A stretch of 64,000 nucleotides of DNA, from NCBI GenBank assembly GCA_943356495.1, contig CALRFF010000002.1:99826-163825 (forward strand), in the 5' to 3' direction. This document shows, one piece after another, positions 1 through 64,000 of this stretch. A program made the translations under genes and the position numbers. The notes beneath the pieces were generated by a model, which saw only the letters and a list, made by a program, of their open reading frames with translations, was not told where the DNA came from and did no database searches. Positions within the stretch are counted from its first letter, which is position 1, and the number at the start of each line of letters is the position of its first letter. This stretch comes from Candidatus Nomurabacteria bacterium (GTDB lineage Bacteria > Patescibacteriota > Minisyncoccia > Phycocordibacterales > SBAW01).

Positions 1-1
1 C

Positions 2-154
2 AAAGACAACGGCGCTCCTGGCTATCGCCCGCAGTATCATCCAGGCTACTACGCCGCATTTGTGCTTGACCTTGATGGCTACAACATAGAGGCTGTGTGG
101 GATGACTTGGAAAAGCTAAAAGAAGGTGGATTTATAGCCCCTCATGACCTCTAA
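2..154 (+). CDS. VOC/glyoxalase-family protein, C-terminal fragment (5' end outside window)
   Basis: Frame 2 runs open from the window start to TAA at 152-154. The translation ...YHPGYYAAFVLDLDGYNIEAVWDD... matches the conserved C-terminal beta-strands of VOC/glyoxalase proteins. Confidence 0.45.
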   Translation, partial: KDNGAPGYRPQYHPGYYAAFVLDLDGYNIEAVWDDLEKLKEGGFIAPHDL

Positions 155-935
155 TATTGAAAAAAGCGTCGAGGTTTTTAATGAGACAGTCCAACCCGAA
201 GGTTGGAGTATGAATGTACGTTTGGATTTGAGGGGGAAGATATTTGAGAATGGGGCTAACTATTTAGAGACAAGGAAAGATTTACTTCTCGCAATGTGTC
301 TCAACAATGGCTACTACAAAAGAGAGAATGTATATCGGATGTTGAAGTTTGGGCTTGCTTTTTCAGACCGCGTACAAATTTTTACTACTGACGGCCCCGC
401 TAGACATAACTATCGGGCGCTTGGAAGACCTGAAAACGAAATCATTCGGGACACTCGCCTTGCACGCAATCGCCTCCGCAATCAATGTGTCGAGGGATTA
501 AAAAGGATAAATGATGAACTCGCTTCTGATAAACAAAGGCTGGTTTCGTTCTTAGATTGGGAGGATATTTACGGGGATATGTCTTACAAAGATTCGTACG
601 CTACATTGAAAGATTTATTTGGCACAAATTCTGACTTCCGTGCGGACGTTGAGAAGACCTCTAAAAAGGTTCTTTTAAACCGTATGGGTATAAAAAGAGA
701 TATAGATGCGGCTGTTTCAACAGCTACTGAGTATGTATTAGAAGAACTTGCTTTTATTCTTTCCTACCACTCTCTCAACTCTAAAACCAAACCTATAGCT
801 GACCATGGGCAGAGCTCGTTTAATTATATTTATTACGAGCCATGGTCTGTTTTTGAAAATCTTGTAAATGGGACATACAACGCTCAACCCAAAGAAGGGA
901 TAGGATTTGTTGTTGCACACATCGAGAGTAAATAG
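144..935 (+). CDS. hypothetical protein (263 aa), possible partner of the downstream reverse transcriptase
   Basis: Long ORF in a lower-GC segment with no recognisable motif. Its start overlaps the preceding stop by 11 nt. The RT gene lies 360 nt downstream on the same strand. Confidence 0.5.
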   Translation: MTSNIEKSVEVFNETVQPEGWSMNVRLDLRGKIFENGANYLETRKDLLLAMCLNNGYYKRENVYRMLKFGLAFSDRVQIFTTDGPARHNYRALGRPENEIIRDTRLARNRLRNQCVEGLKRINDELASDKQRLVSFLDWEDIYGDMSYKDSYATLKDLFGTNSDFRADVEKTSKKVLLNRMGIKRDIDAAVSTATEYVLEELAFILSYHSLNSKTKPIADHGQSSFNYIYYEPWSVFENLVNGTYNAQPKEGIGFVVAHIESK

Positions 936-1297
936 GGGGCAAATCGGCTTGACTGTGGGTCTCCTTGTGTGATAATGGACAGTGGCTGAAGAAATAAATA
1001 TCGGGGCGAAGAGGTAAACCTCCAAGTTCCGTCGCTCGGTGCAGTCGTCCTTCGGATGGTGTTGACAAAAACACTATGAAAAGGGATAATTACACCGCAG
1101 CCACGAGTGTTTGGTTTTTCGGAATCAACATTCGGTTCTGCTCGATTAGAGCGCCACCAGTTGGCGACGACATTGGGCATCGAAGGCAAGGTTGTCGCAA
1201 GACGCCTTGCCGACATCGAGACTAAAAGGTAACGCTCGGCGTCTCGTCCTCGAAGAAACGCGCACTCGGCGCGTTTTTTCATTACACTGGTAATCCT
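936..1297 (+). ncRNA. candidate structured noncoding region upstream of the RT (possible RT-associated ncRNA)
   Basis: 362-nt gap with no ORF. It contains imperfect direct repeats (cgctcggtgcagtcgtccttcgg at about 1036 and cgctcggcgtctcgtcctcgaag at about 1227). It ends in a GC hairpin gcgcactcggcgcg followed by a T6 run just before the RT start codon. Confidence 0.25.
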
Positions 1298-2530
1298 ATG
1301 GCTGCTGATAAAAGTATCTTCTCTAAAGAAGCCTTAAAAAAGGCATGGAGGCGTATTTATCGCTCCAAATCAAAACGTAAAAGGAATACTTCTCGTGGTA
1401 TTGACGGGATTACAATTCAACAATTTAAGGACAACGAGGCAGAGTATATAGATACACTCTGGAAAGACTTACAAACAGATTCATTTCGTTTCCAAAAACT
1501 CTACGCCTATCAGCAGAAAAAGCCGGGCAAGAAAAAGCCTCGGTTGATTCAAGCCCCTACAGTAAGAGATCGTGTCGTGTTGTCGGTAATAAATAATTAT
1601 TTAGGACAACGACAGCCTGCCGACTCTTTCCGAGATTTAGGAATAGTCGGTTCAGTGAAAGGTACAACCCCTCGGCGTATTGTACGAGAGGTGCTTTCTT
1701 ACGAGAGTGAGGGATTTATCGCAGTCTTTAAAACTGACATAAAAGATTACTTTCCGTCGGTGGATATACCACGACTCAAACGGATGATGAACTCTCTTCT
1801 AAAGGAAGAGGTCTATTTACGCAAACTTATATTCGACTTTTTAAACATAAATAAAGAGAGAGGGCTTGCCCAAGGGTCGGCTATTTCTCCTCTGTTGGCG
1901 AATATTTACCTACGTGCGTTTGATAAAAAACTAGCCAACCGCAAAGACATCAAGCACTTACGATATGTGGATGACATCATCGTTTTTGCAAAAGAGAAAC
2001 GAAAAGCAAAGGAGGTATATAAACCTATAAAAGTGCAACTGTGGGGTAGAGGTCTCTCTATTCATTCTTTGTCGAGCAGGTCTAAGACGCAAACAGGCAT
2101 GCTCCGTTCTGGTGTCATTGATGTACTCGGCGTACGTTTTACGAAGCAAGGACTAAAAATAAAACAGAGTAAAGTTGATGGTTTTCGTAAAGAGGTAATC
2201 GGTAAGTTAAAGCCAGCAGTAATTCTTAAAGATGGAGACAAGAGTGTGCCTCAAAATCTTCGAGAGTATATTGAAAAACTCAATCATCGTATTAGAGGAT
2301 GGGGTAGTGCGTATGCCCTGTGCGACGAAGAAGAACTCTATACCCAATTGGATACGGAGATCCACGGTCGGCTAAATGCGCTTTTAGATTCCCTTTCAAC
2401 ACCTAGAGGAAAAGGTAGGCCAAGACTATTTCTGGATTCCTCTAAAAGGAAAAAGTTGTTGTTTTCGGTTGCTAAGTTAGAAAGCATCCGTATAAAAGTC
2501 CGCAGTAGCGCCCGATGGATGAGGAAATAG
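1298..2530 (+). CDS. reverse transcriptase, group-II-intron-like / retron-like (not DGR type), with thumb/X-like motif
   Basis: RT motif 0 is RGIDGITIQQF. Motif 2 is PTVRDRVV. Motif 4 is AQGSAISPLLANIYL (QGxxxSP). Motif 5 is RYVDDIIVFA (YxDD). The C-terminal RIRGWGSAY resembles the maturase domain-X RGWxxYY motif. No intron domain V/VI is seen downstream and there is no room upstream for domains I-III. Confidence 0.85.
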   Translation: MAADKSIFSKEALKKAWRRIYRSKSKRKRNTSRGIDGITIQQFKDNEAEYIDTLWKDLQTDSFRFQKLYAYQQKKPGKKKPRLIQAPTVRDRVVLSVINNYLGQRQPADSFRDLGIVGSVKGTTPRRIVREVLSYESEGFIAVFKTDIKDYFPSVDIPRLKRMMNSLLKEEVYLRKLIFDFLNINKERGLAQGSAISPLLANIYLRAFDKKLANRKDIKHLRYVDDIIVFAKEKRKAKEVYKPIKVQLWGRGLSIHSLSSRSKTQTGMLRSGVIDVLGVRFTKQGLKIKQSKVDGFRKEVIGKLKPAVILKDGDKSVPQNLREYIEKLNHRIRGWGSAYALCDEEELYTQLDTEIHGRLNALLDSLSTPRGKGRPRLFLDSSKRKKLLFSVAKLESIRIKVRSSARWMRK

Positions 2531-2533
2531 AAC

Positions 2534-2725
2534 CTAGCGTAGAGATTTATAGATCTCGGTTAGGTCTTTTACCGTAACATAAAACTCAGTACCGTCGCCT
2601 GTAATCTTCTTATCGGCAAGGTCTCTGACCATTTGCCCCATGATTTTCTGCTTTTTCTTTGATAGAGTGGAATATAGGTCGAGGAATCTACACTCTGCCT
2701 TTCGGTCGTTGAAGACCCTTTTCAT
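2534..2725 (-). CDS. small hypothetical protein (63 aa), translationally coupled to the serine recombinase
   Basis: Its start overlaps the recombinase stop by 4 nt on the same strand. The product is charged and basic. Confidence 0.4.
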   Translation of the reverse strand: MKRVFNDRKAECRFLDLYSTLSKKKQKIMGQMVRDLADKKITGDGTEFYVTVKDLTEIYKSLR

Positions 2726-4293
2726 CGGGCGTTAACATCATTAATGTTGTTAACATCCCCAACCATCTTGGCGACTAGACTTTGGGCTTCATAATAGGTT
2801 CTCACTTCGTCCACTACTCGGCACCAGAAGGGAAACTGCAAGTCGGAACCCGACCGCCTCGCGGACTCGGCGGTCAAAGCCCATAGTGTTTTCGGGCTGA
2901 ATTCAAATTGGCGATTTCGCAGAATATGGTTCGCGCCGATGTTTTTCAGAAATGCTGTCATGCCGCGGAAGTCGTTGCGGGAAAGCAGATTCGCGGCTTG
3001 ATTCAAGGACAAAACGAATTCACGAGCCGGTTCGAGCCAAGACACGCCTCTCTGCTCGATGTCGGTGATTTTTTCACCGATTCTCACTTTCTCGTTCACG
3101 AGCAGGTTCTTTTTGGCGGCGTATTCAGCTGTGGATAACGCGTCGTTCAGATATGCGTCCAGCAACTTTTCGAGCTTTGCATCTATATCTGTGACTTGTG
3201 TTTTCAGTTGCTGGACTTCACCTCGTGCTTCTTCTTTCGCCTGTGCCTCATCCTGCTCCAACGCCGCCAAAACCTTCTGCGTGTCTTGGCTCGACAAAGA
3301 AACTTTTTGTAGAAACAATTTGATTTGTTCTGTCAGCGCGGCTTCGCGTACATAATGCTTTTCGGTACATGCGCCTCGTTTCTTGGTACAGCGGTAGTAG
3401 GTGTAGATGCCGCCGTTGCCTTTCGCATATTGGGCGGTGATGGAGGCACCGCACGAGGCGCATTTCATGAGGCCGAGAAACGCGAAGTCGTTTTTGCGAA
3501 CTTCCTGCACCTTGCCGCGCTTGGCTAAAACTTCTTGGCATTTGTCAAAAAGTTTCTTTGTCAGAATCGGTTCGTGAGTTCCCTCAAAAATTTCCGACTT
3601 GAACCGCATAAGGCCGATGTAGAAGGGGTTTTGGAGTAGTTTTTGAACATTGCCCACCACGATTGTTTTGCCTCGGTGTCCCCGCAGGTTGTGCTCCTTG
3701 CACCAATTTGCGAGAGAGTAAAGAGTGTGGGCTCCAGTGGCGTACAGTTCAAAAAGTTTCCTCACTTTCGGTGACTTTTCGGCGTCCACATCAATACCGC
3801 GTGTGTTTGCATTGTTCAAGTACCCCACCGGAGCCCAGCCGGGCCATACGCCGTTTCGTATCTTTTGCCGCAAACCGCGCTTTACGTTCTCTCGCAAATT
3901 GTCAGAGAAGTATTTGGATTGCCCAAAAGCAATGTTCAGCATAAATAGTCCTTGTGGTGTCGGTTCAAACCAAAACGTCGGAAATTTGAGGGAACGAATC
4001 AAGCCGCGATCCACCATGTGGATGATTTTGCCTCCGTCCACGCTATTGCGAGCAAGGCGGTCAGGATGCCACGAGATAATCCCCTCTGCTTTCCCGCTCT
4101 CAATCAATGACAGCATTTCTGCGAATTTCATTCGCCCGGGCTCCTTGGCGGTTTTCGCCTCGCAGAACGAGGCGACAATATCAAATTTTTCTTTGGCGGA
4201 ATACTCTTGCAGCTCTGCGAGCTGCGCTTCAATGCTTAATACCTGCCGGTCATCTTCTTCGGTGGATTTGCGAGCGTAGAGTACATATTTCAT
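2722..4293 (-). CDS. large serine recombinase (resolvase/integrase family)
   Basis: N-terminal MKYVLYARKSTEEDDRQVLSIEAQ matches the YAR-S-T catalytic serine motif of resolvase domains. The recombinase domain, a zinc-ribbon (CASCGAS...YYRC) and a C-terminal coiled coil are present, typical of 500+ aa large serine recombinases. Confidence 0.9.
   Translation of the reverse strand: MKYVLYARKSTEEDDRQVLSIEAQLAELQEYSAKEKFDIVASFCEAKTAKEPGRMKFAEMLSLIESGKAEGIISWHPDRLARNSVDGGKIIHMVDRGLIRSLKFPTFWFEPTPQGLFMLNIAFGQSKYFSDNLRENVKRGLRQKIRNGVWPGWAPVGYLNNANTRGIDVDAEKSPKVRKLFELYATGAHTLYSLANWCKEHNLRGHRGKTIVVGNVQKLLQNPFYIGLMRFKSEIFEGTHEPILTKKLFDKCQEVLAKRGKVQEVRKNDFAFLGLMKCASCGASITAQYAKGNGGIYTYYRCTKKRGACTEKHYVREAALTEQIKLFLQKVSLSSQDTQKVLAALEQDEAQAKEEARGEVQQLKTQVTDIDAKLEKLLDAYLNDALSTAEYAAKKNLLVNEKVRIGEKITDIEQRGVSWLEPAREFVLSLNQAANLLSRNDFRGMTAFLKNIGANHILRNRQFEFSPKTLWALTAESARRSGSDLQFPFWCRVVDEVRTYYEAQSLVAKMVGDVNNINDVNAR
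2821..2921. repeat. IR-A: 101-bp perfect inverted repeat, copy inside the 3' end of the recombinase gene (partner at 4351..4451)
   Basis: The reverse complement of 2821-2921 equals 4351-4451 exactly. The recombinase C-terminal peptide NRQFEFSPKTLWALTAESARRSGSDLQFPFWC is therefore also encoded on the plus strand at 4351-4451. Confidence 0.9.
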
Positions 4294-4350
4294 GGCTTTT
4301 GGTACTTAAGAATTGGGAATAAGGAATGACCAAAAATTATTTTTCCCGAA

Positions 4351-4451
4351 TGCGAAATCGCCAATTTGAATTCAGCCCGAAAACACTATGGGCTTTGACC
4401 GCCGAGTCCGCGAGGCGGTCGGGTTCCGACTTGCAGTTTCCCTTCTGGTGC
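4351..4451. repeat. IR-A': partner of IR-A, abutting IR-B with a shared GTGC junction at 4448-4451
   Basis: Direct sequence comparison with the reverse complement of 2821-2921. Confidence 0.9.
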
Positions 4452-4551
4452 AGAATACTTGCATTAGTGCGAACCAGCCGCGCCGCCGGTGGCGGGGGCG
4501 GCGGCGCGGCGGGCCCCTTGCAAAAAACGCAGGCGGCGCAGCCGCTCCGCT
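4448..4551. repeat. IR-B: 104-bp perfect inverted repeat (partner at 5663..5766)
   Basis: The reverse complement of 5663-5766 equals 4448-4551. The stretch is G/C-rich (ccgccggtggcgggggcggcggcgcggcgggcc). Confidence 0.9.
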
Positions 4552-4690
4552 CGAAAACCGCCAAGGAGCCCGGAAAACATCGGCGCGAACTCATATTCTT
4601 CATAGGAATTCGGGAAAAATAATTTTTGGCCATACAATACTGAAATTAGCTTGTATATACAGGGTATTTTGGCATTTGCCCCAGGCGGGC

Positions 4691-4719
4691 TTGACAGGAT
4701 AGGCAAGGTATGCTATCCT
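4691..4719 (+). promoter_or_regulatory. candidate sigma70 promoter for ORF 4772..5443
   Basis: TTGACA at 4691-4696, a 17-nt spacer, then TATCCT at 4714-4719, about 50 nt upstream of the ORF. Confidence 0.35.
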
Positions 4720-4771
4720 ATACGCAGACGAACCAATCAACCGCGCTGAGGCGCAACCCTAGGAGGGGAAC

Positions 4772-5443
4772 ATGAAAGCTGTATTCTACCGTCATAACGA
4801 AACGTTGGCGGCTCTGGTTGCGAAGGCCAATCCTGATTTCGTCCATGAGTTTCCTGCCGAGATGTCCGTCGAGGACATTAAGCAAGAGCTCCTGACACGA
4901 AAGGCAGTGAAGCCGCTTATGGAACTAGTCTTCCCGCCAGACAATTCTTTCCACGATTGCGAGGTGCATGTGGACGGGACGGTCATGGCAGCCGGGATTG
5001 ACACGGTTCTCTGGCAACCATGTTCGCTTCACCTCATCCGTCAAGACAATGTGGGGGCGTACGATTGGTACGCTACCCGTGTTGCCGAAGCGGCCAATCT
5101 TTCCAGCCGAGTTATTGTGGTCAGCGATAGAATCGCGGACCACAATAGCGAAGCACTTTCTTCTCGAGAGGACTTCAGCCGTTACCAAACGGATGAAACG
5201 TATCGAGCGGAGGTGGAAAACTTGGTCGTCGCAAAATGGGTGGAGCGACTGGCGAAGCATGGAATCACTCCTGAAGTCGTCAACGTCGGCACGTTCCGTG
5301 GAATGCTTCTCTCAGGCGCCGTGGTGGTCTGTGATCATCACAATGGCGATATCTGTGAGCTCGAGGATTCCGTTGGATCAAGGGGAGGAATTTGGTTTAA
5401 TGCCTTCCCTTCATGTGGCGATGACGATTTTCTGGCCATGTAG
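4772..5443 (+). CDS. hypothetical protein (223 aa) lying between IR-B and IR-B'
   Basis: ORF preceded by an AGGAGG ribosome-binding site (ctaggaggggaacATG). No recognisable motif. Confidence 0.5.
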   Translation: MKAVFYRHNETLAALVAKANPDFVHEFPAEMSVEDIKQELLTRKAVKPLMELVFPPDNSFHDCEVHVDGTVMAAGIDTVLWQPCSLHLIRQDNVGAYDWYATRVAEAANLSSRVIVVSDRIADHNSEALSSREDFSRYQTDETYRAEVENLVVAKWVERLAKHGITPEVVNVGTFRGMLLSGAVVVCDHHNGDICELEDSVGSRGGIWFNAFPSCGDDDFLAM

Positions 5444-5662
5444 CTGGATCGGAGCGGGTTGATACCCCGCTTGGCAACAGAAGGTTCGAGTACTCGCAAG
5501 AGGCAGTAGGACCAAAACAATCATCGCGAAGCCACGCCGCGATTCATAAATTGTCTGCAAGCCATCTCTCACGAGGTGGCTTTCTTCTTTTTGTAAAAGA
5601 ACAATGCGGTATGCGCTCCGCGCATTCAAAATTTTTCCGCCAAAGAAAAATCTGATATTGTC

Positions 5663-5766
5663 AGCGGAGCGGCTGCGCCGCCTGCGTTTTTTGCAAGGGG
5701 CCCGCCGCGCCGCCGCCCCCGCCACCGGCGGCGCGGCTGGTTCGCACTAATGCAAGTATTCTGCAC
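5663..5766. repeat. IR-B': partner of IR-B
   Basis: Direct sequence comparison. Confidence 0.9.
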
Positions 5767-5768
5767 AA

Positions 5769-5795
5769 AATAATCCCCGAAAGGGGATTATTTGA
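5769..5795 (+). terminator. rho-independent terminator-like hairpin
   Basis: taatcccc-GAAA-ggggatta stem-loop followed by TTTG. Confidence 0.4.
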
Positions 5796-5817
5796 TGTCT
5801 GCTACAATAGACCCGTC

Positions 5818-6816
5818 ATGAAGTTATTTATCGCGCCAATTATAATTTCGCTGGTGGCGCTCGGCGCCGTGTATCTGTGGGGGGGACTCCCGGCTTTTAT
5901 ACTTGCCGCCCTGCTCTCGGTGCTCGAAATTACGCTCTCGTTTGACAACGCGGTCGTTAACGCCAAAGTGCTCGCACAAATGAGCGAGCGCTGGCAACGC
6001 CGGTTCTTAACGTGGGGCATCTTGGTAGCCGTGTTTGGCACTCGTCTTGTTTTGCCGGCAATTATCGTCGGGCTTGCCGCGTGGATATCGCCGCTTGCGG
6101 CAGCAGCCCTAGCTTTCGAGGATCCGGCGGCGTACGCGCACCTTCTTGAGGCGGCATCGCCCGCCATTAACGCCTTCGGCGGTGTCTTTTTGCTTATGGT
6201 GTCGCTCAAATACTTTTTCGATGTGGGTAAAAAAGTGCACTGGATAGCATGGATAGAGCGCTACTTGGCGCGCTGGGGCAGGGTAGAGGCTATCGAGCTG
6301 GCTATCGCGCTTGCTACGCTGCTCGGGCTTTCGTATCTTGCCGACAATCAGGCGCAGGTACTAGCCGCCGGCACCATAGGCTTGCTTACCTTTGTGGTTA
6401 TGCAGGGCATTACGAGCACGCTCGATTTTAAGGCCGGGCAGGTGGTGGCCGGAGGCGGCGTGCTATTTATATATCTCAACATTTTAGACTCGGCCTTTTC
6501 GCTCGACGGGGTGGTGGGCGCGTTCGCGCTTACTACGCAAATCCCCATTATCTTTGTGGGTCTTGGTATAGGCGCGTACTTCGTCCGCTCCATTACCGTA
6601 TATCTGGTGCGCCGCAAGACGCTCGAGGCCCTGCGTTATCTCGAGCACGGCGCGCATTGGGCGATACTCGGTCTCGGGCTCTCGATGCTGGTGGGTATTA
6701 TTGTCCACGTCCCCGAGGTAATCACCGGTCTTATAGGGTTGGTGTTCGTAACCTTGGCGTATGTGTCATCGCGCCGGGCGATACCCTCGCAAAAAACACT
6801 GGAGTCTTTGGGTTAG
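5818..6816 (+). CDS. TerC/DUF475-like integral membrane protein
   Basis: Multi-pass membrane protein with the LEITLSFDNAVVNA motif, which is the TerC-family LSxDN signature. Confidence 0.55.
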   Translation: MKLFIAPIIISLVALGAVYLWGGLPAFILAALLSVLEITLSFDNAVVNAKVLAQMSERWQRRFLTWGILVAVFGTRLVLPAIIVGLAAWISPLAAAALAFEDPAAYAHLLEAASPAINAFGGVFLLMVSLKYFFDVGKKVHWIAWIERYLARWGRVEAIELAIALATLLGLSYLADNQAQVLAAGTIGLLTFVVMQGITSTLDFKAGQVVAGGGVLFIYLNILDSAFSLDGVVGAFALTTQIPIIFVGLGIGAYFVRSITVYLVRRKTLEALRYLEHGAHWAILGLGLSMLVGIIVHVPEVITGLIGLVFVTLAYVSSRRAIPSQKTLESLG

Positions 6817-6849
6817 AAAAACCGCAGATTCGTGGTATAAAAATGGCAC

Positions 6850-6922
6850 GGTGGCCGTAGCTCAATGGTAGAGTCCTGGTTTGTGGTACCAGTTGTTGTG
6901 GGTTCGAATCCCATCGGCCACC
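6850..6922 (+). tRNA. tRNA-His (anticodon GTG) with encoded G-1
   Basis: Cloverleaf: 7-bp acceptor stem gtggccg/cggccac, D-arm gctc-aatggta-gagt, anticodon stem ctggt/accag with loop ttGTGgt, T-arm gtggg-ttcgaat-cccat. An extra 5' G pairs with discriminator C, which is the tRNA-His hallmark. Confidence 0.8.
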
Positions 6923-6935
6923 CCCTACTATCGGT

Positions 6936-7328
6936 ATGAAAGAATTTTGGTCAGAATTTAAAAGTTTTGCGGTTAAGGGCAACGCCCTCGAGCTTGCGAT
7001 TGCCGTTGTCGTGGGCAACGCGTTTTCCGGCGTGGTTAACTCGCTCGTTGCCGACATTATTACACCGGTTATCGGGCTTGCCACCAACAACGTAGACCTA
7101 AAGACTTTGATGTACGCGCCGCACGCGGGGGTCATTATTAAGTACGGCGCGTTTTTGCAGGCGATGGTGAACTTCCTCATTATTTCACTCTCTATATTTT
7201 TGGTATTTAAATTGCTCTCGATTGCCCGCAAACGGCTTTTTAGGCAGGGAGAAAAAGCGGTACCCCCCGAGCAAAAGCCGGCCCAAGAGCGTCTGCTCGA
7301 AGAAATTCGCGATCTGCTAAAGAAATAA
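6936..7328 (+). CDS. mscL: large-conductance mechanosensitive channel MscL
   Basis: MKEFWSEFKSFAVKGNALELAIAVVVGNAFSGVVNSLVADIITPVIGL matches the MscL N-terminus and TM1 consensus. Length is 130 aa. Confidence 0.9.
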   Translation: MKEFWSEFKSFAVKGNALELAIAVVVGNAFSGVVNSLVADIITPVIGLATNNVDLKTLMYAPHAGVIIKYGAFLQAMVNFLIISLSIFLVFKLLSIARKRLFRQGEKAVPPEQKPAQERLLEEIRDLLKK

Positions 7329-7342
7329 GGTAGAATAAGCGC

Positions 7343-8020
7343 ATGTCCGAGGATACAAAATTTGAGTTTACTACCCCGATGGCGGTAGTGGCGGCCGGCG
7401 TGATTATCGCAGGGGCAATTTTGTACGCCAACACGCAGTCGTCCGCCAATGCTGCGCCGCAAGGGGGTTCGCAGCCGACGGTAGAGGCCCACGTGCAGGC
7501 GCCGAGCGCGGCCGACTACCGCTACGGCTCGGCAAATGCGGAGGTGGTGCTTATCGAGTACTCCGACTTTCAGTGCCCGTACTGCACCATGGTGCATACG
7601 ACACTTAAAGGCCTCGTCGATTCTTCAAACGGCAAAGTGGCGTGGATAATGCGCAACCTGCCGCTTACGCAGATACATCCGCAGGCCAACCCCGCGGCCA
7701 ACGCCGCCGAGTGCATCGGGGAGCAGTTGGGCAGCGCCGGCTGGTGGCGGTATGCCGACGCCGTCTTTGCCAACCCCGACAAACTCAGCGCGCAATACTC
7801 GGCTGAGCTCGCCAAGCAGTTTGGCGCGGACACCGCCAAGTACAATGCCTGCGTTAGCTCGGGTAAATACCAAGCTAAAATAGATGCGCAAACCGCCGAC
7901 GTGCGCGCTTCCGGCGGCAACGGTACGCCCTTTACGGTCGTGTACGGTAAAGGCAAACAGGTGCCGGTGTCGGGGGCGGTGCCGGCGGCTATGTTTCAGT
8001 CGGTAATAGATTCCCTTTAA
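7343..8020 (+). CDS. DsbA-like thiol:disulfide oxidoreductase (thioredoxin fold)
   Basis: N-terminal TM anchor and the CPYC active-site motif (DFQCPYCTMVH). Confidence 0.8.
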   Translation: MSEDTKFEFTTPMAVVAAGVIIAGAILYANTQSSANAAPQGGSQPTVEAHVQAPSAADYRYGSANAEVVLIEYSDFQCPYCTMVHTTLKGLVDSSNGKVAWIMRNLPLTQIHPQANPAANAAECIGEQLGSAGWWRYADAVFANPDKLSAQYSAELAKQFGADTAKYNACVSSGKYQAKIDAQTADVRASGGNGTPFTVVYGKGKQVPVSGAVPAAMFQSVIDSL

Positions 8021-8037
8021 TAGCGTCTGAACTAACT

Positions 8038-8829
8038 ATGAACGATATATTTAAAGCAGGTCCGGTCAAATGGGCGGTCATTACTCTAACCGTGTTTTTG
8101 GGGCTTTTGTCGGTCGGTGCGCTTATGAACTTGCGCTACATCGGCGCGGGCGTCGCGGCGGCTAACACTATTTCTGTCTCCGGTTACGGCGAAGCCTTTG
8201 GCGCGCCGGACATCGCCACCTTTTACTTCTCGGTAGTCTCTGAAAAGTCGACTGTTGCAGCCGCGCAAGCGGACGCCACGGCTAAAATAAATGCCGTTAC
8301 CAAGTATCTTACCGACGCGGGTGTAGACAAAAAGGATATCCAAACCAGCGACTACTCGGTTAACCCGCAGTATGACTACATACAAGGCGTTTGCTCGGGC
8401 GGATACTGCCCGGGCGGCAAGCAGGTGCTTAAGGGCTACCAAGTGCGCCAGACCACCACTATTAAGGTCCGCGATACGGCTAAGGCCGGTGATCTTTTGG
8501 CCGGCGTAGGGGAAAAGGGCGCAACAGAAGTGTCGGGACTCAACTTTACTTTTGACGACCCGAACCAAATGCAAGACGACGCGCGCGGCAAAGCTATTGC
8601 CGATGCCAAAGCCAAGGCCGACGAGCTTGCTAAGCAGCTCGGGGTCCGGTTGGTGCGCGTAGTTTCCTTTAACGAAAACGGCGGCGGCTACCCATCGCCG
8701 ATGTACGCGCGCGACATGGCCTATGGCCTCGGCGGTGTAGCCAACGAAACCAAGGCGGTTGCTCCGGAAATCTCGATAGGCCAAAATAAAGTGACCAGCA
8801 CTGTCTCGGTAACCTACGAAATACGCTAA
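8038..8829 (+). CDS. SIMPL/DUF541 (YggE-like) periplasmic protein
   Basis: N-terminal TM followed by ISVSGYGEAFGAPDIATF, which is the SIMPL-domain signature. Confidence 0.65.
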   Translation: MNDIFKAGPVKWAVITLTVFLGLLSVGALMNLRYIGAGVAAANTISVSGYGEAFGAPDIATFYFSVVSEKSTVAAAQADATAKINAVTKYLTDAGVDKKDIQTSDYSVNPQYDYIQGVCSGGYCPGGKQVLKGYQVRQTTTIKVRDTAKAGDLLAGVGEKGATEVSGLNFTFDDPNQMQDDARGKAIADAKAKADELAKQLGVRLVRVVSFNENGGGYPSPMYARDMAYGLGGVANETKAVAPEISIGQNKVTSTVSVTYEIR

Positions 8830-8883
8830 ACCCCACCTTTTGGCGGGCAGGTTGACCAAAGCCTAAAAAAGAGTATAGTAAGA

Positions 8884-8908
8884 AAAAGCCCCCGGAAGGG
8901 GTTTTTTC
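8884..8908 (+). terminator. rho-independent terminator
   Basis: gcccccggaaggggc hairpin followed by TTTTTT. Confidence 0.6.
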
Positions 8909-8933
8909 TTAGGAAAATCACTCAATTAACGCC

Positions 8934-9104
8934 ATGTTTAACTATTTTAAAGAGGTGCGCGCCGAAATGAAGCATGTAAGCTGGCCGACCCGCCGCATGG
9001 TGGTCGTATATACCGCGGTCGTCGTTGCTATATCACTTAGCGTCGCGGTCTACTTGGGCCTTTTGGACTACGTCTTTACGGTGTTTATTAAACAGATCGT
9101 ATAA
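8934..9104 (+). CDS. secE: preprotein translocase subunit SecE (57 aa, below the ORF-track cutoff)
   Basis: MFNYFKEVRAEMKHVSWPTRRMVVVYTAVVVAISLSVAVYLGLLDYVFTVFIKQIV has a basic N-terminus and a single TM. It sits immediately upstream of nusG, the conserved secE-nusG-rplK order. Confidence 0.75.
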   Translation: MFNYFKEVRAEMKHVSWPTRRMVVVYTAVVVAISLSVAVYLGLLDYVFTVFIKQIV

Positions 9105-9118
9105 CCGTCACCAATCGT

Positions 9119-9670
9119 ATGAGTAAACAAGACACATCAGTCGGCCGCGCGTGGTACGCGATACACACCTACGCAGGGTATGAAAACGCGGTTGCCCGCA
9201 ACCTCAAACAGCGCATTGAGAGTCTTGGTCTTACCGACAAAATATTTCAGGTAGTAGTACCGACCGAACGTACGATAAAGATTAAGGGCGGCAAGCGCGT
9301 TGAGGAGGAGGAAAAGGTATACCCCGGCTACGTCTTGGTAGACATGATAGTGGACGACCAGTCGTGGTACGTCGTGCGCAACACTCCGCGCGTCACCGGC
9401 TTTGTAGGCTCGGGCGTTAATCCCGTGCCGCTTAAGGAGTCTGAGGTGGCGATATTGCTCGGCCGCATGCAGGCAACCGAGGGCAGTGTTAAACATGCTA
9501 TCGACCTCTCGGTGGGCGACCAAGTGACCATTGTTGACGGACCGTTTAAGGAGCTCGACGGCAAGGTGGGCGAGGTAGACGAGTCGCGCGGCAAGGTAAA
9601 AGTCTTGGTGGCGATGTTCGGCCGCGAGACGCCGGTGGAGTTGGACTTTTTGCAAGTAAAGCGCATATAA
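9119..9670 (+). CDS. nusG: transcription termination/antitermination factor NusG
   Basis: NGN domain (WYAIHTYAGYENAV) and C-terminal KOW (GDQVTIVDGPFKELDGKVGEVD). Confidence 0.9.
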   Translation: MSKQDTSVGRAWYAIHTYAGYENAVARNLKQRIESLGLTDKIFQVVVPTERTIKIKGGKRVEEEEKVYPGYVLVDMIVDDQSWYVVRNTPRVTGFVGSGVNPVPLKESEVAILLGRMQATEGSVKHAIDLSVGDQVTIVDGPFKELDGKVGEVDESRGKVKVLVAMFGRETPVELDFLQVKRI

Positions 9671-9694
9671 GCTATAGTCTCAATCTCAGAATAT

Positions 9695-10117
9695 ATGGCA
9701 AAGAAACTGGTTAAAAAGATAAAAATAATCGCCATGGGCGGCGCTGCCGCTATGACACCGGCCATGGGGCAGGTGCTGGGCCCGGCCGGCATTAACATCG
9801 GCGAATTTTTGAAGAAGTTTAACGACGCATCTAAAGAGATGCGCGGCGACATGGTGCCTGCGGTTATCAGCGTGTACGAGGACCGTTCGTACGACTTTGT
9901 ACTCCGCACGCCGCCGGCGTCGAGCCTTATCCTCAAAGCAATAGGTAAAGAAAAGGGGAGCGGTAAGCCTAATACTGGCAAAGTAGGCACCATTACCAAG
10001 GCGCAGGTTAAGGAAATCGCCGAGCGCAAAATGGTAGACCTTAACGCCCACACCATAGAAGAGGCGGTCAAAATTATCGCCGGCTCCTGTCGTAGTATGG
10101 GCGTAGACGTGAAGTAA
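9695..10117 (+). CDS. rplK: 50S ribosomal protein L11
   Basis: MAKKLVKKIKIIAMGGAAAMTPAMGQVLGPAGINIGEFLKKFN is the canonical L11 sequence. Confidence 0.95.
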   Translation: MAKKLVKKIKIIAMGGAAAMTPAMGQVLGPAGINIGEFLKKFNDASKEMRGDMVPAVISVYEDRSYDFVLRTPPASSLILKAIGKEKGSGKPNTGKVGTITKAQVKEIAERKMVDLNAHTIEEAVKIIAGSCRSMGVDVK

Positions 10118-10241
10118 CCGCCGATTCTTGCAAATTTCATACTTCTGTGCTACTATACGCCGCGGGTTTGTACCTGTGGCGTATTGCGTTTTGTAGCAAC
10201 CGCGTAACAACAATCATCAGACAACAAGCGGAGTTAAGCGA

Positions 10242-10658
10242 ATGAAGATTTACTTCGGCGGCGGCGTAGGCCATCGCCCCGGTCCGGTCGCCAAGCTGCT
10301 CGAGGCGCTCGCCCCCGTATTGCAGGGCCGTGGTCACACGGTGCTCAAATGCGGGCCGACGCCGACGGAAAGCGCGCTCTATGACGCCAACTTGGCGTGC
10401 ATTACGGCAAGCGACCTGTTTATCGCGCCGGTCGACGCTCCCACCATGGAGCTCGGCGCCGACTTGCAGGAAGCTATCCGTGTCGAAAAGCCGGTGCTGT
10501 GCATTACCGACGGCCGGAATCCTATCGCGTCGGCGTACCTTATCGGCGCCGACGCCGAGGGCGTTCTCGACCTCACGGCGTTCCGTGACGTCGACGATGC
10601 CGCCGAGAAGATCTGTGCCTTTGCGGTGATCGCGCAGGCACAGCGCGCGGCGGCGTAG
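10242..10658 (+). CDS. nucleoside 2-deoxyribosyltransferase-like (NDT-fold) protein
   Basis: MKIYFGGG N-terminus and PTMELGADLQEAIRVEKPVLCI resemble the NDT family Rossmann motif, including the catalytic Glu in an xELG context. The gene has very high GC. Confidence 0.45.
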   Translation: MKIYFGGGVGHRPGPVAKLLEALAPVLQGRGHTVLKCGPTPTESALYDANLACITASDLFIAPVDAPTMELGADLQEAIRVEKPVLCITDGRNPIASAYLIGADAEGVLDLTAFRDVDDAAEKICAFAVIAQAQRAAA

Positions 10659-10730
10659 TTGCGTTCGTAGCGTCAGTTTGTTGTGTTGGTTTGTAGTGCT
10701 GGTTGCGTCAGTTGTGTCGTGTAGGGCCCG

Positions 10731-10799
10731 GAGTAACTCCCGGGCCTTTTTCTTTTTAATAGTTAAAAAAGAACCCCGCGCCAATGGCGCGGGGTCGCA
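10731..10799. terminator. pair of bidirectional rho-independent terminators between convergent genes
   Basis: gcccggagtaactcccgggc followed by T-run on the plus strand. ccccgcgccaatggcgcgggg hairpin flanked by A-run upstream and T-run downstream, usable from the minus strand. Confidence 0.55.
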
Positions 10800-10801
10800 T
10801 A

Positions 10802-11536
10802 TTAACCGTAGAGCTCGGCGATACTTTTGTCGCAGCGCTTGTCGGTAAGGCTGAGGGCTCCTTCGATGCTCACAATGCTCTCGATGGCGTCCTCGGGCTT
10901 TTCGAAGTTGCGAGCCTCAATTTCCACGAATACGCGGTTTGCCGGCTGCTTGAGCAGGCCAACCTTGTAGACCACCACCTCGGCACTCCGGCCCAGAGCG
11001 TCCATGAGCTTCCAAAAATGGCCGCTCTGGTGGATGCAAAAGTGCTTGTGCTCCGCAAAAAGGCACACCGTCGACATGAAGGCACGCACATTCTGCACGT
11101 CGGCGTCGCGCAGGTCGAGGTCGAACTCGGCCCGTTGCTCGTTCTCGCCCTCCTTCATCTGCACTTTTACCGTAAGCTCGGAGAGCACGTTGGCAGAGAA
11201 ACGGTAGCGGAACGTCGCTTTGCCCCGCGGCCCCTGCAAGACCCAGTACTGGTCGATGCCGAGGAAAGGCTGGAACCGCCGTACCTGCAGATTGTGTTGC
11301 TGAAGCAAAGGGCCGATACGGCTCAGCGTCACGGTCATGCGGTGGTCGACGCTGTCGGTGCCGCCGACCTCGTATTTGCGCTCGATTTCGCGCTTCTTCG
11401 GCGGGATATCGGCGAGGTTAAACATGGCCCCCAGCTCGCCGTTGGTGCCACGGAAGAGCTGGTGCATCAGCGCCCGTCCCTCGGGGAAGAATGAGGTATC
11501 TGACGACATGACTGCCTCTTTATATGGTTTGTGCAA
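10802..11536 (-). CDS. CYTH-domain protein (triphosphate tunnel metalloenzyme / class IV adenylyl cyclase-like)
   Basis: N-terminal KKREIERKYEV matches the ExExK CYTH signature. Start codon is uncertain (M1 or the M at MSSDTSFF). Confidence 0.55.
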   Translation of the reverse strand: MHKPYKEAVMSSDTSFFPEGRALMHQLFRGTNGELGAMFNLADIPPKKREIERKYEVGGTDSVDHRMTVTLSRIGPLLQQHNLQVRRFQPFLGIDQYWVLQGPRGKATFRYRFSANVLSELTVKVQMKEGENEQRAEFDLDLRDADVQNVRAFMSTVCLFAEHKHFCIHQSGHFWKLMDALGRSAEVVVYKVGLLKQPANRVFVEIEARNFEKPEDAIESIVSIEGALSLTDKRCDKSIAELYG

Positions 11537-11572
11537 CTGCCGCCACTATACTCAAAGCCCGCGGGGAGTCAA

Positions 11573-12028
11573 TTATTTTTCCAAATCGATCCAGCGGTAC
11601 TGCAGCCCTTCGTGCTCGCGTGTTTCTTCTTTTATTTTTTTTGTAAATATATCTTCATAGGCGGGGAAGTAGGCGTCGGCCTCTTTAGTGTCGTCGATAA
11701 CCGTGAGATACAGGCGGTCGGCGTAGGGGAGCGCTTGTTCATAAATTTGCGCACCGCCGATGATAAATACTTCTTGCGTATCCAGTTTTTTTGCTTGCGC
11801 AATCGCGTCTTCGAGCGACAGCGAGGAGCGGCTTACCACTAAATTGGTGCGCCCCGGGAGTGGCTTGCCGATAGACTCAAAGGTCTTGCGGCCCATGATG
11901 ATAGGGTGGCCCATCGTGAGCGCCTTAAAGCGTTTGAGGTCATCGGGTATACGCCACAAAAGCTCATTGCCCGCCCCTAGCTCGCGGTTTTTGCCAATCG
12001 CGGCGATCATGCTGATACGTGGATTCAT
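11573..12028 (-). CDS. folA: dihydrofolate reductase
   Basis: MNPRISMIAAIGKNRELGAGNELLWRIPDDLKRFKALTMGHPIIMGRKTFESIG matches the DHFR signature. Start is placed at the internal Met. Confidence 0.85.
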   Translation of the reverse strand: MNPRISMIAAIGKNRELGAGNELLWRIPDDLKRFKALTMGHPIIMGRKTFESIGKPLPGRTNLVVSRSSLSLEDAIAQAKKLDTQEVFIIGGAQIYEQALPYADRLYLTVIDDTKEADAYFPAYEDIFTKKIKEETREHEGLQYRWIDLEK

Positions 12029-12060
12029 AAAAAAGCCCGTCCACAAGGGACGGGCTGCAG

Positions 12061-12888
12061 TTACTCGATCATTTTTGCGGCGATCGTCGGATGGCTTTCG
12101 TAATTCTCAAGTTTAATGTCGTCCATCGTAAAGCCGTCGATGTCTTTGACTTCCGGGTTAAGCCAGAGGGTGCAGAGCTTCATCGGTTCGCGGGGGAGTT
12201 GCTCTTTGACCGCATCAAAATGCTCGTGATAGATATGCGCGTCATTGAGCGTCAGGATGCACTCATGAGCAGTAGTGCCCGTTACCTGCGCCACCATATG
12301 GAGGAGGAGCGAGTAGGAGGCGATATTGAACGGCACCCCGAGGAACATGTCGCAACTGCGCTGGACCATATGGAGCGAGAGCTTGCCGTTGGCCACAAAG
12401 AACTGGAATAGCATGTGGCACGGCGGCAAGGCCATCTGGTCGATCTCGCCCGGATTCCACGCGCTGACGATGATACGGCGATTCGAGGGATCTTTTTTGA
12501 TCTTCTCTATCGCTTCTTTGAGCTGGTCGACGGTACGGCCGTCGGTGGTCTGCCAGCTGCGCCACTGCACGCCGTAGATGCGGCCCAAGTCGCCGTCGAA
12601 CTTCGCCTTCGGCTTCCAGTAGCTCGCTTGTGCATTGGCGGTCCAGATGGTTTTCTCCGAGCCGTTGAGTTCTTTGAGGCGGTTGTCGTCGTTGCTTCCT
12701 TCGAGAAACCACAAAAGCTCGCTTTTGACCGCTTTGAATGCGAGCTTCTTGGTCGTCATGGCGGGGAAGCCGTCGGCCATGTTGAAGCGCATCTGGTGCG
12801 CGAATATTGCGCGAGTCGTGGCATTGCGACCGACCCGGTCAACGCCCTCGTCCATAATTCGCTGCAATAGATCGTTGTAGATTTTCAT
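12061..12888 (-). CDS. thyA: thymidylate synthase
   Basis: The motifs LPPCH, SCQLYQ-like (SCDMFLGVPFNIASYSLL) and the ThyA C-terminus are present. Confidence 0.95.
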   Translation of the reverse strand: MKIYNDLLQRIMDEGVDRVGRNATTRAIFAHQMRFNMADGFPAMTTKKLAFKAVKSELLWFLEGSNDDNRLKELNGSEKTIWTANAQASYWKPKAKFDGDLGRIYGVQWRSWQTTDGRTVDQLKEAIEKIKKDPSNRRIIVSAWNPGEIDQMALPPCHMLFQFFVANGKLSLHMVQRSCDMFLGVPFNIASYSLLLHMVAQVTGTTAHECILTLNDAHIYHEHFDAVKEQLPREPMKLCTLWLNPEVKDIDGFTMDDIKLENYESHPTIAAKMIE

Positions 12889-12920
12889 GACTTTCTCCCT
12901 AGTGAGCTTCTAACTGAACG

Positions 12921-13595
12921 CTACTTTTTCTTGATGTCGCGGTCAAGGTAGAGGCGCGGCAACATGTCGGTGGGCTTCCAGTTCTTCTTTAGTTGGGCAA
13001 GCGAACCGCCGCTTTGGTATTTGCCGCCTTTGCCGTAGTCGCCCTCGAGTATGGGCCCTGTTTCAAAAAAGATAATTTGTGCGATGCGGCGGCCCACCAC
13101 AAGCGGTATGTAGTAATGGGTGGAGTTGTTGGTAATTTCCATGGTCCAGCGGTTGATATAGCCCACGTCGCCCCAGCCGGCGCATTTGCACACCTCGATA
13201 AAACTGCGGCCCAAGCTCGAGCGCGCCTTCATCATGGTGGTTATATGGTCGCGACCGCCGATAAACTCCTGCGTGTGGCCCAAAATTGTCTCGCCCGGAG
13301 CGAGCAAAATTATTTTATCGTTGGGCGAAATACCGTCGTACTCAAATTTATACTTGGCTAAAATTTCTTTAGCGGGCTTTGCCTGCTTGGCTTTGGTGCC
13401 CCACACACGCTCGATGTGCTGTTTGTCGTAGACGTTGTAGAGGTTTTGAAAATGTTTAGGCGTCTGCTCGGGGAAAAACCATTCTCCGAGTGTTACGTCG
13501 TAAGAGGATGTGGCCAAATTTTGTCGTTTAAACGGCGCTATCACAATAGACCCTTCTTTCATCGATTCCAGAATTTTTCGGTCGGAGAGTGCCAT
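12921..13595 (-). CDS. dcd: dCTP deaminase (dUTPase superfamily)
   Basis: MALSDRKILESMKEGSIVIAPF...LATSSYDVTLG matches the Dcd N-terminus consensus (ILSDRxI...PASYDL). Confidence 0.75.
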   Translation of the reverse strand: MALSDRKILESMKEGSIVIAPFKRQNLATSSYDVTLGEWFFPEQTPKHFQNLYNVYDKQHIERVWGTKAKQAKPAKEILAKYKFEYDGISPNDKIILLAPGETILGHTQEFIGGRDHITTMMKARSSLGRSFIEVCKCAGWGDVGYINRWTMEITNNSTHYYIPLVVGRRIAQIIFFETGPILEGDYGKGGKYQSGGSLAQLKKNWKPTDMLPRLYLDRDIKKK

Positions 13596-13643
13596 AGTCT
13601 TTTTTACTTCGAAACTGTAGCATGGAGAGGTAGCCGAAACACT

Positions 13644-14282
13644 ATGGACAAGCGCGGTAAATTTATTGTATTAGACGGCATGGACGGCTCCGGCAAGGGG
13701 ACGCAGCTTACACTCCTGCAAGAAAAGCTGGCAGGGCAGAACGTGCTCTTTACCCGCGAGCCGGGTGGCTCGCCCAAGGCCGAGGATATCCGCAAAATGA
13801 TTTTGCAAACCGGTGGTCCGGCAAGCAATGCGGTATGCGACTTCTTTTTATTTTGGGCGGCGCGGGGCTCGCACGTGCAAGACGTGGTCGCGCCCGCGCT
13901 CGAGCAGGGGACCCCTGTGCTCTGCGACCGCTACGACTCCTCGACTTACGCGTTCCAGATATTTGGCGAGCAGGCGCGGGAGGCCGAGTGGCTCAAGGGT
14001 ATGTTTGCGCAAATCCGCAACGGCCTACCTGCAGTGTACAAACCGGACCTGTATATAGTGCTCGACTTGCCCGCCGAGGTCGCCTTTGAGCGCCGAGCCA
14101 AGGACCAAGCGCAAGAAAAATCGAAGTTCGACATTAAGCCCTTGGAATATCACCAACGTGTGCGCGAAGGCTTTAAGCAATTCGCGGCCGAGTTCGGTTC
14201 CACGCAGTTTGTCGATGCCAACCGCACGCCCGAGGAGATGCACGCGGATATTTGGGGAATAGTTGAAAAAGCGCTAGGCTAA
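13644..14282 (+). CDS. tmk: thymidylate kinase
   Basis: Internal start MDKRGKFIVLDGMDGSGKGTQ (P-loop). The upstream extension in the ORF track is implausible because it overlaps the dcd promoter region. Confidence 0.85.
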   Translation: MDKRGKFIVLDGMDGSGKGTQLTLLQEKLAGQNVLFTREPGGSPKAEDIRKMILQTGGPASNAVCDFFLFWAARGSHVQDVVAPALEQGTPVLCDRYDSSTYAFQIFGEQAREAEWLKGMFAQIRNGLPAVYKPDLYIVLDLPAEVAFERRAKDQAQEKSKFDIKPLEYHQRVREGFKQFAAEFGSTQFVDANRTPEEMHADIWGIVEKALG

Positions 14283-14286
14283 CCAC

Positions 14287-15549
14287 ATGTACGAGTTTAT
14301 TAAAAAACAGGACGCCGAAGTTTTTGCAGCCCTTGCGGGCGAGGAGACCCGCGAGCAGGAGGGGTTGGAGCTCATTCCGTCCGAAAACTACGTCTCTAGC
14401 GCAGTGCGCGAGGCGCAAGGCTCGATACTTACCAACAAATATTCCGAAGGGTATCCCGGCAAGCGCTACTACGGCGGGCAAACGTACACCGATGTTGCTG
14501 AGACCCTGGCTATTGAACGCGCCAAAAAATTATTTGGGGCGGCATATGCCAACGTACAAACACACTCAGGCTCTAATGCCAATATTGCGATGTATATGGC
14601 ACTTTTGCAGCCGGGGGACACTGTGCTGGGTATGGATCTTTCGCACGGCGGCCACCTGACGCATGGGCACCCGGTTACCTACATCACCAAGTTCTTTAAC
14701 TTTGTGCGCTACAAGATGAAGGATCCGGAGACCGGAGAAATAGATTACGAAGAGATGCGCCGTGTGGCGCTCGAACATAAGCCAAAAATTGTGCTGGCAG
14801 GATTTTCGGCCTACAGTCGTGAGCTTAACTATCAAAAGTTCGTCGACATCGCGCGCGAAGTGGGCGCATACAGCGTTATCGACATCGCGCACATTGCGGG
14901 GCTTATTGCGGGCGGCGCGGTTAAGAATCCGTTTGACTACGGGTTTGATGTCATGACCTCGACCACGCACAAGACTCTTCGGGGTCCGCGCGGCGGGCTT
15001 ATCCTCACCCGCGAGAGCGAGGAAATCGCGAAGAAAATAGACAAAGCCGTGTTCCCGGGCCTGCAGGGCGGGCCGTTGATGCATGTTATTGCCGCCAAGG
15101 CGGTCGCCTTCGGCGAGGCGCTGCAGCCGCAGTTTAAAACCTACGCAGCGCAGGTGCTCAAAAATGCTAAGGCAATGGAGGTGGTGTTCCGCACTGCGGG
15201 TGTGCGCATGCTCGGCGGTGGCACCAGTAACCACCTTATTTTGGCCGATGTCTTCGGCTCGCTTGGCATTACCGGCCAAGAGGCGGAGAACGTGCTCGAC
15301 TCGGTGGGTATCACGCTCAACAAAAACGCCATTGCCGACGACACACGCAAGCCGATGGACCCTTCGGGTATCCGCTTCGGCACGCCGGCCATCACCACGC
15401 GCGGCTTTTCAGAGGGCGAGTGCACACGTGTCGCGGAGCTCATGCTCGAAGCCATGAAGCACAAGGTGGACGATGCCAAACTTGCCGCCATTCGCGAGGA
15501 AATCAAGGTGTTGGCGAAAAAATTCCCCGTTCCCGATTCGTTCGTCTAA
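14287..15549 (+). CDS. glyA: serine hydroxymethyltransferase
   Basis: LELIPSENYVSSAVREAQGSILTNKYSEGYPGKRYYGG and the PLP-lysine region TTHKTLRGPRGG are present. Confidence 0.95.
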   Translation: MYEFIKKQDAEVFAALAGEETREQEGLELIPSENYVSSAVREAQGSILTNKYSEGYPGKRYYGGQTYTDVAETLAIERAKKLFGAAYANVQTHSGSNANIAMYMALLQPGDTVLGMDLSHGGHLTHGHPVTYITKFFNFVRYKMKDPETGEIDYEEMRRVALEHKPKIVLAGFSAYSRELNYQKFVDIAREVGAYSVIDIAHIAGLIAGGAVKNPFDYGFDVMTSTTHKTLRGPRGGLILTRESEEIAKKIDKAVFPGLQGGPLMHVIAAKAVAFGEALQPQFKTYAAQVLKNAKAMEVVFRTAGVRMLGGGTSNHLILADVFGSLGITGQEAENVLDSVGITLNKNAIADDTRKPMDPSGIRFGTPAITTRGFSEGECTRVAELMLEAMKHKVDDAKLAAIREEIKVLAKKFPVPDSFV

Positions 15550-15567
15550 AAAGAGTACAATAGACGC

Positions 15568-16659
15568 ATGGACTTTAAGTCTACGCGGGCTTTTAAATGG
15601 TGGCGGCGGTATGAGCACCATCTGGGAGTAGGGGCCATACTTGTGGGCTTTTTCTTTGACCTACTGGTAGCCGACCGGCCGGACAGCGTTTTTAACAACC
15701 TGCTTCTGCTGTCGTATCTTTTTATCGCCGGTACTTTTATCGTCATACTTAACTTGCGCGAAACGCGGCGCAAAGAAAACACGAGCGCCGAGCCTTTGCT
15801 GTTGCTGCTTATGCTGCAGTTTTGCTTCGGCGGTTTGGCAAGTAATTTGCTGGTGCTCTACGGCCGCAGCGGCACGTTGGCGGGCAGTGCCGTGTTTTTA
15901 GGGCTGATGGGCGCGATGGTGCTCGGCAACGAGTACTTGCGCGGCCGATACACGCTGCTACGGTTTAATGTCGCGGTGTACTACTTTTTACTGCTGACGT
16001 ACTGCATTATCGCGGTGCCTACCTTTATCTTCCACTCCGTGGGGACGCTCGTGTTTCTTATGAGCGGGCTTATTAGTCTTGCGCTCATCGCCGTCTTTTT
16101 GGCGTTTTTGTACGGCACTGTGTTGCGTCGCTCGGGGGAGGCTCTGTACGGCGTGTCGATACTTATTGCCGTGGTATTTATTGTATTTAACGGATTGTAT
16201 TTTCTTAATGTTATTCCGCCGGTACCGCTGTCGCTCAAAGACATCGGTGTGTATCACTCGGTGTTAAAGCAGGGGAGCGGGGAGTATTTGGTTACGTACG
16301 AAAAGGCGCCGTGGTGGGCTTTTTGGCGCAGCACCAACGCGCGCTACACGCTCTCGTTGGGCGAAAGCGCCTTCTGCTTTTCATCCGTATTCGCGCCCAC
16401 AGGGCTTAGTACCGCCGTGTATCACCGGTGGGAGCAATATGACGAGAAGACCGGCGAGTGGCAGACCATGTCGCGCGTATCGTTTGAGATTTCCGGCGGG
16501 CGCGACGGCGGGTTTAGGGGTTGGAGCATGAAGTCGTCCCTGACTCCGGGGCAATGGCGCTGTGATGTAGAAACAGGCGGCGGCGCACTTATCGGCCGCG
16601 CTACCTTTGACGTGGTGCGAGCCTCGAGTACGCCGGCACTTTCGCAAACGACGCTGTAA
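15568..16659 (+). CDS. hypothetical polytopic membrane protein with C-terminal beta-rich soluble domain
   Basis: About 8 predicted TM helices followed by a roughly 150-aa hydrophilic domain. Confidence 0.45.
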   Translation: MDFKSTRAFKWWRRYEHHLGVGAILVGFFFDLLVADRPDSVFNNLLLLSYLFIAGTFIVILNLRETRRKENTSAEPLLLLLMLQFCFGGLASNLLVLYGRSGTLAGSAVFLGLMGAMVLGNEYLRGRYTLLRFNVAVYYFLLLTYCIIAVPTFIFHSVGTLVFLMSGLISLALIAVFLAFLYGTVLRRSGEALYGVSILIAVVFIVFNGLYFLNVIPPVPLSLKDIGVYHSVLKQGSGEYLVTYEKAPWWAFWRSTNARYTLSLGESAFCFSSVFAPTGLSTAVYHRWEQYDEKTGEWQTMSRVSFEISGGRDGGFRGWSMKSSLTPGQWRCDVETGGGALIGRATFDVVRASSTPALSQTTL

Positions 16660-16675
16660 GTGATACTCTAATTTC

Positions 16676-18238
16676 ATGATTCGCGAGCGGATAGAGGAGG
16701 CAGTGCGCAAGGCGCTGGGGAGCGACGCGCACTTTGTGGTGGAGCGGCCGCGCGCTATGGAGCACGGTGATTATTCCACCAACGCCGCGCTCGTAACCAA
16801 GGCAGACCCTAGCGAGCTGGCCGCTAAGTTACAGGGTATAGAAGGAGTAGAGCGTGTGGCGGTTGTAGGTAAATTTATAAACTTCTTTGTTGCCCGCGCC
16901 GCGCTGGTGCCCAGCGAGCAGCCGCTTCCGCAGCCGCACAAAGGCAAGACGATACTTGTCGAGTATACGAGCCCTAATCTGTTTAAGCCGCTCCATATAG
17001 GCAACTTGGTGAGCAACATTTTAGGCGAGGCCGTGGCGCGGCTGTTGGAGCGCTCGGGGGCAACCGTCGTGCGCATTAACTATCCGTCCGACATCGGCCT
17101 TACGGTGGCCAAAGCGGTGTGGGGTCTGCAAAAGCTCCAGCTTGACCCGCGTGACATCGCCGCGCTTGGCCGTGCCTATGTGGCGGGCACCGAGGCGTAT
17201 GAAGGTGCCGCCAAGCGCGAGATAGAAGACATAAACAAAGCGCTGTACGAAGACTCAAGTCCCGAGCTCAGTGCCTTGCGCGCAACCGGTATCGAAACGT
17301 CGCGCAAACATCTGGATGACTTGTGTGCGCGGCTGGGTACGAAGTTTGATGCGGAATTTTTTGAAAGTCAGTCAGGCCCTATCGGCCGCGAGTTGGTGCG
17401 CGCGCAGGTGGGTAGTGTGTTCGAAGATAGTGAGGGTGCTGTGGTGTACAAGGGCGAGCAGGACGGCCTGCATACCCGCGTGTTCCTTAACTCCCAAGGA
17501 CTCCCTACGTACGAAGCGAAAGACCTTGGGCTCTTTAAACTAAAACTCGATGCGTACCCTAATTTTGACGTCACTATTACCGACACCGGCCCCGAGCAGT
17601 CCGAGTATTTTAAAGTGCTGTATGCGGTGGCGCAAAAGGTGTTCCCGCAGCTGCAGGGGAAGTCGCTCCTGCATATTGCCCACGGATACTTAAAACTCAG
17701 TACCGGAAAAATGTCCTCGCGCCTCGGCAACGTCATTACTGGCGAGTCTTTGCTCGCCGACCTTACGGTGGCCGCGCGCGACAGGGAAGATGTTGCGGTG
17801 GGGGCGCTTAAGTACATGGTGCTTAAGTCCGGCAACGGTAAAGATATTGTCTTCGATCCCGAAAAGTCGCTGTCGCTCGAGGGCGACTCGGGGCCGTACC
17901 TGCAGTACGCCCGTGTGCGCGCAGGTTCGCTCCTTAAAAAAATAGCAGAGGCGGGGATTGCCGCGGGGACCGAAGACATGCCCGCCGAGGCGCAGGTACT
18001 CGAGCGCATGCTGCTGCATTATCCCGACACTGTTGCCCGCGCGGCAAACGAGCTTGAGCCGCACTACCTCACTACGTTTTTAACCGAGCTGGCGTCGGCA
18101 TTTAATAGTTGGTACGCGCAAGAGCGCATTATCGGCGGCACACACCCGCGTTACGGTGCGCTCATTACTGCCGCGGTCGAGCGCACGCTGCGCGAAGGTC
18201 TGGAGACCCTTGGCATCCCTGTGCCCGAGGAGATGTAG
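16676..18238 (+). CDS. argS: arginyl-tRNA synthetase
   Basis: The HIGH-region reads SPNLFKPLHIGNL. The C-terminal DALR anticodon-binding region reads EPHYLTTFLTELASAFNSWY. Length is 520 aa. Confidence 0.9.
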   Translation: MIRERIEEAVRKALGSDAHFVVERPRAMEHGDYSTNAALVTKADPSELAAKLQGIEGVERVAVVGKFINFFVARAALVPSEQPLPQPHKGKTILVEYTSPNLFKPLHIGNLVSNILGEAVARLLERSGATVVRINYPSDIGLTVAKAVWGLQKLQLDPRDIAALGRAYVAGTEAYEGAAKREIEDINKALYEDSSPELSALRATGIETSRKHLDDLCARLGTKFDAEFFESQSGPIGRELVRAQVGSVFEDSEGAVVYKGEQDGLHTRVFLNSQGLPTYEAKDLGLFKLKLDAYPNFDVTITDTGPEQSEYFKVLYAVAQKVFPQLQGKSLLHIAHGYLKLSTGKMSSRLGNVITGESLLADLTVAARDREDVAVGALKYMVLKSGNGKDIVFDPEKSLSLEGDSGPYLQYARVRAGSLLKKIAEAGIAAGTEDMPAEAQVLERMLLHYPDTVARAANELEPHYLTTFLTELASAFNSWYAQERIIGGTHPRYGALITAAVERTLREGLETLGIPVPEEM

Positions 18239-18285
18239 CCGCTTACGCAGGCAAAAAAGGCCTGCCAATGCTATAGTTTTTCAAT

Positions 18286-21200
18286 ATGGCCGACGGGCAG
18301 AGTAAAAGCGAGACCGTACAACGCGAGGAAGAAGTGCTCGCTTTTTGGAAGCGCGAGGGAATATTTGAAAAGTCGCTGGAAAAGCCTGCGCCGAAGGGCG
18401 ATTTTATTTTTTATGACGGGCCGCCGTTTGCCACCGGTTTGCCGCACACCGGCTCGCTCCTTTCTTCGATCATCAAAGACGTGGTGCCGCGTTACAAAAC
18501 GATGCGCGGGTACCGCGTGCCGCGCCGTTGGGGCTGGGACTGCCACGGTCTGCCGATTGAGAGCTTGGTAGAAAAGACGCTTGGCTTAAAAACTAAAAAA
18601 GATATTCTCGACATCGGGATAGATACCTTTAACGAAAAGGCGCGCAGCATGGTGCTCGAGTATGTGCACGAGTGGGAGCGCTATGTCGACCGCGTGGGCC
18701 GCTGGGTCGACTTTAAAAACTCCTACAAGACGATGGACAACTCCTACATCGAGTCGGTGTGGTGGGGACTCAAGCGGCTAAACGAAAAAGGGTTGCTGTA
18801 TGAGGGCCGCAAGGTGCTCATGTATTGCCCGCACTGCGAGACGCCGTTGGCTAAGGCCGAGATAGCAATGGACAACACCTACAAAGATGTCACTGATGAT
18901 GCGGTGACGGTGAAGTTTAAAATAAAAAATCCCCACAAACACGATTTGCCCGAAAACTCGTATTTGTTGGCGTGGACCACCACCCCATGGACCCTGCCGG
19001 GCAACGCGGCCTTGGCGGTGGGGGAAAAGGTTGAGTACGGCATTGTAGAGGTTAACGGCGAGCATCATATCAGCGCCACTCCGAGCGGCAGTATCTTTGG
19101 GGCCGACTTAATGGGCGTAGAGTACGAGCCCCTTTTTGCGGTGCCTGCACTGCGCGCGGCGCAGTCGTACAAAGTGTACGCCGGCGATTTTGTGTCGACC
19201 GAAGAGGGGACCGGTATTGTGCATGTGGCGCCGATGTACGGCGAGGACGATTTTGCACTTGGGCAAAAAAACAAAATGCCGTTGGTGCAACTCTTAACGG
19301 CCAGCGGTTCGTACAACGATGAAGCCCCCGAGTTTATCCGCGGCCTCTACTTTAAAAAAGGCGGCAAGCTGATAACCGAAGATTTGGAAAAGCGCGGGCT
19401 GGTGTTTAAAAAAGAGGCGCATACGCACTCCTACCCGCACTGCTACCGCTGCGGCACGGCGCTTATCTACAACGCGGTGTCCTCGTGGTTCATCAACATA
19501 CAAAAGGTAAAGCAAAAGATGCTTGCCGAAAACGAGAGTATCACGTGGTTTCCAGAACATTTAAAACACGGGCGTTTTAAACATATTGTCGAGAACGCTC
19601 CGGACTGGACCATCTCCCGCAACCGCTTTTGGGCGTCGCCTTTGCCGATATGGAAGGAGCGCGGCGGTAAAAAAATGATGGTAGTCGGCTCGATCGAGGA
19701 CCTACTGGCTAAAACCAAGCGCTCGGGCAACCGCTACTTTGTCATGCGCCACGGCCAAGCAACCAACAACACGCAAGGGCTCGCCGACGGCACCGACAAG
19801 ATAAGCCACTCGCTTACCGAGGTGGGGGTACAGCAGGTGCTTGCAAGCGCCGCGGAGTTAAAAAAACAACGCGTCGACCTTATCGTGCATTCGCCCTTGC
19901 GCCGCACTACCGAAACCGCGGAGCTCTTGCGCAAAGAGTTGGGGCTGCCCGAGTCGGCGCTGGTGGCCGACGGGCGTCTGCGCGAGGTGCATACCGGCGT
20001 GTATGACGGCACCCCGTTAGACGCGTGGCGCTCCTTCTTTTCGAGCTTCAGCGAGCGGTTTACTAAAGCGCCGGAAGGCGGCGAAAATTATACGCAGGTC
20101 CGCAAACGTGCCGGCGAGGCGCTGTTTGATCTTGAGTCGCGCTACGCTAATAAAACGATCGTCATGGTGACTCACGGCGGACCGGGGTGGCTCCTCCATA
20201 CGGTGGCGTGCCGGTACTCGCTCGAGCGCGCCATGGCCGCCCGCACCGAAGACGAGGGGTACCTTACTACCGCCGAGGTAAAAGAGTTGCCTTTTGTGCC
20301 GTATCCGCACAATGCAAACTTTGACCTCGACCTGCATCGACCGTACATAGACAACATTGTGCTTACCGACGGTACGGCAGAGTACGAGCGTATTCCCGAA
20401 GTTATCGACTGCTGGGTCGAGTCCGGCTCGATGCCGTTTGCCGCAGCCGGCTATCCTAAAGACAAATCGCAGGTTGAACCCGAAGGCTTTTTGGGCTTCG
20501 GGGTTAAGGGCTACCCCGGCGATTTTATCGCCGAGTATATTGCGCAAACCCGCACCTGGTTTTACTACATGCACGCTATGGGTGTGCTGCTGTTTAAAAA
20601 ACTGGCGTTTAAGGCCGTGGTGTCTACCGGCACTATACTTGCCGCCGACGGCTCCAAGATGAGCAAGTCCAAAGGCAACTACACCGACCCGTACGAGCTG
20701 ATGGACAAGTGGGGCGCCGACGCATTGCGCCTGCATTTGATGGGTAGTGTCGTCATGCAGGGTGAAGACCTTAATTTTAGAGATGATGACGTCCGCGAGG
20801 CGCACAACCGCGTGCTCGGCATACTCTGGAACTCGTACAAATTCTTCGAGCTGTATAAGCGCGAATACAACCCGGCGGTGCGCGCGCAGGACAGTGCGCA
20901 TGTACTCGACCGCTGGCTGCGCGCACGGCTTGGCGAAACGGTCGCCACCATGACCGAGGCGCTCGACAGTTACGACCTGCCGCGCGCGGTGCGCGTGCTG
21001 CGCCCGTTGGTAGAGGATTACTCGACATGGTACCTGCGCCGCTCGCGCGACCGCACCAAAGGCCAAGACAAAGAAATGGCGCTTGCCAACCAGCGCGCGG
21101 CGCTTCTGACTATCGCAAAATTGTGCGCGCCTATTATGCCTTTTATCGCCGAGGCGATGTACCGCGGCATCACCGGCAAGGACAGCGTGCACTGGTGCGA

Positions 21201-21669
21201 CTGGCCCGAGGCACTCGCCGTTGACCGACAACTGCTGCAGGACATGGCCACAGTGCGCGAGCTGGCGAGCGCGGGGCTCCAGTTGCGCGAGCGTGCCGGC
21301 ATAAAGGTGCGCCAGCCGCTCGGGCTTTTTGAGACCGCAACGCCGGTCGCCGATGAACTTAAGCCGCTGCTCATGGACGAGCTCAATGTTAAAGAAATCC
21401 GCTGCACAGAAGGGCTTGCAGAAAGCAGGCTCGACACGCACATAACAGACGAACTAAAAGAGGAAGGGATGTTCCGCGACTATGTGCGCACCATACAAGA
21501 GTGGCGCAAAGAGCAAAAGTTTTCTATCAGCGACCGCCCCGGCCTGCTTATCAACACCAACGTGGACCTCGACTTTTTGCGCAAATACCGCGACGCTTTG
21601 CAGGAAGCGACGGGCCTTATATCCCTTGAGGTTAAAGAGGCGGGGGAGGTGCGGTTAGAAAGACTATAA
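18286..21669 (+). CDS. ileS: isoleucyl-tRNA synthetase (type 2, eukaryote-like) carrying an inserted PGAM-like histidine phosphatase domain
   Basis: N-terminus EEEVLAFWKREGIFEKSLEK...YDGPPFATGLPHTGS and WGWDCHGLPIE match type-2 IleRS. The KMSKSKGN motif is present. A roughly 185-aa block (aa ~482-665) has the RHGQATNN, LRR and VTHGG motifs of the histidine phosphatase superfamily. Confidence 0.9.
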   Translation: MADGQSKSETVQREEEVLAFWKREGIFEKSLEKPAPKGDFIFYDGPPFATGLPHTGSLLSSIIKDVVPRYKTMRGYRVPRRWGWDCHGLPIESLVEKTLGLKTKKDILDIGIDTFNEKARSMVLEYVHEWERYVDRVGRWVDFKNSYKTMDNSYIESVWWGLKRLNEKGLLYEGRKVLMYCPHCETPLAKAEIAMDNTYKDVTDDAVTVKFKIKNPHKHDLPENSYLLAWTTTPWTLPGNAALAVGEKVEYGIVEVNGEHHISATPSGSIFGADLMGVEYEPLFAVPALRAAQSYKVYAGDFVSTEEGTGIVHVAPMYGEDDFALGQKNKMPLVQLLTASGSYNDEAPEFIRGLYFKKGGKLITEDLEKRGLVFKKEAHTHSYPHCYRCGTALIYNAVSSWFINIQKVKQKMLAENESITWFPEHLKHGRFKHIVENAPDWTISRNRFWASPLPIWKERGGKKMMVVGSIEDLLAKTKRSGNRYFVMRHGQATNNTQGLADGTDKISHSLTEVGVQQVLASAAELKKQRVDLIVHSPLRRTTETAELLRKELGLPESALVADGRLREVHTGVYDGTPLDAWRSFFSSFSERFTKAPEGGENYTQVRKRAGEALFDLESRYANKTIVMVTHGGPGWLLHTVACRYSLERAMAARTEDEGYLTTAEVKELPFVPYPHNANFDLDLHRPYIDNIVLTDGTAEYERIPEVIDCWVESGSMPFAAAGYPKDKSQVEPEGFLGFGVKGYPGDFIAEYIAQTRTWFYYMHAMGVLLFKKLAFKAVVSTGTILAADGSKMSKSKGNYTDPYELMDKWGADALRLHLMGSVVMQGEDLNFRDDDVREAHNRVLGILWNSYKFFELYKREYNPAVRAQDSAHVLDRWLRARLGETVATMTEALDSYDLPRAVRVLRPLVEDYSTWYLRRSRDRTKGQDKEMALANQRAALLTIAKLCAPIMPFIAEAMYRGITGKDSVHWCDWPEALAVDRQLLQDMATVRELASAGLQLRERAGIKVRQPLGLFETATPVADELKPLLMDELNVKEIRCTEGLAESRLDTHITDELKEEGMFRDYVRTIQEWRKEQKFSISDRPGLLINTNVDLDFLRKYRDALQEATGLISLEVKEAGEVRLERL

Positions 21670-22236
21670 ATGTACGAAGTAGCAGTTTTTGACGGCGTGG
21701 TGCTCGGCAAGCGGAACTACCGCGAGGCCGACTCGCTGGTGTGGCTTTTTACCTCGCAGGGCTTGTTGCGCGCCAAAGCTACCGGCGTTCGTAAAGAAGA
21801 GTCCAAGTTGCGCTACGGTATCGAACCGTTGACCCGTGCCCGCTACAGCGTGGTGCGCGGCAAACATGAGTGGCGCTTGGTGGGCGTGGAGGCGGTGTCG
21901 CGCAGCTACGTCAGTGCACCGTTTGCCGGCCGGCAAGCTATTGCGCGCGTGGCGCGCCTGCTGGGGCGGCTTATCCACGGGCAGGAGCCCTCGGCCGAGC
22001 TGCATGCGACCGTACTTAGTAGTTTCGATGCGCTTGCCGCTGCCGAGTCGCCCGAGGCCGTAGAGGTAGTGGCGGTGTTGCGTATACTTTCGCACCTCGG
22101 GTACTTGCCGCAGACAGATGCGTTGGCGCCGTTTATCGACAGCGAGTTTAGCGTCGAGCTGTCCGCCAAGGCACTCGAGGCAAAAGCATTGCTGGTGCGC
22201 ACGATAAACGAGTCGCTCCAAGCGACAGGGCTGTAA
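21670..22236 (+). CDS. recO: DNA repair protein RecO (short form)
   Basis: N-terminal OB-fold pattern (VVLGKRNYREADSLVWLFTSQGLLRAKATGVRK) is typical of RecO. Its start abuts the ileS stop. Confidence 0.5.
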   Translation: MYEVAVFDGVVLGKRNYREADSLVWLFTSQGLLRAKATGVRKEESKLRYGIEPLTRARYSVVRGKHEWRLVGVEAVSRSYVSAPFAGRQAIARVARLLGRLIHGQEPSAELHATVLSSFDALAAAESPEAVEVVAVLRILSHLGYLPQTDALAPFIDSEFSVELSAKALEAKALLVRTINESLQATGL

Positions 22237-22252
22237 GTTATACTTACCCGGT

Positions 22253-24127
22253 ATGGACAAGCACGATAAGAGCTCGGTAGACGGTCTTAAGGACAAGCTC
22301 TACTCGCGCACTCAGCACGACATGCAAGACGTGCGTGCGCCGCTTACGCACGAGGATTCTACGGTGCCCGTGGCATGGAAGGACGGTCAGGGCACGATAC
22401 CGCCGCGCGAGCCTAAACCGTTTGTGCCGACGCAGGAGTCGCGTATGAGCTTTGCGACCAAGTTTTTTATAGTGTCCGTCGGATTCTTTTTTGCGGCGAT
22501 AGCTATCGCGGGGGTGGCATTTTTTTGGGGGCCTAACACTATTTCTCCGCAAAACATCGACGTGCAGGTGGTAGCACCGTCACTGGTGGACGGCGGCAAA
22601 GAGGCGCAGTTCCAAATAATTATCAACAATAAAAATCCCGCCCCGCTCGAGCTGGTCGACTTGGTTATCGACTATCCCTCCGGCACGCGCAACCCAAAAA
22701 ACTCGACCCAGTCGCTGCTCCACGAGCGTCAATCGCTCGGTACTATTGCGGCCGCAACGCAGGTTAAGCGCACCAGCTCGGCGATACTCTTCGGTCAGGA
22801 AGGCTCTGCGCAGACCGTGCGCGCCACCATCGAGTACAGTGTGCAGGGGAGCAATGCCGTTTTTACCCGCTCCGGCGAGGTACGTGTTACCGTCGGTTCC
22901 GCGCCGGTGTCTGTTTCGGTTAACACGCCGCAGGAAGCTATTGCGGGGCAATCATTTGCGCTCGACGTGGTGGTGCGCAGCAATGCGACAACGCCGGTTA
23001 ACAACATTGTGGTGCAGGGCCAGCTGCCGTTCGGCTACTCTATGGCGTCCTCGCAGCCCAAGGCCGACTCCGGCGCGCTGTGGCGTTTGGGCACGCTTAG
23101 TCCGGGGGAGTCACAGACGATCCACATTGTAGGGAGTATCGACGGACAAGACGGTGACGCGCGTGTCTTTAAATTTTTGGTCGGGCAAAACAATGACAGC
23201 ACCGATCCGACGGTTAAGGTGCCGTTTCTTACGATGCCCGCAACGGTCACGGTAAGCCGGCCGTTTATTAGCGGCACTATAGCGGTCAACGGCCAAACAT
23301 CGGCCAAGGTGTCGGCCTCTGCAGGGAGCCCTGTGCAGGGCGCTATTACGTGGCAAAACAATCTTTCGACTCCGATACAAAATATTCAGGTGACGCTCAA
23401 GTTAAGCGGCCCGATGATAGACAAAACATCCGTCAACGCGGGCAGCGGCTTTTATCGCTCTTCCGACAATAGTATTGTCTGGACCGCCAGCCAAGACCCG
23501 ACGCTTGCGCAGGCAAGCGCGGGCGCCACCGGCCAGCTTAGCTTTTCGTTTAATACGCTCGCGCCGGGACAGGGGGGTATTATTTACACCAATCCTACGG
23601 CGACACTCAGTATGTCGATAGCGGCCGAGCGTCCCGGCGAGGGTGACGCACCGCAGGCGGTCACTGCCGCGGCGTCGACGCAGGTTACTTTTGCGTCGCA
23701 AACCGCGCTTGCGGCAGCCGTGCAATATGTGTCGGGCCCGCGTCCGCCGGTTGCGGAGTCGCCGACTATATACGCGGTGCAGTGGTCGGTTAAAAACTCT
23801 TCCAACGCCGTGGGCGGCGCAATCGTATCCACCGTGTTGCCGCCGTATGTCGCATTTTTGTCGGGCCAAAGCGGCATTACGTACGATGCAGGCAGCCGCA
23901 CCGTTACGTGGAGCATCGGCGAGCTTAAAGCGGGGGTAGGGTACACCCTGCCTGTGCTTACAGGGACGTTCCAAGTAACGCTGACACCCTCTACGTCGCA
24001 GGTCGGCACGGCACCGGCGCTTATGGGCTCGAGCCTGTTGTCGGGTACCGACCGCTTTACCTCCGGTAAGGTCGGCGCATCGGCTTCGGCCCCCGACGGT
24101 ATAGACACGATCGCTCCGAAGCAGTAA
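22253..24127 (+). CDS. hypothetical membrane-anchored surface protein (624 aa)
   Basis: Cytoplasmic N-terminus, a single TM (FFIVSVGFFFAAIAIAGVAFFW), then a long beta-rich extracellular region. Confidence 0.5.
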   Translation: MDKHDKSSVDGLKDKLYSRTQHDMQDVRAPLTHEDSTVPVAWKDGQGTIPPREPKPFVPTQESRMSFATKFFIVSVGFFFAAIAIAGVAFFWGPNTISPQNIDVQVVAPSLVDGGKEAQFQIIINNKNPAPLELVDLVIDYPSGTRNPKNSTQSLLHERQSLGTIAAATQVKRTSSAILFGQEGSAQTVRATIEYSVQGSNAVFTRSGEVRVTVGSAPVSVSVNTPQEAIAGQSFALDVVVRSNATTPVNNIVVQGQLPFGYSMASSQPKADSGALWRLGTLSPGESQTIHIVGSIDGQDGDARVFKFLVGQNNDSTDPTVKVPFLTMPATVTVSRPFISGTIAVNGQTSAKVSASAGSPVQGAITWQNNLSTPIQNIQVTLKLSGPMIDKTSVNAGSGFYRSSDNSIVWTASQDPTLAQASAGATGQLSFSFNTLAPGQGGIIYTNPTATLSMSIAAERPGEGDAPQAVTAAASTQVTFASQTALAAAVQYVSGPRPPVAESPTIYAVQWSVKNSSNAVGGAIVSTVLPPYVAFLSGQSGITYDAGSRTVTWSIGELKAGVGYTLPVLTGTFQVTLTPSTSQVGTAPALMGSSLLSGTDRFTSGKVGASASAPDGIDTIAPKQ

Positions 24128-24135
24128 AAAGGAGT

Positions 24136-25467
24136 ATGCAAGAAACATCCGACGTTATGGAGAAAATAGTCTCGCTCGCCAAGCGGCGCGGGTTTGTGTA
24201 CCAAGGATCCGAAATATACGGCGGGCTTGCCGGCACGTGGGACTACGGTCCGCTCGGCGTCGCACTGAAAAAAAATATAGAAAACGCGTGGTGGAGGTTG
24301 TTTGTCGACTCACGCGACGACATGTACGGGCTCGACTCGGCTATTTTAATGAATCCGAAGGTGTGGGAAGCGAGCGGCCATACCGAAGGGTTTAGTGACC
24401 CGTTGGTGCAATGCGCAAAGTGCAAGCGTCGCTTTCGTGCGGACCATCTTGATGACACCGGCAAGTGTCCCGAGTGCGGCGGTGCGCTGTCGGAGCCGCG
24501 GCAGTTTAATATGATGTTTAAGACGACCGTCGGCTCGGTCGACGGCTCGGACACCACGGTGTACCTGCGGCCCGAAACGGCGCAGGGCATGTTTGTAAAC
24601 TTTAAAAACATTATCGACTCCTACCACCCCAAACTGCCGTTCGGGTTGGCGCAAATCGGCCGCAACTTCCGCAACGAGATAGCGCCGCGCGACTTTATCT
24701 TCCGCGTGCGCGAGCTCGAGATTATGGAGCTCGAGTATTTTATAGAGGAAAAAGAGTGGGCTAAGCAGTTTGAGTATTGGCTTGGGGTCATGCGCGCGTG
24801 GTTTAGCTCGCTTGGGTTTGCAGAAGGGGATATTAAAGAGATAGAGATCCCCGATGGCGAGCGTGCCCACTACAGCAAGCGCACCGTGGACTTTCATTTT
24901 AAATATCCGCACAAGTTCGACGAAATAGGCGGGCTTGCGTATCGCACCGACTTTGACCTAAAGAGTCACATAGACAAAAGCGGCGCCGACCTGCGCTATC
25001 TTGACGCTGCCACAAACGAAAAGTTTGTACCGCACGTGCTCGAGCCTACGTTTGGGCTCGGCCGCCATGTACTCGCGGTGCTCGCAAAAGCCTATACCGA
25101 AGACGAGTTGGGCGGCGAGACGCGCGTGTACTTGAAGTTCCCCCCGCACCTCGCACCCATTAAAGCCGCGGTGTTTCCGTTGCTTAAAAATAAACCCGAA
25201 CTGGTAGAAAAAGCGCGCGAGGTCTATACCATGCTTAAAAAGGACATTCCGCAGATAGCGTGGGACGATAACGGCAACGTGGGCAAGCGCTATCGTCGCC
25301 AAGACGAGATAGGCACCCCGTGGTGCATCACGATTGACTTTGACACCTTGGGCGAGACCCCCGAGATGAAGGACACGGTTACCGTGCGCGACCGCGACAG
25401 TGGGGCGCAGGAGCGCGTCGCTATTGCCGATCTTGCAAACCTCCTTCGTGCTAAGATAGCCGCATGA
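24136..25467 (+). CDS. glyQS: glycyl-tRNA synthetase (alpha2 dimeric type)
   Basis: RRGFVYQGSEIYGGLAGTWDYGPLGVALKKNIENAWW matches the class II GlyRS N-terminus. Confidence 0.9.
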   Translation: MQETSDVMEKIVSLAKRRGFVYQGSEIYGGLAGTWDYGPLGVALKKNIENAWWRLFVDSRDDMYGLDSAILMNPKVWEASGHTEGFSDPLVQCAKCKRRFRADHLDDTGKCPECGGALSEPRQFNMMFKTTVGSVDGSDTTVYLRPETAQGMFVNFKNIIDSYHPKLPFGLAQIGRNFRNEIAPRDFIFRVRELEIMELEYFIEEKEWAKQFEYWLGVMRAWFSSLGFAEGDIKEIEIPDGERAHYSKRTVDFHFKYPHKFDEIGGLAYRTDFDLKSHIDKSGADLRYLDAATNEKFVPHVLEPTFGLGRHVLAVLAKAYTEDELGGETRVYLKFPPHLAPIKAAVFPLLKNKPELVEKAREVYTMLKKDIPQIAWDDNGNVGKRYRRQDEIGTPWCITIDFDTLGETPEMKDTVTVRDRDSGAQERVAIADLANLLRAKIAA

Positions 25468-26534
25468 GCAGCACGGACACGACCGTCCACATTTCTCTCG
25501 GTTCTATTGTAAAAGTCCTCCTATCCCTCGCGGTGGTGGCGTTGCTCTGGTTCCTGCGCGACTTGGTGCTTATTGTGCTGACGGCGGTGGTTATCGCCTC
25601 GGCGATAGAGCCTGCGGTGCGCTTTTTTATGAGGCAAGGGATACATCGCGTGTTTGCGGTGATACTCATGTACCTCATGATGGGGTCGGCGTTTTTTAGC
25701 GTCGTCTTCTTCTTTATCCCGCCGATACTTACCGATGCGGCCAACTTTTTGCAGCGATTGCCGGAAACCTTTGCCAACCTCAATATTACCGACGTCACGC
25801 ACGGGCTCTTGCCGTGGGGGCCGGTGTCCGACACGCTTTCCTCGGCCGACCTGTTGCGCAACATTTCTCAAACACTCGCCGACACTACCGGCGGCGTGTT
25901 TACGACACTCTCGGCGTTCTTCGGCGGAGTTACGTCGTTTATTCTTATCGTCGTATTTTCTTTCTACTTCTCGGTGCAGGAAACCGGCGTAGACGACTTT
26001 TTGCGCATTGTCTCGCCGACGAAGCATCAGGCCTACATACTCGGGTTGTGGAAGCGGTCGCAAGACAAAATAGGCAAGTGGATGCAAGGACAGTTGGTGT
26101 TGGCGATTATTGTCGGCGTGCTTTTGTACCTCGGCTTGCTTATCCTCGGCGTCCCGTACGCGCTCCTTTTGGCGGTGCTGGCGGCGATGTTTGAGCTGAT
26201 ACCGGTCTTCGGGCAGATACTCGCCGCCATACCGGCGGTAGCCATTGCTTTTACCTCGGGCGGGCCGACCGCGGCACTGTTGGTGCTGGGCTTGTATTTG
26301 GTGGTACAGCAGTTTGAAGCACATCTTATTTACCCCGTGGTCGTCAAAAAAGTCGTGGGCATACCGCCGCTGCTGGTTATTTTGGCGCTTTTGGTGGGGT
26401 ACAAACTGGTCGGCTTTTTGGGGGTACTGCTGTCCGTACCTATCGCGGGTGCGATACAAGAGCTGGTAGCCGACCTGGAGAAATCTAAGGCAAAGTCTTT
26501 GCGCAACCTTGCCGAAGAGGAGAAATCTGCGTAG
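25464..26534 (+). CDS. AI-2E family transporter (UPF0118/PerM-like)
   Basis: Eight-TM topology with family-typical spacing. ATGA overlap with glyQS. Confidence 0.75.
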   Translation: MSSTDTTVHISLGSIVKVLLSLAVVALLWFLRDLVLIVLTAVVIASAIEPAVRFFMRQGIHRVFAVILMYLMMGSAFFSVVFFFIPPILTDAANFLQRLPETFANLNITDVTHGLLPWGPVSDTLSSADLLRNISQTLADTTGGVFTTLSAFFGGVTSFILIVVFSFYFSVQETGVDDFLRIVSPTKHQAYILGLWKRSQDKIGKWMQGQLVLAIIVGVLLYLGLLILGVPYALLLAVLAAMFELIPVFGQILAAIPAVAIAFTSGGPTAALLVLGLYLVVQQFEAHLIYPVVVKKVVGIPPLLVILALLVGYKLVGFLGVLLSVPIAGAIQELVADLEKSKAKSLRNLAEEEKSA

Positions 26535-26543
26535 GCTAAACCA

Positions 26544-27971
26544 ATGGCCGACAAGAAGTTTTATCTTACGACGCCGATTTTTTATCCCAATGCCAAGCTG
26601 CATATGGGTCATGCGTACACCACGACACTCAGCGACATAGTGGTCCGCTATCATAGACTGTTGGGGGAGAAGACCTATTTTTTAACCGGTTCCGACGAAA
26701 ACACGCAAAAGGTTGTGCAAGCCGCCGCTGCGGCGGGGGAGGAGCCAAAAGTGTTTCTCGACAAGATTGTAGAGAATTTTAAAACACTGTTCAGCTCGCT
26801 CGACATTTCCTACGACCAGTTTATCCGCACCAGCGACGAGCAGGCTCATTGGCCGGGCGCTATTGCGCTCTGGAACAAATTGCAAGAGAGCGGTGACTTG
26901 TATAAAAAAGAGTACGAAGGTTTGTACTGCGTCGGGCACGAAGCGTTTATTACCGAAAAAGATTTGGTAGACGGAAAATGTCCCGACCACGGCACCGTGC
27001 CGCAGTATATTAAAGAAGAAAACTATTTCTTCCGTCTGTCGCGCTACACGGAAGATATACGCAAAAAAATAATCGCCGACGAGCTGGTGGTCGCCCCCGC
27101 GACGCGCAAGCGCGAAATCCTTTCTTTGCTCGACGAGGGGCTGCAGGATGTCAGTTTTTCGCGTCCGCGCACCGCAACATCGGTGGGCATACCCGTACCG
27201 AATGACGACTCGCAAGTGATGTACGTATGGTGCGATGCGCTGAGCAACTACATTACGGCTCTTGGCTATGGTCGGGACGACGCTTTGTATCAGGAGTTTT
27301 GGCCGGTCAACGTGCACGTGATAGGCAAAGATATTTTGCGCTTCCATGCGGCTATATGGCCGGCTATGCTTATGAGTGCCGGCATCGCGCTGCCAAAAAC
27401 TATATTGGTCCACGGGTTTATCACCTCGGGCGGTAAAAAAATGTCCAAGACGTTGGGTAACGTGATAGACCCTGAAGAGTTGTTGGCTGAGTACGGCACC
27501 GACGCGGTGCGCTACTACTTGGCGCGCTATATTTCGCCGTTTGAGGACGGCGATATTACCCGCGAGCATTGTAAGGCGGCCTACAACGCCGACTTGGCAA
27601 ACGGCTTGGGCAACCTTGCGGCACGCATTATGCAGTTGGCGCAGACACATTTGAGCGAACCGGTCGCGGTGGAGTGGAAGCCGTTTCCGAAAGAGTTTAC
27701 GGATGCGATGGAGAAATTCGAGGTTAATCGCGCGGTGGAATATGTGTGGCAGCGTATCCAAGCGCTTGATCAAAAAATAACTGCCGAAGCGCCGTTTAAA
27801 GTGGTTAAAGAAGACGCGCAGAAGGGCAAGGCGATAATTACGGAGTTAGTTACGGAGCTTGCCGCAATTGACCTTATGCTCGAGCCGCTCGTGCCGCAGA
27901 CAAGCAAAAAAATAATCGAAGCGATTATGGCTAACAAAAAGCCGGAGAATCTGTTTCCCCGCAAAGACTAA
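26544..27971 (+). CDS. metG: methionyl-tRNA synthetase
   Basis: [19 protein letters not shown] (HIGH region) and KMSKTLGN are present. Confidence 0.9.
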
Positions 27972-27972
27972 G

Positions 27973-28731
27973 ATGCGGCTCTTTGACGCGCATTGCCACC
28001 TGCAGCTGCCCCAGTACGACGCCGACCGCGCCGAAGTGTTGGCGCGCATGGCATTGGCGGGGGTGGGCGCGGTGGTTATCGGCACCGATTTTGAAACATC
28101 AAAGGCAGGGCTTGAGCTTGCGAAACAACATGACTTTTTATGGGCATCTGTCGGTCTGCATCCCAACGACAATGCCGACGAAGAATTTGATGTGGCACAG
28201 TACGAGGCACTGGCCCGCGACCCAAAAGTGGTAGCTATAGGGGAGTGCGGGTTGGATTACTTTAGGACCACCGGCCAAGGCCAGCGCAAAAGGTTCGAGG
28301 CACAGATAGCGCTTGCGCAAAAAGTAAACAAAGCGTTGGTGGTACATTGCCGCAATGCGCACGAGGACTGTATTAGTGTTTTGCAAAACACTGCAATAGC
28401 AAGCAAGGTGCCGGTGGTTATTCATTTTTTTACAGGTTCGGGCGAGCTGGCACAACAGTACCTCAATCTTGGGTGCTATCTCTCGTTCCCGGGGCCTATA
28501 ACTTACACCGACATGTACGACGACTCTATTCAGGTGTGCCCTATGGATAAGATGCTGGTAGAGACCGATGCTCCCTTTGCCGCACCGGTCCCGCACCGCG
28601 GCAAGCGCAACGAACCCGCATATGTTGCTGCAGTGGCCGCCAAAATCGCCGCGGTTAAAGGAATCCCCGCAGAGGAGGTGTGTCGCCAAACCGTCCTTAA
28701 TGCACAACGGATTTTTACTATTGACAAGTAG
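27973..28731 (+). CDS. tatD: TatD-family metal-dependent hydrolase/DNase
   Basis: MRLFDAHCHLQ N-terminus and conserved His/Asp/Glu spacing. Confidence 0.85.
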   Translation: MRLFDAHCHLQLPQYDADRAEVLARMALAGVGAVVIGTDFETSKAGLELAKQHDFLWASVGLHPNDNADEEFDVAQYEALARDPKVVAIGECGLDYFRTTGQGQRKRFEAQIALAQKVNKALVVHCRNAHEDCISVLQNTAIASKVPVVIHFFTGSGELAQQYLNLGCYLSFPGPITYTDMYDDSIQVCPMDKMLVETDAPFAAPVPHRGKRNEPAYVAAVAAKIAAVKGIPAEEVCRQTVLNAQRIFTIDK

Positions 28732-28812
28732 CACCAAAAGGAGTATAATAATAGGCGAACTGATGGGACCCGAAACTCGTCGGGCCACAGAACAGTTCGT
28801 TTAAAAAGGAGA

Positions 28813-29496
28813 TTGATGATGTCGATGCAACCCGCATTGAACACGTCGCCGGTCGTGACCGCCGATAGCCCCAAGGGGCTGCGTGCGCTCGAGACCTTCC
28901 GCGCCCAATACAACAAGGCCCAGCTCGACGACGAGGGTGCCCAACTGCTCAATGAGCACAAGGACTTCGCCGCTTACTTAGCCGAGGGCATTCGCAAGTT
29001 CTCGACCAAAGGGTCGGTGTTCCCGGTTTATCTCGAGATCGAGACGGGCAGCAAGTCGAGGGACGAGCTGCTGAAGGAACTGAAGGCGGCCGAGGTCGAG
29101 GTCTCCAAGTACGCCAAGGACATCATGTCCAAGGACGCTTGGAAGCCTGGCGAGAAGCAGGTCGTCAAATTCGCGCGGGTCAAGGTGAGCGAACTCGGGT
29201 TCACCAACCCGAACAAGCTTCCAACGACTCGCGAGATCTGGGCACGCATCCAGGAACTCGGGCACAGCCTCTGCGAGCCGGCTGACGGCCCGGCCATCCG
29301 GCTGAGTCTCAAGGACCAGCCGCGCGGCGACTACTTCTGGACTGCGATGGAACAGATTTCGGACTCCGGCGGCAGCCCGAGCGTGTTCTTCGTCAAGCGG
29401 TACGACGGCGGCAAGCGCTGGCTCCACGACTTTTGGGTCCGCCCCGACGACCGGTGGTTTCTCGTCGTCGAGTTCGTGTTCCGTCTCCGCAAGTAA
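28813..29496 (+). CDS. DGR target (variable) protein, C-terminal CLec-fold-like variable region
   Basis: Its last 132 nt (the VR) match the downstream TR with adenine-specific substitutions. The TR-encoded ancestral C-terminus ...NDNWVNPDNQWNLDNEIVFRLR follows the Asn-rich, GFRxxR-like ending typical of C-type-lectin-fold DGR targets. Confidence 0.85.
   Translation: MMMSMQPALNTSPVVTADSPKGLRALETFRAQYNKAQLDDEGAQLLNEHKDFAAYLAEGIRKFSTKGSVFPVYLEIETGSKSRDELLKELKAAEVEVSKYAKDIMSKDAWKPGEKQVVKFARVKVSELGFTNPNKLPTTREIWARIQELGHSLCEPADGPAIRLSLKDQPRGDYFWTAMEQISDSGGSPSVFFVKRYDGGKRWLHDFWVRPDDRWFLVVEFVFRLRK
29360..29491 (+). repeat. DGR variable repeat (VR)
   Basis: 132-nt ungapped alignment to the TR with 19 mismatches, all opposite TR adenines. 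The 3' 21 nt are identical (IMH-like). Confidence 0.9.
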
Positions 29497-29543
29497 CACT
29501 CAAGTTTTAGGGTTTAGCCCTAACTCTTGGTCCTTAGCCCTTC

Positions 29544-29579
29544 GGCCCGCATCGCAAGATGCGGGCCGCTTTCTTTTTT
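29544..29579 (+). terminator. GC hairpin with GCAA loop plus T-tract downstream of the VR (terminator / DGR-associated stem-loop)
   Basis: ggcccgcatc-GCAA-gatgcgggcc followed by gctttcttttttg. Confidence 0.6.
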
Positions 29580-29813
29580 GTATACTAAGGAGCGGTAGTA
29601 GGCGAGTATGCGTGCGGCAAGGACTGCGCGCTGCCCAATCCAGCAGACTTGCGCTGAGAATTTTTTCAACTGCGGTTGAGAAAAGAGTGGTTCAAGCGAG
29701 CTTAAAAAATAGAAGATACTTGGTGCGAGGCGCTACGGCATTGCGATGCCAAATACGATACAGGTTCTTGAATAATCGAGAGCCGGTGGCACGGGCGGCG
29801 CCCCGCACATAAA

Positions 29814-29945
29814 CGGACTCCGACGGCAACCCGAACGTGTTCTACGTCAAGCGGAACGACGACGGCAAGCGCTGGCTCAACGACAATTGGGTCAACCCCG
29901 ACAACCAGTGGAATCTCGACAACGAGATCGTGTTCCGTCTCCGCA
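29814..29945 (+). repeat. DGR template repeat (TR)
   Basis: Noncoding copy of the VR. It contains the AAC/AAT codons (in target frame) at every position that differs in the VR. Confidence 0.9.
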
Positions 29946-29952
29946 GCTCTCT

Positions 29953-30351
29953 TTATTTCTCCCCTGCCTTGGTAGGGGAGTTTTGTTTTGCGAGCTGACC
30001 GCTCCAACCATTGAGCATCTTTCCTATCTCGTCGAGTGGTTGAGCTAGCGCTAAGTAGCGTTTGTCGCGCAGAGATTTTGTCTCCCAAAGAATCAGGAGT
30101 AAAAAGTTGAGCGTGTTGAGCTTTTGCAGAGCCAACAGTACTACGGGACTCTTTTTATCCTTGGGGGCATAGACCGCCGAGGTTATACGTTCGATAAGGT
30201 CAATAAACAAGATGTCTACTCTTTCGCCTAGCGTGTAGCGATGGGCCTTTGGCAGCGTAAGATAGTACTCATGCCACAACAAATAAGCCTGTTTGACCCG
30301 CTCCAAAATAGGCAAAAGCCGTTGGGGGGGGGCTCGTAAAAGAGGACTCAC
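29953..30351 (-). CDS. avd: Avd-like DGR accessory variability determinant (four-helix-bundle family), encoded antisense to TR/RT
   Basis: ILERVKQAYLLWHEYYLTLPKAHRYTLGERVDILFIDLIERITSA aligns with Bordetella bAvd (IVERYERVISYLYPIAQSIPRKHGVAREMFLKCLLGQVELFIVAG). Length is about 130 aa with a basic C-terminus. The start codon is uncertain (the ORF track used GTG). Confidence 0.7.
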   Translation of the reverse strand: MSPLLRAPPQRLLPILERVKQAYLLWHEYYLTLPKAHRYTLGERVDILFIDLIERITSAVYAPKDKKSPVVLLALQKLNTLNFLLLILWETKSLRDKRYLALAQPLDEIGKMLNGWSGQLAKQNSPTKAGEK

Positions 30352-31315
30352 TCATACATATGACGATATCATTTCTGTCGAGAACCTGCTCGCGGCATGG
30401 AAGGAGTTTCGGCGTGGTAAGCGGTCCAAGCTAGACGTGCTGGAGTTTCAAACTGACTTGATGTATCAAATCACCGCTTTGCACGATGAATTAAAGAACA
30501 AAACGTACAAGCACGGCGGCTACCACCACTTTCGCATCAGTGACCCAAAACCCCGCGACATACACAAGGCGAGTGTACGCGACCGGCTGCTTCATCACGC
30601 CATATATAGAAAGCTGTACCCGTTCTTCGACAAAAAGTTCATTGCCGACTCTTACTCCTGCCGCCTGGGGAAGGGGACGCATAAGGCGATGAGTCAGTTC
30701 CGCCGATATGCCGGCAAAGTATCCCGCAACCATACCCGCACGTGCTGGGTCCTGAAGTGCGACATCCGCAAGTTCTTTGCCTCGATCGACCACCGGGTGT
30801 TGTTCTCCATCCTCGAGCGCTCCATACCCGACTCGGATATCCGCTGGCTCTTGCAGGAGGTGGTCGGCAGCTTCCGTGCGAGGCTAAACCTCGCACAAGG
30901 GTTGCCGCTCGGGAATCTCACAAGCCAACTCTTGGTCAACGTGTACATGAACGAGTTTGACCAATACACGAAGCACACGCTCAAAGCCAAGCACTTCATT
31001 CGCTATGCGGATGATTTTGTGCTGCTTTCGCACAACAAAACAGAGCTAGAAAAAAGACTACGATATATCGTAGTCTTTCTATGGGACAAATTAAAGCTGA
31101 AATTGCATCCCAACAAAGTATCCATCAGCACCTTTGCCTCCGGCGTCGACTTTTTAGGCTGGGTGCACTTTACCGACCACCGTGTGTTGCGTACTGCGAG
31201 CAAAAAGAGGATGCAGCGACGGCTACGAGAGCAAGCAGGGAATGAAAGTACCCGTCAATCATATATCGGGATGTTGAAGCATGGGAATACCGAGAAGTTG
31301 CGGCAAAAAATCTGA
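30293..31315 (+). CDS. DGR reverse transcriptase
   Basis: N-terminus ISVENLLAAWKEFRRGKRSK matches the bRT-like WENLWAAYRKAARGKR. SYSCRLGKGTHKA is the DGR-specific motif. LPLGNLTSQLLVNVYM has the I/LGxxxSQ signature in place of QGxxxSP. RYADDFVLL is the YADD motif. Length is about 330 aa. The true start is probably downstream of the TTG chosen by the ORF track. Confidence 0.9.
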   Translation: MTRSKIGKSRWGGARKRGLTHTYDDIISVENLLAAWKEFRRGKRSKLDVLEFQTDLMYQITALHDELKNKTYKHGGYHHFRISDPKPRDIHKASVRDRLLHHAIYRKLYPFFDKKFIADSYSCRLGKGTHKAMSQFRRYAGKVSRNHTRTCWVLKCDIRKFFASIDHRVLFSILERSIPDSDIRWLLQEVVGSFRARLNLAQGLPLGNLTSQLLVNVYMNEFDQYTKHTLKAKHFIRYADDFVLLSHNKTELEKRLRYIVVFLWDKLKLKLHPNKVSISTFASGVDFLGWVHFTDHRVLRTASKKRMQRRLREQAGNESTRQSYIGMLKHGNTEKLRQKI

Positions 31316-31332
31316 TATGGTAAGGTACTTTC

Positions 31333-31842
31333 ATGGCAGAAACGTCGCAGGTCTCTCCGGAGATCTCATCCCAAGCGAACGCCGATGGCCGACCCGTATA
31401 CGAGGTCGGTTTTCACCTGCTCCCTAGCATACCCGAAGAGGGTCTTGGTGCGGTTGTAGAGAAGATCCGCACGCTGCTCGGCAAGGCGGAGATTATTGCA
31501 GAAGGCTTTCCCGCAAAGATGACGCTCGCGTACACTATCGAGCGCGCGCACACCGGCAAGCGCGACAAGTTTACCCAGAGCTACTTCGGCTGGATTAAGT
31601 TTGTGGTCGAGGACCGCTCTAACACGCAGGCGCTCCAAGAGTCGCTCCGCACTATGCCGGAGGTATTGCGCTTTTTGGTTATCGAAACTACCCGCGAGGA
31701 TGCCAAAGAGGCGCCGCGCCGTGCAGTCTTTAGCTCCGACCGTCTCGAGGGCGAAACCATCAAAAAGCCGGTTGCAGCCGAAAAGGGCGGGGAGGTCAGC
31801 CAAGCCGAGCTCGATAAGTCGATCGAGGCCCTGACCGGCTAG
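31333..31842 (+). CDS. rpsF: 30S ribosomal protein S6 (with N- and C-terminal extensions)
   Basis: The core YEVGFHLLPSIPEEGLGAVVEKIRTLLGKAEIIAEGFPAKMTLAYTIE matches S6. It is followed by ssb and rpsR in the conserved operon order. Confidence 0.8.
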   Translation: MAETSQVSPEISSQANADGRPVYEVGFHLLPSIPEEGLGAVVEKIRTLLGKAEIIAEGFPAKMTLAYTIERAHTGKRDKFTQSYFGWIKFVVEDRSNTQALQESLRTMPEVLRFLVIETTREDAKEAPRRAVFSSDRLEGETIKKPVAAEKGGEVSQAELDKSIEALTG

Positions 31843-31857
31843 GCGTATACTTATTGT

Positions 31858-32313
31858 ATGTATCTCAACAAGGTAATGCTCTTCGGTAACCTGACCCGTG
31901 ACCCGGAGGTCCGCGCCTTGCCGAGCGGCGGCAATGTATGTTCCTTCAGTATCGCGACTAACCGCAATTACAAAAAGCCGAGCGGCGAGAAGGTCGAGGA
32001 GGTCGAGTTCCACAACATAGTGACCTTCGGCAAGCTTGCTGATCTTTGCGCGCAGTATCTTAAAAAGGGCGGCAGCGCGTATGTCGAAGGGCGCCTCAAG
32101 ACCCGCTCATGGGAGGGCAAAGACGACGGGAAAAAGCAGTACAAGACCGAGATTATCGCCGACACGGTGCAGTTTGGCCCGCGGGGCACCACTACGGGGG
32201 CGGGCGGGGCACCGGCTCGGGTAACCGACGCCGAGGCGCCGCAGAAGGCTCCTAAAGACGACGCAATAGACTACCCCGCAGAAGACATTAATCCTGAGGA
32301 CATCCCGTTCTAA
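31858..32313 (+). CDS. ssb: single-stranded DNA-binding protein
   Basis: The OB-fold reads LNKVMLFGNLTRDPEVRALPSGGNVCSFSIATNR. The acidic C-terminal tail ends ...EDINPEDIPF. Confidence 0.9.
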   Translation: MYLNKVMLFGNLTRDPEVRALPSGGNVCSFSIATNRNYKKPSGEKVEEVEFHNIVTFGKLADLCAQYLKKGGSAYVEGRLKTRSWEGKDDGKKQYKTEIIADTVQFGPRGTTTGAGGAPARVTDAEAPQKAPKDDAIDYPAEDINPEDIPF

Positions 32314-32322
32314 AAAACTTAT

Positions 32323-32517
32323 ATGGCAAAAGAATACGTACCCCAATTTAATACGATCGACTACAAGGACATTGAGACCATCAAGAAGTTCCTTAACCCG
32401 CACGGCAAGATAATGGCGCGCCGCCGCACCAACCTGTCTTCGCACGGTCAGCGCGCGCTCAGCGAAGCCGTTAAACGCGCCCGCTTTATGGCGCTCCTGC
32501 CGTATATCGTCCGCTAA
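32323..32517 (+). CDS. rpsR: 30S ribosomal protein S18
   Basis: [50 protein letters not shown] is canonical S18. Confidence 0.9.
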
Positions 32518-32629
32518 AGGCTCCTAAAAACGAAGTTTGAAGGAACGCAGAAAATTTCCTGCTGATAAATTTTCCTAACGCACGGCCTCGACAGGCCTGC
32601 GTACATTCCTTCAAACTTGTTTTTCTACG

Positions 32630-33199
32630 CTATTTCTTATCCACACGCTCGACGTAGTCGCCGGTTTCGGTATTGATGCGCACAATGTCGCCTTCGTTGA
32701 TAAAGAGGGGGGCGTTAATAACGGTGCCGGTCTCGAGCGTAATCTGCTTGCTGCCGCCTTGCGCGGTATTGCCTTTGACCGCCGGTGGCGCCTCGGTAAC
32801 CTTAAGCTCGAGTTTAATGGGGATTTTAATGCCGATAATTTTTTCGTCAAAAACAAGCGCCTCAAGCAACATATTAGGCTTCAAAAATTGTCCACCGGTG
32901 CCTATAGTCTCCGCGCTCAACATAAAGCGGTCTGCGGGATTTTCTTCGGCGCAAAACCACTGCTCTCCTTTATTTTTGTAGAGGTATTTGACTGACTTGG
33001 TAGACAGGTCGGCCTCGGCGACCTTTTCCGACACATGAAAAGCCTGTTCGGTTACCTTGCCGGTAATAATGTGGCGCAATTTGGTTTGGTTAACCGGCTT
33101 GCGCTGCTGCTTGCGGAAGACGTGTGCATCCAGTACTTCGTACGGCTCACCGTCGAGGAGGATTACCTTTTTAGGCAAAATTTCATTGTATTCGAGCAT
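32630..33199 (-). CDS. efp: elongation factor P
   Basis: MLEYNEILPKKVILLDGEPYEVLD and the KPGKG-like loop region match EF-P. Start is placed at the internal Met (ATG at 33197-33199 on the minus strand). Confidence 0.9.
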   Translation of the reverse strand: MLEYNEILPKKVILLDGEPYEVLDAHVFRKQQRKPVNQTKLRHIITGKVTEQAFHVSEKVAEADLSTKSVKYLYKNKGEQWFCAEENPADRFMLSAETIGTGGQFLKPNMLLEALVFDEKIIGIKIPIKLELKVTEAPPAVKGNTAQGGSKQITLETGTVINAPLFINEGDIVRINTETGDYVERVDKK

Positions 33200-33221
33200 T
33201 CGAAGACTATATACTAGGCTC

Positions 33222-34463
33222 ATGCAGTGGGTCAATCGCGAAGCGCTCCAAACTCTGCTTGCCTATGTCGCTTCGAGTCCCCATGCGGACTTCTATCGCG
33301 CCAAATACAAACAGAGTGGCGTAGTGCCTACCGTAGAAGCGTTTTCATTTCTCCCGCTGTTGTCGCGCCGCGAACTCACCGACACGCCGGTCGCTGCGCG
33401 CACCTTTGTACCGCCAAGCGAGGTACGGTTTGTGGCGTTTACCTCGGGCACGTCGTCCAAGGTGCCGCTTATTACGCCGTTTAGCGACGTGGAAAATTAC
33501 TTTTTTGAACCGTCACTCGGTCTTGCGGTCGCGCGGCCGCTCATTATATATCCGCCGCTTAACAAAAACTTCGGGGCAAGTTTTATCCAACAGTGTCGGC
33601 AGGCCATGCGGCCCGTGTCACCTATGTTTGCGGACTTTCAAAACCTTGGAGGTAGCGCCCTTATAGCTAAAGAAATGCAGTGCGATTCGCTCTACGCCAC
33701 GCCCACTATTGCGGCGCTCTTTGCGGCGCACGCTACAGCACTCGGCATAGCGGACACATTCAAATTATTGGCACTTTCGTCTGAAACGTTAACGGAGGCG
33801 CGCCGGCAGGAGTTACGTCGCGCGTATCCCAACGCCAAAATAGCCAACCTATACGCTTCATCCGAAATCGGCCAGTTTGTTATGGCCCCCTGTGCGGCCA
33901 TGATAGAGCGGGGAGTAAGCGAGTTTCATGTTATAGACCAAGCGTTGGCCGCGGTCGAGCTTATCGACGGCGAGTTGGTCGTATCCTACGGCCTTAACCG
34001 CGCTATGCCGCTGGTGCGCTACCGCACGGGCGACTTTTTTGAGGAAGGCACAGCGTGCGCCTGCGGCAAGCCGGGGCCGGTGCTGCAATGGTCGCACCGC
34101 GACAGCGACCGTATGCGCATTAACGGCATCGAGTTTACCGTGGACGAGGCCGACCGCGTGATGGGCGAGTTGCCGCATATGCCCGCCCCGCAGTACCAGA
34201 TACATTTTAGCGACGGCGAGAAGGGTGGGGTTGCTATGCGGGTCGAGATAGCCGACGCCGCGCTTGCCGCGCGGAGAGTAGAGGCAGAGGCGTTGGCGCA
34301 AAGTATCGCGCGCGACTTGCCCGGGCGATGGCATATTTCGCCGACGGCAACGCTGGCGACCGCGCTCGAGCGGGGACTCTTGTCGGCGGTGTCGGTGGCC
34401 ATAGTACCCGCAGTGTCCGACACTACCGTTAAGTCAAAACGTTTTGTAAACCATGTCCGTTAA
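33222..34463 (+). CDS. adenylate-forming enzyme, PaaK/coenzyme-F390-synthetase-like
   Basis: FAFTSGTSSKVPL fits the S/T-G-T-S/T-G-x-P-K AMP-binding P-loop. VRYRTGDFFEE matches the YRTGD motif. Internal Met start chosen. Confidence 0.6.
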   Translation: MQWVNREALQTLLAYVASSPHADFYRAKYKQSGVVPTVEAFSFLPLLSRRELTDTPVAARTFVPPSEVRFVAFTSGTSSKVPLITPFSDVENYFFEPSLGLAVARPLIIYPPLNKNFGASFIQQCRQAMRPVSPMFADFQNLGGSALIAKEMQCDSLYATPTIAALFAAHATALGIADTFKLLALSSETLTEARRQELRRAYPNAKIANLYASSEIGQFVMAPCAAMIERGVSEFHVIDQALAAVELIDGELVVSYGLNRAMPLVRYRTGDFFEEGTACACGKPGPVLQWSHRDSDRMRINGIEFTVDEADRVMGELPHMPAPQYQIHFSDGEKGGVAMRVEIADAALAARRVEAEALAQSIARDLPGRWHISPTATLATALERGLLSAVSVAIVPAVSDTTVKSKRFVNHVR

Positions 34464-36012
34464 CTTGCACCGTCGGTGGTTTTTGTTGCCGATACTGTCC
34501 GGCGTACTTTTGGTGCTTACCTTCCATCCGTTTAATGTGTGGCCGTTGGGATTTGTGGCGCTTGCGCCGCTGTATTATTTTGTCGGCGGTTTTCCGCATA
34601 CGCGGTGGATTGTGTTTTGGGGCGGCTTTATCGCCGGCGGAATCTTTTCCTTTTGTTTGTCGTACTACACCATCGTGCAGTTTCATTGGCTGCCGGAAGC
34701 GTATTTGTTTGTCGGGGCAGTGCGGCTGCTGGTGGTACCTATTACGCTTTTGGGCGGCGCGATGTGCGGCGGCGCGATGCTGCTGTATCGTGCTCTACGC
34801 TGCGACTCGCTGCTTGGCAATGCACTTCTTGCCGCGGCTTTGTATACCGCGGCCGAGGTGGCGCTCGGGTATATATTTGGCGGCTACTATTTAGGACTGC
34901 TTGCATACGCGGCGACACCGGTCCCGCTGGTACTGAGTATTGCGGCACTCGGCGGCGCGCATGCGGTGTCTTTTGTACTTGCGTTTGTCAACGGCTATGT
35001 GGCCGAAGCCTGTATAGTGTGGCGGGCCAACCGCCCCGCGGTTTTGCGTGCAGCTGTAGTGGCACTGTGTTTCGCTGCGCTTGTGCTGTTACCCAATTGG
35101 ATATACCTACATCAACCGTTACCTACCACCCAAACATTTTCGGTAGTGCTGCTCCAACAGGGTTCGCGCGAGCGTATGGTATTCGGCAAAGAGCATGACG
35201 GCATATTTTCCTGGGGTATGGGCGGCCGGCTTACCGACGCAGCCTCGAGTTCGCCCGATTTAGTTATCTACCCTTTTTCGCCGGTCGAGGGTGCATTGTA
35301 CCGTGCTGAGGCGCCGGCGTTTAATAAAGAGGTGTTGGTCGCAAGCGAAAAGTCGGTAGCACGTTTTCTTGCCGAGGTTATGCCCGCACGTGTCCCGCTT
35401 ATGACATGGAACAATGTCTACGCGGACGGTAATTTTTACAACCAATACGAAGTGTGGCAAGACGGCGCGGTTGCCGCGCAATATCAAAAGCGCGTCCTTT
35501 TTGCATTTATGGATTACACGCCCCTCTGGGCTCAGCGTATCGGTTTATTCTCGACTCCGTTTGATGTGGTAGCCGGCGCGCAAGACAACCGGCTTGTGCT
35601 CGGCGACATCGCGCTCGGCGGGCTTATGTGTTCGGAGTTGCACAACACCACCCTTGCCCGTGCCGAGGCACGGGTTGCGCCGCTTATTATTGCGGTGGGC
35701 TCCGAGGCAATGTTTCAGGACGATGTTGCCAGTGCCTTTAGTCTTAAGGCGGCGCAACTACGCGCTGTAGAAAATAATGTACCGGTTATCCGCGGCAACA
35801 TCCTCGGCCCCTCGGCTATTATCGACCGTTTTGGCTCCCTTTCGGCCTTTGCTCCGGCCGGGGCAGAGGCGACTATTGCTGCCGATGTAGCGCTTACAGC
35901 GCCACGCGCGACCCTGTATAACCGCCTCGGTGGGTGGTTAGTAGCCTTGCTTATATGTGGCATACTAGGCAACGCATGGCATACACGCTCACGGGCAAAG
36001 ACCTTACTATAG
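34453..36012 (+). CDS. apolipoprotein N-acyltransferase-like protein (polytopic N-domain plus C-terminal CN-hydrolase-like domain)
   Basis: The first hydrophobic helices (LLVLTFHPFNVWPLGFVALAPLYYFV) resemble the Lnt N-terminus. Seven to eight TM helices are followed by a roughly 280-aa soluble domain. Assignment is tentative. Confidence 0.45.
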   Translation: MSVNLHRRWFLLPILSGVLLVLTFHPFNVWPLGFVALAPLYYFVGGFPHTRWIVFWGGFIAGGIFSFCLSYYTIVQFHWLPEAYLFVGAVRLLVVPITLLGGAMCGGAMLLYRALRCDSLLGNALLAAALYTAAEVALGYIFGGYYLGLLAYAATPVPLVLSIAALGGAHAVSFVLAFVNGYVAEACIVWRANRPAVLRAAVVALCFAALVLLPNWIYLHQPLPTTQTFSVVLLQQGSRERMVFGKEHDGIFSWGMGGRLTDAASSSPDLVIYPFSPVEGALYRAEAPAFNKEVLVASEKSVARFLAEVMPARVPLMTWNNVYADGNFYNQYEVWQDGAVAAQYQKRVLFAFMDYTPLWAQRIGLFSTPFDVVAGAQDNRLVLGDIALGGLMCSELHNTTLARAEARVAPLIIAVGSEAMFQDDVASAFSLKAAQLRAVENNVPVIRGNILGPSAIIDRFGSLSAFAPAGAEATIAADVALTAPRATLYNRLGGWLVALLICGILGNAWHTRSRAKTLL

Positions 36013-37526
36013 GGCAGATAGCTGCCATAGCCCGCGGCGCGCGCGTCCAGCTCTCGAGCGGTGCGCTTGCCCGCGCCAAGCGCTCCAAAACCTTTTTAGA
36101 TGCCGAGGCGGGCAAGCGTATTATCTACGGCGTTAACACGGGGTTTGGCCCTATGGCCTCGGTGCTTATCGGCAAAGACGACCTTGCGGCACTGCAGCAC
36201 AACTTGGTGCGTAGCCATGCTTGCGGCGCGGGCAAGCCGGTGCCGGAGGAGTATGTGCTTGCCGCTATGGCGGTGCGGCTTAATACGCTGCTGCGCGGAG
36301 ACTCCGGCGTCTCACCAGCACTACTAAAATTATTGGCGCAGCTTATCAACGCGCGTTTTGCCCCTGTGGTGCCGGAGCACGGCGGGGTAGGGGCTTCGGG
36401 TGATCTTATACAACTTGCGCACATCGCACTCGGGATTATAGGAGAGGGCGAGGTATATCTGCGCGGAGTACGTATGCCGGCTTCCGCGGCGTTTAAAAAA
36501 TTACACCTGAAGCCCCACGTGCTCGAGCAAAAAGAAGGCTTGGCGCTTATTAACGGCACTTCTTTTATGACCGGTGTCGGGGCGCTTGTGGCACACGAGG
36601 CGTCGCACATACTCGGCACGGTGGTGCGCAGCAGCGCCTTGGCGCTTGAGGCGGCGGGTGCCTTTGATGATGCCTTGTCGCCCTACCTGCACGCCGCGCG
36701 TCCGCATCAAGGGCAAGGCGAGGTGGCAAAACTACTGCGCTCGCTTACTGCGCAGACAAAACTTTTACGCTCGCGCCGTACATTTGAGCGCTCGCGCGCG
36801 CTCGAAACGCAGACTGTAGCGCTTGGACACGCCGCGCAAGACGTATACTCGCTTCGTTGCAGCCCGCAAATCCTCGGACCCATACTCGAAACACTGCGCA
36901 ATACCGAGCGTGTGCTTACCGTAGAGATGAATGCGGCAACCGATAACCCGCTTATTGACGTTGCGGGCAAGAACATTCTCCATGGAGGCAACTTTCACGG
37001 CGAATATGTTGCCGCCGCAATGGATATGCTTAAACTATCGCTCGCTAAACTGTCGGTGCTGTGCGAGCGCCGCCTTAATTACTTTTTACACGACAACATT
37101 AACGGCATGTATCCGCCGTTCCTAAACCTCGGCACTCCGGGGCTCACTCTGGGACTCCAAGGGTTGCAGTTTGTGGCTACTTCGACTACGGCGCTAAACC
37201 AGACCTTGGCCTACCCGCACTCGCTCCACTCGATACCGAGCAACGCCGATAATCAGGATGTCGTTTCGATGGGCGCGGACGCGGCGCTGCTGTGTGGAAA
37301 GGTCGCCGCAAACACAGCTATCGTTGCCGCTATAGAGTTGGCGGCCCTTTCTCAGACATTTGCAATAACCGGTGCCGAACGTTCGGCAAGCGGGCAGGGT
37401 AGGGTGTTGTTGCGCGCGGTCCGCGGCACAGTACGTCCGGTGCGTGAAGACAGGCCTTTGTATGCCGATATACAAAAACTCGCCGAGGCGGTGCGCCTTG
37501 GCGAGTTGGGGGAGCCCCTTTTGTAG
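35976..37526 (+). CDS. MIO-dependent aromatic/histidine ammonia-lyase family enzyme
   Basis: GASGDL (the Ala-Ser-Gly triad that forms the MIO cofactor) is present, with flanking GVNTGFG and NGTSFMTG motifs characteristic of HAL/PAL/TAL/aminomutases. Internal Met start. Confidence 0.85.
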   Translation: MAYTLTGKDLTIGQIAAIARGARVQLSSGALARAKRSKTFLDAEAGKRIIYGVNTGFGPMASVLIGKDDLAALQHNLVRSHACGAGKPVPEEYVLAAMAVRLNTLLRGDSGVSPALLKLLAQLINARFAPVVPEHGGVGASGDLIQLAHIALGIIGEGEVYLRGVRMPASAAFKKLHLKPHVLEQKEGLALINGTSFMTGVGALVAHEASHILGTVVRSSALALEAAGAFDDALSPYLHAARPHQGQGEVAKLLRSLTAQTKLLRSRRTFERSRALETQTVALGHAAQDVYSLRCSPQILGPILETLRNTERVLTVEMNAATDNPLIDVAGKNILHGGNFHGEYVAAAMDMLKLSLAKLSVLCERRLNYFLHDNINGMYPPFLNLGTPGLTLGLQGLQFVATSTTALNQTLAYPHSLHSIPSNADNQDVVSMGADAALLCGKVAANTAIVAAIELAALSQTFAITGAERSASGQGRVLLRAVRGTVRPVREDRPLYADIQKLAEAVRLGELGEPLL

Positions 37527-37788
37527 TAGTTTAGAGAATCGAGCTGCAACCGGTAAAGTGCGTGCCGCCGCTTGCCAGTTGGCAGTCGGTCGCCGGAGCA
37601 ATGCGGAGTGTTTGGCTGTCGCCGAGCGCTTTAACGATAAAACTAGTAAGGACTTGTGATACGACGGTAACGAACGCAACTGCGGCGAGCATCATAAACA
37701 GCACCGATGCGCGTAGATGGGTAGTGAGTGTCATGGCTTTAGTATGTGCTTTGTAGTGCATATCGGCAATTACGCTATCCACATGGGT

Positions 37789-38382
37789 TTATACCTCCTG
37801 ATAGTGGGGGTCTACGATTACCCGCAAACTCTTAGAGTTTGAGGAGCCGCCGTCGCCGTTTTGGCATGTGATGGAAAAGGTCGTAGTTTGCGTAAGTGCG
37901 CCGGTCGATACTTGGCCTGTTGCACCGCCGCTAAAGGTAAGGCCATTTTCGCCTGTTACCGTGCACGTGGTGGCGTCGGTGACATTCCAATGGAGTGTGG
38001 TGGAGTCGTTGGTGCCTATGGTCGACGGTTCGGCGTAAAAGCCGGTGTCCGGCAAAAAGCCGGGCGCGGGGCATTGTGAGTTAGGCGGCGCGCTTGAGTT
38101 GCAAGTGCCACCCACAATAAAGCCGGAGTTGCGTTGGCCGCAACTGTTTGCAGGCGAAGCGCACGCTTCGCCTGAACCGCCCCCTCCGCCTCCGGCGTTT
38201 TCGTTAACGCAGTTTTTAAAAATATTGTAACCGCAGGGAGCAAGTGCGTTTAGGGCAAGACCGAAGACAATGTCGGATACGATGACGCCCAGCAGCGGTC
38301 CTATAATTGGCGCAAGCACTATCGCTACTACAACGATGAGTATTGTGAGTATGCTTGAGCCCTTTGGGTTTTTGCGCGGCAT
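37789..38382 (-). CDS. hypothetical membrane-anchored secreted protein with Gly-rich linker and Ig-like C-terminal domain
   Basis: N-terminal TM, a GGGGGSG linker and a Thr-rich beta domain. Confidence 0.4.
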   Translation of the reverse strand: MPRKNPKGSSILTILIVVVAIVLAPIIGPLLGVIVSDIVFGLALNALAPCGYNIFKNCVNENAGGGGGGSGEACASPANSCGQRNSGFIVGGTCNSSAPPNSQCPAPGFLPDTGFYAEPSTIGTNDSTTLHWNVTDATTCTVTGENGLTFSGGATGQVSTGALTQTTTFSITCQNGDGGSSNSKSLRVIVDPHYQEV

Positions 38383-38389
38383 ACAATAA

Positions 38390-38896
38390 TTAGCGAATAT
38401 TAATAGTATACATCGTCCCCAGCCACAGTATAAACGCGAGCGCTAGGGCTGCCCGCCCCTGCCACGAGTCGCGCAGCCCTTTGCGCAGCGTATAGAGGTA
38501 CCATAACAGGAGCGCGTTACATATCAGCATCACCACCCAGCTTACTTTTAGTTCCTGCACCAAATAGTAGTGATAGCCGACCAGCAAGAGGTTTGCGCTT
38601 AGGTTGAACGCAAATACGTAGATAAGCCAATACTGGCGCGTAAAAAACATATAGGCAGCGACCATATACAAGAGCCCATAGGCCGGCGCCGAATACAGGA
38701 CAACACTGCTTAGGTGCCAAGTGATATAGGCGTTAAGAAACGCTATGGCGCCCAATATCAGCAGGACAACGCCGAAAAAGTTGAGTAGGAGCCGATGGCG
38801 GTAGGATACGACAGGGTAGGTGGATAACATAAGGCTAGAAGAGTTACATATCAAGTATACTGTAGGTACGCAGAGCCCCGTACTTAATTTATGCAC
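38390..38896 (-). CDS. hypothetical integral membrane protein
   Basis: Four to five TM helices. Tail-to-head with the previous gene. Confidence 0.4.
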   Translation of the reverse strand: MHKLSTGLCVPTVYLICNSSSLMLSTYPVVSYRHRLLLNFFGVVLLILGAIAFLNAYITWHLSSVVLYSAPAYGLLYMVAAYMFFTRQYWLIYVFAFNLSANLLLVGYHYYLVQELKVSWVVMLICNALLLWYLYTLRKGLRDSWQGRAALALAFILWLGTMYTINIR

Positions 38897-39637
38897 ACTG
38901 GTATACGCACCGCACTTATTTTTGCGCTAGGGCTCTTTGGGGGCTTGGCGCTGGCGGTACCTATACTTTTTTTTGCATTGCGTACCGAAGCTGTACAGGG
39001 TCTTATACGCTCGAGTGTCGTGGCGTCTCAAACATGGCCTGATGTAACAACTCTTATCCAGCAGGCGGGCGGCGGCAGTCCCGAGCAAACCAAAGCCGCG
39101 CTCGACCTACTTTCAGCAAAACTAAGTGTTGTTGTCCCGTCCTCTGAGGGTACGGCCGAATATGCGGTTGCGCTTAACGGGCTGTTTGCCGACCTACAAG
39201 CTATTGCGTCGAGCACGAACCAGCTGGGTCCGCTGCTCGTACAAATGAACAGCCAGTCGCTCAGCGGCGATTTTACCGGCTTTTTTGACCTCGTGTACCG
39301 CGCTAAAGTGCTGGTTGCTCAACAAAAAGCTATTTCGGCGCAATTTTCCCAACACCTTACGGCACTCTCGGCCGCTAACCAAAAAACACCCAATGCCGTA
39401 ACACGCTCGCTGACGCAGGCCTTGCTTGCGGCAGGGCAGCCGGTGCCTGTCGACTTTAATAGCTATCTCTCTACACTCGACCAGCTCCTTTCCGGTAGTG
39501 TGCCGTCTGCCGCGCTTATTGCCGACATGGGGGCAAAGGCGGGAGTATTTAGTAAAGACTTGGAAGTATTTGGCGCAAGCTTGCAGCAGCTGCTTGTGCG
39601 ATTTGGCACTATACTCGGCACCGCGCCTACTCAATAG
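38891..39637 (+). CDS. hypothetical secreted/membrane-anchored protein
   Basis: N-terminal TM. Ala/Leu/Gln-rich helical sequence. Confidence 0.4.
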   Translation: MHTGIRTALIFALGLFGGLALAVPILFFALRTEAVQGLIRSSVVASQTWPDVTTLIQQAGGGSPEQTKAALDLLSAKLSVVVPSSEGTAEYAVALNGLFADLQAIASSTNQLGPLLVQMNSQSLSGDFTGFFDLVYRAKVLVAQQKAISAQFSQHLTALSAANQKTPNAVTRSLTQALLAAGQPVPVDFNSYLSTLDQLLSGSVPSAALIADMGAKAGVFSKDLEVFGASLQQLLVRFGTILGTAPTQ

Positions 39638-39639
39638 CA

Positions 39640-40128
39640 GTGGCTCAAGGACTTGGCATGTTGCTCCTTTTTTCGTGGGCAGTGTGTTGGTATTTTTTTT
39701 GCATACGGTATAACAAGCCTCCGCATACGGAGACGCGCGCCAGTCATATTTTTACCGTTACGAGTTACGCCGTGTTTTGTGTATTGATAGTTTGGAGTTT
39801 GTATATGTGGCTGGTGCCGCCCGCAGTGCCTCGTGGGTGGATACTGCTGGTCGCGGCATCACTGACTTTGGGAGGACAGTGGGGTATGTGCGCCGCCCGC
39901 AAAGAGCTGCCGCTCTCAACGTACCAAGTAGTCATGCGCATTTTACCTATGCACATCAACACGGGCATATACGGGTACTTTACGCACCCGATGTACATAG
40001 GGCTTCTTGCCGCGCTGCTTGGGTCGGCGCTAGTATTAGATAATGAAGCGGCAGTAGGGGCGCTGGTCCTGCTATTGCCGGTACTTGCGGTGCGTGCGTG
40101 GGCGGAAGAGGGGCTGAAACTCCGGTGA
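39640..40128 (+). CDS. isoprenylcysteine carboxyl methyltransferase (ICMT)/phospholipid methyltransferase-family membrane protein
   Basis: Membrane protein with GIYGYFTHPMYIGLLAALLG, which resembles the ICMT-family motif. Confidence 0.45.
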   Translation: MAQGLGMLLLFSWAVCWYFFCIRYNKPPHTETRASHIFTVTSYAVFCVLIVWSLYMWLVPPAVPRGWILLVAASLTLGGQWGMCAARKELPLSTYQVVMRILPMHINTGIYGYFTHPMYIGLLAALLGSALVLDNEAAVGALVLLLPVLAVRAWAEEGLKLR

Positions 40129-40154
40129 ACGCCACCCTGTTATAAGGGTACGCC

Positions 40155-40760
40155 ATGATATATGCTACAGGCATGGAGTATCTAAGCCTCGAGGATACCG
40201 GGGAGGGGAAGAGCGATGAAGAATTGCTTAGCCTTTCGGTCGCACACCCGTCCTTGTTTGCGTTGTTGGTGCGCAAGTACGAGGCGGCCTTTTTGCGCAA
40301 GGCCGTGTCTATTATCCGCGACGAAGAAGAGGCTATAGACATTGTGCAGGAAGCGTTTACCAAAATATATCTCAATGCTAAAAAGTTTACCCCGCAGGCG
40401 GGAGCGAGCTTCTCCTCATGGGGCTACCGGATACTTATTAATACCGCGCTTACGCACTACCAAAAGCGCAAGCGCCGCGGCCTGCACACGGCCCAACTCG
40501 ACGAGGAAATTTGGCAGCTTATCCCCGACAAGCAGCTGCGTCAGTTTGAAAAAACTGAGTTTATGGACGAGGTGGCGTCGGTGCTTACGCGTATGCCCGG
40601 CACCCTTGCCCGCGCTCTTACGCGGTTTTTCTTAGACGGAGCATCGCAAGAGGAGATAGCGCAGGAAGAGGGGCTGTCGGTAGGAGCGATAAAAACCCGC
40701 GTACACCGCGCGAAGGCGGAGTTTAAAAAAATACACGAAACCTTAGAAGTTAAGCCCTAG
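40155..40760 (+). CDS. RNA polymerase sigma-70 family (ECF-type) sigma factor
   Basis: Region 2 reads EAIDIVQEAFTKIY. Region 4 HTH reads LDGASQEEIAQEEGLSVGAIKTRVHRAKAEFKK. Confidence 0.8.
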   Translation: MIYATGMEYLSLEDTGEGKSDEELLSLSVAHPSLFALLVRKYEAAFLRKAVSIIRDEEEAIDIVQEAFTKIYLNAKKFTPQAGASFSSWGYRILINTALTHYQKRKRRGLHTAQLDEEIWQLIPDKQLRQFEKTEFMDEVASVLTRMPGTLARALTRFFLDGASQEEIAQEEGLSVGAIKTRVHRAKAEFKKIHETLEVKP

Positions 40761-40771
40761 TTGTAACGTAT

Positions 40772-41092
40772 ATGCAAAGCAATATTGAGCGGCAGGTTAT
40801 GGCGTCGGTGGGGGTTATTTACGGCGCACGCAAACTGCTTAGCGCGACCGCGCTTAAGGTCTACGCCCTTGCCGTGGCGGGTTACGCGCTGGTGCAGCTT
40901 ACCTGGGTGCATCGCGTATTCGAAAATTGGGCAAATGTCGGCATCGGCGGTACGTGGGAGTTTGCAACCTATGCGCTACTGCACACCAACCTCCCCGTAC
41001 AAATTGCGCTCGGTATCCTTGCGGTACTCGGACTTTCTTTGCTGCGCGACATGGTACGCACGCTTGCCGGCTCTAGCCTGCAAACCGCATAG
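40772..41092 (+). CDS. hypothetical membrane protein, possible anti-sigma factor partner
   Basis: Two to three TM helices. Lies immediately downstream of the ECF sigma factor. Confidence 0.3.
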   Translation: MQSNIERQVMASVGVIYGARKLLSATALKVYALAVAGYALVQLTWVHRVFENWANVGIGGTWEFATYALLHTNLPVQIALGILAVLGLSLLRDMVRTLAGSSLQTA

Positions 41093-41095
41093 GGA

Positions 41096-42202
41096 CTACT
41101 CCTCGCTTGAGGAGCCGCTTGAGGCGACTTTGGCTTGCACAACGTTGTCGCTGAGCGCCTTGCGGATTTCTTTAAGCAGCTCGTTGGCTATTTTTTTATT
41201 TTCCCGCAGGTAGGTGCGCGACGCGTCGTACCCGCGACCCAGCTTTTCTTCTCCAAAACTATAGGAAGAGCCGGATTTTTGTACCACACCCAAACTTTCG
41301 CCCAAGGCAAGTAGCTCGCCCTCGCGCGAAATCCCTTCGTTGTACATCAGGTCAAACTCGGTTTTGCGGAAGGGGGCGGCCACTTTGTTTTTAACCACCT
41401 TGACGCGGTGCCGACCGCCCACCACTTCTTCGCCTTTTTTTATCTGCGCGATACGGCGGATATCAAGACGCACCGAGGTATAAAATTTTAATGCCTTGCC
41501 GCCGGTGGTCGTCTCCGGATTGCCGAACATCACCCCAATTTGCATGCGGATCTGGTTGATAAAAATGACTATAGTCTTTGACTTGGCGGTAATGGCCGTA
41601 AGTTTGCGCAAGGCCTGCGACATAAGCCGCGCTTGTTTGCCCACTTGGTAGGAGCCCATGTCGCCTTCTATTTCGTCTTTGGGGGTAAGCGCGGCGACCG
41701 AGTCTATAACCACGATGTCGATTTTGCCCGAGCGCACCAACGACTCTACAATCTCGAGCGCCTGCTCGCCGGTATCCGGTTGGCTTACCAGCAACTCGTC
41801 TATTTTTACGCCGATTTTTTTAGCGTATTCGGGGTCAAGCGCGTGCTCGGCATCTATAAAGGCGCAGATGCCGCCTTTTTTCTGCGCCTCGGCGATAGCA
41901 TGCAAGGTAAGCGTTGTTTTGCCCGATGACTCCGGCCCGTAAATTTCCATAATGCGGCCGCGCGGATAGCCGCCGATACCGAGCGCCCAGTCGAGCCCGA
42001 TAGAGCCGGAAGGGATGACGTCGACGTCGACTTTTGCCGAGTCGCCGAGCTTCATAATAGCTTCGTCGCCGAACTTGGTTTTAATATCGCGGATAGCGGC
42101 GTCTATGGCAGTCGAGTCCTTGCCGTCTTTGTTTCCCATCGACTTCTCCGGCTTTTTTTCTTTTGATTTAAGTGCCATGCAATTTATGCGTTTAGCGGAC
42201 AA
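41096..42202 (-). CDS. recA: recombinase RecA
   Basis: [36 protein letters not shown] contains the Walker A motif. Canonical RecA throughout. Start uncertain (M1 or the M at MALKSKEK). Confidence 0.95.
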
Positions 42203-42528
42203 TAGGTGACTACGGTGAGCGCGACTGATTGATGCGCACGGCGGCCAAACCGGTCTACCGCCGCCACGGTGATTACAGTATAGCCCGCAGGCGGGGAGAA
42301 GCGGTACACAAATTTGCCCGCCTCATCGGTGTAGGAGGGCGCGTCATTAATGGTCAAAAAAGCTATATTTTGAGCCGTACCTTCAATAGTCACCAGTGCT
42401 GTCGAGGTTGCGGAGCCGTTTTTTGGGGTGTTGATACTGATCTCGGGGCCCGCAACCAGCTTGCGGGCCTCAAATGCCCCGTAGCCTAAAAGGACAACGA
42501 GCGCGAGGCCGATAAGCAGGCGGTTCAT
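42184..42528 (-). CDS. hypothetical secreted protein (114 aa)
   Basis: N-terminal signal/TM. Co-oriented between ftsK and recA. Confidence 0.35.
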
Positions 42529-44744
42529 AGATTCTCTTCGCCGGAGGAGGGGGAGGCACCGACGGGGCCTTGGCCCTTTTCCAAAATTTCGCGGGGCTTG
42601 GCACCGTCGCCGGGGCCTATGACCCCGCGTTCTTCAAGTATGTCGATAATGCGCGCCGCGCGGGCGTAGCCGATGCGCAGTTTGCGTTGCAGGTAACTGG
42701 TCGAGGCTTTGCCGGCTTCTTGTACCGCCGCGCGCGCCGCTTGGTACAGGTCGTCGTCTATGTCATCCTCATCGCCGCCAAAACCGCCGCCGTTGTTAAC
42801 ACTGGAGCCCAAGCCCACGCCGTCATTGCCGGCCGAGGGGGGCACCAGCTCCACGGGTAGCTCCGGTTCATTATGTTTTGCGATAAAGTCGACGATTTTC
42901 TTTACCTCATCTTCGCCGATAAAAGCGTTTTGCAAGCGCACGGGCTTGTTCATGTCGGCCGAAAGGTACAGCATATCGCCGCGGCCGAGCAAGTTTTCGG
43001 CGCCGCCTTGGTCGAGTATGGTGCGTGAGTCTATCTGGCTTGCTACTTGCAGAGCAATGCGCGCGGGAACGTTTGCCTTAATAAGACCGGTAATAACATT
43101 TACCGATGGCCGCTGGGTCGAAAGGACCAAGTGTATACCCACCGCGCGCGACATTTGTGCCAACCGCACTACTGCGGCCTCAAGCTCGCGCGGGTAGCTC
43201 TGCATAATATCGGCAAGCTCGTCGATAATAATGACGATGTAAGGCATCGCCTCGGGCACGGTCTCGCCCTCCTCTAGTTTGCCGCCGCGTCCGCGCAACT
43301 CTTCGAGTGCGGGAGTGAGCACGTTGTGGTGGTACGACTCGATGTCGCGGACACGATGCTCCTCGAGCAGGTTGTAGCGGCGCTCCATTTCTTTACCGGC
43401 CCAGCGCAGGGCAACAATCGCTTTTTTAGCATCGGTAATAACGGGGGTCAGCAGGTGCGGGAGCGAGCGGTACAGGGTTAACTCGACACGTTTAGGGTCG
43501 ACCATAATAAACCGCAGCTGCTGGGGGCCGCACCGGTACAACAAACTGTTGATGAGCCCGTGGATAGCGACCGACTTGCCCGCGCCGGTTGCGCCCGCAA
43601 TAAGCGCGTGCGGCATTTTGGCGATGTTGGCAAACTTGGCGCCACCCGCAATGTCTTTACCCATAGCGACAAGCAGTGCGGCGTTGCTGTCTTTAAACTC
43701 GGCACCGTCGAGCAAAGAACCGAGCCCCACGGTTACTTTAGTTGTGTTGGGGACCTCAATGCCGACCAGCGATTTGCCGGGTATCGGTGCTTCAATACGG
43801 ATCGACGAGGCGCTCAGCGCCAACTCGAGGTTTTTTTGCAGGGTCAAAATTTTCTGCAACCGCACGCCTTGGGCGGGCTTGACCGCGTAGCGGGTTACCG
43901 ACGGGCCGATAGAAATTTCATCAAGTTCTACCGTAATACCGAAGTCCTGTAGCGTGCGCTTAATAATATTAGCGTTTGCTTTTATGTCGCCGACGCCGGG
44001 GCGTCCCTTGTCGCGCTCAAGCAGGCTAAGCGGCGGCGGCGTATATTGGCCAAGAAGTGACTTTAGTTTGTTTGCGTTGCTTTTTGCCGCAACTATAGGC
44101 GCGGCAGCAGGCGCCTCGTACGCCTCTTCTTGCTCGTCTGCAGCGTCGCTGTCTTCCTCGGTCGCTTCTTCAGCGTCCTCGGTTTCCTCCATATCAAGGC
44201 CCGACATAGTCGGTTCTTTTACGGTGGGCGTACCGCGCAAGCGTCTAAACAAGTTCATCACCAGACGCCCCGCGCCGATAAACGGCTCGAGGCTTATGCG
44301 CCCTTCAAGCAAGAGTAGTAGGGAAATAAGAGACACGCCGCCCAGCAGTACCAGTGCGGCATAGATGTCAAAATATTGAATAGCGGGGGAGGCAATAAGC
44401 GAGCCAAGCAGCCCGCCGTGTTCGGAGACTATCTGTACAAAGCCGAGCCCTGCAATAAGAAACACCGCGCTCGCCGCCATTTTAACTATCGAAAATGCGC
44501 CGGTCTCTTCGCGCAGCGCATTGCCCGCAAGCATAAAAAACAGCAAGGGGACAAGGAAGTAGCCGACCCCGAGGAGCGAGGCAAACAGGCGATACGCGTC
44601 CGACCCTGCAATACCCGCCGCGCCAAAGGCGGCCAAGGTAAGAAAGAGCCCGATGATAATAAGTACCACTACCACAATGGCCCGTTTTGTCTCGCCCGGA
44701 ATACGCGCGCCAGCCTTGCCGTTCGAGCTCTTTTTACGCGCCAT
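42525..44744 (-). CDS. ftsK: DNA translocase FtsK/SpoIIIE
   Basis: N-terminal TM helices, an acidic linker, the motor domain with GATGAGKSVAIHGLINSLL (Walker A), and a C-terminal gamma-domain wHTH. Confidence 0.9.
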   Translation of the reverse strand: MARKKSSNGKAGARIPGETKRAIVVVVLIIIGLFLTLAAFGAAGIAGSDAYRLFASLLGVGYFLVPLLFFMLAGNALREETGAFSIVKMAASAVFLIAGLGFVQIVSEHGGLLGSLIASPAIQYFDIYAALVLLGGVSLISLLLLLEGRISLEPFIGAGRLVMNLFRRLRGTPTVKEPTMSGLDMEETEDAEEATEEDSDAADEQEEAYEAPAAAPIVAAKSNANKLKSLLGQYTPPPLSLLERDKGRPGVGDIKANANIIKRTLQDFGITVELDEISIGPSVTRYAVKPAQGVRLQKILTLQKNLELALSASSIRIEAPIPGKSLVGIEVPNTTKVTVGLGSLLDGAEFKDSNAALLVAMGKDIAGGAKFANIAKMPHALIAGATGAGKSVAIHGLINSLLYRCGPQQLRFIMVDPKRVELTLYRSLPHLLTPVITDAKKAIVALRWAGKEMERRYNLLEEHRVRDIESYHHNVLTPALEELRGRGGKLEEGETVPEAMPYIVIIIDELADIMQSYPRELEAAVVRLAQMSRAVGIHLVLSTQRPSVNVITGLIKANVPARIALQVASQIDSRTILDQGGAENLLGRGDMLYLSADMNKPVRLQNAFIGEDEVKKIVDFIAKHNEPELPVELVPPSAGNDGVGLGSSVNNGGGFGGDEDDIDDDLYQAARAAVQEAGKASTSYLQRKLRIGYARAARIIDILEERGVIGPGDGAKPREILEKGQGPVGASPSSGEENL

Positions 44745-44897
44745 AGATAGCGAAATAATACCACCTTACAAGCAGTAAGTCCTTGTGTAGAGCCAAAGTT
44801 GCACGGGGTTACAGAGGTGCTACACTCAAAGACACGAAATGTCCGTTTGAAGTCCTTGTGAAGTAAAGGACAATAACAGACAAGTCAAGGACAACCT

Positions 44898-45575
44898 ATG
44901 CCGGATAACAGCAAAAAATTTCACGAATTTGCTTTAAGAACAAGCCTTTTTAAAGGACGCGCTGACTGGTATTTTTGTTATCTGAAGTCGGAAAAAATTG
45001 CTCACGTGTTGTCCGTATTGCTTAAACCGTCGGACGGGCAGGGGGGTGTGGATATCTTTTATCGGGCAGCCGAGTTGCCTCAAACGGTTGTGCACGTCGC
45101 GGCCGGCGAGGTTGATGTTTCGGTCGCTCTTGCGGATGTTTTCGGCCTGTTGTCCGATCTGCGCATTGCGGCTAGTACGGGCACGATTAGCAAAGAGGCG
45201 GCGGCACTTTTATGCAAAGAATACGAGGGCGTCGCAGAGCGGCTGGTTACCGGCTCGCACCCCTCCCCTTTTGTTACGGCCGACGACTTCCGTTTGGCGC
45301 CGTTGCCGGAGCTCGACTCCCCCCTTGCTCACGCGCCGCTTCATGTAAAGGACATAAAGGACACCAAGAAAATGTCCGATACGCCACAGTCAGAAAGAGT
45401 GTCTTTAATACTGGGGTTTATAAAGAAAAACAGGCAAGCCTCTATAAAGGAGATAGCTGCGGTGGTAAAGGGCTGCAGCGAAAAGACTATCCAACGCGAA
45501 CTAGGTACCCTTATTGAGCGGGGTTTGGTCCGTAAGGTCGGCGAACGGCGCTGGAGCATGTATGTACCGGCCTAA
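44898..45575 (+). CDS. hypothetical protein with C-terminal winged-HTH (DeoR-like) domain
   Basis: The C-terminus reads SLILGFIKKNRQASIKEIAAVVKGCSEKTIQRELGTLIERGLVRKVGERRWSMY. Confidence 0.45.
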   Translation: MPDNSKKFHEFALRTSLFKGRADWYFCYLKSEKIAHVLSVLLKPSDGQGGVDIFYRAAELPQTVVHVAAGEVDVSVALADVFGLLSDLRIAASTGTISKEAAALLCKEYEGVAERLVTGSHPSPFVTADDFRLAPLPELDSPLAHAPLHVKDIKDTKKMSDTPQSERVSLILGFIKKNRQASIKEIAAVVKGCSEKTIQRELGTLIERGLVRKVGERRWSMYVPA

Positions 45576-45984
45576 GGTTTTGGTCTGTACCTCCGGGCGC
45601 CCTTTTTTGGTAACTTTTTGCCCTATTGACCCGTTTTAGGCCTCTATATATAGTGGCTAGGTGGTACACACGCGACAGAGGTCCCTTAGGGGGCCATTAT
45701 GCGTTGTCCACAGGGCTTTTTTGCGATATTGCTAGGGCTTCATATAATGAACCCTAGGCCACAGGGACAGCCCTGCGGCACGTTCGTTGACAATTGCTTT
45801 CGGCATACATACTCCCGAACTCCTTATCCCTTCACGAAAGATTACGTCTGAAACTCCGTCAATACCTTGGCTACCAAAGCCTTCCTTTTCTTTTCAGAAA
45901 GAATCTGGGGGCAGGTAGAGTTTGTGCGTGTGCGCATTACTCGTGATTACCAGTTAGTTCGATTTATTCGTTCGTATAATTATT

Positions 45985-48900
45985 ATGACTATTACTCAGA
46001 GTTCTACTCGACTTCTCGCATTGACGCTCGGCGTCGCGGTTGTCGCGGCTTCGTTCTTCGCGGTCCTTGTGACCCCGGCGCACGCGGCTTCCTGCCCGGC
46101 CCTCTCTCGCTCCCTTTCGCAGGGAATGACCGGAGCGGACGTTAAGGATCTTCAGGTGTTCCTCAACTCGAACGCGGCGACTCAGGTCGCGGCATCGGGC
46201 GCAGGCTCCCCTGGCGGTGAGACCACCTTCTTCGGCGGTCTTACTAAAGCGGCAGCTATCAAGTTCCAGGCGGCTAACGGCGTTTCGCCGATTGGCATCG
46301 TAGGTCCGGCCACTCGCGCGGCTATCGCAAAGGTTTGCGGCGGCTCGACGGGCGGCTCCACTGGTGGCAACACCGGCGGCACCGTAGGCGGCCAGGTAAC
46401 CGTAAGCGCTGCGGCGCAGCCGGTTAACAGCCTTGCAGTTGCAAGCGCGGCTCGCGTACCGTTTACGACCTTTACCCTGACGAACAACAGCAGCTCTCCG
46501 GTGGTCATCAACTCCGTAACGGTGCAGCGCACCGGCCTCGGCGTTGACGCGAACTTCTCCGGCGTCGTCCTTTTGGATTCCAACGGTCTCCAGATCGGCA
46601 ATTCCAAGACGTTCAACAGCAACCACCAGGCAAACGTTGCCGACACTGGCTTTACTCTCGCAGCAGGTGCCTCGATGACCTACACGGTCGCGGGTAACAT
46701 TGCGGCGGCGGCTACGGCTCAGTCCGGTCAGGTCGTTTCCCTCGCGGTTGTCGCGATAAACAGCTCGGCGGTTATCTCCGGTTCGCTCCCGATCACGGGT
46801 GCTAGCCAGACGATCAACACCACGCTCACTCTTGGCTCGGTATCGACCACGACTTCGTCGGTCGTTCCTCCGACCTCGACCACCCACACGCAGAACATCG
46901 GTGACACGGGCGTCCGCTTTGCGGGTCTCAAGTTCACCGCAGGTTCCGCTGAGGATCTCAAGCTCTACAGCATCCGCTGGCGCCAGATCGGCTCCGGTAG
47001 CTCGGTAGACGTCGGCAACGTTATCACTAACGTAGGCGGCACTATCTACCCGACCACCGTCGACTCGACCGGCAAGTACTACACCACGGTGTTCCCGGGT
47101 GGGATCATGATCCCGAAGGGCAACAACGTTGATGCGTACATCCAGGGCGACCTTCTTGGGTCTAACTCGGCCGGCCGCACCATCCAGTTCACCATCGACC
47201 GCGTAACGGATGTTTACTTCGTTGGCCAGACCTATGGCTACGGCGTAACTCCGTCTGGCACCAGCCAGCCGTGGTTCACGGGTGACAGCTTCTCGATCAG
47301 CGCAGGCACTGCAACGACGCTCAGCAAGTCCAACGCGACCGCTGACGCCGCGCAGAACATCGCGGTAAACGTACCGAACCAGCCGTTGGGCGGGTTTATT
47401 ACGAACTTCCTCGGTGAGCCGGTCTCGATTACGGGCCTGACCATCACGGTCGCGTCCTCGTCGAACGACGGTGCCTCGGTTACGCCGCTCTCCAGCGTAT
47501 CCATCGTCAACGAGAACGGTGCAGTAGTATCGGGTCCGGTTGATCAGTCGGCTGCAAGCTTGACCTTCTCCGACACGATCACCTTCCCGACGGGCATCCA
47601 CACCTACCACGTTCGCGGCAAAGTCGCGACGGGTGCGGTAAACAACCAGACCTTCACCCTTACGGTTACGCCGTCCAACTGGACAAACCCGACGGGCCAG
47701 GTTTCGGGCAACTCGATCTCGATCAGCAACGCGGCCTTCGCGCTTAACGCGATGACGGTCCGCGCCGCGACGACCTCGATCACCGTCTCGTCTAACCCGA
47801 CCGCGCAAAACGTCGTAGCAGGTACGCAAGGCTTTACCTTTGCGAAGATCCAGCTTGACGCTTCGCAGTCCGGCGAAGACATCCGCTACAGCTCGCTCCC
47901 GCTTTCCTTCACTGGCGCTAACACGCCGGCAGGTCAGTTGAGCAACTGCCAGCTCTTCGACGGTGCAACGGCTATCGTCAACGGTTCACGCGTAATCAAC
48001 AGCCTCTCGGCCTCTGCAGCTAACAGCTTTGTCTTCGACAACGCGCTTGTCGTACCGAAGGGTACCGTCAAGGAGCTCTCGGTCGTCTGCAACATAAGCT
48101 CTGGCGCTACGAACCAGACCTTCATCTTCGGTATCAGCAGCACTTACAGCTACTCGGCTACCGGCGTAACCTCGGGCGTGTCCATCACCCCGTCCGTTAC
48201 TACGGCAACCGGCGGTACAATGACGGTCGCTTCGGGCTCGGCTACGGTTGCGGTTGACTCCAGCTCGCCTTCCTACGCCCTCAAGGCGGCAGGCAGCGCT
48301 GGTGTCACCTCGACGGTGCTCAAGTTCCGCGCTAACAACGAGGCGCTTAACCTCAACAAGATCGGCCTTACTCTCACCAACAGCGGTAACACCAAGTCCA
48401 CTGGCGCTGCGGGTAACTCCGGTACTAACGGCGGTTCTAGCGACATCGTAATGGCGTACATCTACAGCGGCTCGACGCTCGTCGGTACGGCTACCTTCAC
48501 GGGTACCGGCACCACGGCTACGTCGACCCTGTCGACTCCGGTCGCGCTTGCTAAGGACGCGGACACGCTCCTTACCGTCAAGCTTGACCTCGCGGCAATC
48601 GGCGTCAGCTCTCCGGGCGGCGTAGGCGATGTCATCAAGGTTGATCCGCTTAACTTCGAGGCTTCCGGCGCTTCCTCGGGTACGACCGTCACTGGTCCGA
48701 CCGCGACGAACACCGTTACCACGGGCGCAGCGGGCATCCAGATGTTCAAGAGCTACCCGACCTTCGCAGCTGGCCCTGCTACTGCGACGAACCCGAACGG
48801 TTCTGCTCAGCCGCTGAAGAAATTCAGCATCACGGCTAACAGCGCCGGCTCGGTCGGTCTCTACCAGATCGCGGTATCTATCGCGACCTCGTCTGCGACC

Positions 48901-49359
48901 GTTCGTAACCTCAAACTCTTTGCCTTCACCGACTCCAGCTACTCGACTCCGGCGAACGTCTCCGGTACGACTGGCGGTCAGTTCGGCGGCACGGCTGAGT
49001 TGAGTGCGATAGCAGATATTGCCGCTCCGACCGTCACCTTCTACCAGTCGACGCCGCTCCAGGTCTCGGCGGGCGCCACCATGTACTTCACCCTCATCGG
49101 TGACGTAGCACCGGTCGGCTCCGCAACGAACTGGACTATCACGTCGACGGTCCTCGGTGACTCGGCGACTTCCTCGAGCCCTGCTGGCTGGAATGCCACC
49201 ACGACTCCGGGTCGCAAGGGCGTAGTCTCGGGCGTAGCTACCACGACTTCCGGTTCTGACTTCTTCTGGTCGGATAACGCCACTAGTACGGCGACCACCG
49301 CGGATATCGACTGGTTCAACGGGTACTCTGTCCCTGGTCTCTCATCGTCCGGCTTCTAA
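45985..49359 (+). CDS. large cell-surface protein (1124 aa) with N-terminal peptidoglycan-binding domain and long Thr/Ser/Ala/Gly-rich beta region
   Basis: Signal/TM (LLALTLGVAVVAASFFAVLV), then a PG_binding_1-like segment (GMTGADVKDLQVFLNSN...LTKAAAIKFQAANGVSPIGIVGPATRAAI), then about 1000 aa of low-complexity beta-rich sequence. Confidence 0.7.
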   Translation: MTITQSSTRLLALTLGVAVVAASFFAVLVTPAHAASCPALSRSLSQGMTGADVKDLQVFLNSNAATQVAASGAGSPGGETTFFGGLTKAAAIKFQAANGVSPIGIVGPATRAAIAKVCGGSTGGSTGGNTGGTVGGQVTVSAAAQPVNSLAVASAARVPFTTFTLTNNSSSPVVINSVTVQRTGLGVDANFSGVVLLDSNGLQIGNSKTFNSNHQANVADTGFTLAAGASMTYTVAGNIAAAATAQSGQVVSLAVVAINSSAVISGSLPITGASQTINTTLTLGSVSTTTSSVVPPTSTTHTQNIGDTGVRFAGLKFTAGSAEDLKLYSIRWRQIGSGSSVDVGNVITNVGGTIYPTTVDSTGKYYTTVFPGGIMIPKGNNVDAYIQGDLLGSNSAGRTIQFTIDRVTDVYFVGQTYGYGVTPSGTSQPWFTGDSFSISAGTATTLSKSNATADAAQNIAVNVPNQPLGGFITNFLGEPVSITGLTITVASSSNDGASVTPLSSVSIVNENGAVVSGPVDQSAASLTFSDTITFPTGIHTYHVRGKVATGAVNNQTFTLTVTPSNWTNPTGQVSGNSISISNAAFALNAMTVRAATTSITVSSNPTAQNVVAGTQGFTFAKIQLDASQSGEDIRYSSLPLSFTGANTPAGQLSNCQLFDGATAIVNGSRVINSLSASAANSFVFDNALVVPKGTVKELSVVCNISSGATNQTFIFGISSTYSYSATGVTSGVSITPSVTTATGGTMTVASGSATVAVDSSSPSYALKAAGSAGVTSTVLKFRANNEALNLNKIGLTLTNSGNTKSTGAAGNSGTNGGSSDIVMAYIYSGSTLVGTATFTGTGTTATSTLSTPVALAKDADTLLTVKLDLAAIGVSSPGGVGDVIKVDPLNFEASGASSGTTVTGPTATNTVTTGAAGIQMFKSYPTFAAGPATATNPNGSAQPLKKFSITANSAGSVGLYQIAVSIATSSATVRNLKLFAFTDSSYSTPANVSGTTGGQFGGTAELSAIADIAAPTVTFYQSTPLQVSAGATMYFTLIGDVAPVGSATNWTITSTVLGDSATSSSPAGWNATTTPGRKGVVSGVATTTSGSDFFWSDNATSTATTADIDWFNGYSVPGLSSSGF

Positions 49360-49395
49360 TTAGCCAGACACCGGTCTAGGCGACAACTAGACACC

Positions 49396-49426
49396 AAAAA
49401 CCCCTCCCTTGCGGAGGGGTTTTTGC
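49396..49426 (+). terminator. rho-independent terminator
   Basis: aaaaacccctccc-ttgc-ggaggggttttt. Confidence 0.7.
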
Positions 49427-50020
49427 GTTGTTAGACTAAAAGCCATGCATACTAAACGCTATATACTGCTTGCGCTGGTTATAGGTCTTGCCTTTGGTGT
49501 CGGCGGCTGGCTCGTCTTTGCGCCCAAAAACACTACTCCTATAGAAACTACCGTTACCGACCTCGGCAACGGCTACGCGTTGGTAACTACCGGTAGCAGC
49601 ACTATTACTGAAATTAAAGACGACCCCAAACCTACCGTTACCCCGCCCGCGGTTGTCGCGCTTAGTATCTCGGCCGACCTGCCGGTCGAGGCAAAAGCGG
49701 CTTTGCAAAGCCAGTTCAACACCTATGCGGCGGGCCTAAAAGCTGCGCCCGCCCGCACCGACCTATGGCTGAGTCTTGGGATTGTTTACAAAATAGCGGG
49801 GCAGTATCAGGCAGCCGCAAGCGCGTGGACATACGTCGGCAAAGCCGGCGGGAGCACGGTCAACTATGTGGCCTACGGCAACTTGGGCGACCTCTACCTT
49901 AACTTTACGCACGAGTACGCTAAAGCCGAGACCAGTTTTAAGGCGGCCCTCGCGCTAAAGCCCGGTGTTGCTGATTATCAGGCGGGTCTTGCGGCCGCGC
50001 GGGAAGCACAAGGTAAATAA
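49409..50020 (+). CDS. hypothetical secreted TPR-like protein
   Basis: N-terminal TM. The C-terminal half has TPR-like helical repeats (LGIVYKIAGQYQAAASAW..., AKAETSFKAALALKPGVADYQAGLAAA). Confidence 0.4.
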   Translation: MRRGFCVVRLKAMHTKRYILLALVIGLAFGVGGWLVFAPKNTTPIETTVTDLGNGYALVTTGSSTITEIKDDPKPTVTPPAVVALSISADLPVEAKAALQSQFNTYAAGLKAAPARTDLWLSLGIVYKIAGQYQAAASAWTYVGKAGGSTVNYVAYGNLGDLYLNFTHEYAKAETSFKAALALKPGVADYQAGLAAAREAQGK

Positions 50021-50025
50021 AGTAT

Positions 50026-50901
50026 ATGAAAAAGTTTGCACACGTAGTGGCAGTTGCGGGTGTAGTGTTGGTGGCGCTGGTTGCTACACCGGCGCTTGCC
50101 GCGCCCACCGCCGAGCTGCACATTACCGCCGAGGGCAAGTTGAGCGCGAAAAACATTGTTGTACTGCAAAAGTCGGGGACTACGCTGTTTTGCCGCGCGC
50201 TGTGGGGCAATGCGTTTGTCCGGTTGACGGTACTGACCACGCCCGACACGGTGTCGGCGGTTATTGTGCGTAACCACGGCGGTATTGCCACGATTGATGA
50301 AATACAAGACGGCGACCTTATCTCGGTCGAAGGTTCTTTGGTGCCGGCGGCCGACTCGCTGCAAATTAACGCCAAGCGCATAGTCGACTACTCGCTTAAC
50401 AAAGAGCCGAAGACGCTTGCGGGTACGATACAAAGCGTCGGGGGCGGCACCTTTGTGCTTACCAACAAGCTTTTTAACAACACGACCGTGGTGGTCGGTA
50501 CCTCAACCCTTACCAAAGGTGTGCGTACCATTACCATTGCCGAGCTTGTGGTTAAAGACAAAGTGCTTTCCGCCAAAGGCTTGTACGACTACACCACCAA
50601 CACGCTTACGGCATCCTCTATCGAAATCTTTCAGGACAAGGCGGTGTTTAAACAGCGGGCCTTCGAAGGCACTATCCGCGCCATATCCGCTACAACGCTC
50701 CCCGCAACCGTAACCATCGCTACCGCCGGTGCAGACTATATGGTGTATTTGCCTGCGGGGACCAAAGTGCTCAACAAACTCCGCGCCCCCGCCGACCTGT
50801 CGCGCTTTGCGCCGGGCGACAAGGTAGCGATCCTCGGCTCTATCCGCCAAACCAATCTGGCCGAGGTAGACGCGGTCTCCATCCGCAACCTCAACTTCTA
50901 G
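50026..50901 (+). CDS. hypothetical secreted protein (291 aa)
   Basis: Signal peptide (VAVAGVVLVALVATPALAAP) followed by a beta-rich sequence. Confidence 0.45.
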   Translation: MKKFAHVVAVAGVVLVALVATPALAAPTAELHITAEGKLSAKNIVVLQKSGTTLFCRALWGNAFVRLTVLTTPDTVSAVIVRNHGGIATIDEIQDGDLISVEGSLVPAADSLQINAKRIVDYSLNKEPKTLAGTIQSVGGGTFVLTNKLFNNTTVVVGTSTLTKGVRTITIAELVVKDKVLSAKGLYDYTTNTLTASSIEIFQDKAVFKQRAFEGTIRAISATTLPATVTIATAGADYMVYLPAGTKVLNKLRAPADLSRFAPGDKVAILGSIRQTNLAEVDAVSIRNLNF

Positions 50902-50949
50902 CTGTAGCTCTAGCCGACAGTAAGTCTGTGTATAAATAGCTTGCATATA

Positions 50950-50975
50950 AAAGACTACGATATATCGTAGTCTTT
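50950..50975. repeat. 26-bp perfect palindrome aaagactacgatatatcgtagtcttt (copy 1, abutting the start codon of the TrpR/YerC-like gene)
   Basis: Self-complementary sequence. Identical copies at 51388-51413 and 31053-31078. Confidence 0.9.
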
Positions 50976-51386
50976 ATGCCGCATGTATCCAGACATACTC
51001 CGATTAAAAAGGTTTCAGATAAAACATTCGGTTTGTTTATGGAATGTGTTACCGGCAAGTGGTCGAAAGATGAGCGTAGAGCATTTTTTGATAATCTCCT
51101 GACCCCTACCGAAAGAGTTATGTTTTCAAAAAGATTGGCAATAATATACATGCTTGCCAAAGGCCACTCATTTGATGCCATTCAAGAAACATTACGAGTA
51201 AGCCCCTCCACAGTTGCACGTCTGTGGAGTGCAATCCAAAAAGGTAAATATACTGAAGTCACTCGGCACCTGCAAAAACAATTAGAGCGCGATACTGATT
51301 TTGAACACTGGTTTTCGCTACTGATGCCCCCGATGCATATGAGCAAAAAGCAATATGCTGAACGTATGCGTCGTCTCAATCTATAA
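50976..51386 (+). CDS. TrpR/YerC/YecD-like DNA-binding protein
   Basis: LLTPTERVMFSKRLAIIYMLAKGHSFDAIQETLRVSPSTVARL matches the YerC/YecD Trp-repressor-like family pattern (LLTP.E......R......L..G.S...I......S..T..R). Confidence 0.6.
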   Translation: MPHVSRHTPIKKVSDKTFGLFMECVTGKWSKDERRAFFDNLLTPTERVMFSKRLAIIYMLAKGHSFDAIQETLRVSPSTVARLWSAIQKGKYTEVTRHLQKQLERDTDFEHWFSLLMPPMHMSKKQYAERMRRLNL

Positions 51387-51414
51387 AAGACTACGATATA
51401 TCGTAGTCTTTTAT
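51383..51414. repeat. 32-bp perfect palindrome ataaaagactacgatatatcgtagtcttttat (copy 2, overlapping the stop codon of the TrpR/YerC-like gene)
   Basis: Self-complementary. Its outer flank tatgcaag is the inverse of the flank cttgcata at copy 1. Confidence 0.9.
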
Positions 51415-51428
51415 GCAAGTGATGTTTT

Positions 51429-52034
51429 TTGTTGGTTTATAATTTAGACATGAATGCTTCAGGGGTTTTGGAGCGGGTTTGGCTGTGGGTTAAGTGGCCG
51501 GTCATTGTACTGGCGGTGGGCTTTGTTGCTTTTGCTATATGGGGCACGATGCTCGCGCTCGACAAAGACAAGACCGATGCCGCTGTGGCGCAGATACATG
51601 CGCAAAAGCTTACCCTTGCCGATGTAGTGGGCGCTAACCTACCATCGGTCCCCGACCAAGCAGAGAACGACGCCACTGTTGCGGGGATAGATACAAACAA
51701 CAACGGTATCCGCGACGATGTCGAGTTGGCTATTTTTGCAAAATACCCTACCTCCGCCAAAATCCGCGCGGCAGCACTACAGTATGCGATGGCGGAGCAA
51801 ATGTATTTAACTAAAGTTTTTAATACAGGTACATGGAAAGCTGTGGCGGAAGAAGTCGGACGAGCACACACTTGCGTTATAAATGCGGGCGCAAACAGAA
51901 AAGAAGTTGAAGTCTTGGTATCAAATACACAGTTAAGAAAAGAAACAAGGACTAAAGCCTTTGAATTTATTACTAGCCACGGTGACGCTCGGGGTGAGCC
52001 ATGCGATGTAGCTTTAAATACATTACCCAATTAG
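51429..52034 (+). CDS. hypothetical membrane-anchored protein (201 aa)
   Basis: N-terminal TM (WPVIVLAVGFVAFAIWGTMLAL). Confidence 0.4.
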   Translation: MLVYNLDMNASGVLERVWLWVKWPVIVLAVGFVAFAIWGTMLALDKDKTDAAVAQIHAQKLTLADVVGANLPSVPDQAENDATVAGIDTNNNGIRDDVELAIFAKYPTSAKIRAAALQYAMAEQMYLTKVFNTGTWKAVAEEVGRAHTCVINAGANRKEVEVLVSNTQLRKETRTKAFEFITSHGDARGEPCDVALNTLPN

Positions 52035-53923
52035 CTTTTGTCCTTTTTCTTTTTCCGACAATTGCTCAAGCTGCATGTCTGGCGGATGGGTACACGGTAG
52101 TTTTTATAAATGGGATACGTAATACAAGAGAAGAAGCAGAACAAAATAAGTCCGAACTGCGTGACATTTTAGGAGTTAATTTTAATAACCAAACTATATA
52201 TTACGCTACGGGTTACAACGCCACTCACTTGCAGGGTGGTGGGGACTTGGTAGAGGCGGCGTTGCCGCAGTTTAACGAGTACGATTTGCAGACTATTTTG
52301 ATGCAGATGCACGACGAGGTGCAGACTCGCAAACTGCTTTTGGTAGGTCACTCACAGGGGGCGGTCTATGCAAACAGGTTATACGAGTATTTGGTTGCCC
52401 ACGGGGTACCAAAAGAGTCGGTGGCGGTGTACGCAGTAGCCACCCCAACTGCCTATGTGGCAGGCGGAGGAAAGTATCTTAATTATCAGGCCGACACGGT
52501 TATCTATGATCCTTTGCTGCAGGTTGGTGCGGTCGTGCCGCCTTTGCCAAACGTACTAGTTAAGGATTGGTGGGATAACCCAAACGCCAAGGGCGACAAT
52601 TTAGGCCATAGTTTTATTGATGTGTATCTTGCTAATTTTGCCGATCGTATGACGTCGGATATTAAAAGCCAATTGTTTGTATTGCGTTCGACCAATGCCA
52701 CTACCACAGGCGGCTGCTTTGAGGCGCCGGCAAAGACGCTTGCCTACCAAGCAATGGGCGCCGGCCTCGCGGTGGGCGAGCCTTTGGCTGTCGGTGTAAA
52801 AGTGACGGGACAGGTGGGGGCGTTGGCGCTTGGTGGGGTGATAAAAGTATACGATTTAGCCTATGCCGCAGCGGGTTCGGTATTCGGACTCTTCGGCTCG
52901 AAAGAAGATAAGGATAATGACCGCGCTGCGGTTACTACTGCGTTTGCCGCTTTTAAGGGCGTGCTCGGGTCGAGCTTGGATGTTGCAGATGTAAACCAGT
53001 TGCAGAAAGAATACGGAGATAAAAACTTAGGCAGTGCGGCTATGTTGGCGTTTCTGCCGGAGGAGCCGCAGGCTGTACCGGAAGTGTTGGGTACCTCGAC
53101 CCAGCCTGTCGCGACGACCACCGCGACCACTACTCCAAGTGCCCAAGTTTTTATAGACATACCGGAAGCGCCCGCAGTTTTTGTCCCTGACCCCTCGACG
53201 GTACACCTTAACTCTCCGGCATTTGGCGGGCCGCAAGCGTCTCAGCAAGCTCCTGCACCGGTGCTGGTTGCACCTACTATTGCATTTAGTAACTGGACTT
53301 CGCCCGACGGCTCTCAATTTTGTTCGTTGGTGCAGCGTACGGTAGACGTATCGTGGAACGCCGTTCCGAACGCCGCCTACTACAGTTTGTACTTGGAGCA
53401 CGCGAGTGGGGGCCCGATTGATTTTGGTACCACCACCGGCACCGCGTGGCCAGCGACGCTGACTTTTTTTGGCAGCGACCCAACAACGGTGACTGTTGTC
53501 GCGCACGACACAGGTGGCGGCTCAGCCACCTCGACCATGCTTGCAAACACAGCATTAGTCGACCAACAACCGCCGAGTATCATTTCTTTTTCTCCAGCTA
53601 TAAGCGCAACCGGTATTGCAACTACGTCCGCTGTTGCACTGACTTTTGACGAACCACTTAAAGCCTCGCTGGTAACCGCCGCAAACTTTACCTTGTTTAA
53701 ACTCGACTCTATTGCCGGACAAATAGCGGTTGACTCTACCGTGTCGCTTAGCGGCGACGGCACGGTGGTGACTATGCAACCAAATACGCCGCTTACCTAC
53801 AACGCGGGGCACCGGCTTGCTGTTTCGTGCGCCATAACCGACTTGGTGGGGAATCACCCTGCCTCTAGTTTTCTGTTATTTGCAGATCTGGTGACTCCCT
53901 ATTTTACGACTGAGGTACAATAA
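52001..53923 (+). CDS. secreted alpha/beta-hydrolase (lipase/esterase-like) with C-terminal Ig-like (Big) domains
   Basis: Signal peptide. LLLVGHSQGAVYANRL contains the GHSQG nucleophile-elbow motif (GxSxG). The C-terminal third is Thr/Ser-rich beta repeats. Confidence 0.55.
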   Translation: MRCSFKYITQLAFVLFLFPTIAQAACLADGYTVVFINGIRNTREEAEQNKSELRDILGVNFNNQTIYYATGYNATHLQGGGDLVEAALPQFNEYDLQTILMQMHDEVQTRKLLLVGHSQGAVYANRLYEYLVAHGVPKESVAVYAVATPTAYVAGGGKYLNYQADTVIYDPLLQVGAVVPPLPNVLVKDWWDNPNAKGDNLGHSFIDVYLANFADRMTSDIKSQLFVLRSTNATTTGGCFEAPAKTLAYQAMGAGLAVGEPLAVGVKVTGQVGALALGGVIKVYDLAYAAAGSVFGLFGSKEDKDNDRAAVTTAFAAFKGVLGSSLDVADVNQLQKEYGDKNLGSAAMLAFLPEEPQAVPEVLGTSTQPVATTTATTTPSAQVFIDIPEAPAVFVPDPSTVHLNSPAFGGPQASQQAPAPVLVAPTIAFSNWTSPDGSQFCSLVQRTVDVSWNAVPNAAYYSLYLEHASGGPIDFGTTTGTAWPATLTFFGSDPTTVTVVAHDTGGGSATSTMLANTALVDQQPPSIISFSPAISATGIATTSAVALTFDEPLKASLVTAANFTLFKLDSIAGQIAVDSTVSLSGDGTVVTMQPNTPLTYNAGHRLAVSCAITDLVGNHPASSFLLFADLVTPYFTTEVQ

Positions 53924-54019
53924 GAGAGTGAACCCGCGGTTTTTTACCAAGACTTTTAACAAATTCTTTTTCGGGTTTTTGTGCATTATCGGTTTGGCGT
54001 TTGGGGTCATGCTCGTGGC

Positions 54020-54236
54020 GGGCAGCTTTAATAGCCCGCCCCACCCCGACCAAGTCGGGGCATCTACCTTTGCCCCGTAGGCAGCTTGCGCGTAGGGGCC
54101 CTTTTATGTAGAGTGTTGCCATAGGGTCAGAGACAGCGGGCTTCCCTGCAAGAAGGGACTTAATGCCAAAGGGCGCCTGCCGAGACGGTCGAACTCCAAC
54201 CCTTAATAAAGGGTATTTTTATACCCAAAAATAATT
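54020..54236 (+). promoter_or_regulatory. candidate rplJ (L10) leader / autoregulatory region
   Basis: About 215-nt structured GC-rich untranslated region directly upstream of rplJ. The regulatory role is inferred by analogy to L10 leaders and is not demonstrated here. Confidence 0.3.
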
Positions 54237-54725
54237 ATGGCGATTACACGCAAAAAGAAAGAAGAAATAGTGGCGAAAGTTGGTGAGATTACTAAGTCTG
54301 CCAAGACGCTTGTCTTTGCGCAGTTTAAGGGTCTTACCGTCGCCGAGCAAAACGAAATGCGTAAAGCGTTTCGTCCGCTGGGTGTCGGCTACACGGTAGC
54401 CAAAAAGTCGCTCCTTAACCGAGCGCTTACGGCCGCGGGCTACACCGGTACCGCGCCGGAACTTACGGGCGAGATAGCGCTTGCGTACGGCGAAGACGAG
54501 TTGGCGCCTGCGCGCGAGCTTGCGGTCTTTGTTAAAAAGTTCGGCGAGCACCTTGCCTTTGCGGGCGGCGTGTTCGGCGGCAAGTTTATGAGCAAAGAGG
54601 AGATTGTCTCTATTGCGGCTATCCCGGGTATGGAGACACTTCGTGCTATGTTTGCTCAGGTTATCAACTCGCCCCGCCAGCGCTTTGCGGTGGTGCTCAG
54701 TGAGGTAGCAAAAACTAAGAATTAA
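54237..54725 (+). CDS. rplJ: 50S ribosomal protein L10
   Basis: [45 protein letters not shown] is canonical L10. Confidence 0.9.
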
Positions 54726-54742
54726 TATTTAGCAGTACTACT

Positions 54743-55105
54743 ATGTCACAGGAACAAATTATCGAAGCAGTAGAAAAGATGACCGTGCTCGAGCTCAACA
54801 CCCTCGTCAAGGCCATTGAGGAAAAGTGGGGTGTCTCGGCGGCCGCGGTTGCGGCGGCAGGCCCGGCGGCAGGCGCCGCGGCGGGCGAGGAAAAGTCCTC
54901 GTTTAACGCGCATCTTACCGACGCCGGTGCTCAGAAGGTGCAGGTTATTAAGGCGGTTAAAGACGCGCTCGGTCTTGGCCTTAAGGAGGCGAAGGACTTG
55001 GTAGATGCGGCTCCGACTGTTCTTAAGGAGGGTCTTAAGAAGGAGGATGCCGACAAGCTTAAGGCGGCTATCGAGGCAGCCGGCGGCAAAGTGGAGTTGA
55101 AGTAA
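54743..55105 (+). CDS. rplL: 50S ribosomal protein L7/L12
   Basis: N-terminal dimerisation helix, an Ala/Gly-rich hinge, and C-terminal [56 protein letters not shown]. Confidence 0.95.
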
Positions 55106-55159
55106 CCTTTCCCAAACTCTCGCCGTTATAGAGGGCGAGTAATAGCAATATAGTTAACA

Positions 55160-55186
55160 AAACCCCCGCTCGCGCGGGGGTTTTGT
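55160..55186 (+). terminator. rho-independent terminator after rplL
   Basis: aaaacccccgctcgcgcgggggtttt. Confidence 0.7.
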
Positions 55187-55570
55187 TATGCCTGCACTCC
55201 GTAGCTTTAGCGGAGGAGTGTAACTTCAGGTGTAGTGGACGAGTAATAAACAACGGACGGACTGACAGCGGTGGCCTGAGGGTTACACCATAAGAGCTAG
55301 ACCCTTCAGCTCCGTCCCCATCGCAAGCCTCTTACTTTTGTAAGAGGCTTATTTTTTGCATGGGATACTAAGGGTAGTTGCACGAAGCAGGGAGGCTCGC
55401 ATGCCGCTGCAGTTTTTGCCGCTTATTTACATCAGAATTTTCTTCCCGTGGCTTGCGCCATGGTTCAGGGTGCCGGCCGCCGAAACGCACCCGGCCGAGT
55501 AATGGAGAGCCCCCTTTGCACGGGGGCTTTTTTCTGCGTAGAATAGGCCTCTACCGATTGACCAAATCCC

Positions 55571-56155
55571 ATGAAATCCGACCCGCTCTGCAAACTCTTC
55601 GGCTCGACCGCACGCATTAAACTCCTTCGTTTATTTTTATTTAATCCGCGCCTTACCTACACCGTGCCCGACGCCGCCCAGCGTGCCCGCGTACCGGAGC
55701 GCACCGCTCGCCGCGAGATAACCCTGTTCGTATCGGCCGGTTTAGTAAAGCGCGCGCGTCTGCGCAGCGCCGGCGCGCGTTTCGGGCTTAACGCCGACTT
55801 TGGCTATGTGACGGCACTGCAAAACTTGCTCCTTAACGCGCCGGCGCGCGGCGCGGATATTGCCGAGCATTTGCGCCCGAGCGGTGCGATAAAACTGGTT
55901 ATACTGTCGGGTATTTTTATGGGTGAGTGGGAGGGGCGCGTGGATTTGTTGGTGGTAGGGGACCGCATGAAGGAACCTAAGCTCCGCATGGCGGTGCGCC
56001 GGCTCGAGGCGGAGCTCGGCAAAGAGGTCCGCTACAGCCTGCTTACCACGGAGCAGTTTTTTTACCGCATGGGGCTCAATGACCACCTAGTGCGTGATGT
56101 CTTGGACTACCCGCACAAGATTGTCTTCGACAAGCTTAATATTGGCCTCAAATAA
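55571..56155 (+). CDS. hypothetical protein with N-terminal winged-HTH-like segment
   Basis: ORF of 194 aa. N-terminus TARIKLLRLFLFNPRLTYTVPDAAQRARVPERTARREITLFVSAGLVKR resembles a wHTH. Confidence 0.4.
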   Translation: MKSDPLCKLFGSTARIKLLRLFLFNPRLTYTVPDAAQRARVPERTARREITLFVSAGLVKRARLRSAGARFGLNADFGYVTALQNLLLNAPARGADIAEHLRPSGAIKLVILSGIFMGEWEGRVDLLVVGDRMKEPKLRMAVRRLEAELGKEVRYSLLTTEQFFYRMGLNDHLVRDVLDYPHKIVFDKLNIGLK

Positions 56156-56275
56156 GCCTATTTTGGGCCTGCCTGCCGGCAAAGGCAGGTATCCACACAG
56201 GCCTATTGTAAGAGGGCGGGGGTTGCTACAATTAGGGGGTCGAATTTAATAGATTATTAACTAACCAATTTTAGT

Positions 56276-56959
56276 ATGATCGTTTCTAATTGGACGGTAG
56301 CGCTCCAACAGTCGTTCAACAACCTGTTGTGGTGGACCGTCAACTTCATTCCGCAGTTCGTACTTGCGGTCGTTATCTTTGTGGTGGGCTGGTTCATCGC
56401 GACCCTTATCGGCCGCGTTGTGGCACAGGCTATCCGCGCTATCCGCGTTGACCATGCGTTGCGCACTGCCGGCGTTGACGACATCGTCACCCGCGCGGGC
56501 TACAAGCTTGACTCCGGCGAGTTCATCGGCGGGCTTGTTAAGTGGTTCCTCATCATCGTGGTGCTCTGGGCGGCGTTGACGGTTATGGGCCTTACGGCGG
56601 TCACCGGCTTTATCCAGCTGGCGCTCTTGCCGCTCTTGGGCCGCGTAATCGTTGCGGCGTTCATCATTATGATCGCAGCAGTCGTTGCCGAAGTAACGCA
56701 GGGCGTAGTAACCGGCGCGGCTCGCGCTGCGGGCATCGCCTCGGCGGGTGTTGCCGGTACGGTAGCACGCTGGGCTATCTGGGTGTTCGCTATTTTGGCG
56801 GCGCTCGACCAGCTCCAGATCGCTCCGGGCGTAACGCAGGTGCTTTCGACGGGTATCGTCGTAGCGCTCGCGCTTGCGTTTGGTCTTGCCTTCGGCCTTG
56901 GTGGTCAGGAGGCGGCGGCTCGCGCTATAGAAAAAGCGCGTTCCGGTATGCGCGACTAA
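56276..56959 (+). CDS. membrane protein with repeated conserved-TM-helix segments
   Basis: Multiple TM helices with a repeated pattern (VVGWFIATLIGRVVAQAI, VAAFIIMIAAVVAEVTQGVV). It is followed by a terminator at 56982-57010. Confidence 0.45.
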   Translation: MIVSNWTVALQQSFNNLLWWTVNFIPQFVLAVVIFVVGWFIATLIGRVVAQAIRAIRVDHALRTAGVDDIVTRAGYKLDSGEFIGGLVKWFLIIVVLWAALTVMGLTAVTGFIQLALLPLLGRVIVAAFIIMIAAVVAEVTQGVVTGAARAAGIASAGVAGTVARWAIWVFAILAALDQLQIAPGVTQVLSTGIVVALALAFGLAFGLGGQEAAARAIEKARSGMRD

Positions 56960-57041
56960 TTAAGTCTCCAAGTTCTCAAAAAAGCTCCGGCCAGTTGCCG
57001 GGGCTTTTTTATTTTGGTTAACTGCGGGTAGACGTATAAGT

Positions 57042-57302
57042 ATGGAGGCGACGATGGCAAGTAAACCGATTATCAGGCGCGATGAGCTTGTGGTGCATCT
57101 CAAGCATCGCTTGGGCCAAGTGAGCATCGACAAGCGGACCGTGCTCGAAAAGGTCCACGGCATGCCGGAGGCGATGGTGAGCCTCCGGCTCGATGCGCTC
57201 ATCGGCGAAATGACCATGCGCGTTGCGGTCGAAGCTATGTACGAGGAGCTCAAAGAGCGCATCGGCGCCGAGCCCGAAAACGGCGTCCAGTTCGTCGACT
57301 AA
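57042..57302 (+). CDS. small hypothetical protein (86 aa)
   Basis: ORF preceded by AGGAGG-like tatggaggcgacgATG and followed by a terminator at 57303-57332. Confidence 0.3.
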   Translation: MEATMASKPIIRRDELVVHLKHRLGQVSIDKRTVLEKVHGMPEAMVSLRLDALIGEMTMRVAVEAMYEELKERIGAEPENGVQFVD

Positions 57303-57364
57303 GCCCCCGGCCGCCCATTAGGGCGGCCCTTTTCTTGCCCAAAATGCCCTTATTTTGGTTGAGT

Positions 57365-57393
57365 TTGACACGCCTTAGGCCCTCCTATATACT
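57365..57393 (+). promoter_or_regulatory. candidate strong sigma70 promoter of the 23S-5S rRNA operon
   Basis: TTGACA at 57365-57370, a 17-nt spacer, then TATACT at 57388-57393, about 275 nt upstream of the mature 23S 5' end. Confidence 0.5.
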
Positions 57394-57667
57394 GACCTCT
57401 ACAAGATATGTTGATCACAAAAGACCTTATGAAGCGCCATCGGTAAGCCCTTCGGGTTTTGCCTGCGGCCGCTTCGAAAGAAGCGGTTTTTTGTTTCAAG
57501 GATATCTTCGGCCTTTGACAACTGAATTCTGTCACGCAGCACCACGTTTGAGACGTGGGTCTTTTGTGGGTGTGGAGACAGGCAGGTAAAAAAATCAAAA
57601 AGAAGAAAAGTAGAACAACAAATTATTGCGGTCCTTAAGTCCTCTTCTCTCAAACAAAGGGAAGAGA

Positions 57668-60935
<3,268 letters not shown>

Positions 60936-61030
60936 TTCGCCTCCCGCAAGGGAGGCGGGGAGAAGAGGATATTGAGGATCGCAATAATTTGTTGTTACCT
61001 TACTTTTGATTTTTTTTGGACTTTGTACTC

Positions 61031-61142
61031 TGGTGGTTCAACGGCGGGGTCACACCCGTTCTCTTTCCGAACACGGAAGTTAAGCTCGCTAGTGGCGATG
61101 GTAGTCACTGTTACAGGTGGCCAGAGTAGCTAACCGCCAGAG
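61031..61142 (+). rRNA. rrf: 5S ribosomal RNA
   Basis: tctggtggttcaacggcggggtcacacccgttctctttccgaacacggaagttaagctcgctagtggcgatggtagtcactg...ccagagtagctaaccgccaga matches the 5S consensus (helix I pairing tctggtgg/ccgccaga, loop C ccgaac). Confidence 0.85.
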
Positions 61143-61190
61143 TAGAAGGTCTAAAACCTATATTTGACAACGCGCTTTCGGGCGTGATTT

Positions 61191-61961
61191 TTGCGTTACA
61201 ATAGACGCATGGCATTGAGTTGGGGTAAACGCAGGAAGTTTTTGTATACCGCCGTGGCGGGAGTACTTGGGCTTGTGGTGTTGGTGTACGGCTACGCTAC
61301 CTTTTTTATCACTACGCCCACGTGCACCGACGGTGTACTCAATGGTACCGAGCATGGCATAGACTGCGGCGGCGGCTGCGCACTGGTGTGCCGCAACGAG
61401 GCCGAAGCACCTAAAGTGCTTTGGAGCCGCGTCTTTAAAGTAAGCGAGGGCTCCTACACCGCAGCCGCGTACATACAAAACGACAACCCCGGCGCCGGCG
61501 CCAAACGTGTTGCCTACTCGTTTCAACTTTTTGACGAGGAAAATCAGCTTATTATCGAGCGCAACGGCATCGTAGACTTGCCGCCGGTGCAAACTATCCC
61601 GATTATCGATGCCAATATTCCGTTGGCTAACCGCGCCCCGACGCGGGTGCTGTTTGGTTTTTCGGGCGTGCCGGTATGGGAGAAAGTCGCCGCAACCAAA
61701 ATTCCCAAACTGCGTATCACCGCGCAAAGCCTTGCGCTCGACGGTTCTAAACTGCAGGCAACACTCAGCAACGAGTCGACCGTCGATGCGCGCAATGTTA
61801 CCTTAGGAGCCGTTTTGTTTGATGCTTCCGGCACCGCGCGCGCGGCAAGCAAAAGCACGCTCAATGTTTCTAAAAAGTCTTCTACGCCGGTGGTATTTAC
61901 CTTCCCCGGCGGGGTACAGGGCGTGGTGCGCGCCGAAATTACGGTGCTACCGTCGTTCTGA
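61191..61961 (+). CDS. hypothetical membrane-anchored protein (256 aa)
   Basis: N-terminal TM (FLYTAVAGVLGLVVLVYGYATFFI), a Cys-rich segment, and a beta-rich domain. Confidence 0.45.
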   Translation: MRYNRRMALSWGKRRKFLYTAVAGVLGLVVLVYGYATFFITTPTCTDGVLNGTEHGIDCGGGCALVCRNEAEAPKVLWSRVFKVSEGSYTAAAYIQNDNPGAGAKRVAYSFQLFDEENQLIIERNGIVDLPPVQTIPIIDANIPLANRAPTRVLFGFSGVPVWEKVAATKIPKLRITAQSLALDGSKLQATLSNESTVDARNVTLGAVLFDASGTARAASKSTLNVSKKSSTPVVFTFPGGVQGVVRAEITVLPSF

Positions 61962-61973
61962 TACAGTAGGTGG

Positions 61974-63116
61974 GTGACTCCGATTTCCCTTACCGCCACT
62001 AAAAAAAGTTCGGTCGATTGGTTGATGCTCGGGAGCGCTTTGGTGCTTGCGGCATTAGGGCTTATTACGATGAGCTCGTTTCAATCGCAGGACCCGTTTT
62101 TGTTGCGGCAGCTGGCATGGATAGTGGTGGGTCTTGTCGCTTTTTTTGTTGCGGCGCAGGTTGACTGGCGCTTTTTGCGCCGCTCGGGCGTGGCGGCCGG
62201 TCTGTATGCGCTTTTGCTCTTGCCGCTCCTTTTTCTTATTATCGCCGGTACCGCTATATTGGGCGCCAAGAGTTGGTTTGACTTCGGTATAGCGGCGTTT
62301 CAACCCACCGAGTTCGTTAAGCTGGCGCTTATTATCGTGCTCGCTAAATATTTTTCGCGGCGCCATATCGAAATAGCAAACTTTCGCCATATCTTTGTCT
62401 CGGGCGCATACGCGGCGGTTATGTTTTTATTGGTGGCGCTGCAGCCGGACTTCGGCTCGGCTATTATTATTTTTTGCATCTGGCTGGGGCTGGTGCTGTG
62501 CTCGGGGCTTTCGCGCATGCACTTGCTCGCTATCCTGACGCTCGGTGTAGTCGCCTTTGCGGGATTGTGGCTCTTTGGTTTTAGGGACTACCAAAAGCAG
62601 CGCATTATGACGTTTATCGCGCCCAGCGACATTCATGGCGCGGGCTACAACGCGTATCAATCAACCGTTGCGGTAGGCTCCGGCGAATTGTTGGGCAAAG
62701 GGATAGGATACGGCACGCAAAGCAAACTCCGCTTTTTGCCCGAGTATCAAACTGACTTTATTTTTGCCGCCTATGCGGAAGAGTGGGGGTTTGTCGGCGT
62801 AGTTATAGGCCTCGCGCTCTATGGGGTATTGTTTTGGCGGCTTTTGCGCGCGGCCGCGCGCGGTGCATCAAACTTTGAAACACTCTTTATATTGGGTGTG
62901 CTGTGTTACTTTGCGGCGCATGTGGTGCTCCATGCGGGTATTAACCTCGGGGTCCTGCCGGTAACGGGTACGACTATACCCTTTATGAGCTACGGCGGCT
63001 CGCACCTGCTGGCGGAGTTTTTGGCGCTCGGCATGGTTGCCGGCATGAGCGCCTACTCGCGCGTGGCCCACCCGCAAGCCTTGCAGCGCGACTGGGCCGG
63101 CGGCTATGATCGCTAA
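61974..63116 (+). CDS. SEDS-family peptidoglycan glycosyltransferase (FtsW/RodA/SpoVE)
   Basis: Ten TM helices. The conserved segments read FQPTEFVKLALIIVLAKYFS and PVTGTTIPFMSYGGSHLLAEFLALGMV. Confidence 0.85.
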   Translation: MTPISLTATKKSSVDWLMLGSALVLAALGLITMSSFQSQDPFLLRQLAWIVVGLVAFFVAAQVDWRFLRRSGVAAGLYALLLLPLLFLIIAGTAILGAKSWFDFGIAAFQPTEFVKLALIIVLAKYFSRRHIEIANFRHIFVSGAYAAVMFLLVALQPDFGSAIIIFCIWLGLVLCSGLSRMHLLAILTLGVVAFAGLWLFGFRDYQKQRIMTFIAPSDIHGAGYNAYQSTVAVGSGELLGKGIGYGTQSKLRFLPEYQTDFIFAAYAEEWGFVGVVIGLALYGVLFWRLLRAAARGASNFETLFILGVLCYFAAHVVLHAGINLGVLPVTGTTIPFMSYGGSHLLAEFLALGMVAGMSAYSRVAHPQALQRDWAGGYDR

Positions 63117-64000
63117 TACAGCGATAGTGTTTTGGCGTGCATGGCCTCAAGGCCGAAGTTTGCTACTACGTGTTTGCGCAAGGCGACGCCAAAGCGTTGA
63201 CGCAATGCTCCGTCGCGCAACAGGCGCTCCAGCGCCTCGGCAAGCGCGCGCGGGTCATCGCGTTTTACCAGCAGGCCGCTTTGTTCGTCAGTAACTATTT
63301 CCGGTATGCCGCCCACGCGGGTTGCTACCACCGGCAGTCCGGCGTATCCGGCCTCGATAAGCGCGTAGCTTAACGCCTCGGTGTGCGAAGGGAGCGCAAA
63401 CAGGTCGAGCGCCAACAAGTGGCGCGGGCCGTCGATAACGTGGCCAAGGAGGAGTACGCGGCCCTGCAGGCTTTCCTCTCCGATAATCGTTTCAAGAAAA
63501 CGGCGCTCGTTGCCCTCGCCCATAATAACCACCACCAAATCGTGGCCCTTGCGCACCAGTATGCCGGCCGCGCGAATAAGGTTGTGCAGGCCTTTGTTCC
63601 AACTTAGTTCCGCCAATGTGCCAAGCCAGATGCTTTCGGGGGAGAGCGCGGAGCCCGTGGGTATCTTGCCGGCCAACGCTACACGCGCACTACCCGCGTC
63701 TATAAAATGAGGCTCCGCGAGCCCGTTGTGTATAAGCACTATCTTGCGCCGCGCAAACCACATGTGCCGAGCATCGCGGACAACAGCCTCCGACACGGCA
63801 ATAGTGACGTCGCACAGCGCCACCGTGAGGTAGTGCAGCAGATAAATAGGGAACCGTTGCCACAAAGGCCGGGGCTCGTTAAACGCCCATCCGTGCGCGG
63901 TAAATATAATCCGGTCGATGCTGGAAAAGCGGCCGGCTATTGCACCCAGTATCCCTATTTTTGAGCTATTAAGATGCACCGCGTTTGGCCGCTCGGCATC
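63113..64000 (-). CDS. glycosyltransferase family 4 (GT-B, GT1/GT4), N-terminus beyond window end
   Basis: The C-terminal domain reads EAGYAGLPVVATRVGGIPEIVTDEQSGLLV (the E-x7-E region). The ORF runs off the window at 64000. Confidence 0.75.
   Translation of the reverse strand, partial: DAERPNAVHLNSSKIGILGAIAGRFSSIDRIIFTAHGWAFNEPRPLWQRFPIYLLHYLTVALCDVTIAVSEAVVRDARHMWFARRKIVLIHNGLAEPHFIDAGSARVALAGKIPTGSALSPESIWLGTLAELSWNKGLHNLIRAAGILVRKGHDLVVVIMGEGNERRFLETIIGEESLQGRVLLLGHVIDGPRHLLALDLFALPSHTEALSYALIEAGYAGLPVVATRVGGIPEIVTDEQSGLLVKRDDPRALAEALERLLRDGALRQRFGVALRKHVVANFGLEAMHAKTLSLY

Follow-up and report, generated by a model that had tools for sequence, protein, structure and literature searches.

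Which group of bacterial reverse transcriptases (RTs), if any, can claim a stand-alone RT gene preceded by a structured-looking noncoding stretch, and what might that stretch do for the enzyme? The question is raised by positions 144–2530 of a 64,000-nt stretch of DNA (the whole of it is referred to below as the window), for which a sequence-only reading proposed a retron or DRT-type module made of an ncRNA, an RT and an effector protein, or, alternatively, a free-standing repair RT of the G2L type. The issue reaches beyond a single genome: the RT–ncRNA defence systems include gene synthesis in DRT2, homopolymer synthesis in DRT9 (a UG28 RT with an ncRNA, producing poly-dA) and telomerase-like repeat addition in DRT10, and such systems now figure in the debate on the origin of telomerase.

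A family search among ~15 billion proteins yielded eight intact or near-intact loci, including that of the window. The comparison of these loci strongly supports the view that the noncoding stretch is a conserved, covarying structured RNA partnered with the RT. What is new is this ~285-nt RNA partner of an RT lineage confined to Patescibacteria as far as its members are named, all of the named ones coming from this group.

Layout of the locus and its neighbors

The coordinates read from the sequence were correct: an ORF of 263 aa (144–935), a gap (936–1297) and an ORF of 410 aa encoding the RT (1298–2530), both ORFs lying on the plus strand. The “360-nt ORF-free stretch” is real as a gap, of 362 nt, but strictly speaking it is not free of ORFs, since it contains a 49-codon ORF on the plus strand and a 132-aa ORF on the minus strand. 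The latter (884–1282) is not conserved and was rejected as a gene: an in-frame stop interrupts it in locus L001, in L002 it is broken into pieces, and the substitutions in this frame are free of codon periodicity. The “repeats” noticed in the gap represent the arms of stem-loops, and a repeat array was ruled out.

A large serine recombinase gene is indeed present nearby (2722–4293, minus strand); it is located outside the RNA–RT module. The lower GC content, seen earlier as consistent with a mobile defence island, does not set the module apart: the housekeeping genes upstream share a GC of 0.38–0.47 over at least 10 kb, and the shift to ~0.55 falls at the recombinase. The low-GC island argument was rejected because the upstream housekeeping genes have equal GC. 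On the other side of the module, a convergent gene ends 3 nt past the RT stop codon.

The 263-aa protein had been considered novel, but the Pfam model CDPS (PF16715; 64.8 bits, cut-off 27) and TIGR04539 (93.1 bits, cut-off 45) place it in the cyclodipeptide synthase (CDPS) family. The residues Tyr197 and Glu201 of the YxxxE motif are conserved, as is Tyr230/231 downstream of it, and the position of the catalytic Ser aligns with Cys52, invariant in 18 of 18 clade members, which could act as the nucleophile in place of Ser. A tripartite system with the CDPS as the effector of an ncRNA–RT defence module would be attractive, as it would put a tRNA-dependent enzyme beside an RT–RNA pair, and the two genes are adjacent on the same strand in this one genome. 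At the same time, the CDPS gene closes a co-directional housekeeping operon, where its start overlaps a glyoxalase-like gene by 11 nt, and the promoter-like element P1 (see below) sits between it and the RNA. CDPS genes are missing from all seven other RT loci, and no RT was found near the CDPS homologs elsewhere (45–60% identity), which reside in unrelated contexts. The tripartite arrangement is hardly credible in the light of these data, and the CDPS was rejected as an RT partner on comparative genomic context, which indicates that the gene at 144–935 is unrelated to the RT and is not a part of the module. For annotation, the lesson is that a neighboring CDPS is not to be read as an effector. 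Of the proposed ncRNA–RT–effector architecture, the structured RNA paired with a stand-alone RT has survived, and the 263-aa protein as its third part has not.

The reverse transcriptase and its relation to the known groups

The 410-aa RT (1298–2530, plus strand) comprises an N-terminal extension, fingers–palm, thumb and C-terminal helices, with no endonuclease or other domain fused to it. The group-II-like motifs and thumb recognized in the sequence-only reading were confirmed (Pfam RVT_1, 73.7 bits; GIIM, 22.4 bits); the protein carries motifs 0–7, with YVDD at the active site, and a thumb with the RGW motif. The active site is YVDD in the window RT and in its relatives P0002, P0003, P0005 and P0147, and YIDD in P0004 and P0148, with the other invariant RT motifs kept across the family. 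Since these motifs are retained and the AlphaFold2 model has a pLDDT of 93.4, the RT looks intact and catalytically competent.

The best fold matches of the model are the G2L4 RT (TM 0.70) and the GsI-IIC RT (TM 0.73), and the best sequence match among solved structures is G2L4 (106 bits). In the phylogeny, suggested earlier as a check, all 50 bootstraps recover the family as monophyletic, and 21 of them have UG17 as its sister group. The family is thus a rare lineage that had not been classified before and that resembles the RTs of group II introns; it lies between the latter and UG17, matching no named group.

The likeness to the RT/maturases of mobile group II introns includes the N-terminal extension, motifs 0–7 and the RGW thumb scored by GIIM. 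A group II intron was nevertheless rejected: TIGR04416 gave 148.2 bits (cut-off 300), ribozyme domains were not detected, the En domain is missing, and, unlike in a mobile intron, there is no room downstream of the RT for domains V and VI. The absence of intron RNA around the RT, claimed from the sequence, was confirmed by Rfam, which returned no match at E ≤ 1 in positions 1–6000 of the window.

With G2L4 (PMC11761039), the window RT shares a length of ~410 aa, the lack of an intron around a stand-alone RT, and a β-branched residue (V or I) at the second position of the active site. It differs by YVDD in place of YIDD and by a missing 9-aa “knot” insertion in RT3a (R190, R191), the RT3a being shorter than in group II RTs; G2L4 membership was rejected on the absence of this knot and on YVDD. 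The structural paper on G2L4 makes no mention of non-coding RNA (0 occurrences; PMC11761039), whereas the family described here is always accompanied by a dedicated RNA. Hence, the G2L-type alternative was apt for the fold of the protein, but not in implying an RT without an RNA partner. G2L4 and group II RTs, the nearest solved relatives by fold and sequence, either lack a dedicated ncRNA or use an intron, which speaks against the RNA-copying module favored below.

The best-scoring RT model of the defence library was RT_UG17 (166.3 bits, profile positions 5–318 of 429). UG17 is the RT of DRT10, where it is combined with SLATT-5 and a ~140-nt ncRNA (Tang et al. 2025, PMC12632851; Sanchez-Nieto et al. 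2026, bioRxiv 10.64898/2026.04.29.721553). As in DRT10, the RT measures ~400 aa, has YVDD and carries nothing fused to it, and its structured ncRNA lies upstream on the same strand. In contrast to DRT10, the RNA is about twice as long and directly precedes the RT, and the named hosts are Patescibacteria and not Pseudomonadota, Bacteroidota or Bacillota. Calibration of the PADLOC model gave 390.5 bits for a bona fide UG17 (P0170) and 118–172 bits for unrelated group-II-like RTs; strong UG17 matches made up six of the 100 nearest neighbors of the RT. Neither Pfam nor PADLOC scans found SLATT among the neighbors in the window, and the called neighbors at the other loci carry other domains. Membership in UG17/DRT10 was rejected on the score (166 vs. 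390 bits) and the missing SLATT.

DRT2 is formed by a UG2 RT and an ncRNA under one promoter and accomplishes synthesis of the neo gene (PMC11100668). Both DRT2 and DRT9 resemble the present locus in the combination of one RT gene with one upstream ncRNA of a few hundred nucleotides and no separate effector, but their RTs are far more distant (PDB profile scores of 50–58 bits, TM 0.50–0.63). DRT2 membership was rejected at 55.1 bits for NCBIfam Drt2 (cut-off 390) and 64.8 bits for the PADLOC model; the conserved antisense stop-free frame of DRT2 is missing as well. The retron reading also failed, as the retron RT models remained far below their cut-offs: St85, the best one, gave 74.2 bits (cut-off 235), and the PADLOC retron RTs at most ~59 bits. 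UG38, a UG/Abi group borne by CPR (Mestre et al. 2022, PMC9226505), is similar in its Candidate Phyla Radiation hosts and in being small, rare and known from metagenomes only. It was rejected, too: RT_UG38 scored 68.5 bits with the window RT and 59.5 bits with P0147, covering only a part of the protein.

The structured RNA upstream of the reverse transcriptase

The RNA-then-RT layout recurs in all eight intact loci, where a gene-free stretch of 260–445 nt lies immediately upstream of the RT on the same strand. In the window, the structured noncoding RNA of ~285 nt extends over 1000–1283 (plus strand), its true 5′ end probably being near 984, and includes six stem-loops and a terminal hairpin with a T-run. 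The final structure was composed of local helices common to three MFE folds and then checked on L002. An RNAalifold run on two sequences gave a long-range pairing replacing the first stem-loop and was superseded by the local helices; a long-range 5′–3′ pairing is predicted in the window and L001, where it excludes the conserved SL1, but L002 does not retain it. In retrons, a1/a2 inverted repeats flank the msr-msd RNA, which also has a branching G; such a G was not assignable here.

The covariance model R1, seeded on the window and L001, aligned L002, which had not been used to derive the structure, over its full length (115 bits, E = 5e-32); in the R1 alignment, 96.9% of cells are paired. The covariance check proposed earlier for the intergenic stretch thus revealed a structured RNA with compensatory changes: 24 of 79 base pairs are changed on both sides, vs. 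9.1 ± 2.3 in shuffles and 0–3 in slid controls, in a count that covers only the three close loci (window, L001, L002, i.e., clade A) and an alignment that was fitted to R1 and therefore favors the structure. No Rfam family matched the RNA, and the covariance search found one copy in the 64-kb window. R1 did not recover the RNAs of clade B; for these, MAFFT with RNAalifold retrieved only SL1 and one further hairpin, the rest not being alignable.

Upstream of the RNA lies P1 (949–976, plus strand), a promoter-like element (TTGACT, 16 nt, TG-n-GATAAT) ending 26 nt before SL1. Its equivalent is found 10–26 nt upstream of the 5′ hairpin in five of the eight loci (window, L001, L002, L118, L121), and by its consensus match only it is the probable promoter of the RNA. 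SL1 (1002–1031, plus strand) is a two-tier 5′ hairpin with an outer stem of 5–6 bp and an inner stem of 4–6 bp separated by a purine-rich symmetric internal loop. It is the sole RNA element recognizable in all eight loci, with the same fold (z from −1.9 to −5.9), compensatory changes in both stems and covariation in clade B, too.

SL2 (1038–1096, plus strand; helices 3 and 4) is a long irregular hairpin with seven pairs changed on both sides. It includes the internal promoter-like element P2 (1062–1090, plus strand; TTGACA, 17 nt, GATAAT), which matches the consensus at 11 of 12 positions and is found in seven of the eight loci. The distance from the end of its −10 element to the RT ATG is 203–208 nt in clade A, 136 nt in L118 and 47–48 nt in L004, L120 and L121. 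P2 is probably the promoter of the RT mRNA; since it is internal to the RNA, a part of the “RNA” would double as the leader of this mRNA, which speaks against the two-component module favored below.

The 49-codon open frame (1076–1225, plus strand) starts with an ATG in the P2 spacer and stops in the SL6 loop. These features bring to mind DRT2, where rolling-circle reverse transcription joins copies of the template, and here a similar joining would turn a silent promoter and frame into an expressed gene. In support of this reading, the layout of a single RT gene with an upstream ncRNA is that of DRT2, clade A has a strong promoter-like motif inside the RNA, and a chromosomal P2 transcript would lack the ATG located in the spacer. 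None of the three clade-A loci has a stop within this reading frame, and its substitutions follow a weak coding-like pattern: a slight synonymous excess (8, 6 and 7 vs. 1–3 in other frames) and a slight third-position excess (37/41/64), the amino-acid identity being only 0.52–0.61. On the other hand, the frame is not longer than in shuffles (P = 0.15–0.57), its in-frame TGA in L001 falls within the −35 element, and clade B lacks a comparable frame. The DRT2 neo is antisense to the ncRNA, whereas the minus-strand frame here has the above-mentioned stop in L001 and no periodicity; the DRT2 models reach but 55–65 bits, and the DRT2 fold match (TM 0.50) is the weakest among the RT classes. Such a mechanism is considered very improbable.

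The three following elements are all on the plus strand. SL3 (1104–1134; helix 5) is a 13-bp hairpin with one bulged U and five pairs changed on both sides; L001 and L002 have a GNRA tetraloop at its tip. SL4 (1139–1179; helices 6 and 7, seen in three individual MFE folds) is built of an outer stem around an inner hairpin, where CGCCA/TGGCG is replaced with CACC/GGTG or CGCCTC/GAGGCG. SL5 (1185–1211; helix 8) is a stable stem with five of eight pairs changed on both sides, differing in sequence and length (GGCAAGG/CCTTGCC, GGCAACGG/CCGTTGCC, GGTAGGA/TCCTACC).

SL6 (1217–1246, plus strand; helix 9 and the alignment) has the stem CGAGAC/GTCTCG, or CAGGAC/GTCTTG in L002, and its loop, CUAARAGGUAAC, is the best-conserved single-stranded block, a candidate protein-contact or template site. 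It figures in a telomerase-style, DRT10-like possibility: a short template in the loop (UAA-AAGG-UAA, a 7-nt unit) would be copied repeatedly to give tandem-repeat DNA such as (CCTTTTA)n. Every clade-A locus has UAA|RAGG|UAA in this block, which, as the template loops of DRT10, comes just after stable stems; YVDD is common to UG17 and the window RT, and UG17 is both the best PADLOC model and the sister group in the bootstraps cited above. The UG17 score, however, is within the ordinary range of group-II-like RTs, the SLATT gene is missing, and the RNA has about twice the size of DRT10 RNAs. A DRT10-type scan for A-B-A′ patterns showed them to be no commoner or longer than in shuffles (P = 0.3–0.8), and chance alone would produce a 3-nt repeat. 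Repeated copying of the loop appears distinctly unlikely. More generally, the RNA yielded no identifiable template, priming site or motif for resetting repeats, which also speaks against the two-component module favored below.

A related view holds that the family is a deep sister lineage of the telomerase-related UG17/DRT10 RTs, a minimal two-part system of Patescibacteria with RNA features that become functional only in cDNA. The RNA would then hold the template, joined in clade A by a promoter and the short frame, and DNA synthesis would make the effector, be it repeat DNA or a sense-oriented analog of the DRT2 neo. This view, too, is deemed unlikely.

The terminal hairpin with a T-run (1252–1280, plus strand; helix 10), spotted already in the sequence-only reading, is formed by GAAGAAACGCGC / ACTCG / GCGCGTTTTTTC and ends 17 nt before the RT start codon. 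In clade A, it resembles an intrinsic terminator; in clade B, a hairpin without the T-run is followed by CCAACCAAA. Overall, a stem-loop directly before the RT ATG is present in eight of eight loci.

Possible functions of the RT–RNA pair

The explanation we lean to, with slightly better than even confidence, is that the RNA (~984/1000–1283) and the RT gene (1298–2530) constitute a two-component RT–ncRNA module that copies its own RNA, likely for defence. The RNA would be transcribed from P1 and fold into the six stem-loops and the terminal hairpin, and the RT would be translated from read-through transcripts or from those starting at P2. The RT would bind its own RNA, the likeliest anchors being the two-tier SL1 and the stem-loop beside the start codon, and take a segment of this RNA as the template for cDNA. 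Because no third gene is conserved, the cDNA product itself might take the effector part, in parallel with DRT2 and DRT9, which are also single-gene systems, and its likely role would be defence against phages or other mobile elements. That the RNA is expressed, forms an RNP with the RT and is copied into cDNA, and that the pair acts in defence, are all predictions. The characterized RTs with a cis-encoded upstream ncRNA, DRT2 and DRT10, reverse-transcribe a part of this RNA (PMC11100668, PMC12632851), and so, as cited in these two papers, does DRT9.

The RNA could instead serve as a cis-acting leader and attenuator controlling RT expression. The RT itself would then resemble G2L4 in having cellular DNA or RNA as its substrate, and this RNA would not be its template. 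An example would be an RT binding a stem-loop next to its own start codon. Group II intron RTs bind the DIVa stem-loop, which overlaps their own start codon, and repress their own translation; the stem-loop beside the RT start codon in the present family recalls this DIVa site. The leader role is in line with the fold and sequence of the RT, closest to G2L4 and group II RTs, and with the clade-B members having YIDD, as in G2L4. Likewise, a hairpin precedes the ATG in all loci, its clade-A version is similar to an attenuating terminator, and the short distance from P2 to the ATG at three clade-B loci would leave the last stem-loop in the mRNA leader. It is harder to reconcile with the extent of the RNA: the 285 nt contain six covarying helices and a terminal hairpin and have a promoter in front of them, far beyond what known RT leaders need. 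Moreover, SL1, the most conserved element, is upstream of P2 and hence outside the P2 mRNA; the window RT has YVDD and lacks the RT3a insertion defining G2L4, and G2L4-type RTs have not been reported with such an RNA. The leader role is regarded as rather unlikely.

Either outcome would be of interest. If the RNA is a template, the family would represent a new branch of RNA-templated DNA synthesis and a compact RT–RNA pair of possible use as a tool; if it is a regulator only, its elaboration would be unusual among domesticated group-II-like RTs.

Distribution and genomic context

The family is tiny (n = 8 loci, of which three are close enough for pair counting), which weakens the case for the two-component module. 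No further members came up when GTDB representative genomes, JGI metagenomes and IMG/VR were scanned; the hits were the one Patescibacteria MAG again and, at 23–31% identity, unrelated RTs of group II or Campylobacter. No paper on RT-based systems in Patescibacteria was found in the literature library searched.

The flanking genes differ from locus to locus and include ClpB, an ABC-F ATPase, GreA and RM genes; an all-against-all comparison of the flanking ORFs of the eight loci found no third gene in common. Such varied contexts, along with two damaged copies (L117 and L121) and the group II type of the fold and thumb, would suit a decayed or non-intron retroelement, i.e., a group II remnant or a selfish self-copying element without a host function. 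Yet ribozyme domains and an endonuclease domain are lacking, and the 64-kb window holds a single copy of the RNA. Furthermore, RNA structure and RT motifs are both conserved down to 37% protein identity, which points to selection on both parts. A retroelement of this kind is, on balance, highly doubtful.

As to the defence role surmised for the two-component module, neighbors of the RM or nuclease type occur at three of the eight loci only, the others having housekeeping genes: an MmeI-like RM gene and an OLD-type ATPase lie before L118, Dcm/HpaII/Vsr come after L002, and L004 is preceded by genes for a DNA methylase and an HNH protein.

Organization of the RT Locus

The reverse transcriptase (RT) encoded near the beginning of the window forms, together with the RNA upstream of it, a real two-part RNA–RT module; the lineage, so far undescribed, has RTs similar to those of group II introns. 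The RT itself (410 aa, 1298–2530, + strand; Pfam RVT_1, 73.7 bits) possesses the active site YVDD and a thumb weakly matching Pfam GIIM. It is separated from a 263-aa ORF (144–935, +) by a 362-nt gap (936–1297), closed by a hairpin with a T-run (1252–1280, 17 nt from the RT start), and is followed by the gene of a large serine recombinase (2722–4293, − strand; domain match). The two ORFs and the gap were recovered at the positions given in the initial sequence-only reading. Its claim that no intron RNA surrounds the RT held as well: the Rfam scan of positions 1–6000 yielded zero matches at E ≤ 1, and a 63-aa ORF (2534–2725, −), convergent with the RT, ends 3 nt past the RT stop; hence, group II intron domains have left no signal here, nor would there be space for them. 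The 63-aa ORF and the recombinase gene share 4 nt at the recombinase stop, and the two are probably transcribed together; neither this ORF nor a 223-aa ORF further downstream (4772–5443, +) found a match in Pfam, PADLOC or NCBIfam.

The RT Family and Its Affiliation

The word-indexed search of 5.8 billion clusters returned only four relatives of the RT (39–67% identity), the next matches being group II maturases at 25–30%. Two further full-length members and several fragments came from the exhaustive profile search of 1.84 billion representatives, after which scores of about 440 bits gave way to scores below 200 bits; scanning GTDB representative genomes, JGI metagenomes and IMG/VR yielded no further members. 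The retrieved loci in which the RT is intact or nearly so number eight, comprising clade A (the window, L001 and L002; RTs at 54–67% identity) and clade B (L003, L004, L118, L120 and L121; about 37–39% identity to the window RT). In L121 (926–2076), the RT is split into ORFs of 174 and 144 aa, and an RNA-like region with the first stem-loop is kept upstream. A damaged copy in another locus (L117, 1377–2897) joins the C-terminal two thirds of the RT to an unrelated N-terminus of 270 aa. RTs of Campylobacter concisus (L006–L017, L019), recovered via the same N-terminal peptide pattern, display 23–32% identity.

Where named, the hosts of the family are Patescibacteria MAGs. The 23S rRNA match in the window (57662–60928) spans 3,267 nt against a model of 2,925 positions, and the resulting insertion of about 340 nt fits this lineage, since CPR rRNAs frequently carry insertions. 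A 5S rRNA lies 3′ of it (61029–61142); no 16S rRNA was found within the window.

The top PADLOC model for the window RT was RT_UG17 (166 bits). UG17 corresponds to DRT10, in which an ncRNA, a SLATT-5 effector and an RT form a tripartite system producing tandem-repeat cDNA (PMC12632851). In the calibration of this model, a true UG17 scored 390 bits and generic group-II-like RTs 118–172 bits, so the window RT falls within the generic range and its membership in UG17 was rejected. It was likewise not assigned to UG38, a CPR-borne group of the UG/Abi survey (PMC9226505), scoring only 68.5 bits on that model, and the models of retron, DRT2, DRT3 and group II RTs all remained far below their cut-offs, so that the retron option raised earlier is not supported. 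Among the nearest 100 non-family proteins, there were 6 strong UG17 matches, 3 UG26 and about 10 proteins scoring strongly as group II maturases; about 80 had no strong match.

Against solved structures, the family profile scored 106 bits for each of the G2L4 and GsI-IIC RTs, 58 for DRT9 and 50 for DRT2. The AlphaFold2 model of the window RT (pLDDT 93.4) superposed best on the GsI-IIC RT (TM 0.73) and G2L4 (TM 0.70), followed by a DGR RT (0.64), DRT9 (about 0.6) and DRT2 (0.50). Of the G2L-type alternative suggested initially, the likeness of the fold was thus retained; the hallmarks of G2L4, YIDD and a 9-aa RT3a insertion (PMC11761039), are both lacking from the window RT: its active site is YVDD, and its RT3a is short. 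In the rough neighbor-joining phylogeny, the family was monophyletic in 50/50 bootstraps; its sister group was unstable, being UG17 in 21/50 and unassigned group-II-like RTs in the rest. The family is therefore treated as an unclassified lineage whose RTs are similar to those of group II introns; a link to UG17 is possible.

The Upstream Structured RNA

At every one of the eight loci, a gene-free stretch of 260–445 nt directly precedes the RT on the same strand. In clade A, this stretch displays a mean column identity of 75%. A consensus structure was assembled from the local helices common to the three individual MFE folds, and a covariance model was seeded on the window and L001; L002, excluded from model building, aligned to it over the full length (115 bits, E = 5e-32). 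In the alignment of the three sequences, paired cells amounted to 96.9%, and both sides were changed in 24 of 79 base pairs vs. 9.1 ± 2.3 in shuffles (0 of 500 reaching 24) and 0–3 with the partner column slid, these counts coming from three sequences only and from an alignment fitted to the model. The structure comprises, on the + strand, six stem-loops, SL1 (1002–1031), SL2 (1038–1096), SL3 (1104–1134), SL4 (1139–1179), SL5 (1185–1211) and SL6 (1217–1246), and the terminal hairpin (1252–1280).

The clade-B RNAs were not reached by the clade-A model and aligned poorly. SL1 has an identical two-tier hairpin fold in 8/8 loci, with compensatory changes in both of its stems, and a stem-loop just 5′ of the RT ATG is likewise present in all eight. 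Judging by this covariation, the stretch upstream of the RT is a conserved structured RNA, so that the covariance check proposed for 936–1297 in the sequence-only reading came out in favor of a structured RNA.

Promoter-Like Elements and Open Frames

Two promoter-like elements, both consensus matches only, accompany the RNA: P1 (949–976 in the window, +), situated 10–26 nt 5′ of SL1 in five loci, and P2 (1062–1090, +), situated inside the RNA in seven. In clade A, the −10 of P2 ends 203–208 nt before the RT ATG; in three clade-B loci, this distance is exactly 47–48 nt. In the simplest reading, P1 would give rise to the RNA and P2 to the RT mRNA, as its driver or booster. The position of P2 and the hairpin adjoining the RT ATG also suit the main rival explanation, in which the RT behaves as G2L4 does and the RNA serves its mRNA as an elaborate leader or attenuator; this seems rather unlikely given how large the RNA is, that it has a putative promoter to itself and that SL1 is located 5′ of P2.

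The coding ALTERNATIVES of the upstream stretch was assessed by comparing a minus-strand 132-aa frame and a plus-strand 49-codon frame across clade A. The former (884–1282) was rejected as a gene, and with it an antisense neo frame like that of DRT2: it contains stops in L001, is split in L002 and lacks codon periodicity. The 49-codon frame (1076–1225, +), whose ATG lies within the P2 spacer, is open in the same frame in 3/3 clade-A loci. Its substitutions lean to third positions (37/41/64), and its synonymous codon changes number 8, 6 and 7 vs. 1–3 in the other frames, a pattern that appears weakly coding-like. The amino-acid identity is only 0.52–0.61 (the RT, as a control, has 48 synonymous vs. 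28 non-synonymous changes), the open length does not exceed that of shuffles (P = 0.15–0.57), and clade B has no counterpart. A sense-oriented neo analogue using P2 and this frame is at most a weakly supported possibility.

Possible Mode of Operation

What the comparison shows is an intact RT and a covarying RNA in fixed position and orientation, amid varied neighbors. The characterized bacterial RTs with an upstream ncRNA encoded in cis, those of DRT2 and DRT10, bind this ncRNA and reverse-transcribe a part of it (PMC11100668, PMC12632851); the same holds for DRT9 as cited in these papers. In the single-gene systems, the DNA product acts as the effector. Because these RTs bind and copy their upstream ncRNA, templated cDNA synthesis is proposed here: the RT would assemble with the upstream RNA into a ribonucleoprotein and make cDNA templated by this RNA, probably for defense. 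On balance, we lean modestly towards this reading.

The loop of SL6, CUAARAGGUAAC, is the best-conserved single-stranded block. It can be parsed as UAA|RAGG|UAA, a 7-nt A-B-A′ unit 3′ of stable stems, as is the corresponding unit of DRT10. Still, A-B-A′ patterns in the RNA are not enriched over shuffles, so the loop as a template is a lead rather than a finding.

Defense-type neighbors (restriction-modification or nuclease-type) occur at 3/8 loci, L118, L002 and L004. L118 is the clearest defense-island context in the family: at 984–5563, a fused MmeI-like gene for restriction-modification and an ATPase of the OLD family (AAA_15/AAA_21 plus TOPRIM) are located immediately 5′ of the RNA–RT unit.

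Genomic Surroundings and the CDPS Gene

The small low-GC defense island envisaged initially was not confirmed: the GC content of the RT module (0.39–0.47) is shared by the housekeeping genes that precede it over at least 10 kb, and the remaining about 60 kb of the window are at about 0.55. The switch is sharp and occurs exactly at the recombinase (window ~2750), the low-GC block of at least 11 kb (~0.41–0.47; L110 1–11300) harboring the housekeeping genes, the 263-aa ORF and the RT. This switch marks either where a large integrated element ends or a chimeric join in the assembly, and it does not affect the RNA–RT unit, which is wholly within the low-GC block.

Scrambled copies of the recombinase's 3′ end surround it in inverted orientation. 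Its 3′ coding end recurs upstream of the gene as an inverted 125-nt copy (93%; 2797–2921/4351–4475), a perfect 104-nt inverted repeat (4448–4551/5663–5766) flanks the 223-aa ORF, smaller inverted pairs lie within 2929–4633, and 4326–4633 is a palindromic patchwork of recombinase fragments. An independent short Logan assembly (contig L111) ends inside the recombinase gene at most about 130 nt from its 3′ end, just short of the first repeat arm. These nested repeats may represent a segment capable of inversion, a scar left by recombination or an artefact of the assembly.

The 263-aa protein, thought at first to be novel, belongs to a known family, the cyclodipeptide synthases (CDPS), matching Pfam CDPS (64.8 bits, cut-off 27) and TIGR04539, tRNA-dependent cyclodipeptide synthase (93.1 bits, cut-off 45). 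In the longer source contig, its ORF, which shares 11 nt with the glyoxalase-like gene before it, is the last of a co-directional housekeeping run (HIT, Ham1, tRNA-binding protein, ProB-PUA, NUDIX). No RT was found near its homologues (about 25 at 45–60% identity, the three named ones all from Patescibacteria) in the contexts inspected, and no CDPS adjoins the RT relatives among the retrieved loci. The all-against-all comparison of flanking ORFs found no third protein common to the eight loci, only incidental overlaps: an ABC-F ATPase in L002 and L003 and a Dcm methylase in L002 and L004. Overall, the CDPS is neither novel nor a component of the RNA–RT module. Of the proposed ncRNA–RT–effector architecture, the RNA–RT pair stands (8/8 loci) and the effector falls away; a tripartite retron- or DRT-type system with a CDPS effector gives place to the two-part module with no conserved third gene.

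The ABC-F ATPases upstream of the RT in L002 (2–1015) and L003 (5567–7027), one clade-A and one clade-B locus, share 61% identity, a hint that the chromosomal location is old and partly syntenic rather than the outcome of repeated recent transfer. In the CDPS, the canonical nucleophilic Ser of the G-x-S motif is replaced by Cys52 (LLAMCLNNGYY), invariant in 18/18 aligned members, and the catalytic Tyr, Glu and Tyr are retained in this clade, whose named members are Patescibacteria. Judging from these residues, the Cys52 clade may represent a thioester-using CDPS variant.

Follow-up and report, generated by a model that had tools for sequence, protein, structure and literature searches.

The large serine integrases of phiC31, Bxb1 and A118 and the SprA protein of SPbeta are three-domain enzymes acting on elements whose short attachment (att) sites come together at a small core. 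In these systems one motif recurs in P-type and B-type half-sites with an offset of 5 bp, and insertion is conservative: only the core is shared, with no other duplication of the target. Excision of such elements needs a recombination directionality factor. The three-domain enzyme, the small core, the 5-bp offset and the conservative insertion are found again in E1, which occupies 2,946 bp (positions 2821–5766) of the window—the whole stretch of 64,000 nucleotides analysed. E1 is very probably an integrative element that encodes a large serine recombinase (LSR) and was originally inserted at a tRNA-Leu gene of an uncultured CPR bacterium. The recombinase shares less than 30% identity with phage and plasmid integrases, and among solved structures SprA and A118 Int come closest, with weak but significant matches (E~1e-7). 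Unlike phage serine integrase elements, E1 and its family target the 3′ ends of many different tRNAs, measure only 2.3–4.4 kb with one cargo gene, and, in E1, feature an attP inside the integrase ORF and an internal, inverted second attP, with no evident directionality factor.

In intP/intX of myxophage Mx8 and int of SSV1, attP lies within the integrase gene, and integration changes the 3′ end of the gene together with the C terminus of the protein. E1 is similar in having the crossover within the integrase coding sequence and a conserved arm-encoded tail replaced. However, the Mx8 and SSV1 enzymes are tyrosine integrases whose genes are not known to have a spare inverted 3′ end, whereas that of E1 is a serine recombinase.

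The Hin, Gin and Cin systems consist of small serine invertases (~190 aa, C-terminal HTH), ~26-bp sites and a Fis enhancer, and the R64 shufflon uses the tyrosine recombinase Rci at multiple 19-bp sfx sites to shuffle 3′ segments of pilV. E1 is hin-like in that its recombinase gene lies in a segment bounded by inverted repeats and one relative is flipped. In contrast to both systems, its enzyme is a serine recombinase of 523 aa, and it features only two repeat pairs, both of them ~100-nt att arms of an inserted element; flipping is rare, and the cargo segment was not seen flipped in any locus mapped. An earlier note on this DNA had likened the layout to the P1 C and Mu G modules or to a shufflon, a comparison that does not hold for a large serine integrase whose repeats are attL-like, attP and attR arms and whose empty site is found.

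Composite SCC islands, with their Ccr large serine recombinases, sit at the 3′ end of rlmH; islands also accrete in tandem at tRNA genes. The locus resembles these islands in having two elements with related recombinases in tandem, the presumably newer one (E2) beside the target gene in the order tRNA-Leu, E2, E1. The target and the recombinase families differ, and E1 features the twin-site architecture, whereas E2 does not.

E1 is organised by two adjoining pairs of inverted repeats. IR-A (2821–2921, minus strand) is the reverse complement of IR-A′ (A2; 4351–4451, plus strand) over 101 nt, and IR-B (4448–4551, plus strand) that of IR-B′ (5663–5766, minus strand) over 104 nt. Both pairs are 100% identical, as judged by a repeat search and direct alignment, and overlap in the GTGC at 4448–4451, just as the earlier note had described them. 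Chance cannot account for perfect inverted repeats of 100 nt. Homology ends exactly at GCAC/GTGC at three junctions: J1 (2821–2824, GCAC on the plus strand), J2 (4448–4451, GTGC on the plus strand, by alignment), and J3 (5763–5766, GCAC). All three had been recognised before, the first of them placed at 2819–2824. With lower identity (93%), IR-A extends to 125 nt, since beyond the core the arms are half-sites related to one another.

IR-A is in all likelihood the P′ arm, situated inside the recombinase gene, of which it carries the last ~33 conserved codons (...RNRQFEFSPK...FPFWC); IR-B is likewise the P arm, combining a P-type half-site with a conserved C-terminal coding extension (RILALVRTSRAAGGGG...QPLR). 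IR-A′ repeats the P′ arm as an inverted orphan and, together with the inner P arm copy IR-B, evidently makes J2 a complete second copy of attP, inverted and placed between the recombinase gene and the single variable cargo gene. Each arm is present twice because J2 is an internal attP copy, and the two adjoining repeat pairs follow from this. The outer P arm copy, IR-B′, is joined to the B′ arm Y (5767–5795, plus strand), a hairpin that directly follows tRNA-Leu(GAG) in the empty site.

This empty site is found in locus L087 and reads tRNA-Leu(GAG)...GCAC/AAAATAATCCCC. The tRNA gene ends at the GCAC core and is followed by AAAATAAT, as in the window; from window position 5763 onward the two sequences are 99.96% identical over 9 kb. 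The homology starts exactly at the core, and J3 is therefore attR. The occupied site differs from the empty one by an exact insertion with the same short core at either border—a conservative one, with no target duplication beyond the core. The repeats are indeed linked to the recombinase, and the GTGC junctions are crossover cores.

Related elements have one end of the form host/GTGC/arm and another of the form gene-TGGTGC/tRNA. In these relatives a convergent tRNA shares its CCA end with the TGG-TGC codons; the tRNAs are of 13 different types, and cluster mates that are at least 91% identical occupy different tRNAs. On this sequence evidence, tRNA genes are the targets of the family, entered at their 3′ ends, with the GCAC core at tRNA positions 71–74. 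The half-site motif is TCGAAC at +13 to +18 in 54 tRNA arms and CGAAC at +19 to +23 in 26 P arms; in the P arm and in X1 (the P arm of E2) the motif lies at +18 to +23, an outward shift of 5 bp like that between attB and attP of large serine recombinases. The B′ arm is unconserved. Dyad symmetry in the window suggests, with some uncertainty, that the crossover dinucleotide is AC.

The recombinase ORF (2722–4293, minus strand; family-conserved part 2821–4293) encodes 523 aa, within the ~450–700 aa of large serine recombinases, and features three Pfam domains: Resolvase (PF00239, 1e-21), Recombinase (PF07508, 3e-15), and Zn_ribbon_recom (PF13408, 2e-9). A database search yielded more than 7,000 homologues in CPR bacteria. 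The best 120 of these cover only ~94% of the query, the alignment ending with residue 491 at the GTGC junction, and ~103 of the 120 carry tRNA-derived tails. The E1 core falls at the W-C codons, with the crossover inside the integrase ORF. Arm B comes in six different lengths among 18 loci, every one of them divisible by 3, and its recombinase frame is free of stops in all 18, whereas the other two frames are open in only 0 and 2 of the 18. A TGA stands immediately 3′ of the outer arm copy; a third-position bias is absent from the C-terminal 13 codons of the arm. Arm B hence encodes the conserved C-terminal tail, ~30 aa, of the un-integrated gene, and integration evidently swaps this tail for tRNA-antisense junk. 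Inversion of the segment between the A repeats would, as predicted earlier, exchange the C-terminal tail of the recombinase, the incoming RILALVRT... being the conserved coding extension; the present tail RVVDEVRTYY..., taken before for an alternative tail of the E1 gene, belongs instead to the P arm of the neighbouring E2.

Both smaller ORFs reported earlier are present. The predicted 98-aa ORF (4326–4622, plus strand) spans A′, the core, B, q and r and corresponds to the final ~34 residues of the conserved recombinase part followed by its native tail; this conserved small ORF across A′–B is a candidate for a directionality factor. The 223-aa cargo ORF (4772–5443, plus strand) lies inside the cargo block (4552–5662, plus strand; order q, r, u, cargo, p), which also features a predicted promoter-like site (4691–4719) and a predicted terminator-like hairpin (5559–5582). 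Cargo is variable, differing in 32 of 36 loci; no second gene is common to the loci, and none was identified as a recombination directionality factor.

The short segments within this block are inverted copies of minus-strand segments in or beside the recombinase gene. Three of these inverted repeats, identified by the repeat search, adjoin the large ones: q (4136–4157, segment s137–158 of the gene; copy 4552–4573), p (4174–4209, segment s85–120; copy 5627–5662), and u (4326–4351, directly upstream of the gene; copy 4608–4633). The fourth is r (2921–2945, within the gene; copy 4574–4599).

The nested layout with A2 is present in 45 of ~47 related CPR loci, ~37 of which also feature the outer arm. 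The family is a very large and apparently undescribed group of LSR elements with a second, inverted attachment site beside the recombinase gene; full-text searches of the literature yielded no description of it. Inside one locus the repeat pairs are 93–100% identical, and across loci the identity is 0.69 for A and 0.38 for arm nucleotides 31–90, which shows that the pairs evolve in concert. The short p, q, r and u copies (20–29 nt) are 95–100% identical to their partners, and the recombinases of the surveyed loci are 63–89% identical. Conserved nested inverted repeats are, in addition, abundant within the recombinase gene; these and the p/q/r/u copies go beyond what the att-arm model explains. 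Derivatives that have lost the recombinase retain the arm pairs.

The alternative orientation of the recombinase segment, sought among the relatives, occurs once: in L082/P0026 the segment is flipped and the gene is re-fused to the conserved tail. This is 1 of the 120 best homologues (of more than 7,000) and 0 of the 62 loci with a scorable full-length gene. Flipping is hence rare (1% or less), and a frequently working switch is unsupported. The inversion of the cargo segment put forward by the earlier note finds no counterpart: the 15 loci mapped in detail, and L082 as well, share a single orientation. Canonical LSR rules forbid recombination of attL with attP and of attP with attR, so that inversion would require homologous recombination of the RecA type or a non-canonical activity.

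The internal attP is tentatively read as a spare 3′ end, and this is the leading interpretation. Integration would truncate the recombinase and replace its conserved tail, and the internal copy would keep the native 3′ end in store. A rare A/A′ inversion could then re-fuse the gene to the stored end—a switch between dormancy and reactivation. Alternatively, the small ORF might provide the tail in trans.

A broader proposal, possible but doubtful, is that E1 stands for a class of minimal single-gene shuttle elements, so far undescribed and common among CPR bacteria, whose own serine integrase is controlled by DNA rearrangement with no separate directionality factor. tRNA integration would remove the ~30-aa tail and the inverted attP would store the native 3′ end; inversion of the segment would restore the full-length enzyme, or a small protein would be made from the stored fragment. 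Both the p/q/r/u copies and the repeats nested in the gene would take part in this control. Directionality control by an internal inverted attP and a tail swap on integration, without an obvious accessory factor, is a testable question.

Given over 7,000 related proteins in the searched database, the family may be one of the most common kinds of mobile element in CPR/Patescibacteria, for which genetic tools are almost absent. The integrase probably recognises the universal T-arm and 3′ end of tRNAs, near-identical enzymes being found at many tRNAs. This recognition, together with a single cargo gene between fixed flanks, makes the family a candidate vehicle for gene delivery in CPR and a candidate new type of multi-target serine integrase.

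By analogy with Tn3 resolvase, which binds res, the internal inverted attP might instead be a regulatory operator or insulator bound by the recombinase, with the arms supplying terminators and A′ part of a promoter. J2 indeed lies between divergent genes and is flanked by mirrored copies of u; a promoter-like site of the recombinase (4364 to 4336) has its −35 element in distal A′ and its −10 element in u; and both arm copies contain a terminator-like hairpin directed outward from the cargo. However, the J2 core is ~85 nt from this promoter-like site, the promoter match is weak family-wide, reaching 9/12 in only 2 of 59 loci, and ~50 bp would suffice for an operator, whereas 200 bp are kept identical to the outer arms. 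A role of this kind is unlikely.

Equally unlikely is a relic, in which the internal site and the p/q/r/u copies descend from one ancient self-insertion or duplication and serve no present function, their similarity being maintained by gene conversion. Identical repeat boundaries in all relatives imply one ancestral event, the orientation is almost fixed, and the mismatches lack the strand bias that would point to a folded RNA. Set against this, the layout is kept in 45 of ~47 loci although the recombinases have diverged to 63–89% identity and the elements are tiny and reside in streamlined genomes; the short copies of only 20–29 nt remain 95–100% identical to their partners, and the arm pairs are kept even where the recombinase is gone.

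A phase-variable invertible switch, in which the 1.43-kb recombinase and 1.1-kb cargo segments flip often in the manner of Hin/Gin/Cin or a shufflon and vary expression or tails, is improbable. Perfect inverted repeats bound both segments, one of which contains the recombinase in the manner of hin, one relative shows the other orientation, and concerted evolution implies recombination between the repeats. The empty site and the tRNA junctions, however, make the repeats att arms of an inserted element, and the enzyme is a large serine integrase rather than an invertase of ~190 aa or the tyrosine recombinase Rci. The scarcity of the flipped state, the single orientation of the cargo block in all mapped loci and the nature of the tRNA-side tails—unconserved junk—argue likewise against frequent switching.

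More improbable still is a folded single strand, by analogy with attC and attP(+) of CTX-phi, in which A-core-B would pair with its inverted copy into a 201-bp duplex attP. The 201-nt copies could pair perfectly in a circular single strand, and the gene is rich in conserved nested inverted repeats, but a serine recombinase cleaves each of the two partners on both strands, so that hairpin-capped chromosome ends would result, and the elements have neither rolling-circle nor transfer genes nor any sign of a single-stranded stage, which leaves this reading speculative.

An assembly artefact—two genomes sharing the element and mis-joined—can be set aside. In its favour are the GC step at J1, repeat lengths near common k-mer sizes and the many related contigs that end near or within the gene. 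Against it, the source contig is a MEGAHIT assembly at k=141, longer than the repeats of 101–104 nt and hence bridging every one, the same arrangement recurs in seven contigs and, from several assemblers, in 45 of ~47 relatives, the J1 junction X1/A is present in independent Logan k=31 contigs from other runs, and at its far end the low-GC DNA has a recombinase of its own, joined exactly to the tRNA-Leu of the empty site.

The step in GC content from ~43% to ~55% falls exactly at J1. The DNA to its left (1–2820) is the right-hand 2.8 kb of E2, an element of ~13.1 kb in total with ~43% GC that reaches ~10.3 kb past the start of the window. The P arm of E2, X1 (2722–2820, minus strand), gives the E1 recombinase ORF its present tail of 32 aa and features a P-type half-site (2797–2820, GAGAAC at +18 to +23 from the core) that matches the P arm of E1 at 15 of 24 positions. 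In L089, a second large serine recombinase, that of E2, lies 11.4 kb away, its 3′ end adjoining the reverse complement of tRNA-Leu(GAG): it reads ...CTGTGC/TCAGGAGAGGACTCGAACC..., with 34 of 34 nt equal to the reverse complement of the tRNA-Leu of L087. This recombinase is 32% identical to that of E1. No tRNA is found within 10 kb of X1/J1, because E2 sits between tRNA-Leu and E1. J1, expected to be an attL of the form tRNA-Leu/A, now evidently joins the P arm of E2 to the P′ arm of E1, and the array runs tRNA-Leu, E2, E1, Y. From this order we infer that E2 arrived after E1 at the same tRNA. Tandem elements at one tRNA can thus look like a chimeric contig. E2 lacks the twin-site architecture, and its cargo is unrelated to that of E1: by Pfam and PADLOC, the part in the window comprises a CDPS gene (144–935, plus strand) and a defence-type reverse transcriptase of the UG17 class (1298–2530, plus strand). 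These are followed by a 63-aa ORF (2534–2725, minus strand), whose ATG overlaps the stop codon of the E1 recombinase ORF.

The E1 family belongs to the same element type as the known large serine recombinase (LSR) elements. E1 itself spans 2,946 bp (2821–5766), and its gene (2722–4293, minus strand) encodes 523 amino acids with Resolvase, Recombinase, and Zn-ribbon domains and, hence, a large serine recombinase. The repeats described in the earlier note were recovered to the nucleotide: the P′ arm A (2821–2921) and its copy A′ (4351–4451) are perfect reverse complements of 101 nt, as are the P arm B (4448–4551) and its copy B′ (5663–5766) over 104 nt. Both pairs overlap in GTGC at 4448–4451, GCAC/GTGC is the exact limit of homology at 2821–2824, 4448–4451, and 5763–5766, and the ORFs listed there are present. 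Three shorter inverted repeats adjoin the large pairs, and there is a fourth. With the middle junction J2 taken on the reverse strand, the three core junctions read X1/A (J1), rcB/A (J2), and rcB/Y (J3)—X1 being 2722–2820, Y 5767–5795, and rcB the reverse complement of B—and correspond to three of the four products that a single site-specific exchange yields. Two mirror-image ORFs of 98 aa, 4326–4622 (+) and 4337–4633 (−), both start with M(T/A)KNYFSR and end with IREK because 26-nt inverted copies of the upstream segment u flank J2.

Of ~7,800 homologues, the closest 120 are 72–89% identical and all come from CPR/Patescibacteria. The alignment with nearly all of them ends at residue 491, the W-C codons at the core, and the tails of about 103 are the translated reverse complement of a tRNA T-arm (...ESNPH...); one of the 120 continues into a B-type arm and a few continue into different arms. 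A k-mer artefact is ruled out: the arms are asymmetric, reaching 97 nt and 100 nt past the core, k was set to 141 in the assembly, the structure agrees among several assemblies, and the layout is a family trait. A DGR or retron link to the adjacent reverse transcriptase is likewise ruled out, since that enzyme is of the UG17 class and part of the second element, E2, and the repeats are inverted and 100% identical.

At 80 related loci from GTDB species genomes, the TGG-TGC codons of the gene overlap the CCA end of a convergent tRNA, and 13 tRNA types are used as targets. Proteins at least 91% identical are found at different tRNAs, a sign that the family has moved recently and accepts a broad range of targets. 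The empty counterpart of the site is seen in L087, a MAG contig (GCA_943356795.1) with a DUF475 gene identical to that of the window. It matches the window with 99.96% identity over 9,054 nt from exactly 5763, the GCAC core, and carries on its left side ribosomal protein L19 and a tRNA-Leu(GAG) ending ...CCTGAGCAC/AAAATAATCCCCGAAAGGGG. By this site, J3 is a true attR, and attB is the 3′ end of tRNA-Leu(GAG). L088, which approaches tRNA-Leu from L19 in the same study, breaks off about 40 nt before reaching the tRNA. Among the relatives, the far junction always reads host/GTGC/arm, and the core-to-core unit measures 2.3–4.4 kb; in locus L008, it is placed cleanly between two tRNAs of a cluster. 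In the half-site consensus, the tRNA arm carries TCGAAC (T-loop) at +13..18, the conserved arm and X1 carry the motif at +18..23, and the far host flank lacks conservation. This 5-bp outward shift resembles the attB/attP difference in LSRs reportedly described by Rutherford, Van Duyne and colleagues in 2013.

The locus is a tandem array. At J1, the GC content steps from about 43% for more than 10 kb leftward to 52–59% in the remaining 58 kb of the window. On the Logan contig L089, a second LSR gene follows after about 11.4 kb of the low-GC DNA. It shares 32% identity with the first, and its 3′ end reads ...CTGTGC/TCAGGAGAGGACTCGAACCTCCAAGCCCTTGCGG; the 34 nt that follow its core match, without a difference, the 3′ part of the L087 tRNA-Leu in reverse complement. 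An inter-genome chimera at J1, raised by the GC step, is ruled out by this fusion of E2's own recombinase to tRNA-Leu, and the true order is hence tRNA-Leu, E2, E1, and Y. X1 has P-type spacing and matches the P arm of E1 at 15 of 24 positions; it is the P arm of E2, the native tail-coding end of E2's un-integrated recombinase gene. This identity accounts for the LVRT-like tail that X1 adds to the E1 ORF and for the overlap between the stop codon and the ATG of the following gene. As a degenerate tRNA, X1 was rejected: ARAGORN and Rfam detect none, and no T-arm/acceptor fold could be drawn by hand. The overlap, ATGA at 2722–2725, joins the recombinase stop codon to a 63-aa ORF. Because X1 belongs to E2, this ORF is probably coupled to E2's un-integrated recombinase gene and is a candidate accessory or directionality factor. 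In the simplest history, E1 would have inserted first and E2 later with tRNA-Leu/A as target; the lack of constraint on the B′ half-site makes such a target plausible. E2 lacks internal inverted repeats, so the twin-repeat layout is specific to the E1 family.

E2 (window 1–2820 and L089 31–13164; ~13.1 kb, 43% GC) looks like a defence or accessory island. It encodes a UG17-class defence-type reverse transcriptase (PADLOC 2.5e-49), a cyclodipeptide synthase, NUDIX, HIT, Ham1, UDG, and AA-kinase/PUA proteins, and its own large serine recombinase fused to tRNA-Leu. In several relatives, a third recurrent arm type (tail VYFTKSEPIFK...) replaces the tRNA after the recombinase gene (L015 5708–6796; L031 11462–11532; proteins P0027, P0037, P0071, P0085, and P0087). 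By analogy with X1, these arms may belong, as P arms, to adjacent elements of tandem arrays.

Across 18 loci, the frame of the arm that continues from W-C never contains a stop; the other frames are free of stops in 0 and 2 of the 18. Measured up to a conserved end motif, all 18 arms span a multiple of three, at six lengths from 81 to 123 nt. In the first ten codons, third positions are most variable (0.185/0.131/0.349), and a TGA directly follows the outer arm copy. Arm B is hence coding, and the un-integrated gene encodes a conserved tail of ~30 aa, SILELVRTHF...PPRKFGKAAEPHR in the family and RILALVRTSR...QPLR in the window. Integration at a tRNA replaces this native tail with junk, and J2, the internal inverted attP, keeps the last ~67 codons in store as an inverted copy. 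Of 27 loci, 14 have an in-frame ATG 34 codons ahead of the core.

Nesting of the repeats is a hallmark of the family. About 47 related loci have 600 nt or more of sequence upstream of the gene. In 45 of them, an inverted copy of the gene's last ~100 nt lies 30–70 nt upstream of the start codon, and about 37 also carry a second arm copy 0.6–2.6 kb further on. The window and 14 related loci mapped in detail share the same fine anatomy: the outer arm; the reverse complement of gene positions s92–120; cargo; the reverse complements of upstream −43..−16, s1335–1361, and s138–158; and then inverted arm, core, inverted A, gene, core, and tRNA. Within one locus, the long repeat pairs are 93–100% identical, whereas between loci the identity is 0.69 for A and 0.38 for arm nt 31–90; hence, the evolution of the pairs is concerted. 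A single variable ORF, usually oriented divergently from the recombinase gene, makes up the cargo, and 36 loci gave 32 unrelated clusters. They include methyltransferase-like and secreted proteins—both so judged by reading the sequences—and an HNH endonuclease in L082, the contig of homologue P0026; the 223-aa cargo of the window has no Pfam or PADLOC match. At 4552–4633 and 5627–5662, the block q-r-u-cargo-p (p, q, r, and u being short gene or upstream segments with inverted copies) is a circular permutation of u-cargo-p-(17 nt)-q-r. It corresponds to a copy of the recombinase locus with the body deleted, the first ~90 nt swapped for cargo, and the opening exactly where the arms attach; at the r-u joint, conversely, the two ends of the recombinase segment come together. 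No inversion series was found that reduces this mosaic to a colinear ancestor.

About ten related contigs (L044, L048, L050, L052, L054, L056, L060, L063, L069, and L072) start within the recombinase gene, at residues 23–49. Probably, the 5′ ~150 nt, near-identical between elements in one sample, tangle the assembly graph; alternatively, the starts could reflect structural variation at p/q. In the viral collection (IMG/VR), the family is absent save for two partial matches, L090 and L091, predicted viral contigs that break off within a family member's first 117 codons.

L082 has the order gene-A-core-arm-q-r-u-cargo(HNH)-p-inverted arm-core-flank, which equals that of the window from A′ onward except that the full gene stands where the window has the orphan A′; the contig ends at A's inner edge. 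With q next to the arm, this order is that of an in-situ inversion of the recombinase segment only, and a flipped isomer formed by integration through either of two circle attPs is ruled out. The flipped state is rare: it was seen in one of the 120 proteins, in none of 62 loci, and in one of the roughly 9 informative members that its own 90% cluster contains; a flipped cargo block was seen neither in the window and the 14 loci mapped in detail nor in L082. Since attP × attB is the only pairing that canonical LSR rules permit, an inversion would call for homologous recombination or for non-canonical activity.

As to the role of the internal attP, we lean, tentatively, toward a stored native 3′ end or a dormancy switch, possibly acting through the small ORF. 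An operator or insulator is an unlikely reading: it fits a promoter-like site whose −35 falls in A′ and whose −10 falls in u, and the terminator-like hairpins that face outward in each copy of the arm. The sigma-70 promoter at the A′/u joint lacks consensus conservation. A relic kept by gene conversion is doubtful to the same degree. A frequent phase switch is improbable, and a folded single-strand attP highly so.

The recombinase gene itself features five internal inverted repeats at fixed positions, nested and none crossing: s173–189 with s1319–1335, s287–297 with s1291–1301, s393–406 with s577–590, s735–748 with s985–998, and s1000–1012 with s1250–1262. The first is ~89% paired and the other four 92–99% (~50 family members). 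Together with the short repeats, they could act as RNA structure, in line with the nesting of the helices and compensatory changes in several columns. In all helices but one (36 against 3), G.T and A.C mismatches balance each other, which leaves RNA-level and DNA-level pairing inseparable.

Characterised serine integrases are only distant relatives of the enzyme. In Mx8, attP lies inside the integrase gene as in the E1 family, the enzyme of the latter being a serine recombinase, and the tandem arrays of SCC resemble the E2–E1 locus. The E1 family thus recombines known ideas: an LSR element, attP in the integrase gene, and tandem arrays. To our knowledge, LSR targeting of tRNA 3′ ends, a minimal single-cargo format, and a conserved internal inverted attP are not known in combination. 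No description of the family was found in the literature searched, an absence that is no proof that it is undescribed.

Two further observations concern tRNA-Leu(GAG). Upstream of it, L087 3283–3600 holds an apparent partial duplicate of its 5′ half, followed by a small ORF (...YLYVGLTSNLERRLGQHNSG...) that is GIY-YIG nuclease-like, both judged by eye only. At the same tRNA in a related genome, L003 (15439–17585), a recombinase-less derivative lies between 291-nt perfect inverted repeats. Its recombinase module is collapsed to a ~45-nt hairpin, its cargo includes a type IV pilin-like ORF, and it looks like a MITE-like non-autonomous form.

Follow-up and report, generated by a model that had tools for sequence, protein, structure and literature searches.

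Probable recently active diversity-generating retroelement of B3 gene order in a Parcubacteria-type bacterium, with a conserved leader RNA and a repeat tract in its reverse transcriptase gene

Diversity-generating retroelements (DGRs) in which the avd gene is inverted between the template repeat (TR) and the reverse transcriptase (RT) gene, an order referred to as B3, raise the question of where the RNA functions needed for cDNA synthesis reside. In B3 elements, the inverted gene fills the position held by the spacer in Bordetella-type elements. A candidate for such a cassette is found within the 64-kb window (the whole stretch of 64,000 nucleotides analyzed here), and it is asked below whether it represents a DGR, whether it has functioned recently, and which of its conserved sequences may serve its RNA.

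Components and gene order of the cassette

The region very probably represents a chromosomal DGR of a Parcubacteria-type (CPR) bacterium, organized as target (VR), TR, inverted avd and RT, which has been active recently. Its genes, repeats and associated signals are as follows.

28721 to 28749, plus strand: putative promoter-like TTGACA-17-TATAAT site ahead of the target gene, with 12 of 12 consensus matches
28813 to 29496, plus strand: target gene, 227 aa, with an N-terminal three-helix module (approximately residues 20 to 64) and a C-type-lectin-like domain (approximately residues 70 to 227)
29360 to 29491, plus strand: VR, the last 44 target codons, a gapless 132-nt match to the TR
29543 to 29578, plus strand: hairpin and T run from the terminator scan, GGCCCGCATC-GCAA-GATGCGGGCC, 10 to 11 bp with a GCAA loop
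29814 to 29945, plus strand: TR, noncoding, offset from the VR by 454 nt
29953 to 30351, minus strand: avd, inverted relative to TR and RT (PF22296 bAvd, E value of 9e-9)
30293 to 31315, plus strand: DGR RT, 340 aa, TTG start (RVT_1, E value of 1e-25)

The VR and TR differ at 19 positions over 132 nt, without gaps, and at each of these the TR carries an adenine and the VR a G (8), T (9) or C (2). The TR contains 34 adenines, of which the same 19 are altered in the VR, and the probability that 19 random mismatches would all fall on adenines is 4.5e-14 (hypergeometric), thus bearing out the adenine-only relationship that had been claimed in a previous, sequence-only reading of this DNA. The changes are confined to codon positions 1 or 2 of the target open reading frame, and the TR adenines are distributed over codon positions 1, 2 and 3 as 13, 21 and 0, respectively. 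Read in the target frame, the TR specifies TDSDGNPNVFYVKRNDDGKRWLNDNWVNPDNQWNLDNEIVFRLRS; the AAC and AAT codons previously noted at the variable sites number seven and two, respectively. The VR ends 2 nt ahead of the target stop codon, and a 3-nt extension of the repeat at its 5′ end is possible (TTT at 29357 to 29359 versus AAA at 29811 to 29813). At the 3′ end, the repeats are identical over the final 18 nt (29474 to 29491) rather than the 21 nt formerly given, the sole adenine of this tail being its terminal base, and the description of the tail as IMH-like was overstated, as an IMH/IMH* pair with diagnostic differences is not recognizable at the VR and TR 3′ ends. BLAST and an adenine-masked scan of the 64-kb window detected neither a second VR nor a remote target.

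The hairpin with a GCAA loop and T tract that had been reported downstream of the VR is indeed present, starting 52 nt past the VR, and related loci possess an equivalent hairpin of different sequence. The weight given to it was overstated, however, and it is probably, as the simplest reading, the intrinsic terminator of the target gene.

The C-terminal domain of the target protein models as a C-type-lectin-like (CLec) fold, and the diversified residues are located inside that domain of the structure model, in agreement with the earlier suggestion that such a fold is diversified. No match to the target was obtained in Pfam or NCBIfam at E values up to 0.1, FGE-sulfatase, DUF1566 and other named CLec families being absent, and the protein collection does not contain the target itself, its closest match there being P0001 (93%). 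The target could not be matched to any named VR class in a comparison made without the published UVR alignments, and its family is regarded as unnamed. Compared with Treponema denticola TvpA and other CLec-fold variable proteins of DGRs, the target is without an FGE-sulfatase or DUF1566 Pfam signature, its CLec-like domain is small (approximately 155 aa), and this domain is fused to a 65-aa helical N-terminal module which is also found in another hypervariable protein class. The 265-aa proteins P0070 to P0099 have the same N-terminal module; at locus L058, which encodes a member of the 265-aa class, avd, RT and the leader described below are all missing within 4 kb, where just a partial, inverted TR-like copy is found.

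The RT harbors the motifs SYSCRLGKGTH, LGNLTSQ and YADD, which confirms the DGR-clade motifs noted earlier. Among proteins of solved structure, its nearest relative is bRT of the Bordetella phage (PDB 8ub7; E value of 2.7e-43, residues 22 to 313), whose corresponding motifs align with LGNLTSQ and YADD; group II intron RTs follow at 5e-21. By this relationship and by its [I/L]GxxxSQ and YxDD motifs, it is classed as a DGR-type RT.

An Avd-like open reading frame had been placed between TR and RT, which is correct as to position, but it is encoded on the minus strand, opposite TR and RT. The likely start codon of avd is TTG at 30315, not GTG at 30351. Its product attains 36.2 bits against PF22296 (cut-off of 40) and 54.6 bits against NCBIfam NF033474 DivGenRetAVD (E value of 1e-14, residues 13 to 116; cut-off of 80), the avd homologs of loci L057, L059, L060 and L062 have precomputed PF22296 matches, and a PDB sequence search with Avd returned no match. 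Judged by these profiles, a probable Avd homolog is present, albeit with HMM scores below the curated cut-offs.

Target with VR, TR, Avd and DGR-type RT are all present, and the cassette is complete, as the sequence-only reading had proposed. The BPP-1 architecture that it also assigned does not hold: an inverted avd separates TR and RT, and the TR is flanked by a conserved structured RNA on its 5′ side and by antisense avd on its 3′ side. The BPP-1-type (B1) order, in which avd, TR and RT are located on one strand with a noncoding TR-RT spacer, is therefore not matched, the TR-RT interval here being antisense avd, and the coordinates and strands listed above for TR (+), avd (-) and RT (+) are those of a B3 cassette. 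B3-architecture DGRs of candidate-phyla-radiation (CPR) bacteria were reportedly described by Paul et al. in 2017. As in the window, the B3 DGRs of CPR bacteria possess a TR-(avd)-RT core in which avd is reversed, and an upstream target whose 3′ end holds the VR; they are likewise chromosomal, adjoin ribosomal-protein genes and have targets without a recognizable Pfam domain. Their gene content is no different from that of the window element. The order TR-(avd)-RT with reverse-strand avd accounts for approximately 90% of CPR DGRs (Wu et al. 2018, PMC5758913). The element is, in itself, an ordinary new example of an already published DGR architecture and extends a very large class by a further active, well-documented case whose target family is unnamed.

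With the DGR of Bordetella phage BPP-1 (mtd-avd-TR-brt; bRT-Avd/RNA complex PDB 8ub7 to 8ube), the element shares adenine-specific transfer from TR to VR, full-length RT homology (at the E value given above), an IGxxxSQ-type motif, Avd, a CLec-type target and a stem-loop right behind the TR. It differs in that avd is inverted and 3′ of the TR and in that it is chromosomal, not phage-borne.

Recent diversification of the target

The layout of the window is shared by 10 genome loci and further metagenome loci. Each related locus carries a repeat of 86 to 137 nt whose 10 to 28 mismatches all fall on TR adenines, and adenine-only mismatches between TR and VR were found in more than 14 such loci. 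L057, a contig from another metagenome, is 98.7% identical to the window over 2806 nt. The two TRs are identical, and the VRs differ at 20 positions, 20 of 20 being TR-adenine positions; two differences are located in the rest of the target and one in the leader, and approximately five occur outside the VR in 2.7 kb, the variable-length G tract (see below) not being counted. Because the VR was re-randomized while the TR stayed identical, the element has diversified recently, and the excess of VR differences over those elsewhere, with the same TRs, points to at least one homing event after a very recent common ancestor. The previous claim that the element is, or lately was, active is upheld by this variation of the VR at TR-adenine positions only, with a constant TR.

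A decaying relic, with VR/TR differences of old date and a cassette that has ceased to function, is quite an unlikely description of the DGR in the window genome. Signs of decay can be pointed to: in the near-identical L057, the tract is G10 where the window has G9, and the RT reading frame is lost immediately behind it, L006 carries TGA in both TR and VR, and the cassette is absent within 3 to 6 kb of many target homologs. In the window, however, none of RT, avd, target and TR is damaged or out of frame, and the divergence of the VR from that of L057, with identical TRs and so few differences elsewhere, argues against decay. Still less credible, to the point of being practically dismissed, is an ordinary duplication or gene-conversion tract lying next to an RT of retron, group II intron or defense type. 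The best NCBIfam match of the RT, a group II intron RT/maturase, would favor such an origin, although its 141.9 bits are far under the cut-off of 300 and the Drt and retron matches are weak; among solved relatives, the DGR bRT is ahead by 22 orders of magnitude in E value, an avd gene adjoins, and Rfam revealed no RNA family of group II introns or retrons. The duplication is refuted because the mismatches are adenine specific, in the window (at the P value given above) as in every related locus. A recently active DGR thus remains the preferred reading.

A structured leader RNA and its possible role in priming

The region between the target-gene hairpin and the TR, together with the segment directly 3′ of the TR, contains the following RNA features.

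29581 to 29586, plus strand: -10-like box TATACT, presumed promoter of the TR RNA
29587 to 29813, plus strand: structured leader RNA of approximately 225 nt, derived from alignments A2 and A3, RNAalifold and covariation
29611 to 29617 with 29624 to 29630, plus strand: leader helix P1
29650 to 29655 with 29689 to 29694, and 29661 to 29671 with 29674 to 29684, plus strand: leader helix P2
29708 to 29716, plus strand: leader strand of helix 4, AAUAGAAGA, primer-like, pairing with 29950 to 29958; A29716 is the candidate priming nucleotide
29723 to 29734 with 29797 to 29808, plus strand: leader helix P3, enclosing P3a (29737 to 29742 with 29745 to 29750) and P3b (29763 to 29766 with 29781 to 29784)
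29950 to 29958, plus strand: partner strand of helix 4, UCUUUAUUU, directly 3′ of the TR and containing the avd stop codon (29953 to 29955, minus strand)
29959 to 29989, plus strand: hairpin from the terminator scan, 9 bp with a loop of 4 nt, followed by UUUUGUUUU; on the other strand it falls within the C-terminal codons of avd

The leader is present at every related cassette of the clade examined, regardless of the target protein, and it recurs in four cassettes whose targets are unrelated. It comprises eight helices, in which compensatory changes are extensive, as well as several single-stranded blocks that are invariant. In the model of 58 to 60 base pairs, 93 to 94% of cells are paired, versus 43 to 51% in slid controls, and the covariation score of 0.60 to 0.61, versus 0.13 to 0.18, was reached by none of 500 shuffles. 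The covariance model, R1, yielded one match per cassette and zero elsewhere in 429 kb. An open reading frame of 66 aa overlying the leader (29612 to 29812) was rejected as coding, since the loci differ by indels whose lengths are not multiples of three and the helices vary in a compensatory manner. Also set aside were a 3-bp pairing of the leader with the TR end predicted by RNAalifold (A2 columns 76 to 78 with 517 to 519) and helices inside the TR, which were too short or showed no covariation under coding constraint. No Rfam family corresponds to the leader or the TR flanks, just sub-threshold matches on the terminator hairpin being returned, and no description of the leader was found in Rfam or the searchable literature, although an earlier description may exist. 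The window element also gave no match of the RT-10-like kind (Bordetella-type DGR RNA) in Rfam, either at the gathering threshold or at E values up to 10.

In the -10-like box, A at position 2 and T at position 6 (alignment columns A37 and T41) are invariant in 22 loci, and transcription of the TR RNA is predicted to start nearby. The stem at 29959 to 29989 covaries in all loci and may be the terminator of the TR RNA, an Avd-binding stem-loop, or both; Avd-binding stem-loops just past the TR, 9 bp long and tetraloop capped, have been described by Handa et al. (PMC6182149; bioRxiv 10.1101/2023.10.23.563531). If this hairpin and its U run act as a terminator, the RT would need its own promoter within antisense avd, where no separate RT promoter was found. 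Helix 4, which connects the leader to the 3′ side of the TR, has three covarying pairs, with compensatory types GC/CG/AU, GC/AU and UA/AU, and its strands in L059 and L062 have other sequences and are still complementary. It is A/U-rich and mismatched in some loci (87 to 90% of cells paired), with three to five of its nine pairs never covarying, and may serve as a closing helix or as one of the stop type instead of as a primer duplex.

We propose that TR transcription would be driven by its own promoter (near 29581), yielding an RNA of approximately 400 nt that stops at the hairpin and U run at 29959 to 29989. RT-Avd would bind this RNA and generate adenine-mutagenized cDNA, which would then replace the VR. 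By analogy with the Bordetella phage RNP, helix 4 would constitute the template:primer duplex, with A29716 priming and C29949 as the first templated base, and P3, which closes directly before the TR, would serve as the stop element ending the cDNA at the TR 5′ end. From helix 4 as primer duplex and P3 as stop it would follow that this RNA corresponds to its Bordetella DGR counterpart in circularly permuted form; the RNA ends, the priming site and the stop function are all inferred. BPP-1 has avd, TR and brt on one strand and depends on a structured spacer RNA on the 3′ side of the TR (Handa et al. 2018, PMC6182149; bioRxiv 10.1101/2023.10.23.563531). The order of elements in that RNA (primer strand and short linker, then the stop strand, a short stem-loop, adenosines, a single strand and a further stem-loop) is matched here, and in both cases the strand behind the primer-like strand pairs with sequence immediately 5′ of the TR. 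The connectivity is, however, circularly permuted, with the structured domain 3′ of the TR in the phage and 5′ of it here, and the linker past the primer-like strand measures 2 nt there and 6 nt here. The template strand of the long-range helix lies inside the TR in the phage, where cDNA synthesis starts within the TR, whereas here it lies 4 nt past the TR/VR homology and the proposed start (29949) is 4 nt outside it.

That B3-type CPR DGRs use such a circularly permuted RNA, with primer strand, stop duplex and RT-binding elements ahead of the TR and the leader adenosine A29716 priming beside the TR 3′ end, and that they combine it with gating of hypermutation by the RT tract described below, is put forward tentatively, as a possibility. 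The conserved region 5′ of the TR might instead be no more than a promoter with a 5′ UTR, or might act in stability or termination, with priming from the 3′ antisense-avd stretch in the manner of the Bordetella phage. Every essential priming element of that phage sits 3′ of the TR, and putative Avd-binding stem-loops with upstream/downstream duplexes were reported in 207 of 278 Avd-containing DGRs, CPR included (Handa et al., PMC6182149; bioRxiv 10.1101/2023.10.23.563531), a hairpin of the reported shape being located right behind the TR here as well. We nevertheless consider this reading rather unlikely: the 3′ side codes for avd on the other strand and is parted from the TR by the conserved hairpin and U run, while eight helices with compensatory change and invariant blocks, conserved across cassettes with unrelated targets, go far beyond what a promoter or UTR needs. 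The leader would have escaped Handa et al., whose analysis took in just 40 nt upstream of the TR. The 5′ domain and the long-range helix of the permuted RNA offer a concrete model of cDNA priming and stopping for most CPR DGRs, and the covariance model is usable for annotating B3 DGRs.

A repeat tract at the 5′ end of the RT gene

A slippery repeat in the RT gene is, along with the leader RNA, common to all cassette-bearing related loci, and neither has a match in Rfam or the searchable literature; the functions of both are inferred. In the window, the repeat is the following.

30324 to 30332, plus strand: G9 homopolymer in RT codons 11 to 14 (WGGA), located 9 to 17 nt ahead of the likely start of avd, which is encoded on the opposite strand

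At the equivalent position, poly-G of 8 to 11 or (GA)7-11 is present in every related locus that includes the RT 5′ end. Three near-identical pairs differ in tract length by one G, homopolymers in metagenome assemblies being error-prone, and the lengths seen include frame-keeping as well as frame-breaking ones. In contingency loci, simple sequence repeats bring about phase variation by slipped-strand mispairing, as in the homopolymeric tracts of Neisseria, Haemophilus and Bordetella. The RT tract resembles them in being an uninterrupted G8-11 or (GA)7-11 run near a coding 5′ end, between divergent genes, whose length varies among near-identical strains, some lengths keeping and others breaking the RT frame. 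This likeness suggests that the tract may serve as an ON/OFF switch of the DGR, with transcriptional slippage at the tract as an alternative to phase variation at the DNA level. No DGR controlled by a simple sequence repeat was found in the searchable literature; if the switch is real, it would represent a mode of regulation new for DGRs, in which the mutator itself is turned on and off, and lineages would stochastically toggle hypermutation of their own surface-type protein. Among RT homologs, the tract is translated as GG(G) or the protein is called truncated, and the full-length window RT is absent from the protein collection, where its closest match, P0103, is itself a truncated call.

Composition and recent activity of the DGR

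The window harbors a diversity-generating retroelement (DGR), which had been proposed from the sequence alone and was both real and correctly named. The variable repeat (VR, 29360-29491), located at the 3' end of the target ORF (28813-29496), aligns without gaps over 132 nt to the downstream template repeat (TR, 29814-29945), and at each of the 19 mismatches the TR carries A and the VR carries G, T or C (P = 4.5e-14 for all 19 falling on the 34 TR adenines), as the sequence-only reading had held. The VR changes are confined to codon positions 1 or 2 of the target ORF, the TR presenting seven AAC and two AAT codons and no adenine at codon position 3. The identical 3' tail measures 18 nt, rather than the 21 nt previously claimed, and no further copy of the repeat was found within the 64-kb window. 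A GCAA-loop hairpin (29543-29568) followed by a T run lies 52 nt past the VR and reads as the terminator of the target gene. Between the target stop codon and this hairpin (29497-29545), short semi-conserved repeated motifs (CTTAG, CCCTTAGCCC and CTTGAAT) are present, as they are in the equivalent stretch of related loci; this would be a plausible place for a DGR target-recognition element.

The two remaining protein-coding components of the element are as follows:

30293-31315, + strand: reverse transcriptase (RT) gene; Pfam RVT_1, E 1e-25
29953-30351, - strand: probable avd; PF22296, E 9e-9, and NCBIfam DivGenRetAVD, E 1e-14, both below the curated cut-offs

The closest solved relative of the RT is bRT of the Bordetella phage DGR (8ub7; E 2.7e-43, residues 22-313), with which its LGNLTSQ and YADD motifs are aligned, group II intron RTs reaching E 5e-21 at best. 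The avd stop codon is located 8 nt past the TR, and the 5' end of avd overlaps that of the RT gene. This divergent overlap, which spans 23-59 nt (30293-30351) depending on the avd start and is kept in related loci, implies that each promoter must sit within the coding sequence of the other gene.

Every locus bearing the cassette (TR, avd and RT with the leader described below) displays the order target(+), TR(+), avd(-), RT(+). The avd gene is thus inverted between TR and RT, an order unlike that of BPP-1, whose architecture had been attributed to the element. The window element is a member of the already catalogued B3 class, TR-(avd)-RT, which Wu et al. (PMC5758913) report for 90% of their CPR set and hardly anywhere beyond it. 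Its layout is repeated in 10 of 19 reference-genome loci and in many metagenome loci, with hosts including Adlerbacteria, Paceibacterota, Zambryskibacteria and Moranbacteria; each of these loci shows repeats 86-137 nt long, whose 10-28 mismatches all fall on TR adenines.

The claim that the DGR is active, or was recently so, is borne out by L057, a 2874-nt contig from another metagenome which is 98.7% identical to the window over 2806 nt. The two TRs match exactly, with two substitutions in the remainder of the target and one in the leader, and the 20 VR differences all coincide with adenines of the TR, a pattern which would be expected from homing after the two strains separated.

Within 26544-32517, the window cassette lies downstream of metG and is flanked by tatD and rpsF-ssb-rpsR. 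L061 has these neighbors too, and the element is therefore chromosomal. In other relatives the cassette adjoins ruvC/ruvB or ileS/recO, and it therefore moves among housekeeping contexts. Elsewhere in the window, a 23S rRNA match (57662-60928) covers 3267 nt against a 2925-position model, corresponding to an insertion of approximately 340 nt, and no 16S gene precedes it within the 64 kb. Insertions in rRNA genes are common in CPR.

A structured leader RNA upstream of the TR

The stretch from the target terminator to the TR is conserved across loci and opens, after the terminator, with the following element:

29581-29586, + strand: -10-like box TATACT, A2 and T6 being invariant

The leader that follows (29587-29813; ~225 nt) combines invariant sequence blocks with helices rich in compensatory change. 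When 60 pairs were counted over 22 sequences, 93.1% of cells were paired, versus 43-51% in controls whose partners were slid by 1-3 columns, and the covariation score was 0.61 (versus 0.13-0.18), a value reached by none of 500 shuffles. A 25-sequence alignment, enlarged by four cassettes with RTs of 65-72% identity and unrelated target proteins, gave the same picture. A covariance model of the TR-proximal leader domain, applied to a search space of 429 kb, returned exactly one match per cassette (35 in total, including 10 loci outside the building set), the 64-kb window giving a single match (29701-29812) and loci with a target homologue but no cassette giving none. This comparative evidence supports the leader RNA as a class-wide feature. 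No corresponding family is present in Rfam, and no description of the 5' structured domain was found in the literature searched, which did not cover Paul et al. 2017. The CPR DGR screen of Handa et al. (PMC6182149; bioRxiv 10.1101/2023.10.23.563531) was limited to 40 nt on the 5' side of the TR and 100 nt on its 3' side, and the leader domain therefore cannot fall within it.

Complementarity exists between AAUAGAAGA (29708-29716) in the leader and UCUUUAUUU (29950-29958), a segment that begins 4 nt past the end of the TR/VR homology. Across loci this long-range helix 4 changes from GAAGA/UCUUC to AAACA/UGUUU or GAAAA/UUUUC, with two or three Watson-Crick pair types at three positions, and complementarity is retained with other sequences in L059 and L062 (GUGAAGA/UCCUCAC; CAAUGG/CCAUCG).

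Order of elements in the Bordetella phage DGR RNA (Handa et al.) and the window RNA (P1 to P3b, leader helices)
Bordetella phage, 1-3: pre-TR strand; TR (nt 117-129, template strand); Avd-binding stem-loop
Bordetella phage, 4-6: primer strand to A56; 2-nt linker; stop strand, pairing with the pre-TR strand
Bordetella phage, 7-10: short stem-loop; two adenosines; single-stranded ring; RT-binding stem-loop
Window, 1-4: P1 and P2; primer-like strand; 6-nt linker (UACUUG); P3 5' strand
Window, 5-8: P3a short stem-loop; A-rich single strand; P3b stem-loop; single strand GGUGG
Window, 9-10: P3 3' strand, ending 5 nt before the TR; TR and 4-nt gap
Window, 11-12: helix 4 partner strand; 9-bp hairpin with 4-nt loop, then U run

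The two RNAs share both strand pairings, and their subsequent elements come in the same order, the sole difference being the point at which the chain opens, and we propose that the window RNA may represent a circularly permuted DGR RNA. Helix 4 could alternatively be a closing or stop-type helix rather than a primer duplex.

A repeat tract at the 5' end of the RT gene

30324-30332, + strand: uninterrupted G9, RT codons 11-14

All related loci with an RT 5' end (L001, L004-L006, L010, L014, L018, L021, L023, L025-L029, L033, L034, L040, L043, L046, L048, L051, L057 and L059-L062) harbor a repeat at this same place, with the divergent starts of avd and the RT gene on either side. Loci of the main clade have a poly-G (8, 9, 10 or 11), those of a divergent subclade (GA)7-11. 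That an uninterrupted homopolymer persists across 65%-identical proteins, and gives way to a dinucleotide unit in one subclade, points to selection acting on the nucleotides of the tract, not on the encoded glycines, and the comparison across loci supports the tract as a class-wide feature.

Near-identical pairs differ by a single G (window G9 and L057 G10; L027 G8 and L028 G9; L025 G10 and L026 G9), and in L057 the RT frame from the TTG start encounters a stop directly after the tract. Approximately half of the loci keep a start in frame ahead of the tract, and the others do not. Database RT homologues have the tract read through as GG(G) after an N-terminus of ~10 residues or are called truncated. 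The tract is a candidate phase-variation switch for the RT gene, and perhaps for avd, with transcriptional slippage being another candidate explanation. The chief reservation about the length differences, though not about the conservation, is that homopolymers are prone to assembly error. Nothing linking DGRs with such tracts was found in the literature searched.

The target family and its cassette-free homologues

The target protein has no match in Pfam or NCBIfam. Its AlphaFold model (65 homologues, pLDDT 90) comprises an N-terminal three-helix module and an alpha/beta C-terminal domain, and the C-type-lectin fold suggested earlier for the target gains fold-level support from this model, with modest scores, for a CLec-like C-terminal domain. 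The CLec-like variable domain is joined to at least three unrelated N-terminal modules (proteins P0048, P0056 and P0058), and the family is therefore a modular one.

Proteins P0070-P0102 form a second class, ~265 aa in length, which has in common with the target only the 65-residue N-terminal helical module (~74% identity) and possesses a hypervariable C-terminus of its own (SSLDSDG...GLSAARK). In L058 (3633-3713, 4001-4804), the VR of such a protein corresponds to an incomplete TR-like copy lying upstream in inverted orientation, and no avd, RT or leader is present within 4 kb. These three elements are likewise absent within 3-6 kb of many target homologues (L007, L008, L011-L013, L015-L017, L030-L032, L036-L039, L041, L042, L044, L049 and L050), which may be diversified in trans or represent non-diversified paralogues. 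In L006 (Zambryskibacteria), TGA replaces a conserved TGG (Trp) in both the TR (~7070-7075) and the VR, as though a mutation of the TR had been transferred to the target and had truncated it.

Follow-up and report, generated by a model that had tools for sequence, protein, structure and literature searches.

The stretch of patescibacterial DNA that was analysed here (64,000 nt; 'the window') carries at 28721-31315 a compact, self-contained diversity-generating retroelement (DGR) cassette of the CPR type (Table 1). The target of this cassette, a protein of 226 amino acids, is predicted to be made without a Sec, Tat or lipoprotein signal and without a membrane anchor, and its family likewise appears to be devoid of classical export signals. 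Our preferred reading, to which we attach a probability of roughly 0.5, is that the target is a soluble cytoplasmic, diversified binder or sensor, coupled to a conserved partner by its N-terminal module (N-module), where we infer both the location and the adaptor role. The RT of the cassette rewrites the final 44 codons of the target gene at 24 adenine-templated codons, with adenine-free codons holding the scaffold. The product is a stand-alone soluble protein composed of two modules, a three-helix N-module of ~65 residues and a lectin-fold head of ~158 residues, in which the former would serve as an adaptor that links the diversified head to a conserved cellular partner, so that the target would act inside the cell as a diversified binding or sensor protein.

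Table 1. Features of the DGR cassette, in positions of the window
Feature	Position	Strand	Remarks
Promoter of target gene	28721..28749	+	TTGACA-17 nt-TATAAT, 12/12 matches to sigma-70 consensus
DGR target (variable protein) gene	28816..29496	+	226 aa from ATG 28816; stop TAA 29494-29496
N-terminal module, residues 1-68	28816..29019	+	AF2 model and profile search
Divergent C-type-lectin-fold head, residues 69-226 (predicted)	29020..29493	+	
Variable region (VR), final 44 target codons	29360..29491	+	132-nt direct repeat with TR
Hairpin and T-run 3' of target gene	29543..29578	+	11-bp GC-rich stem, GCAA loop (29543-29568), fold z-score -5.5
TR	29814..29945	+	Template repeat; 34 adenines; ten AAC/AAT codons in VR frame
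Hairpin and T-run directly 3' of TR	29959..29980	+	Terminator-like, 9-bp stem
avd (accessory variability determinant), 132 aa	29953..30351	-	Pfam bAvd, PHROGs, NCBIfam
DGR reverse transcriptase, 340 aa	30293..31315	+	RVT_1, phrog_1423, motifs

Cassette layout and retroelement activity

Given its own promoter upstream and the strong hairpin terminator downstream, the target gene constitutes its own, monocistronic transcription unit. The -35 hexamer of the promoter overlaps the final codons of tatD. Besides ATG 28816 two other starts are available, ATG 28819 and TTG 28813, the latter being the start of the ORF in the original prediction; considering the GGAG at 28808-28811 and the fact that the homologs start with MMSMQ or MSMQ, either ATG is likelier than the TTG. 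The hairpin behind the gene is its predicted intrinsic terminator, and it may be an aid to DGR homing as well. The identity between VR and TR stops in an adenine-free GC-rich stretch and the hairpin follows ~50 nt downstream, where it also qualifies as a plain terminator. The second hairpin falls inside the avd coding region of the opposite strand; should an RNA that includes the TR be transcribed from the + strand, its 3' end could lie at this hairpin. The product of avd was recovered with Pfam bAvd (9e-9), the PHROG 'Avd protein of DGR' (1e-9) and NCBIfam DivGenRetAVD (1.1e-14), the Pfam and NCBIfam scores being under the curated cut-offs, as is expected of divergent CPR proteins. The RT was identified by Pfam RVT_1 (1e-25) and phrog_1423 (2.5e-109) and has LGNLTSQ and YADD in its translation. 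Further VRs or target paralogs were not encountered in the 64-kb window. The target gene (28813-29499) is richer in G+C (0.59-0.64) than its flanks (~0.50-0.56) and than parts of avd and RT (0.46-0.51), a difference that may stem from the way in which the codons of the VR scaffold are designed or from a foreign source of the gene.

That the small protein is a genuine DGR target, as had been proposed, is borne out by the adjacent avd and RT and by the 132-nt VR/TR pair, which is 86% identical and in which all 19 mismatches are located at TR adenines, without exception at codon position 1 or 2. The VR contains 24 diversifiable, adenine-templated codons, which translates into ~4e20 possible protein variants, and its scaffold is held fixed by adenine-free codons. 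Among 80 family members the TR-adenine codons had a mean entropy of 2.60 bits, compared to 0.69 for VR codons without adenine and 1.17 for the remainder of the head. Over a stretch of 2.8 kb, L007, an independent metagenome contig from ENA, matches the window with 98.7% identity. Of the 37 differences, 20 lie inside the 132-nt VR, every one at a TR-adenine position, and the TR itself shows none, with both avd and RT intact. Judged from this sequence comparison, mutagenic homing is ongoing and the DGR is currently active. The notion of a decayed DGR was rejected on account of this recent adenine-specific turnover of the VR in the presence of an intact TR, Avd and RT.

Gene start and export signals

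Upstream of the target start the reading frame runs through 27 codons without an ATG, GTG or TTG and then meets the stop of tatD, so that the ORF cannot be longer. A mis-called start with a missing N-terminal extension was rejected on this basis, and no signal sequence appears upon reassignment of the start. The Kyte-Doolittle maximum of the target is 0.43 over 19 residues, and the best 8-residue window within the first 40 residues reaches 0.92. Hydropathy and motif scans of the target yielded no lipobox, no twin-arginine motif, no h-region and no TM helix, in line with the earlier statement that there is no obvious signal peptide or TM segment; a C-terminal sorting motif was not found in the target either. 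The protein contains a single cysteine, which is invariant, and thus no cysteine pair.

The same picture was obtained for the family. A head-only profile that was run against 5.8 billion proteins recovered 121 matches, all of 86-246 aa, none of which (0/121) carried a Pfam domain or was fused to a larger protein. Among the 128 family members (86-246 aa), which were scanned for hydropathy and motifs, not one convincing signal peptide was found. The N-terminal extensions in front of the head measure 0-90 residues, and a hydrophobic stretch is present in only a few of these, namely in P0295 (VKKLFF...), P0073 and P0277, where the extensions look like the result of mis-called upstream starts.

These data also bear on the explanation that the lack of a signal is an artefact, i.e. 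that the target has a mis-called start, represents the C-terminal piece of some larger secreted protein or belongs to a decayed DGR. The sole point in its favor is the general difficulty of start calling. Set against this are the in-frame stop 27 codons upstream with no start in between, the perfect promoter and the GGAG ribosome-binding site directly upstream of the target, the fact that all 128 homologs are at most 246 aa long (with 0/128 representing part of a larger secreted protein), and the recent VR turnover seen in L007 with TR, Avd and RT intact. We therefore regard an artefact as barely credible. The absence of a signal is no proof of a cytoplasmic location, as CPR proteins are divergent and non-classical export is compatible with the sequence.

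Lectin-fold head and N-terminal module

The AlphaFold2 model of the target, built from an alignment of 80 sequences, has a pLDDT of 90.3 and a pTM of 0.71. In the model, residues 1-10 are disordered and followed by helices at 19-34, 39-47 and 49-63, a linker of lower confidence, and an alpha/beta domain at 73-226. The head (the ~158 C-terminal residues), which is modelled with confidence, is best described as a minimal, highly divergent C-type-lectin (CLec) fold that contains the VR, and the CLec-like variable C-terminus that had been put forward for this protein is thus retained at the level of the model. The sequence of the target matches nothing in Pfam, PHROGs, NCBIfam or the PDB sequences, which includes the lack of a sequence-level match to FGE-sulfatase, DUF1566 and the other CLec families of Pfam, and searches of the PDB sequences with separate profiles of the N-module and the head were equally without match. 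The Foldseek comparison that had been suggested gave nothing significant in the PDB or in BFVD (viral models), the best match being the mincle CRD with an E-value of 0.1. Within the head, the motif ELGHSLCEPADGP (target residues 147-159, window about 29254-29292) contains a G149 and a C153 that are invariant in 80 homologs and an E147, H150, D157, G158 and P159 that are almost invariant in the same set, C153 being the sole cysteine of the target. In the non-variable part of the head, these residues could bind a metal or a ligand or could make up a structural turn.

A C-terminal VR within a CLec-type fold is shared with TvpA of Treponema denticola (2y3c), Mtd of Bordetella phage BPP-1 (1yu0) and the archaeal AvpA, and so are the adenine-templated AAC/AAT variable codons and the scaffold residues specified by adenine-free codons. 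The sequence identity to these proteins is only 6-13%, however, and the head in the window is much smaller (~158 aa). Mtd forms the trimeric tip of a phage tail fibre and TvpA is a lipoprotein; the target in the window lacks a lipobox and does not lie in a phage setting.

The conserved core of the N-module can be written, on basis of column frequencies, as [VI]T[SA][RD]D[PS]KG..[AF]...[FV][ER]AAY[ND]KA.L....AQ.[LV]N[ED]. With only the 68-aa N-module as query, two matches were obtained by word index, and a profile of the module that was run against 1.84 billion representatives recovered 178 clusters, in which it nearly always occupied residues 1-60 of proteins of 180-310 aa. The tails of these proteins differ and include, apart from the ...VFRLRK of the window's family, ...GLSAARK, ...YGSASGFLPQ, ...LLCFCDEE, ...VLSRD and ...WFAFVRK. 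None of ten sampled N-module proteins had a Pfam family assigned to its head. Two other N-module families were verified as DGR targets: at L006 we found a VR/TR pair together with Avd and RT, and at L008 an inverted 131-nt VR/TR pair, again together with Avd and RT. At L009, a representative of the family with the LLCFCDEE tail, no TR was present within 3 kb. Conversely, the region in front of the head varies among the 128 members of the window's own family. The window-type N-module is found in 50 of these, around 22 have 20 residues or fewer, around 18 have an unrelated module (MTLxxxVxDDQLGxYYRRT...) and others have further helical modules of 40-70 aa; some of the short members keep an MSMQxALNTS...KG peptide without the helices. 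Judged by these sequences, the N-module is a handle that can be exchanged or dispensed with and that is common to at least three DGR-target head families. Since it is interchangeable, sometimes absent and common to other head families, it has the properties of an adaptor and not those of a leader peptide. We found no earlier description of an N-module common to several target families in the literature covered.

A weak similarity was detected between the N-module and the helicase-associated (HA) domain (PF03457), repeats of which were hit by the N-module profile. In hhalign the two aligned with a probability of 86% (E 5e-6, 38 columns), and hmmscan with the Pfam HA model hit 1 of 19 N-module sequences at an E-value of 0.12. 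The repeats of the HA domain read (T/N)AD..K......R..Y.K..L..E....LN...G[FW] and both are predicted three-helix units, but the tryptophans of HA are not conserved in the N-module. Moreover, as the function of HA itself is unknown, the likeness explains little about the N-module. Of the proteins in the representative library, P0161 (343 aa) carries the N-module and, at its C-terminus, an RNA polymerase alpha CTD (3.5e-10 in Pfam). This single case hints that the N-module can work in a cytoplasmic, DNA-associated setting.

The behavior of the N-terminus is central to a second explanation, in which the target would be an adhesin that is displayed on the surface or released via a non-classical route, its N-module or peptide docking on a pilus or S-layer and its diversification tuning the attachment of the episymbiont to host or particles. 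Host attachment is the standing proposal for CPR DGR targets according to the review PMC10221324 (citing Paul et al. 2017), and elsewhere the DGR targets of cells mostly belong to the envelope. The position of the N-module at the extreme N-terminus in nearly all 178 clusters, the conservation of the first ~20 residues despite their disorder and the retention of the MSMQxALNTS...KG peptide in some short members without helices all fit such docking. On the other hand, the ~22 members that are almost without N-terminal extension and the many with unrelated N-modules argue against a universal N-terminal signal, a C-terminal sorting motif is absent, secretion, pilus and sortase genes were not linked in the loci examined, and one N-module protein carries the DNA-binding RNA polymerase alpha CTD domain. 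Weighing these points, we consider an adhesin the main alternative, possible but rather unlikely. As hints for the cytoplasmic binder or sensor that we prefer, we counted the RNA polymerase alpha CTD in P0161, the weak HA match, the lone invariant cysteine and the precedent of cytoplasmic DGR targets (PMC10907252).

Genomic context and relation to other DGR targets

The homologs all derive from MAGs of Patescibacteria (Paceibacterota, Parcubacteria, Minisyncoccia and some labelled Saccharibacteria), and the close ones are followed by avd on the opposite strand and RT wherever the downstream sequence is long enough. L001 and the window share a collinear housekeeping backbone (66-71% DNA identity) and their cassettes are 74% identical, yet the cassette of L001 (7982-10108) is flanked by the genes for an aminoacyl-tRNA synthetase and an AI-2E permease. 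The empty sites are reciprocal: tatD abuts rpsF in L001 and the synthetase gene abuts the permease gene in the window. In L004 the cassette (8001-10483) is found between a release-factor gene (PCRF/RF-1) and rpsP. The whole cassette, consisting of promoter, target, TR, avd and RT, thus occurs at three different intergenic sites within housekeeping gene arrays of related Paceibacterota that are collinear apart from it. A near-identical promoter element (TTGACT...GAGTATAAT) precedes the homologous cassette in L001, and the presence of a near-consensus promoter before the cassette at different sites implies that the promoter travels with it. Considering these arrangements, the cassette behaves as a mobile unit; neither a recombinase nor terminal repeats were seen at the cassettes of the window, L001 and L004. 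It also follows that the neighborhood of tatD and rpsF is incidental. A functional link to these genes was rejected because of the reciprocal empty sites, and the placement of the target gene between tatD and the rpsF-ssb-rpsR operon, to which attention had been drawn, is without functional meaning.

No secretion, pilus, sortase, NTPase, effector or phage structural gene and no conserved partner gene was linked to the cassette in the loci examined. Large serine recombinases (Resolvase/Recombinase/Zn_ribbon_recom) adjoin the other N-module DGR loci, at 1941-3972 and 10871-16804 of L006 and at 3444-8192 of L008, where N6_N4 DNA methyltransferases and large helicases are found as well, which suggests that these loci are integrative or defence islands. 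Such islands are relevant to the idea that the target might serve a phage, a tailocin or a comparable particle as receptor-binding protein. Being assembled in the cytoplasm like Mtd, it would do without a signal peptide, and its N-module would dock on a fibre or baseplate that is encoded at another site. Phage receptor-binding proteins typically have N-terminal anchors that can be swapped and C-terminal heads that vary, and the serine recombinases and DNA methyltransferases next to two other N-module DGR loci are suggestive of mobile islands. Nevertheless, we consider a particle protein quite improbable, as the target has no PHROGs match and no significant structural match in BFVD, the cassette is flanked by housekeeping genes in the window and its relatives with no phage structural genes present, and the target gene, which has a promoter and a terminator of its own, forms a monocistronic unit.

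Among the more divergent head homologs, those of L013, L016-L019 and L022 have no adjacent RT in the available flanking DNA and may represent remote targets or non-diversified paralogs. In L017 a second small ORF (6767-7474) is positioned directly downstream of the RT-less head homolog and ends with ...FLCWNDGRWDWGADRLDVDWYPNDPSAVLAE, resembling the tail of a variable protein; the pair may consist of remote targets in tandem or of paralogs that are not diversified. Elsewhere in the window, a 23S rRNA match was found at 57662-60928 that spans 3267 nt versus 2925 nt for the model, and this gene probably carries an insertion of ~340 nt. It is followed by a 5S gene (61029-61142). The only tRNA gene is that for His (6850-6925), and no 16S rRNA gene was found in the 64-kb window, so that the 16S appears to be unlinked from 23S-5S.

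The connection to earlier described CPR systems is close. DGRs are enriched in CPR, and Roux et al. 2021 acknowledge the ligands of their targets, and the place where these targets act, as an open question. The targets are typically without transmembrane or other recognisable domains, their location was left open, and a CLec fold was predicted for unannotated VR domains of CPR (Roux et al. 2021). According to Wu et al. 2018 (PMC5758913), the avd-TR-RT architecture B3 is found in 90% of the CPR DGRs and most CPR VRs were left as UVR1-6 or ungrouped. The locus resembles RT clade 2 of Roux et al. 2021 and the CPR set of Wu et al. 2018 in its patescibacterial host, its small target with a C-terminal VR, and the lack of a TM segment, signal peptide or recognisable domain. 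It also appears to match the description of B3, with avd, TR and RT, no further accessory gene and avd on the opposite strand. What is added here is the confident CLec-fold model and the N-module that is common to several target families. A target without signal is thus a documented class-level pattern of CPR DGRs and not an anomaly of this locus. The original prediction had called such a target uncommon, which holds relative to the few characterised targets (Mtd, TvpA and LdtA) but not relative to the DGRs of CPR/Patescibacteria, for which it is the reported norm (Roux et al.). The claim is further weakened by the cytoplasmic location that was predicted for several DGR targets (Dore et al. 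2024, PMC10907252).

With respect to the cytoplasmic binder or sensor, the closest parallel is provided by the STAND/AAA NTPase CLec sensors (Dore et al. 2024; Kaur et al. 2020), which likewise have a DGR-diversified CLec and no export signal and for which a role as intracellular recognition module was proposed (PMC10907252). The same source (citing Paul et al. 2017) describes AAA-ATPase-CLec fusions as the commonest recognisable target architecture of CPR. Those sensors are large and combine several domains, including an NTPase transducer and effector domains, whereas here the head is preceded by a module of ~65 aa or by nothing. An NTPase domain that is fused to the CLec target was found in 0 of the 121 head-family proteins, and no NTPase gene is located beside the cassette in the window or in its relatives.

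A wider and rather speculative idea, which we rate as doubtful, is that Parcubacteria possess a modular system of handle and diversified head, in which the N-module (~45-60 residues) plugs several unrelated, DGR-hypermutated lectin-fold heads into one common partner. If true, this would provide these bacteria with their tiny genomes with an antibody-like repertoire that does not depend on classical secretion and that would serve for intracellular sensing of invaders or act via a new export or docking route. The locus offers a clean case, being active and monocistronic, with a consensus promoter, a confident fold model and a family devoid of classical export signals. The N-module provides a concrete experimental handle, as its partner could tell whether the target senses inside the cell or attaches at the surface. 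Such a finding would leave the mechanism of DGRs as understood and would clarify the use that is made of them by episymbiotic ultra-small bacteria.
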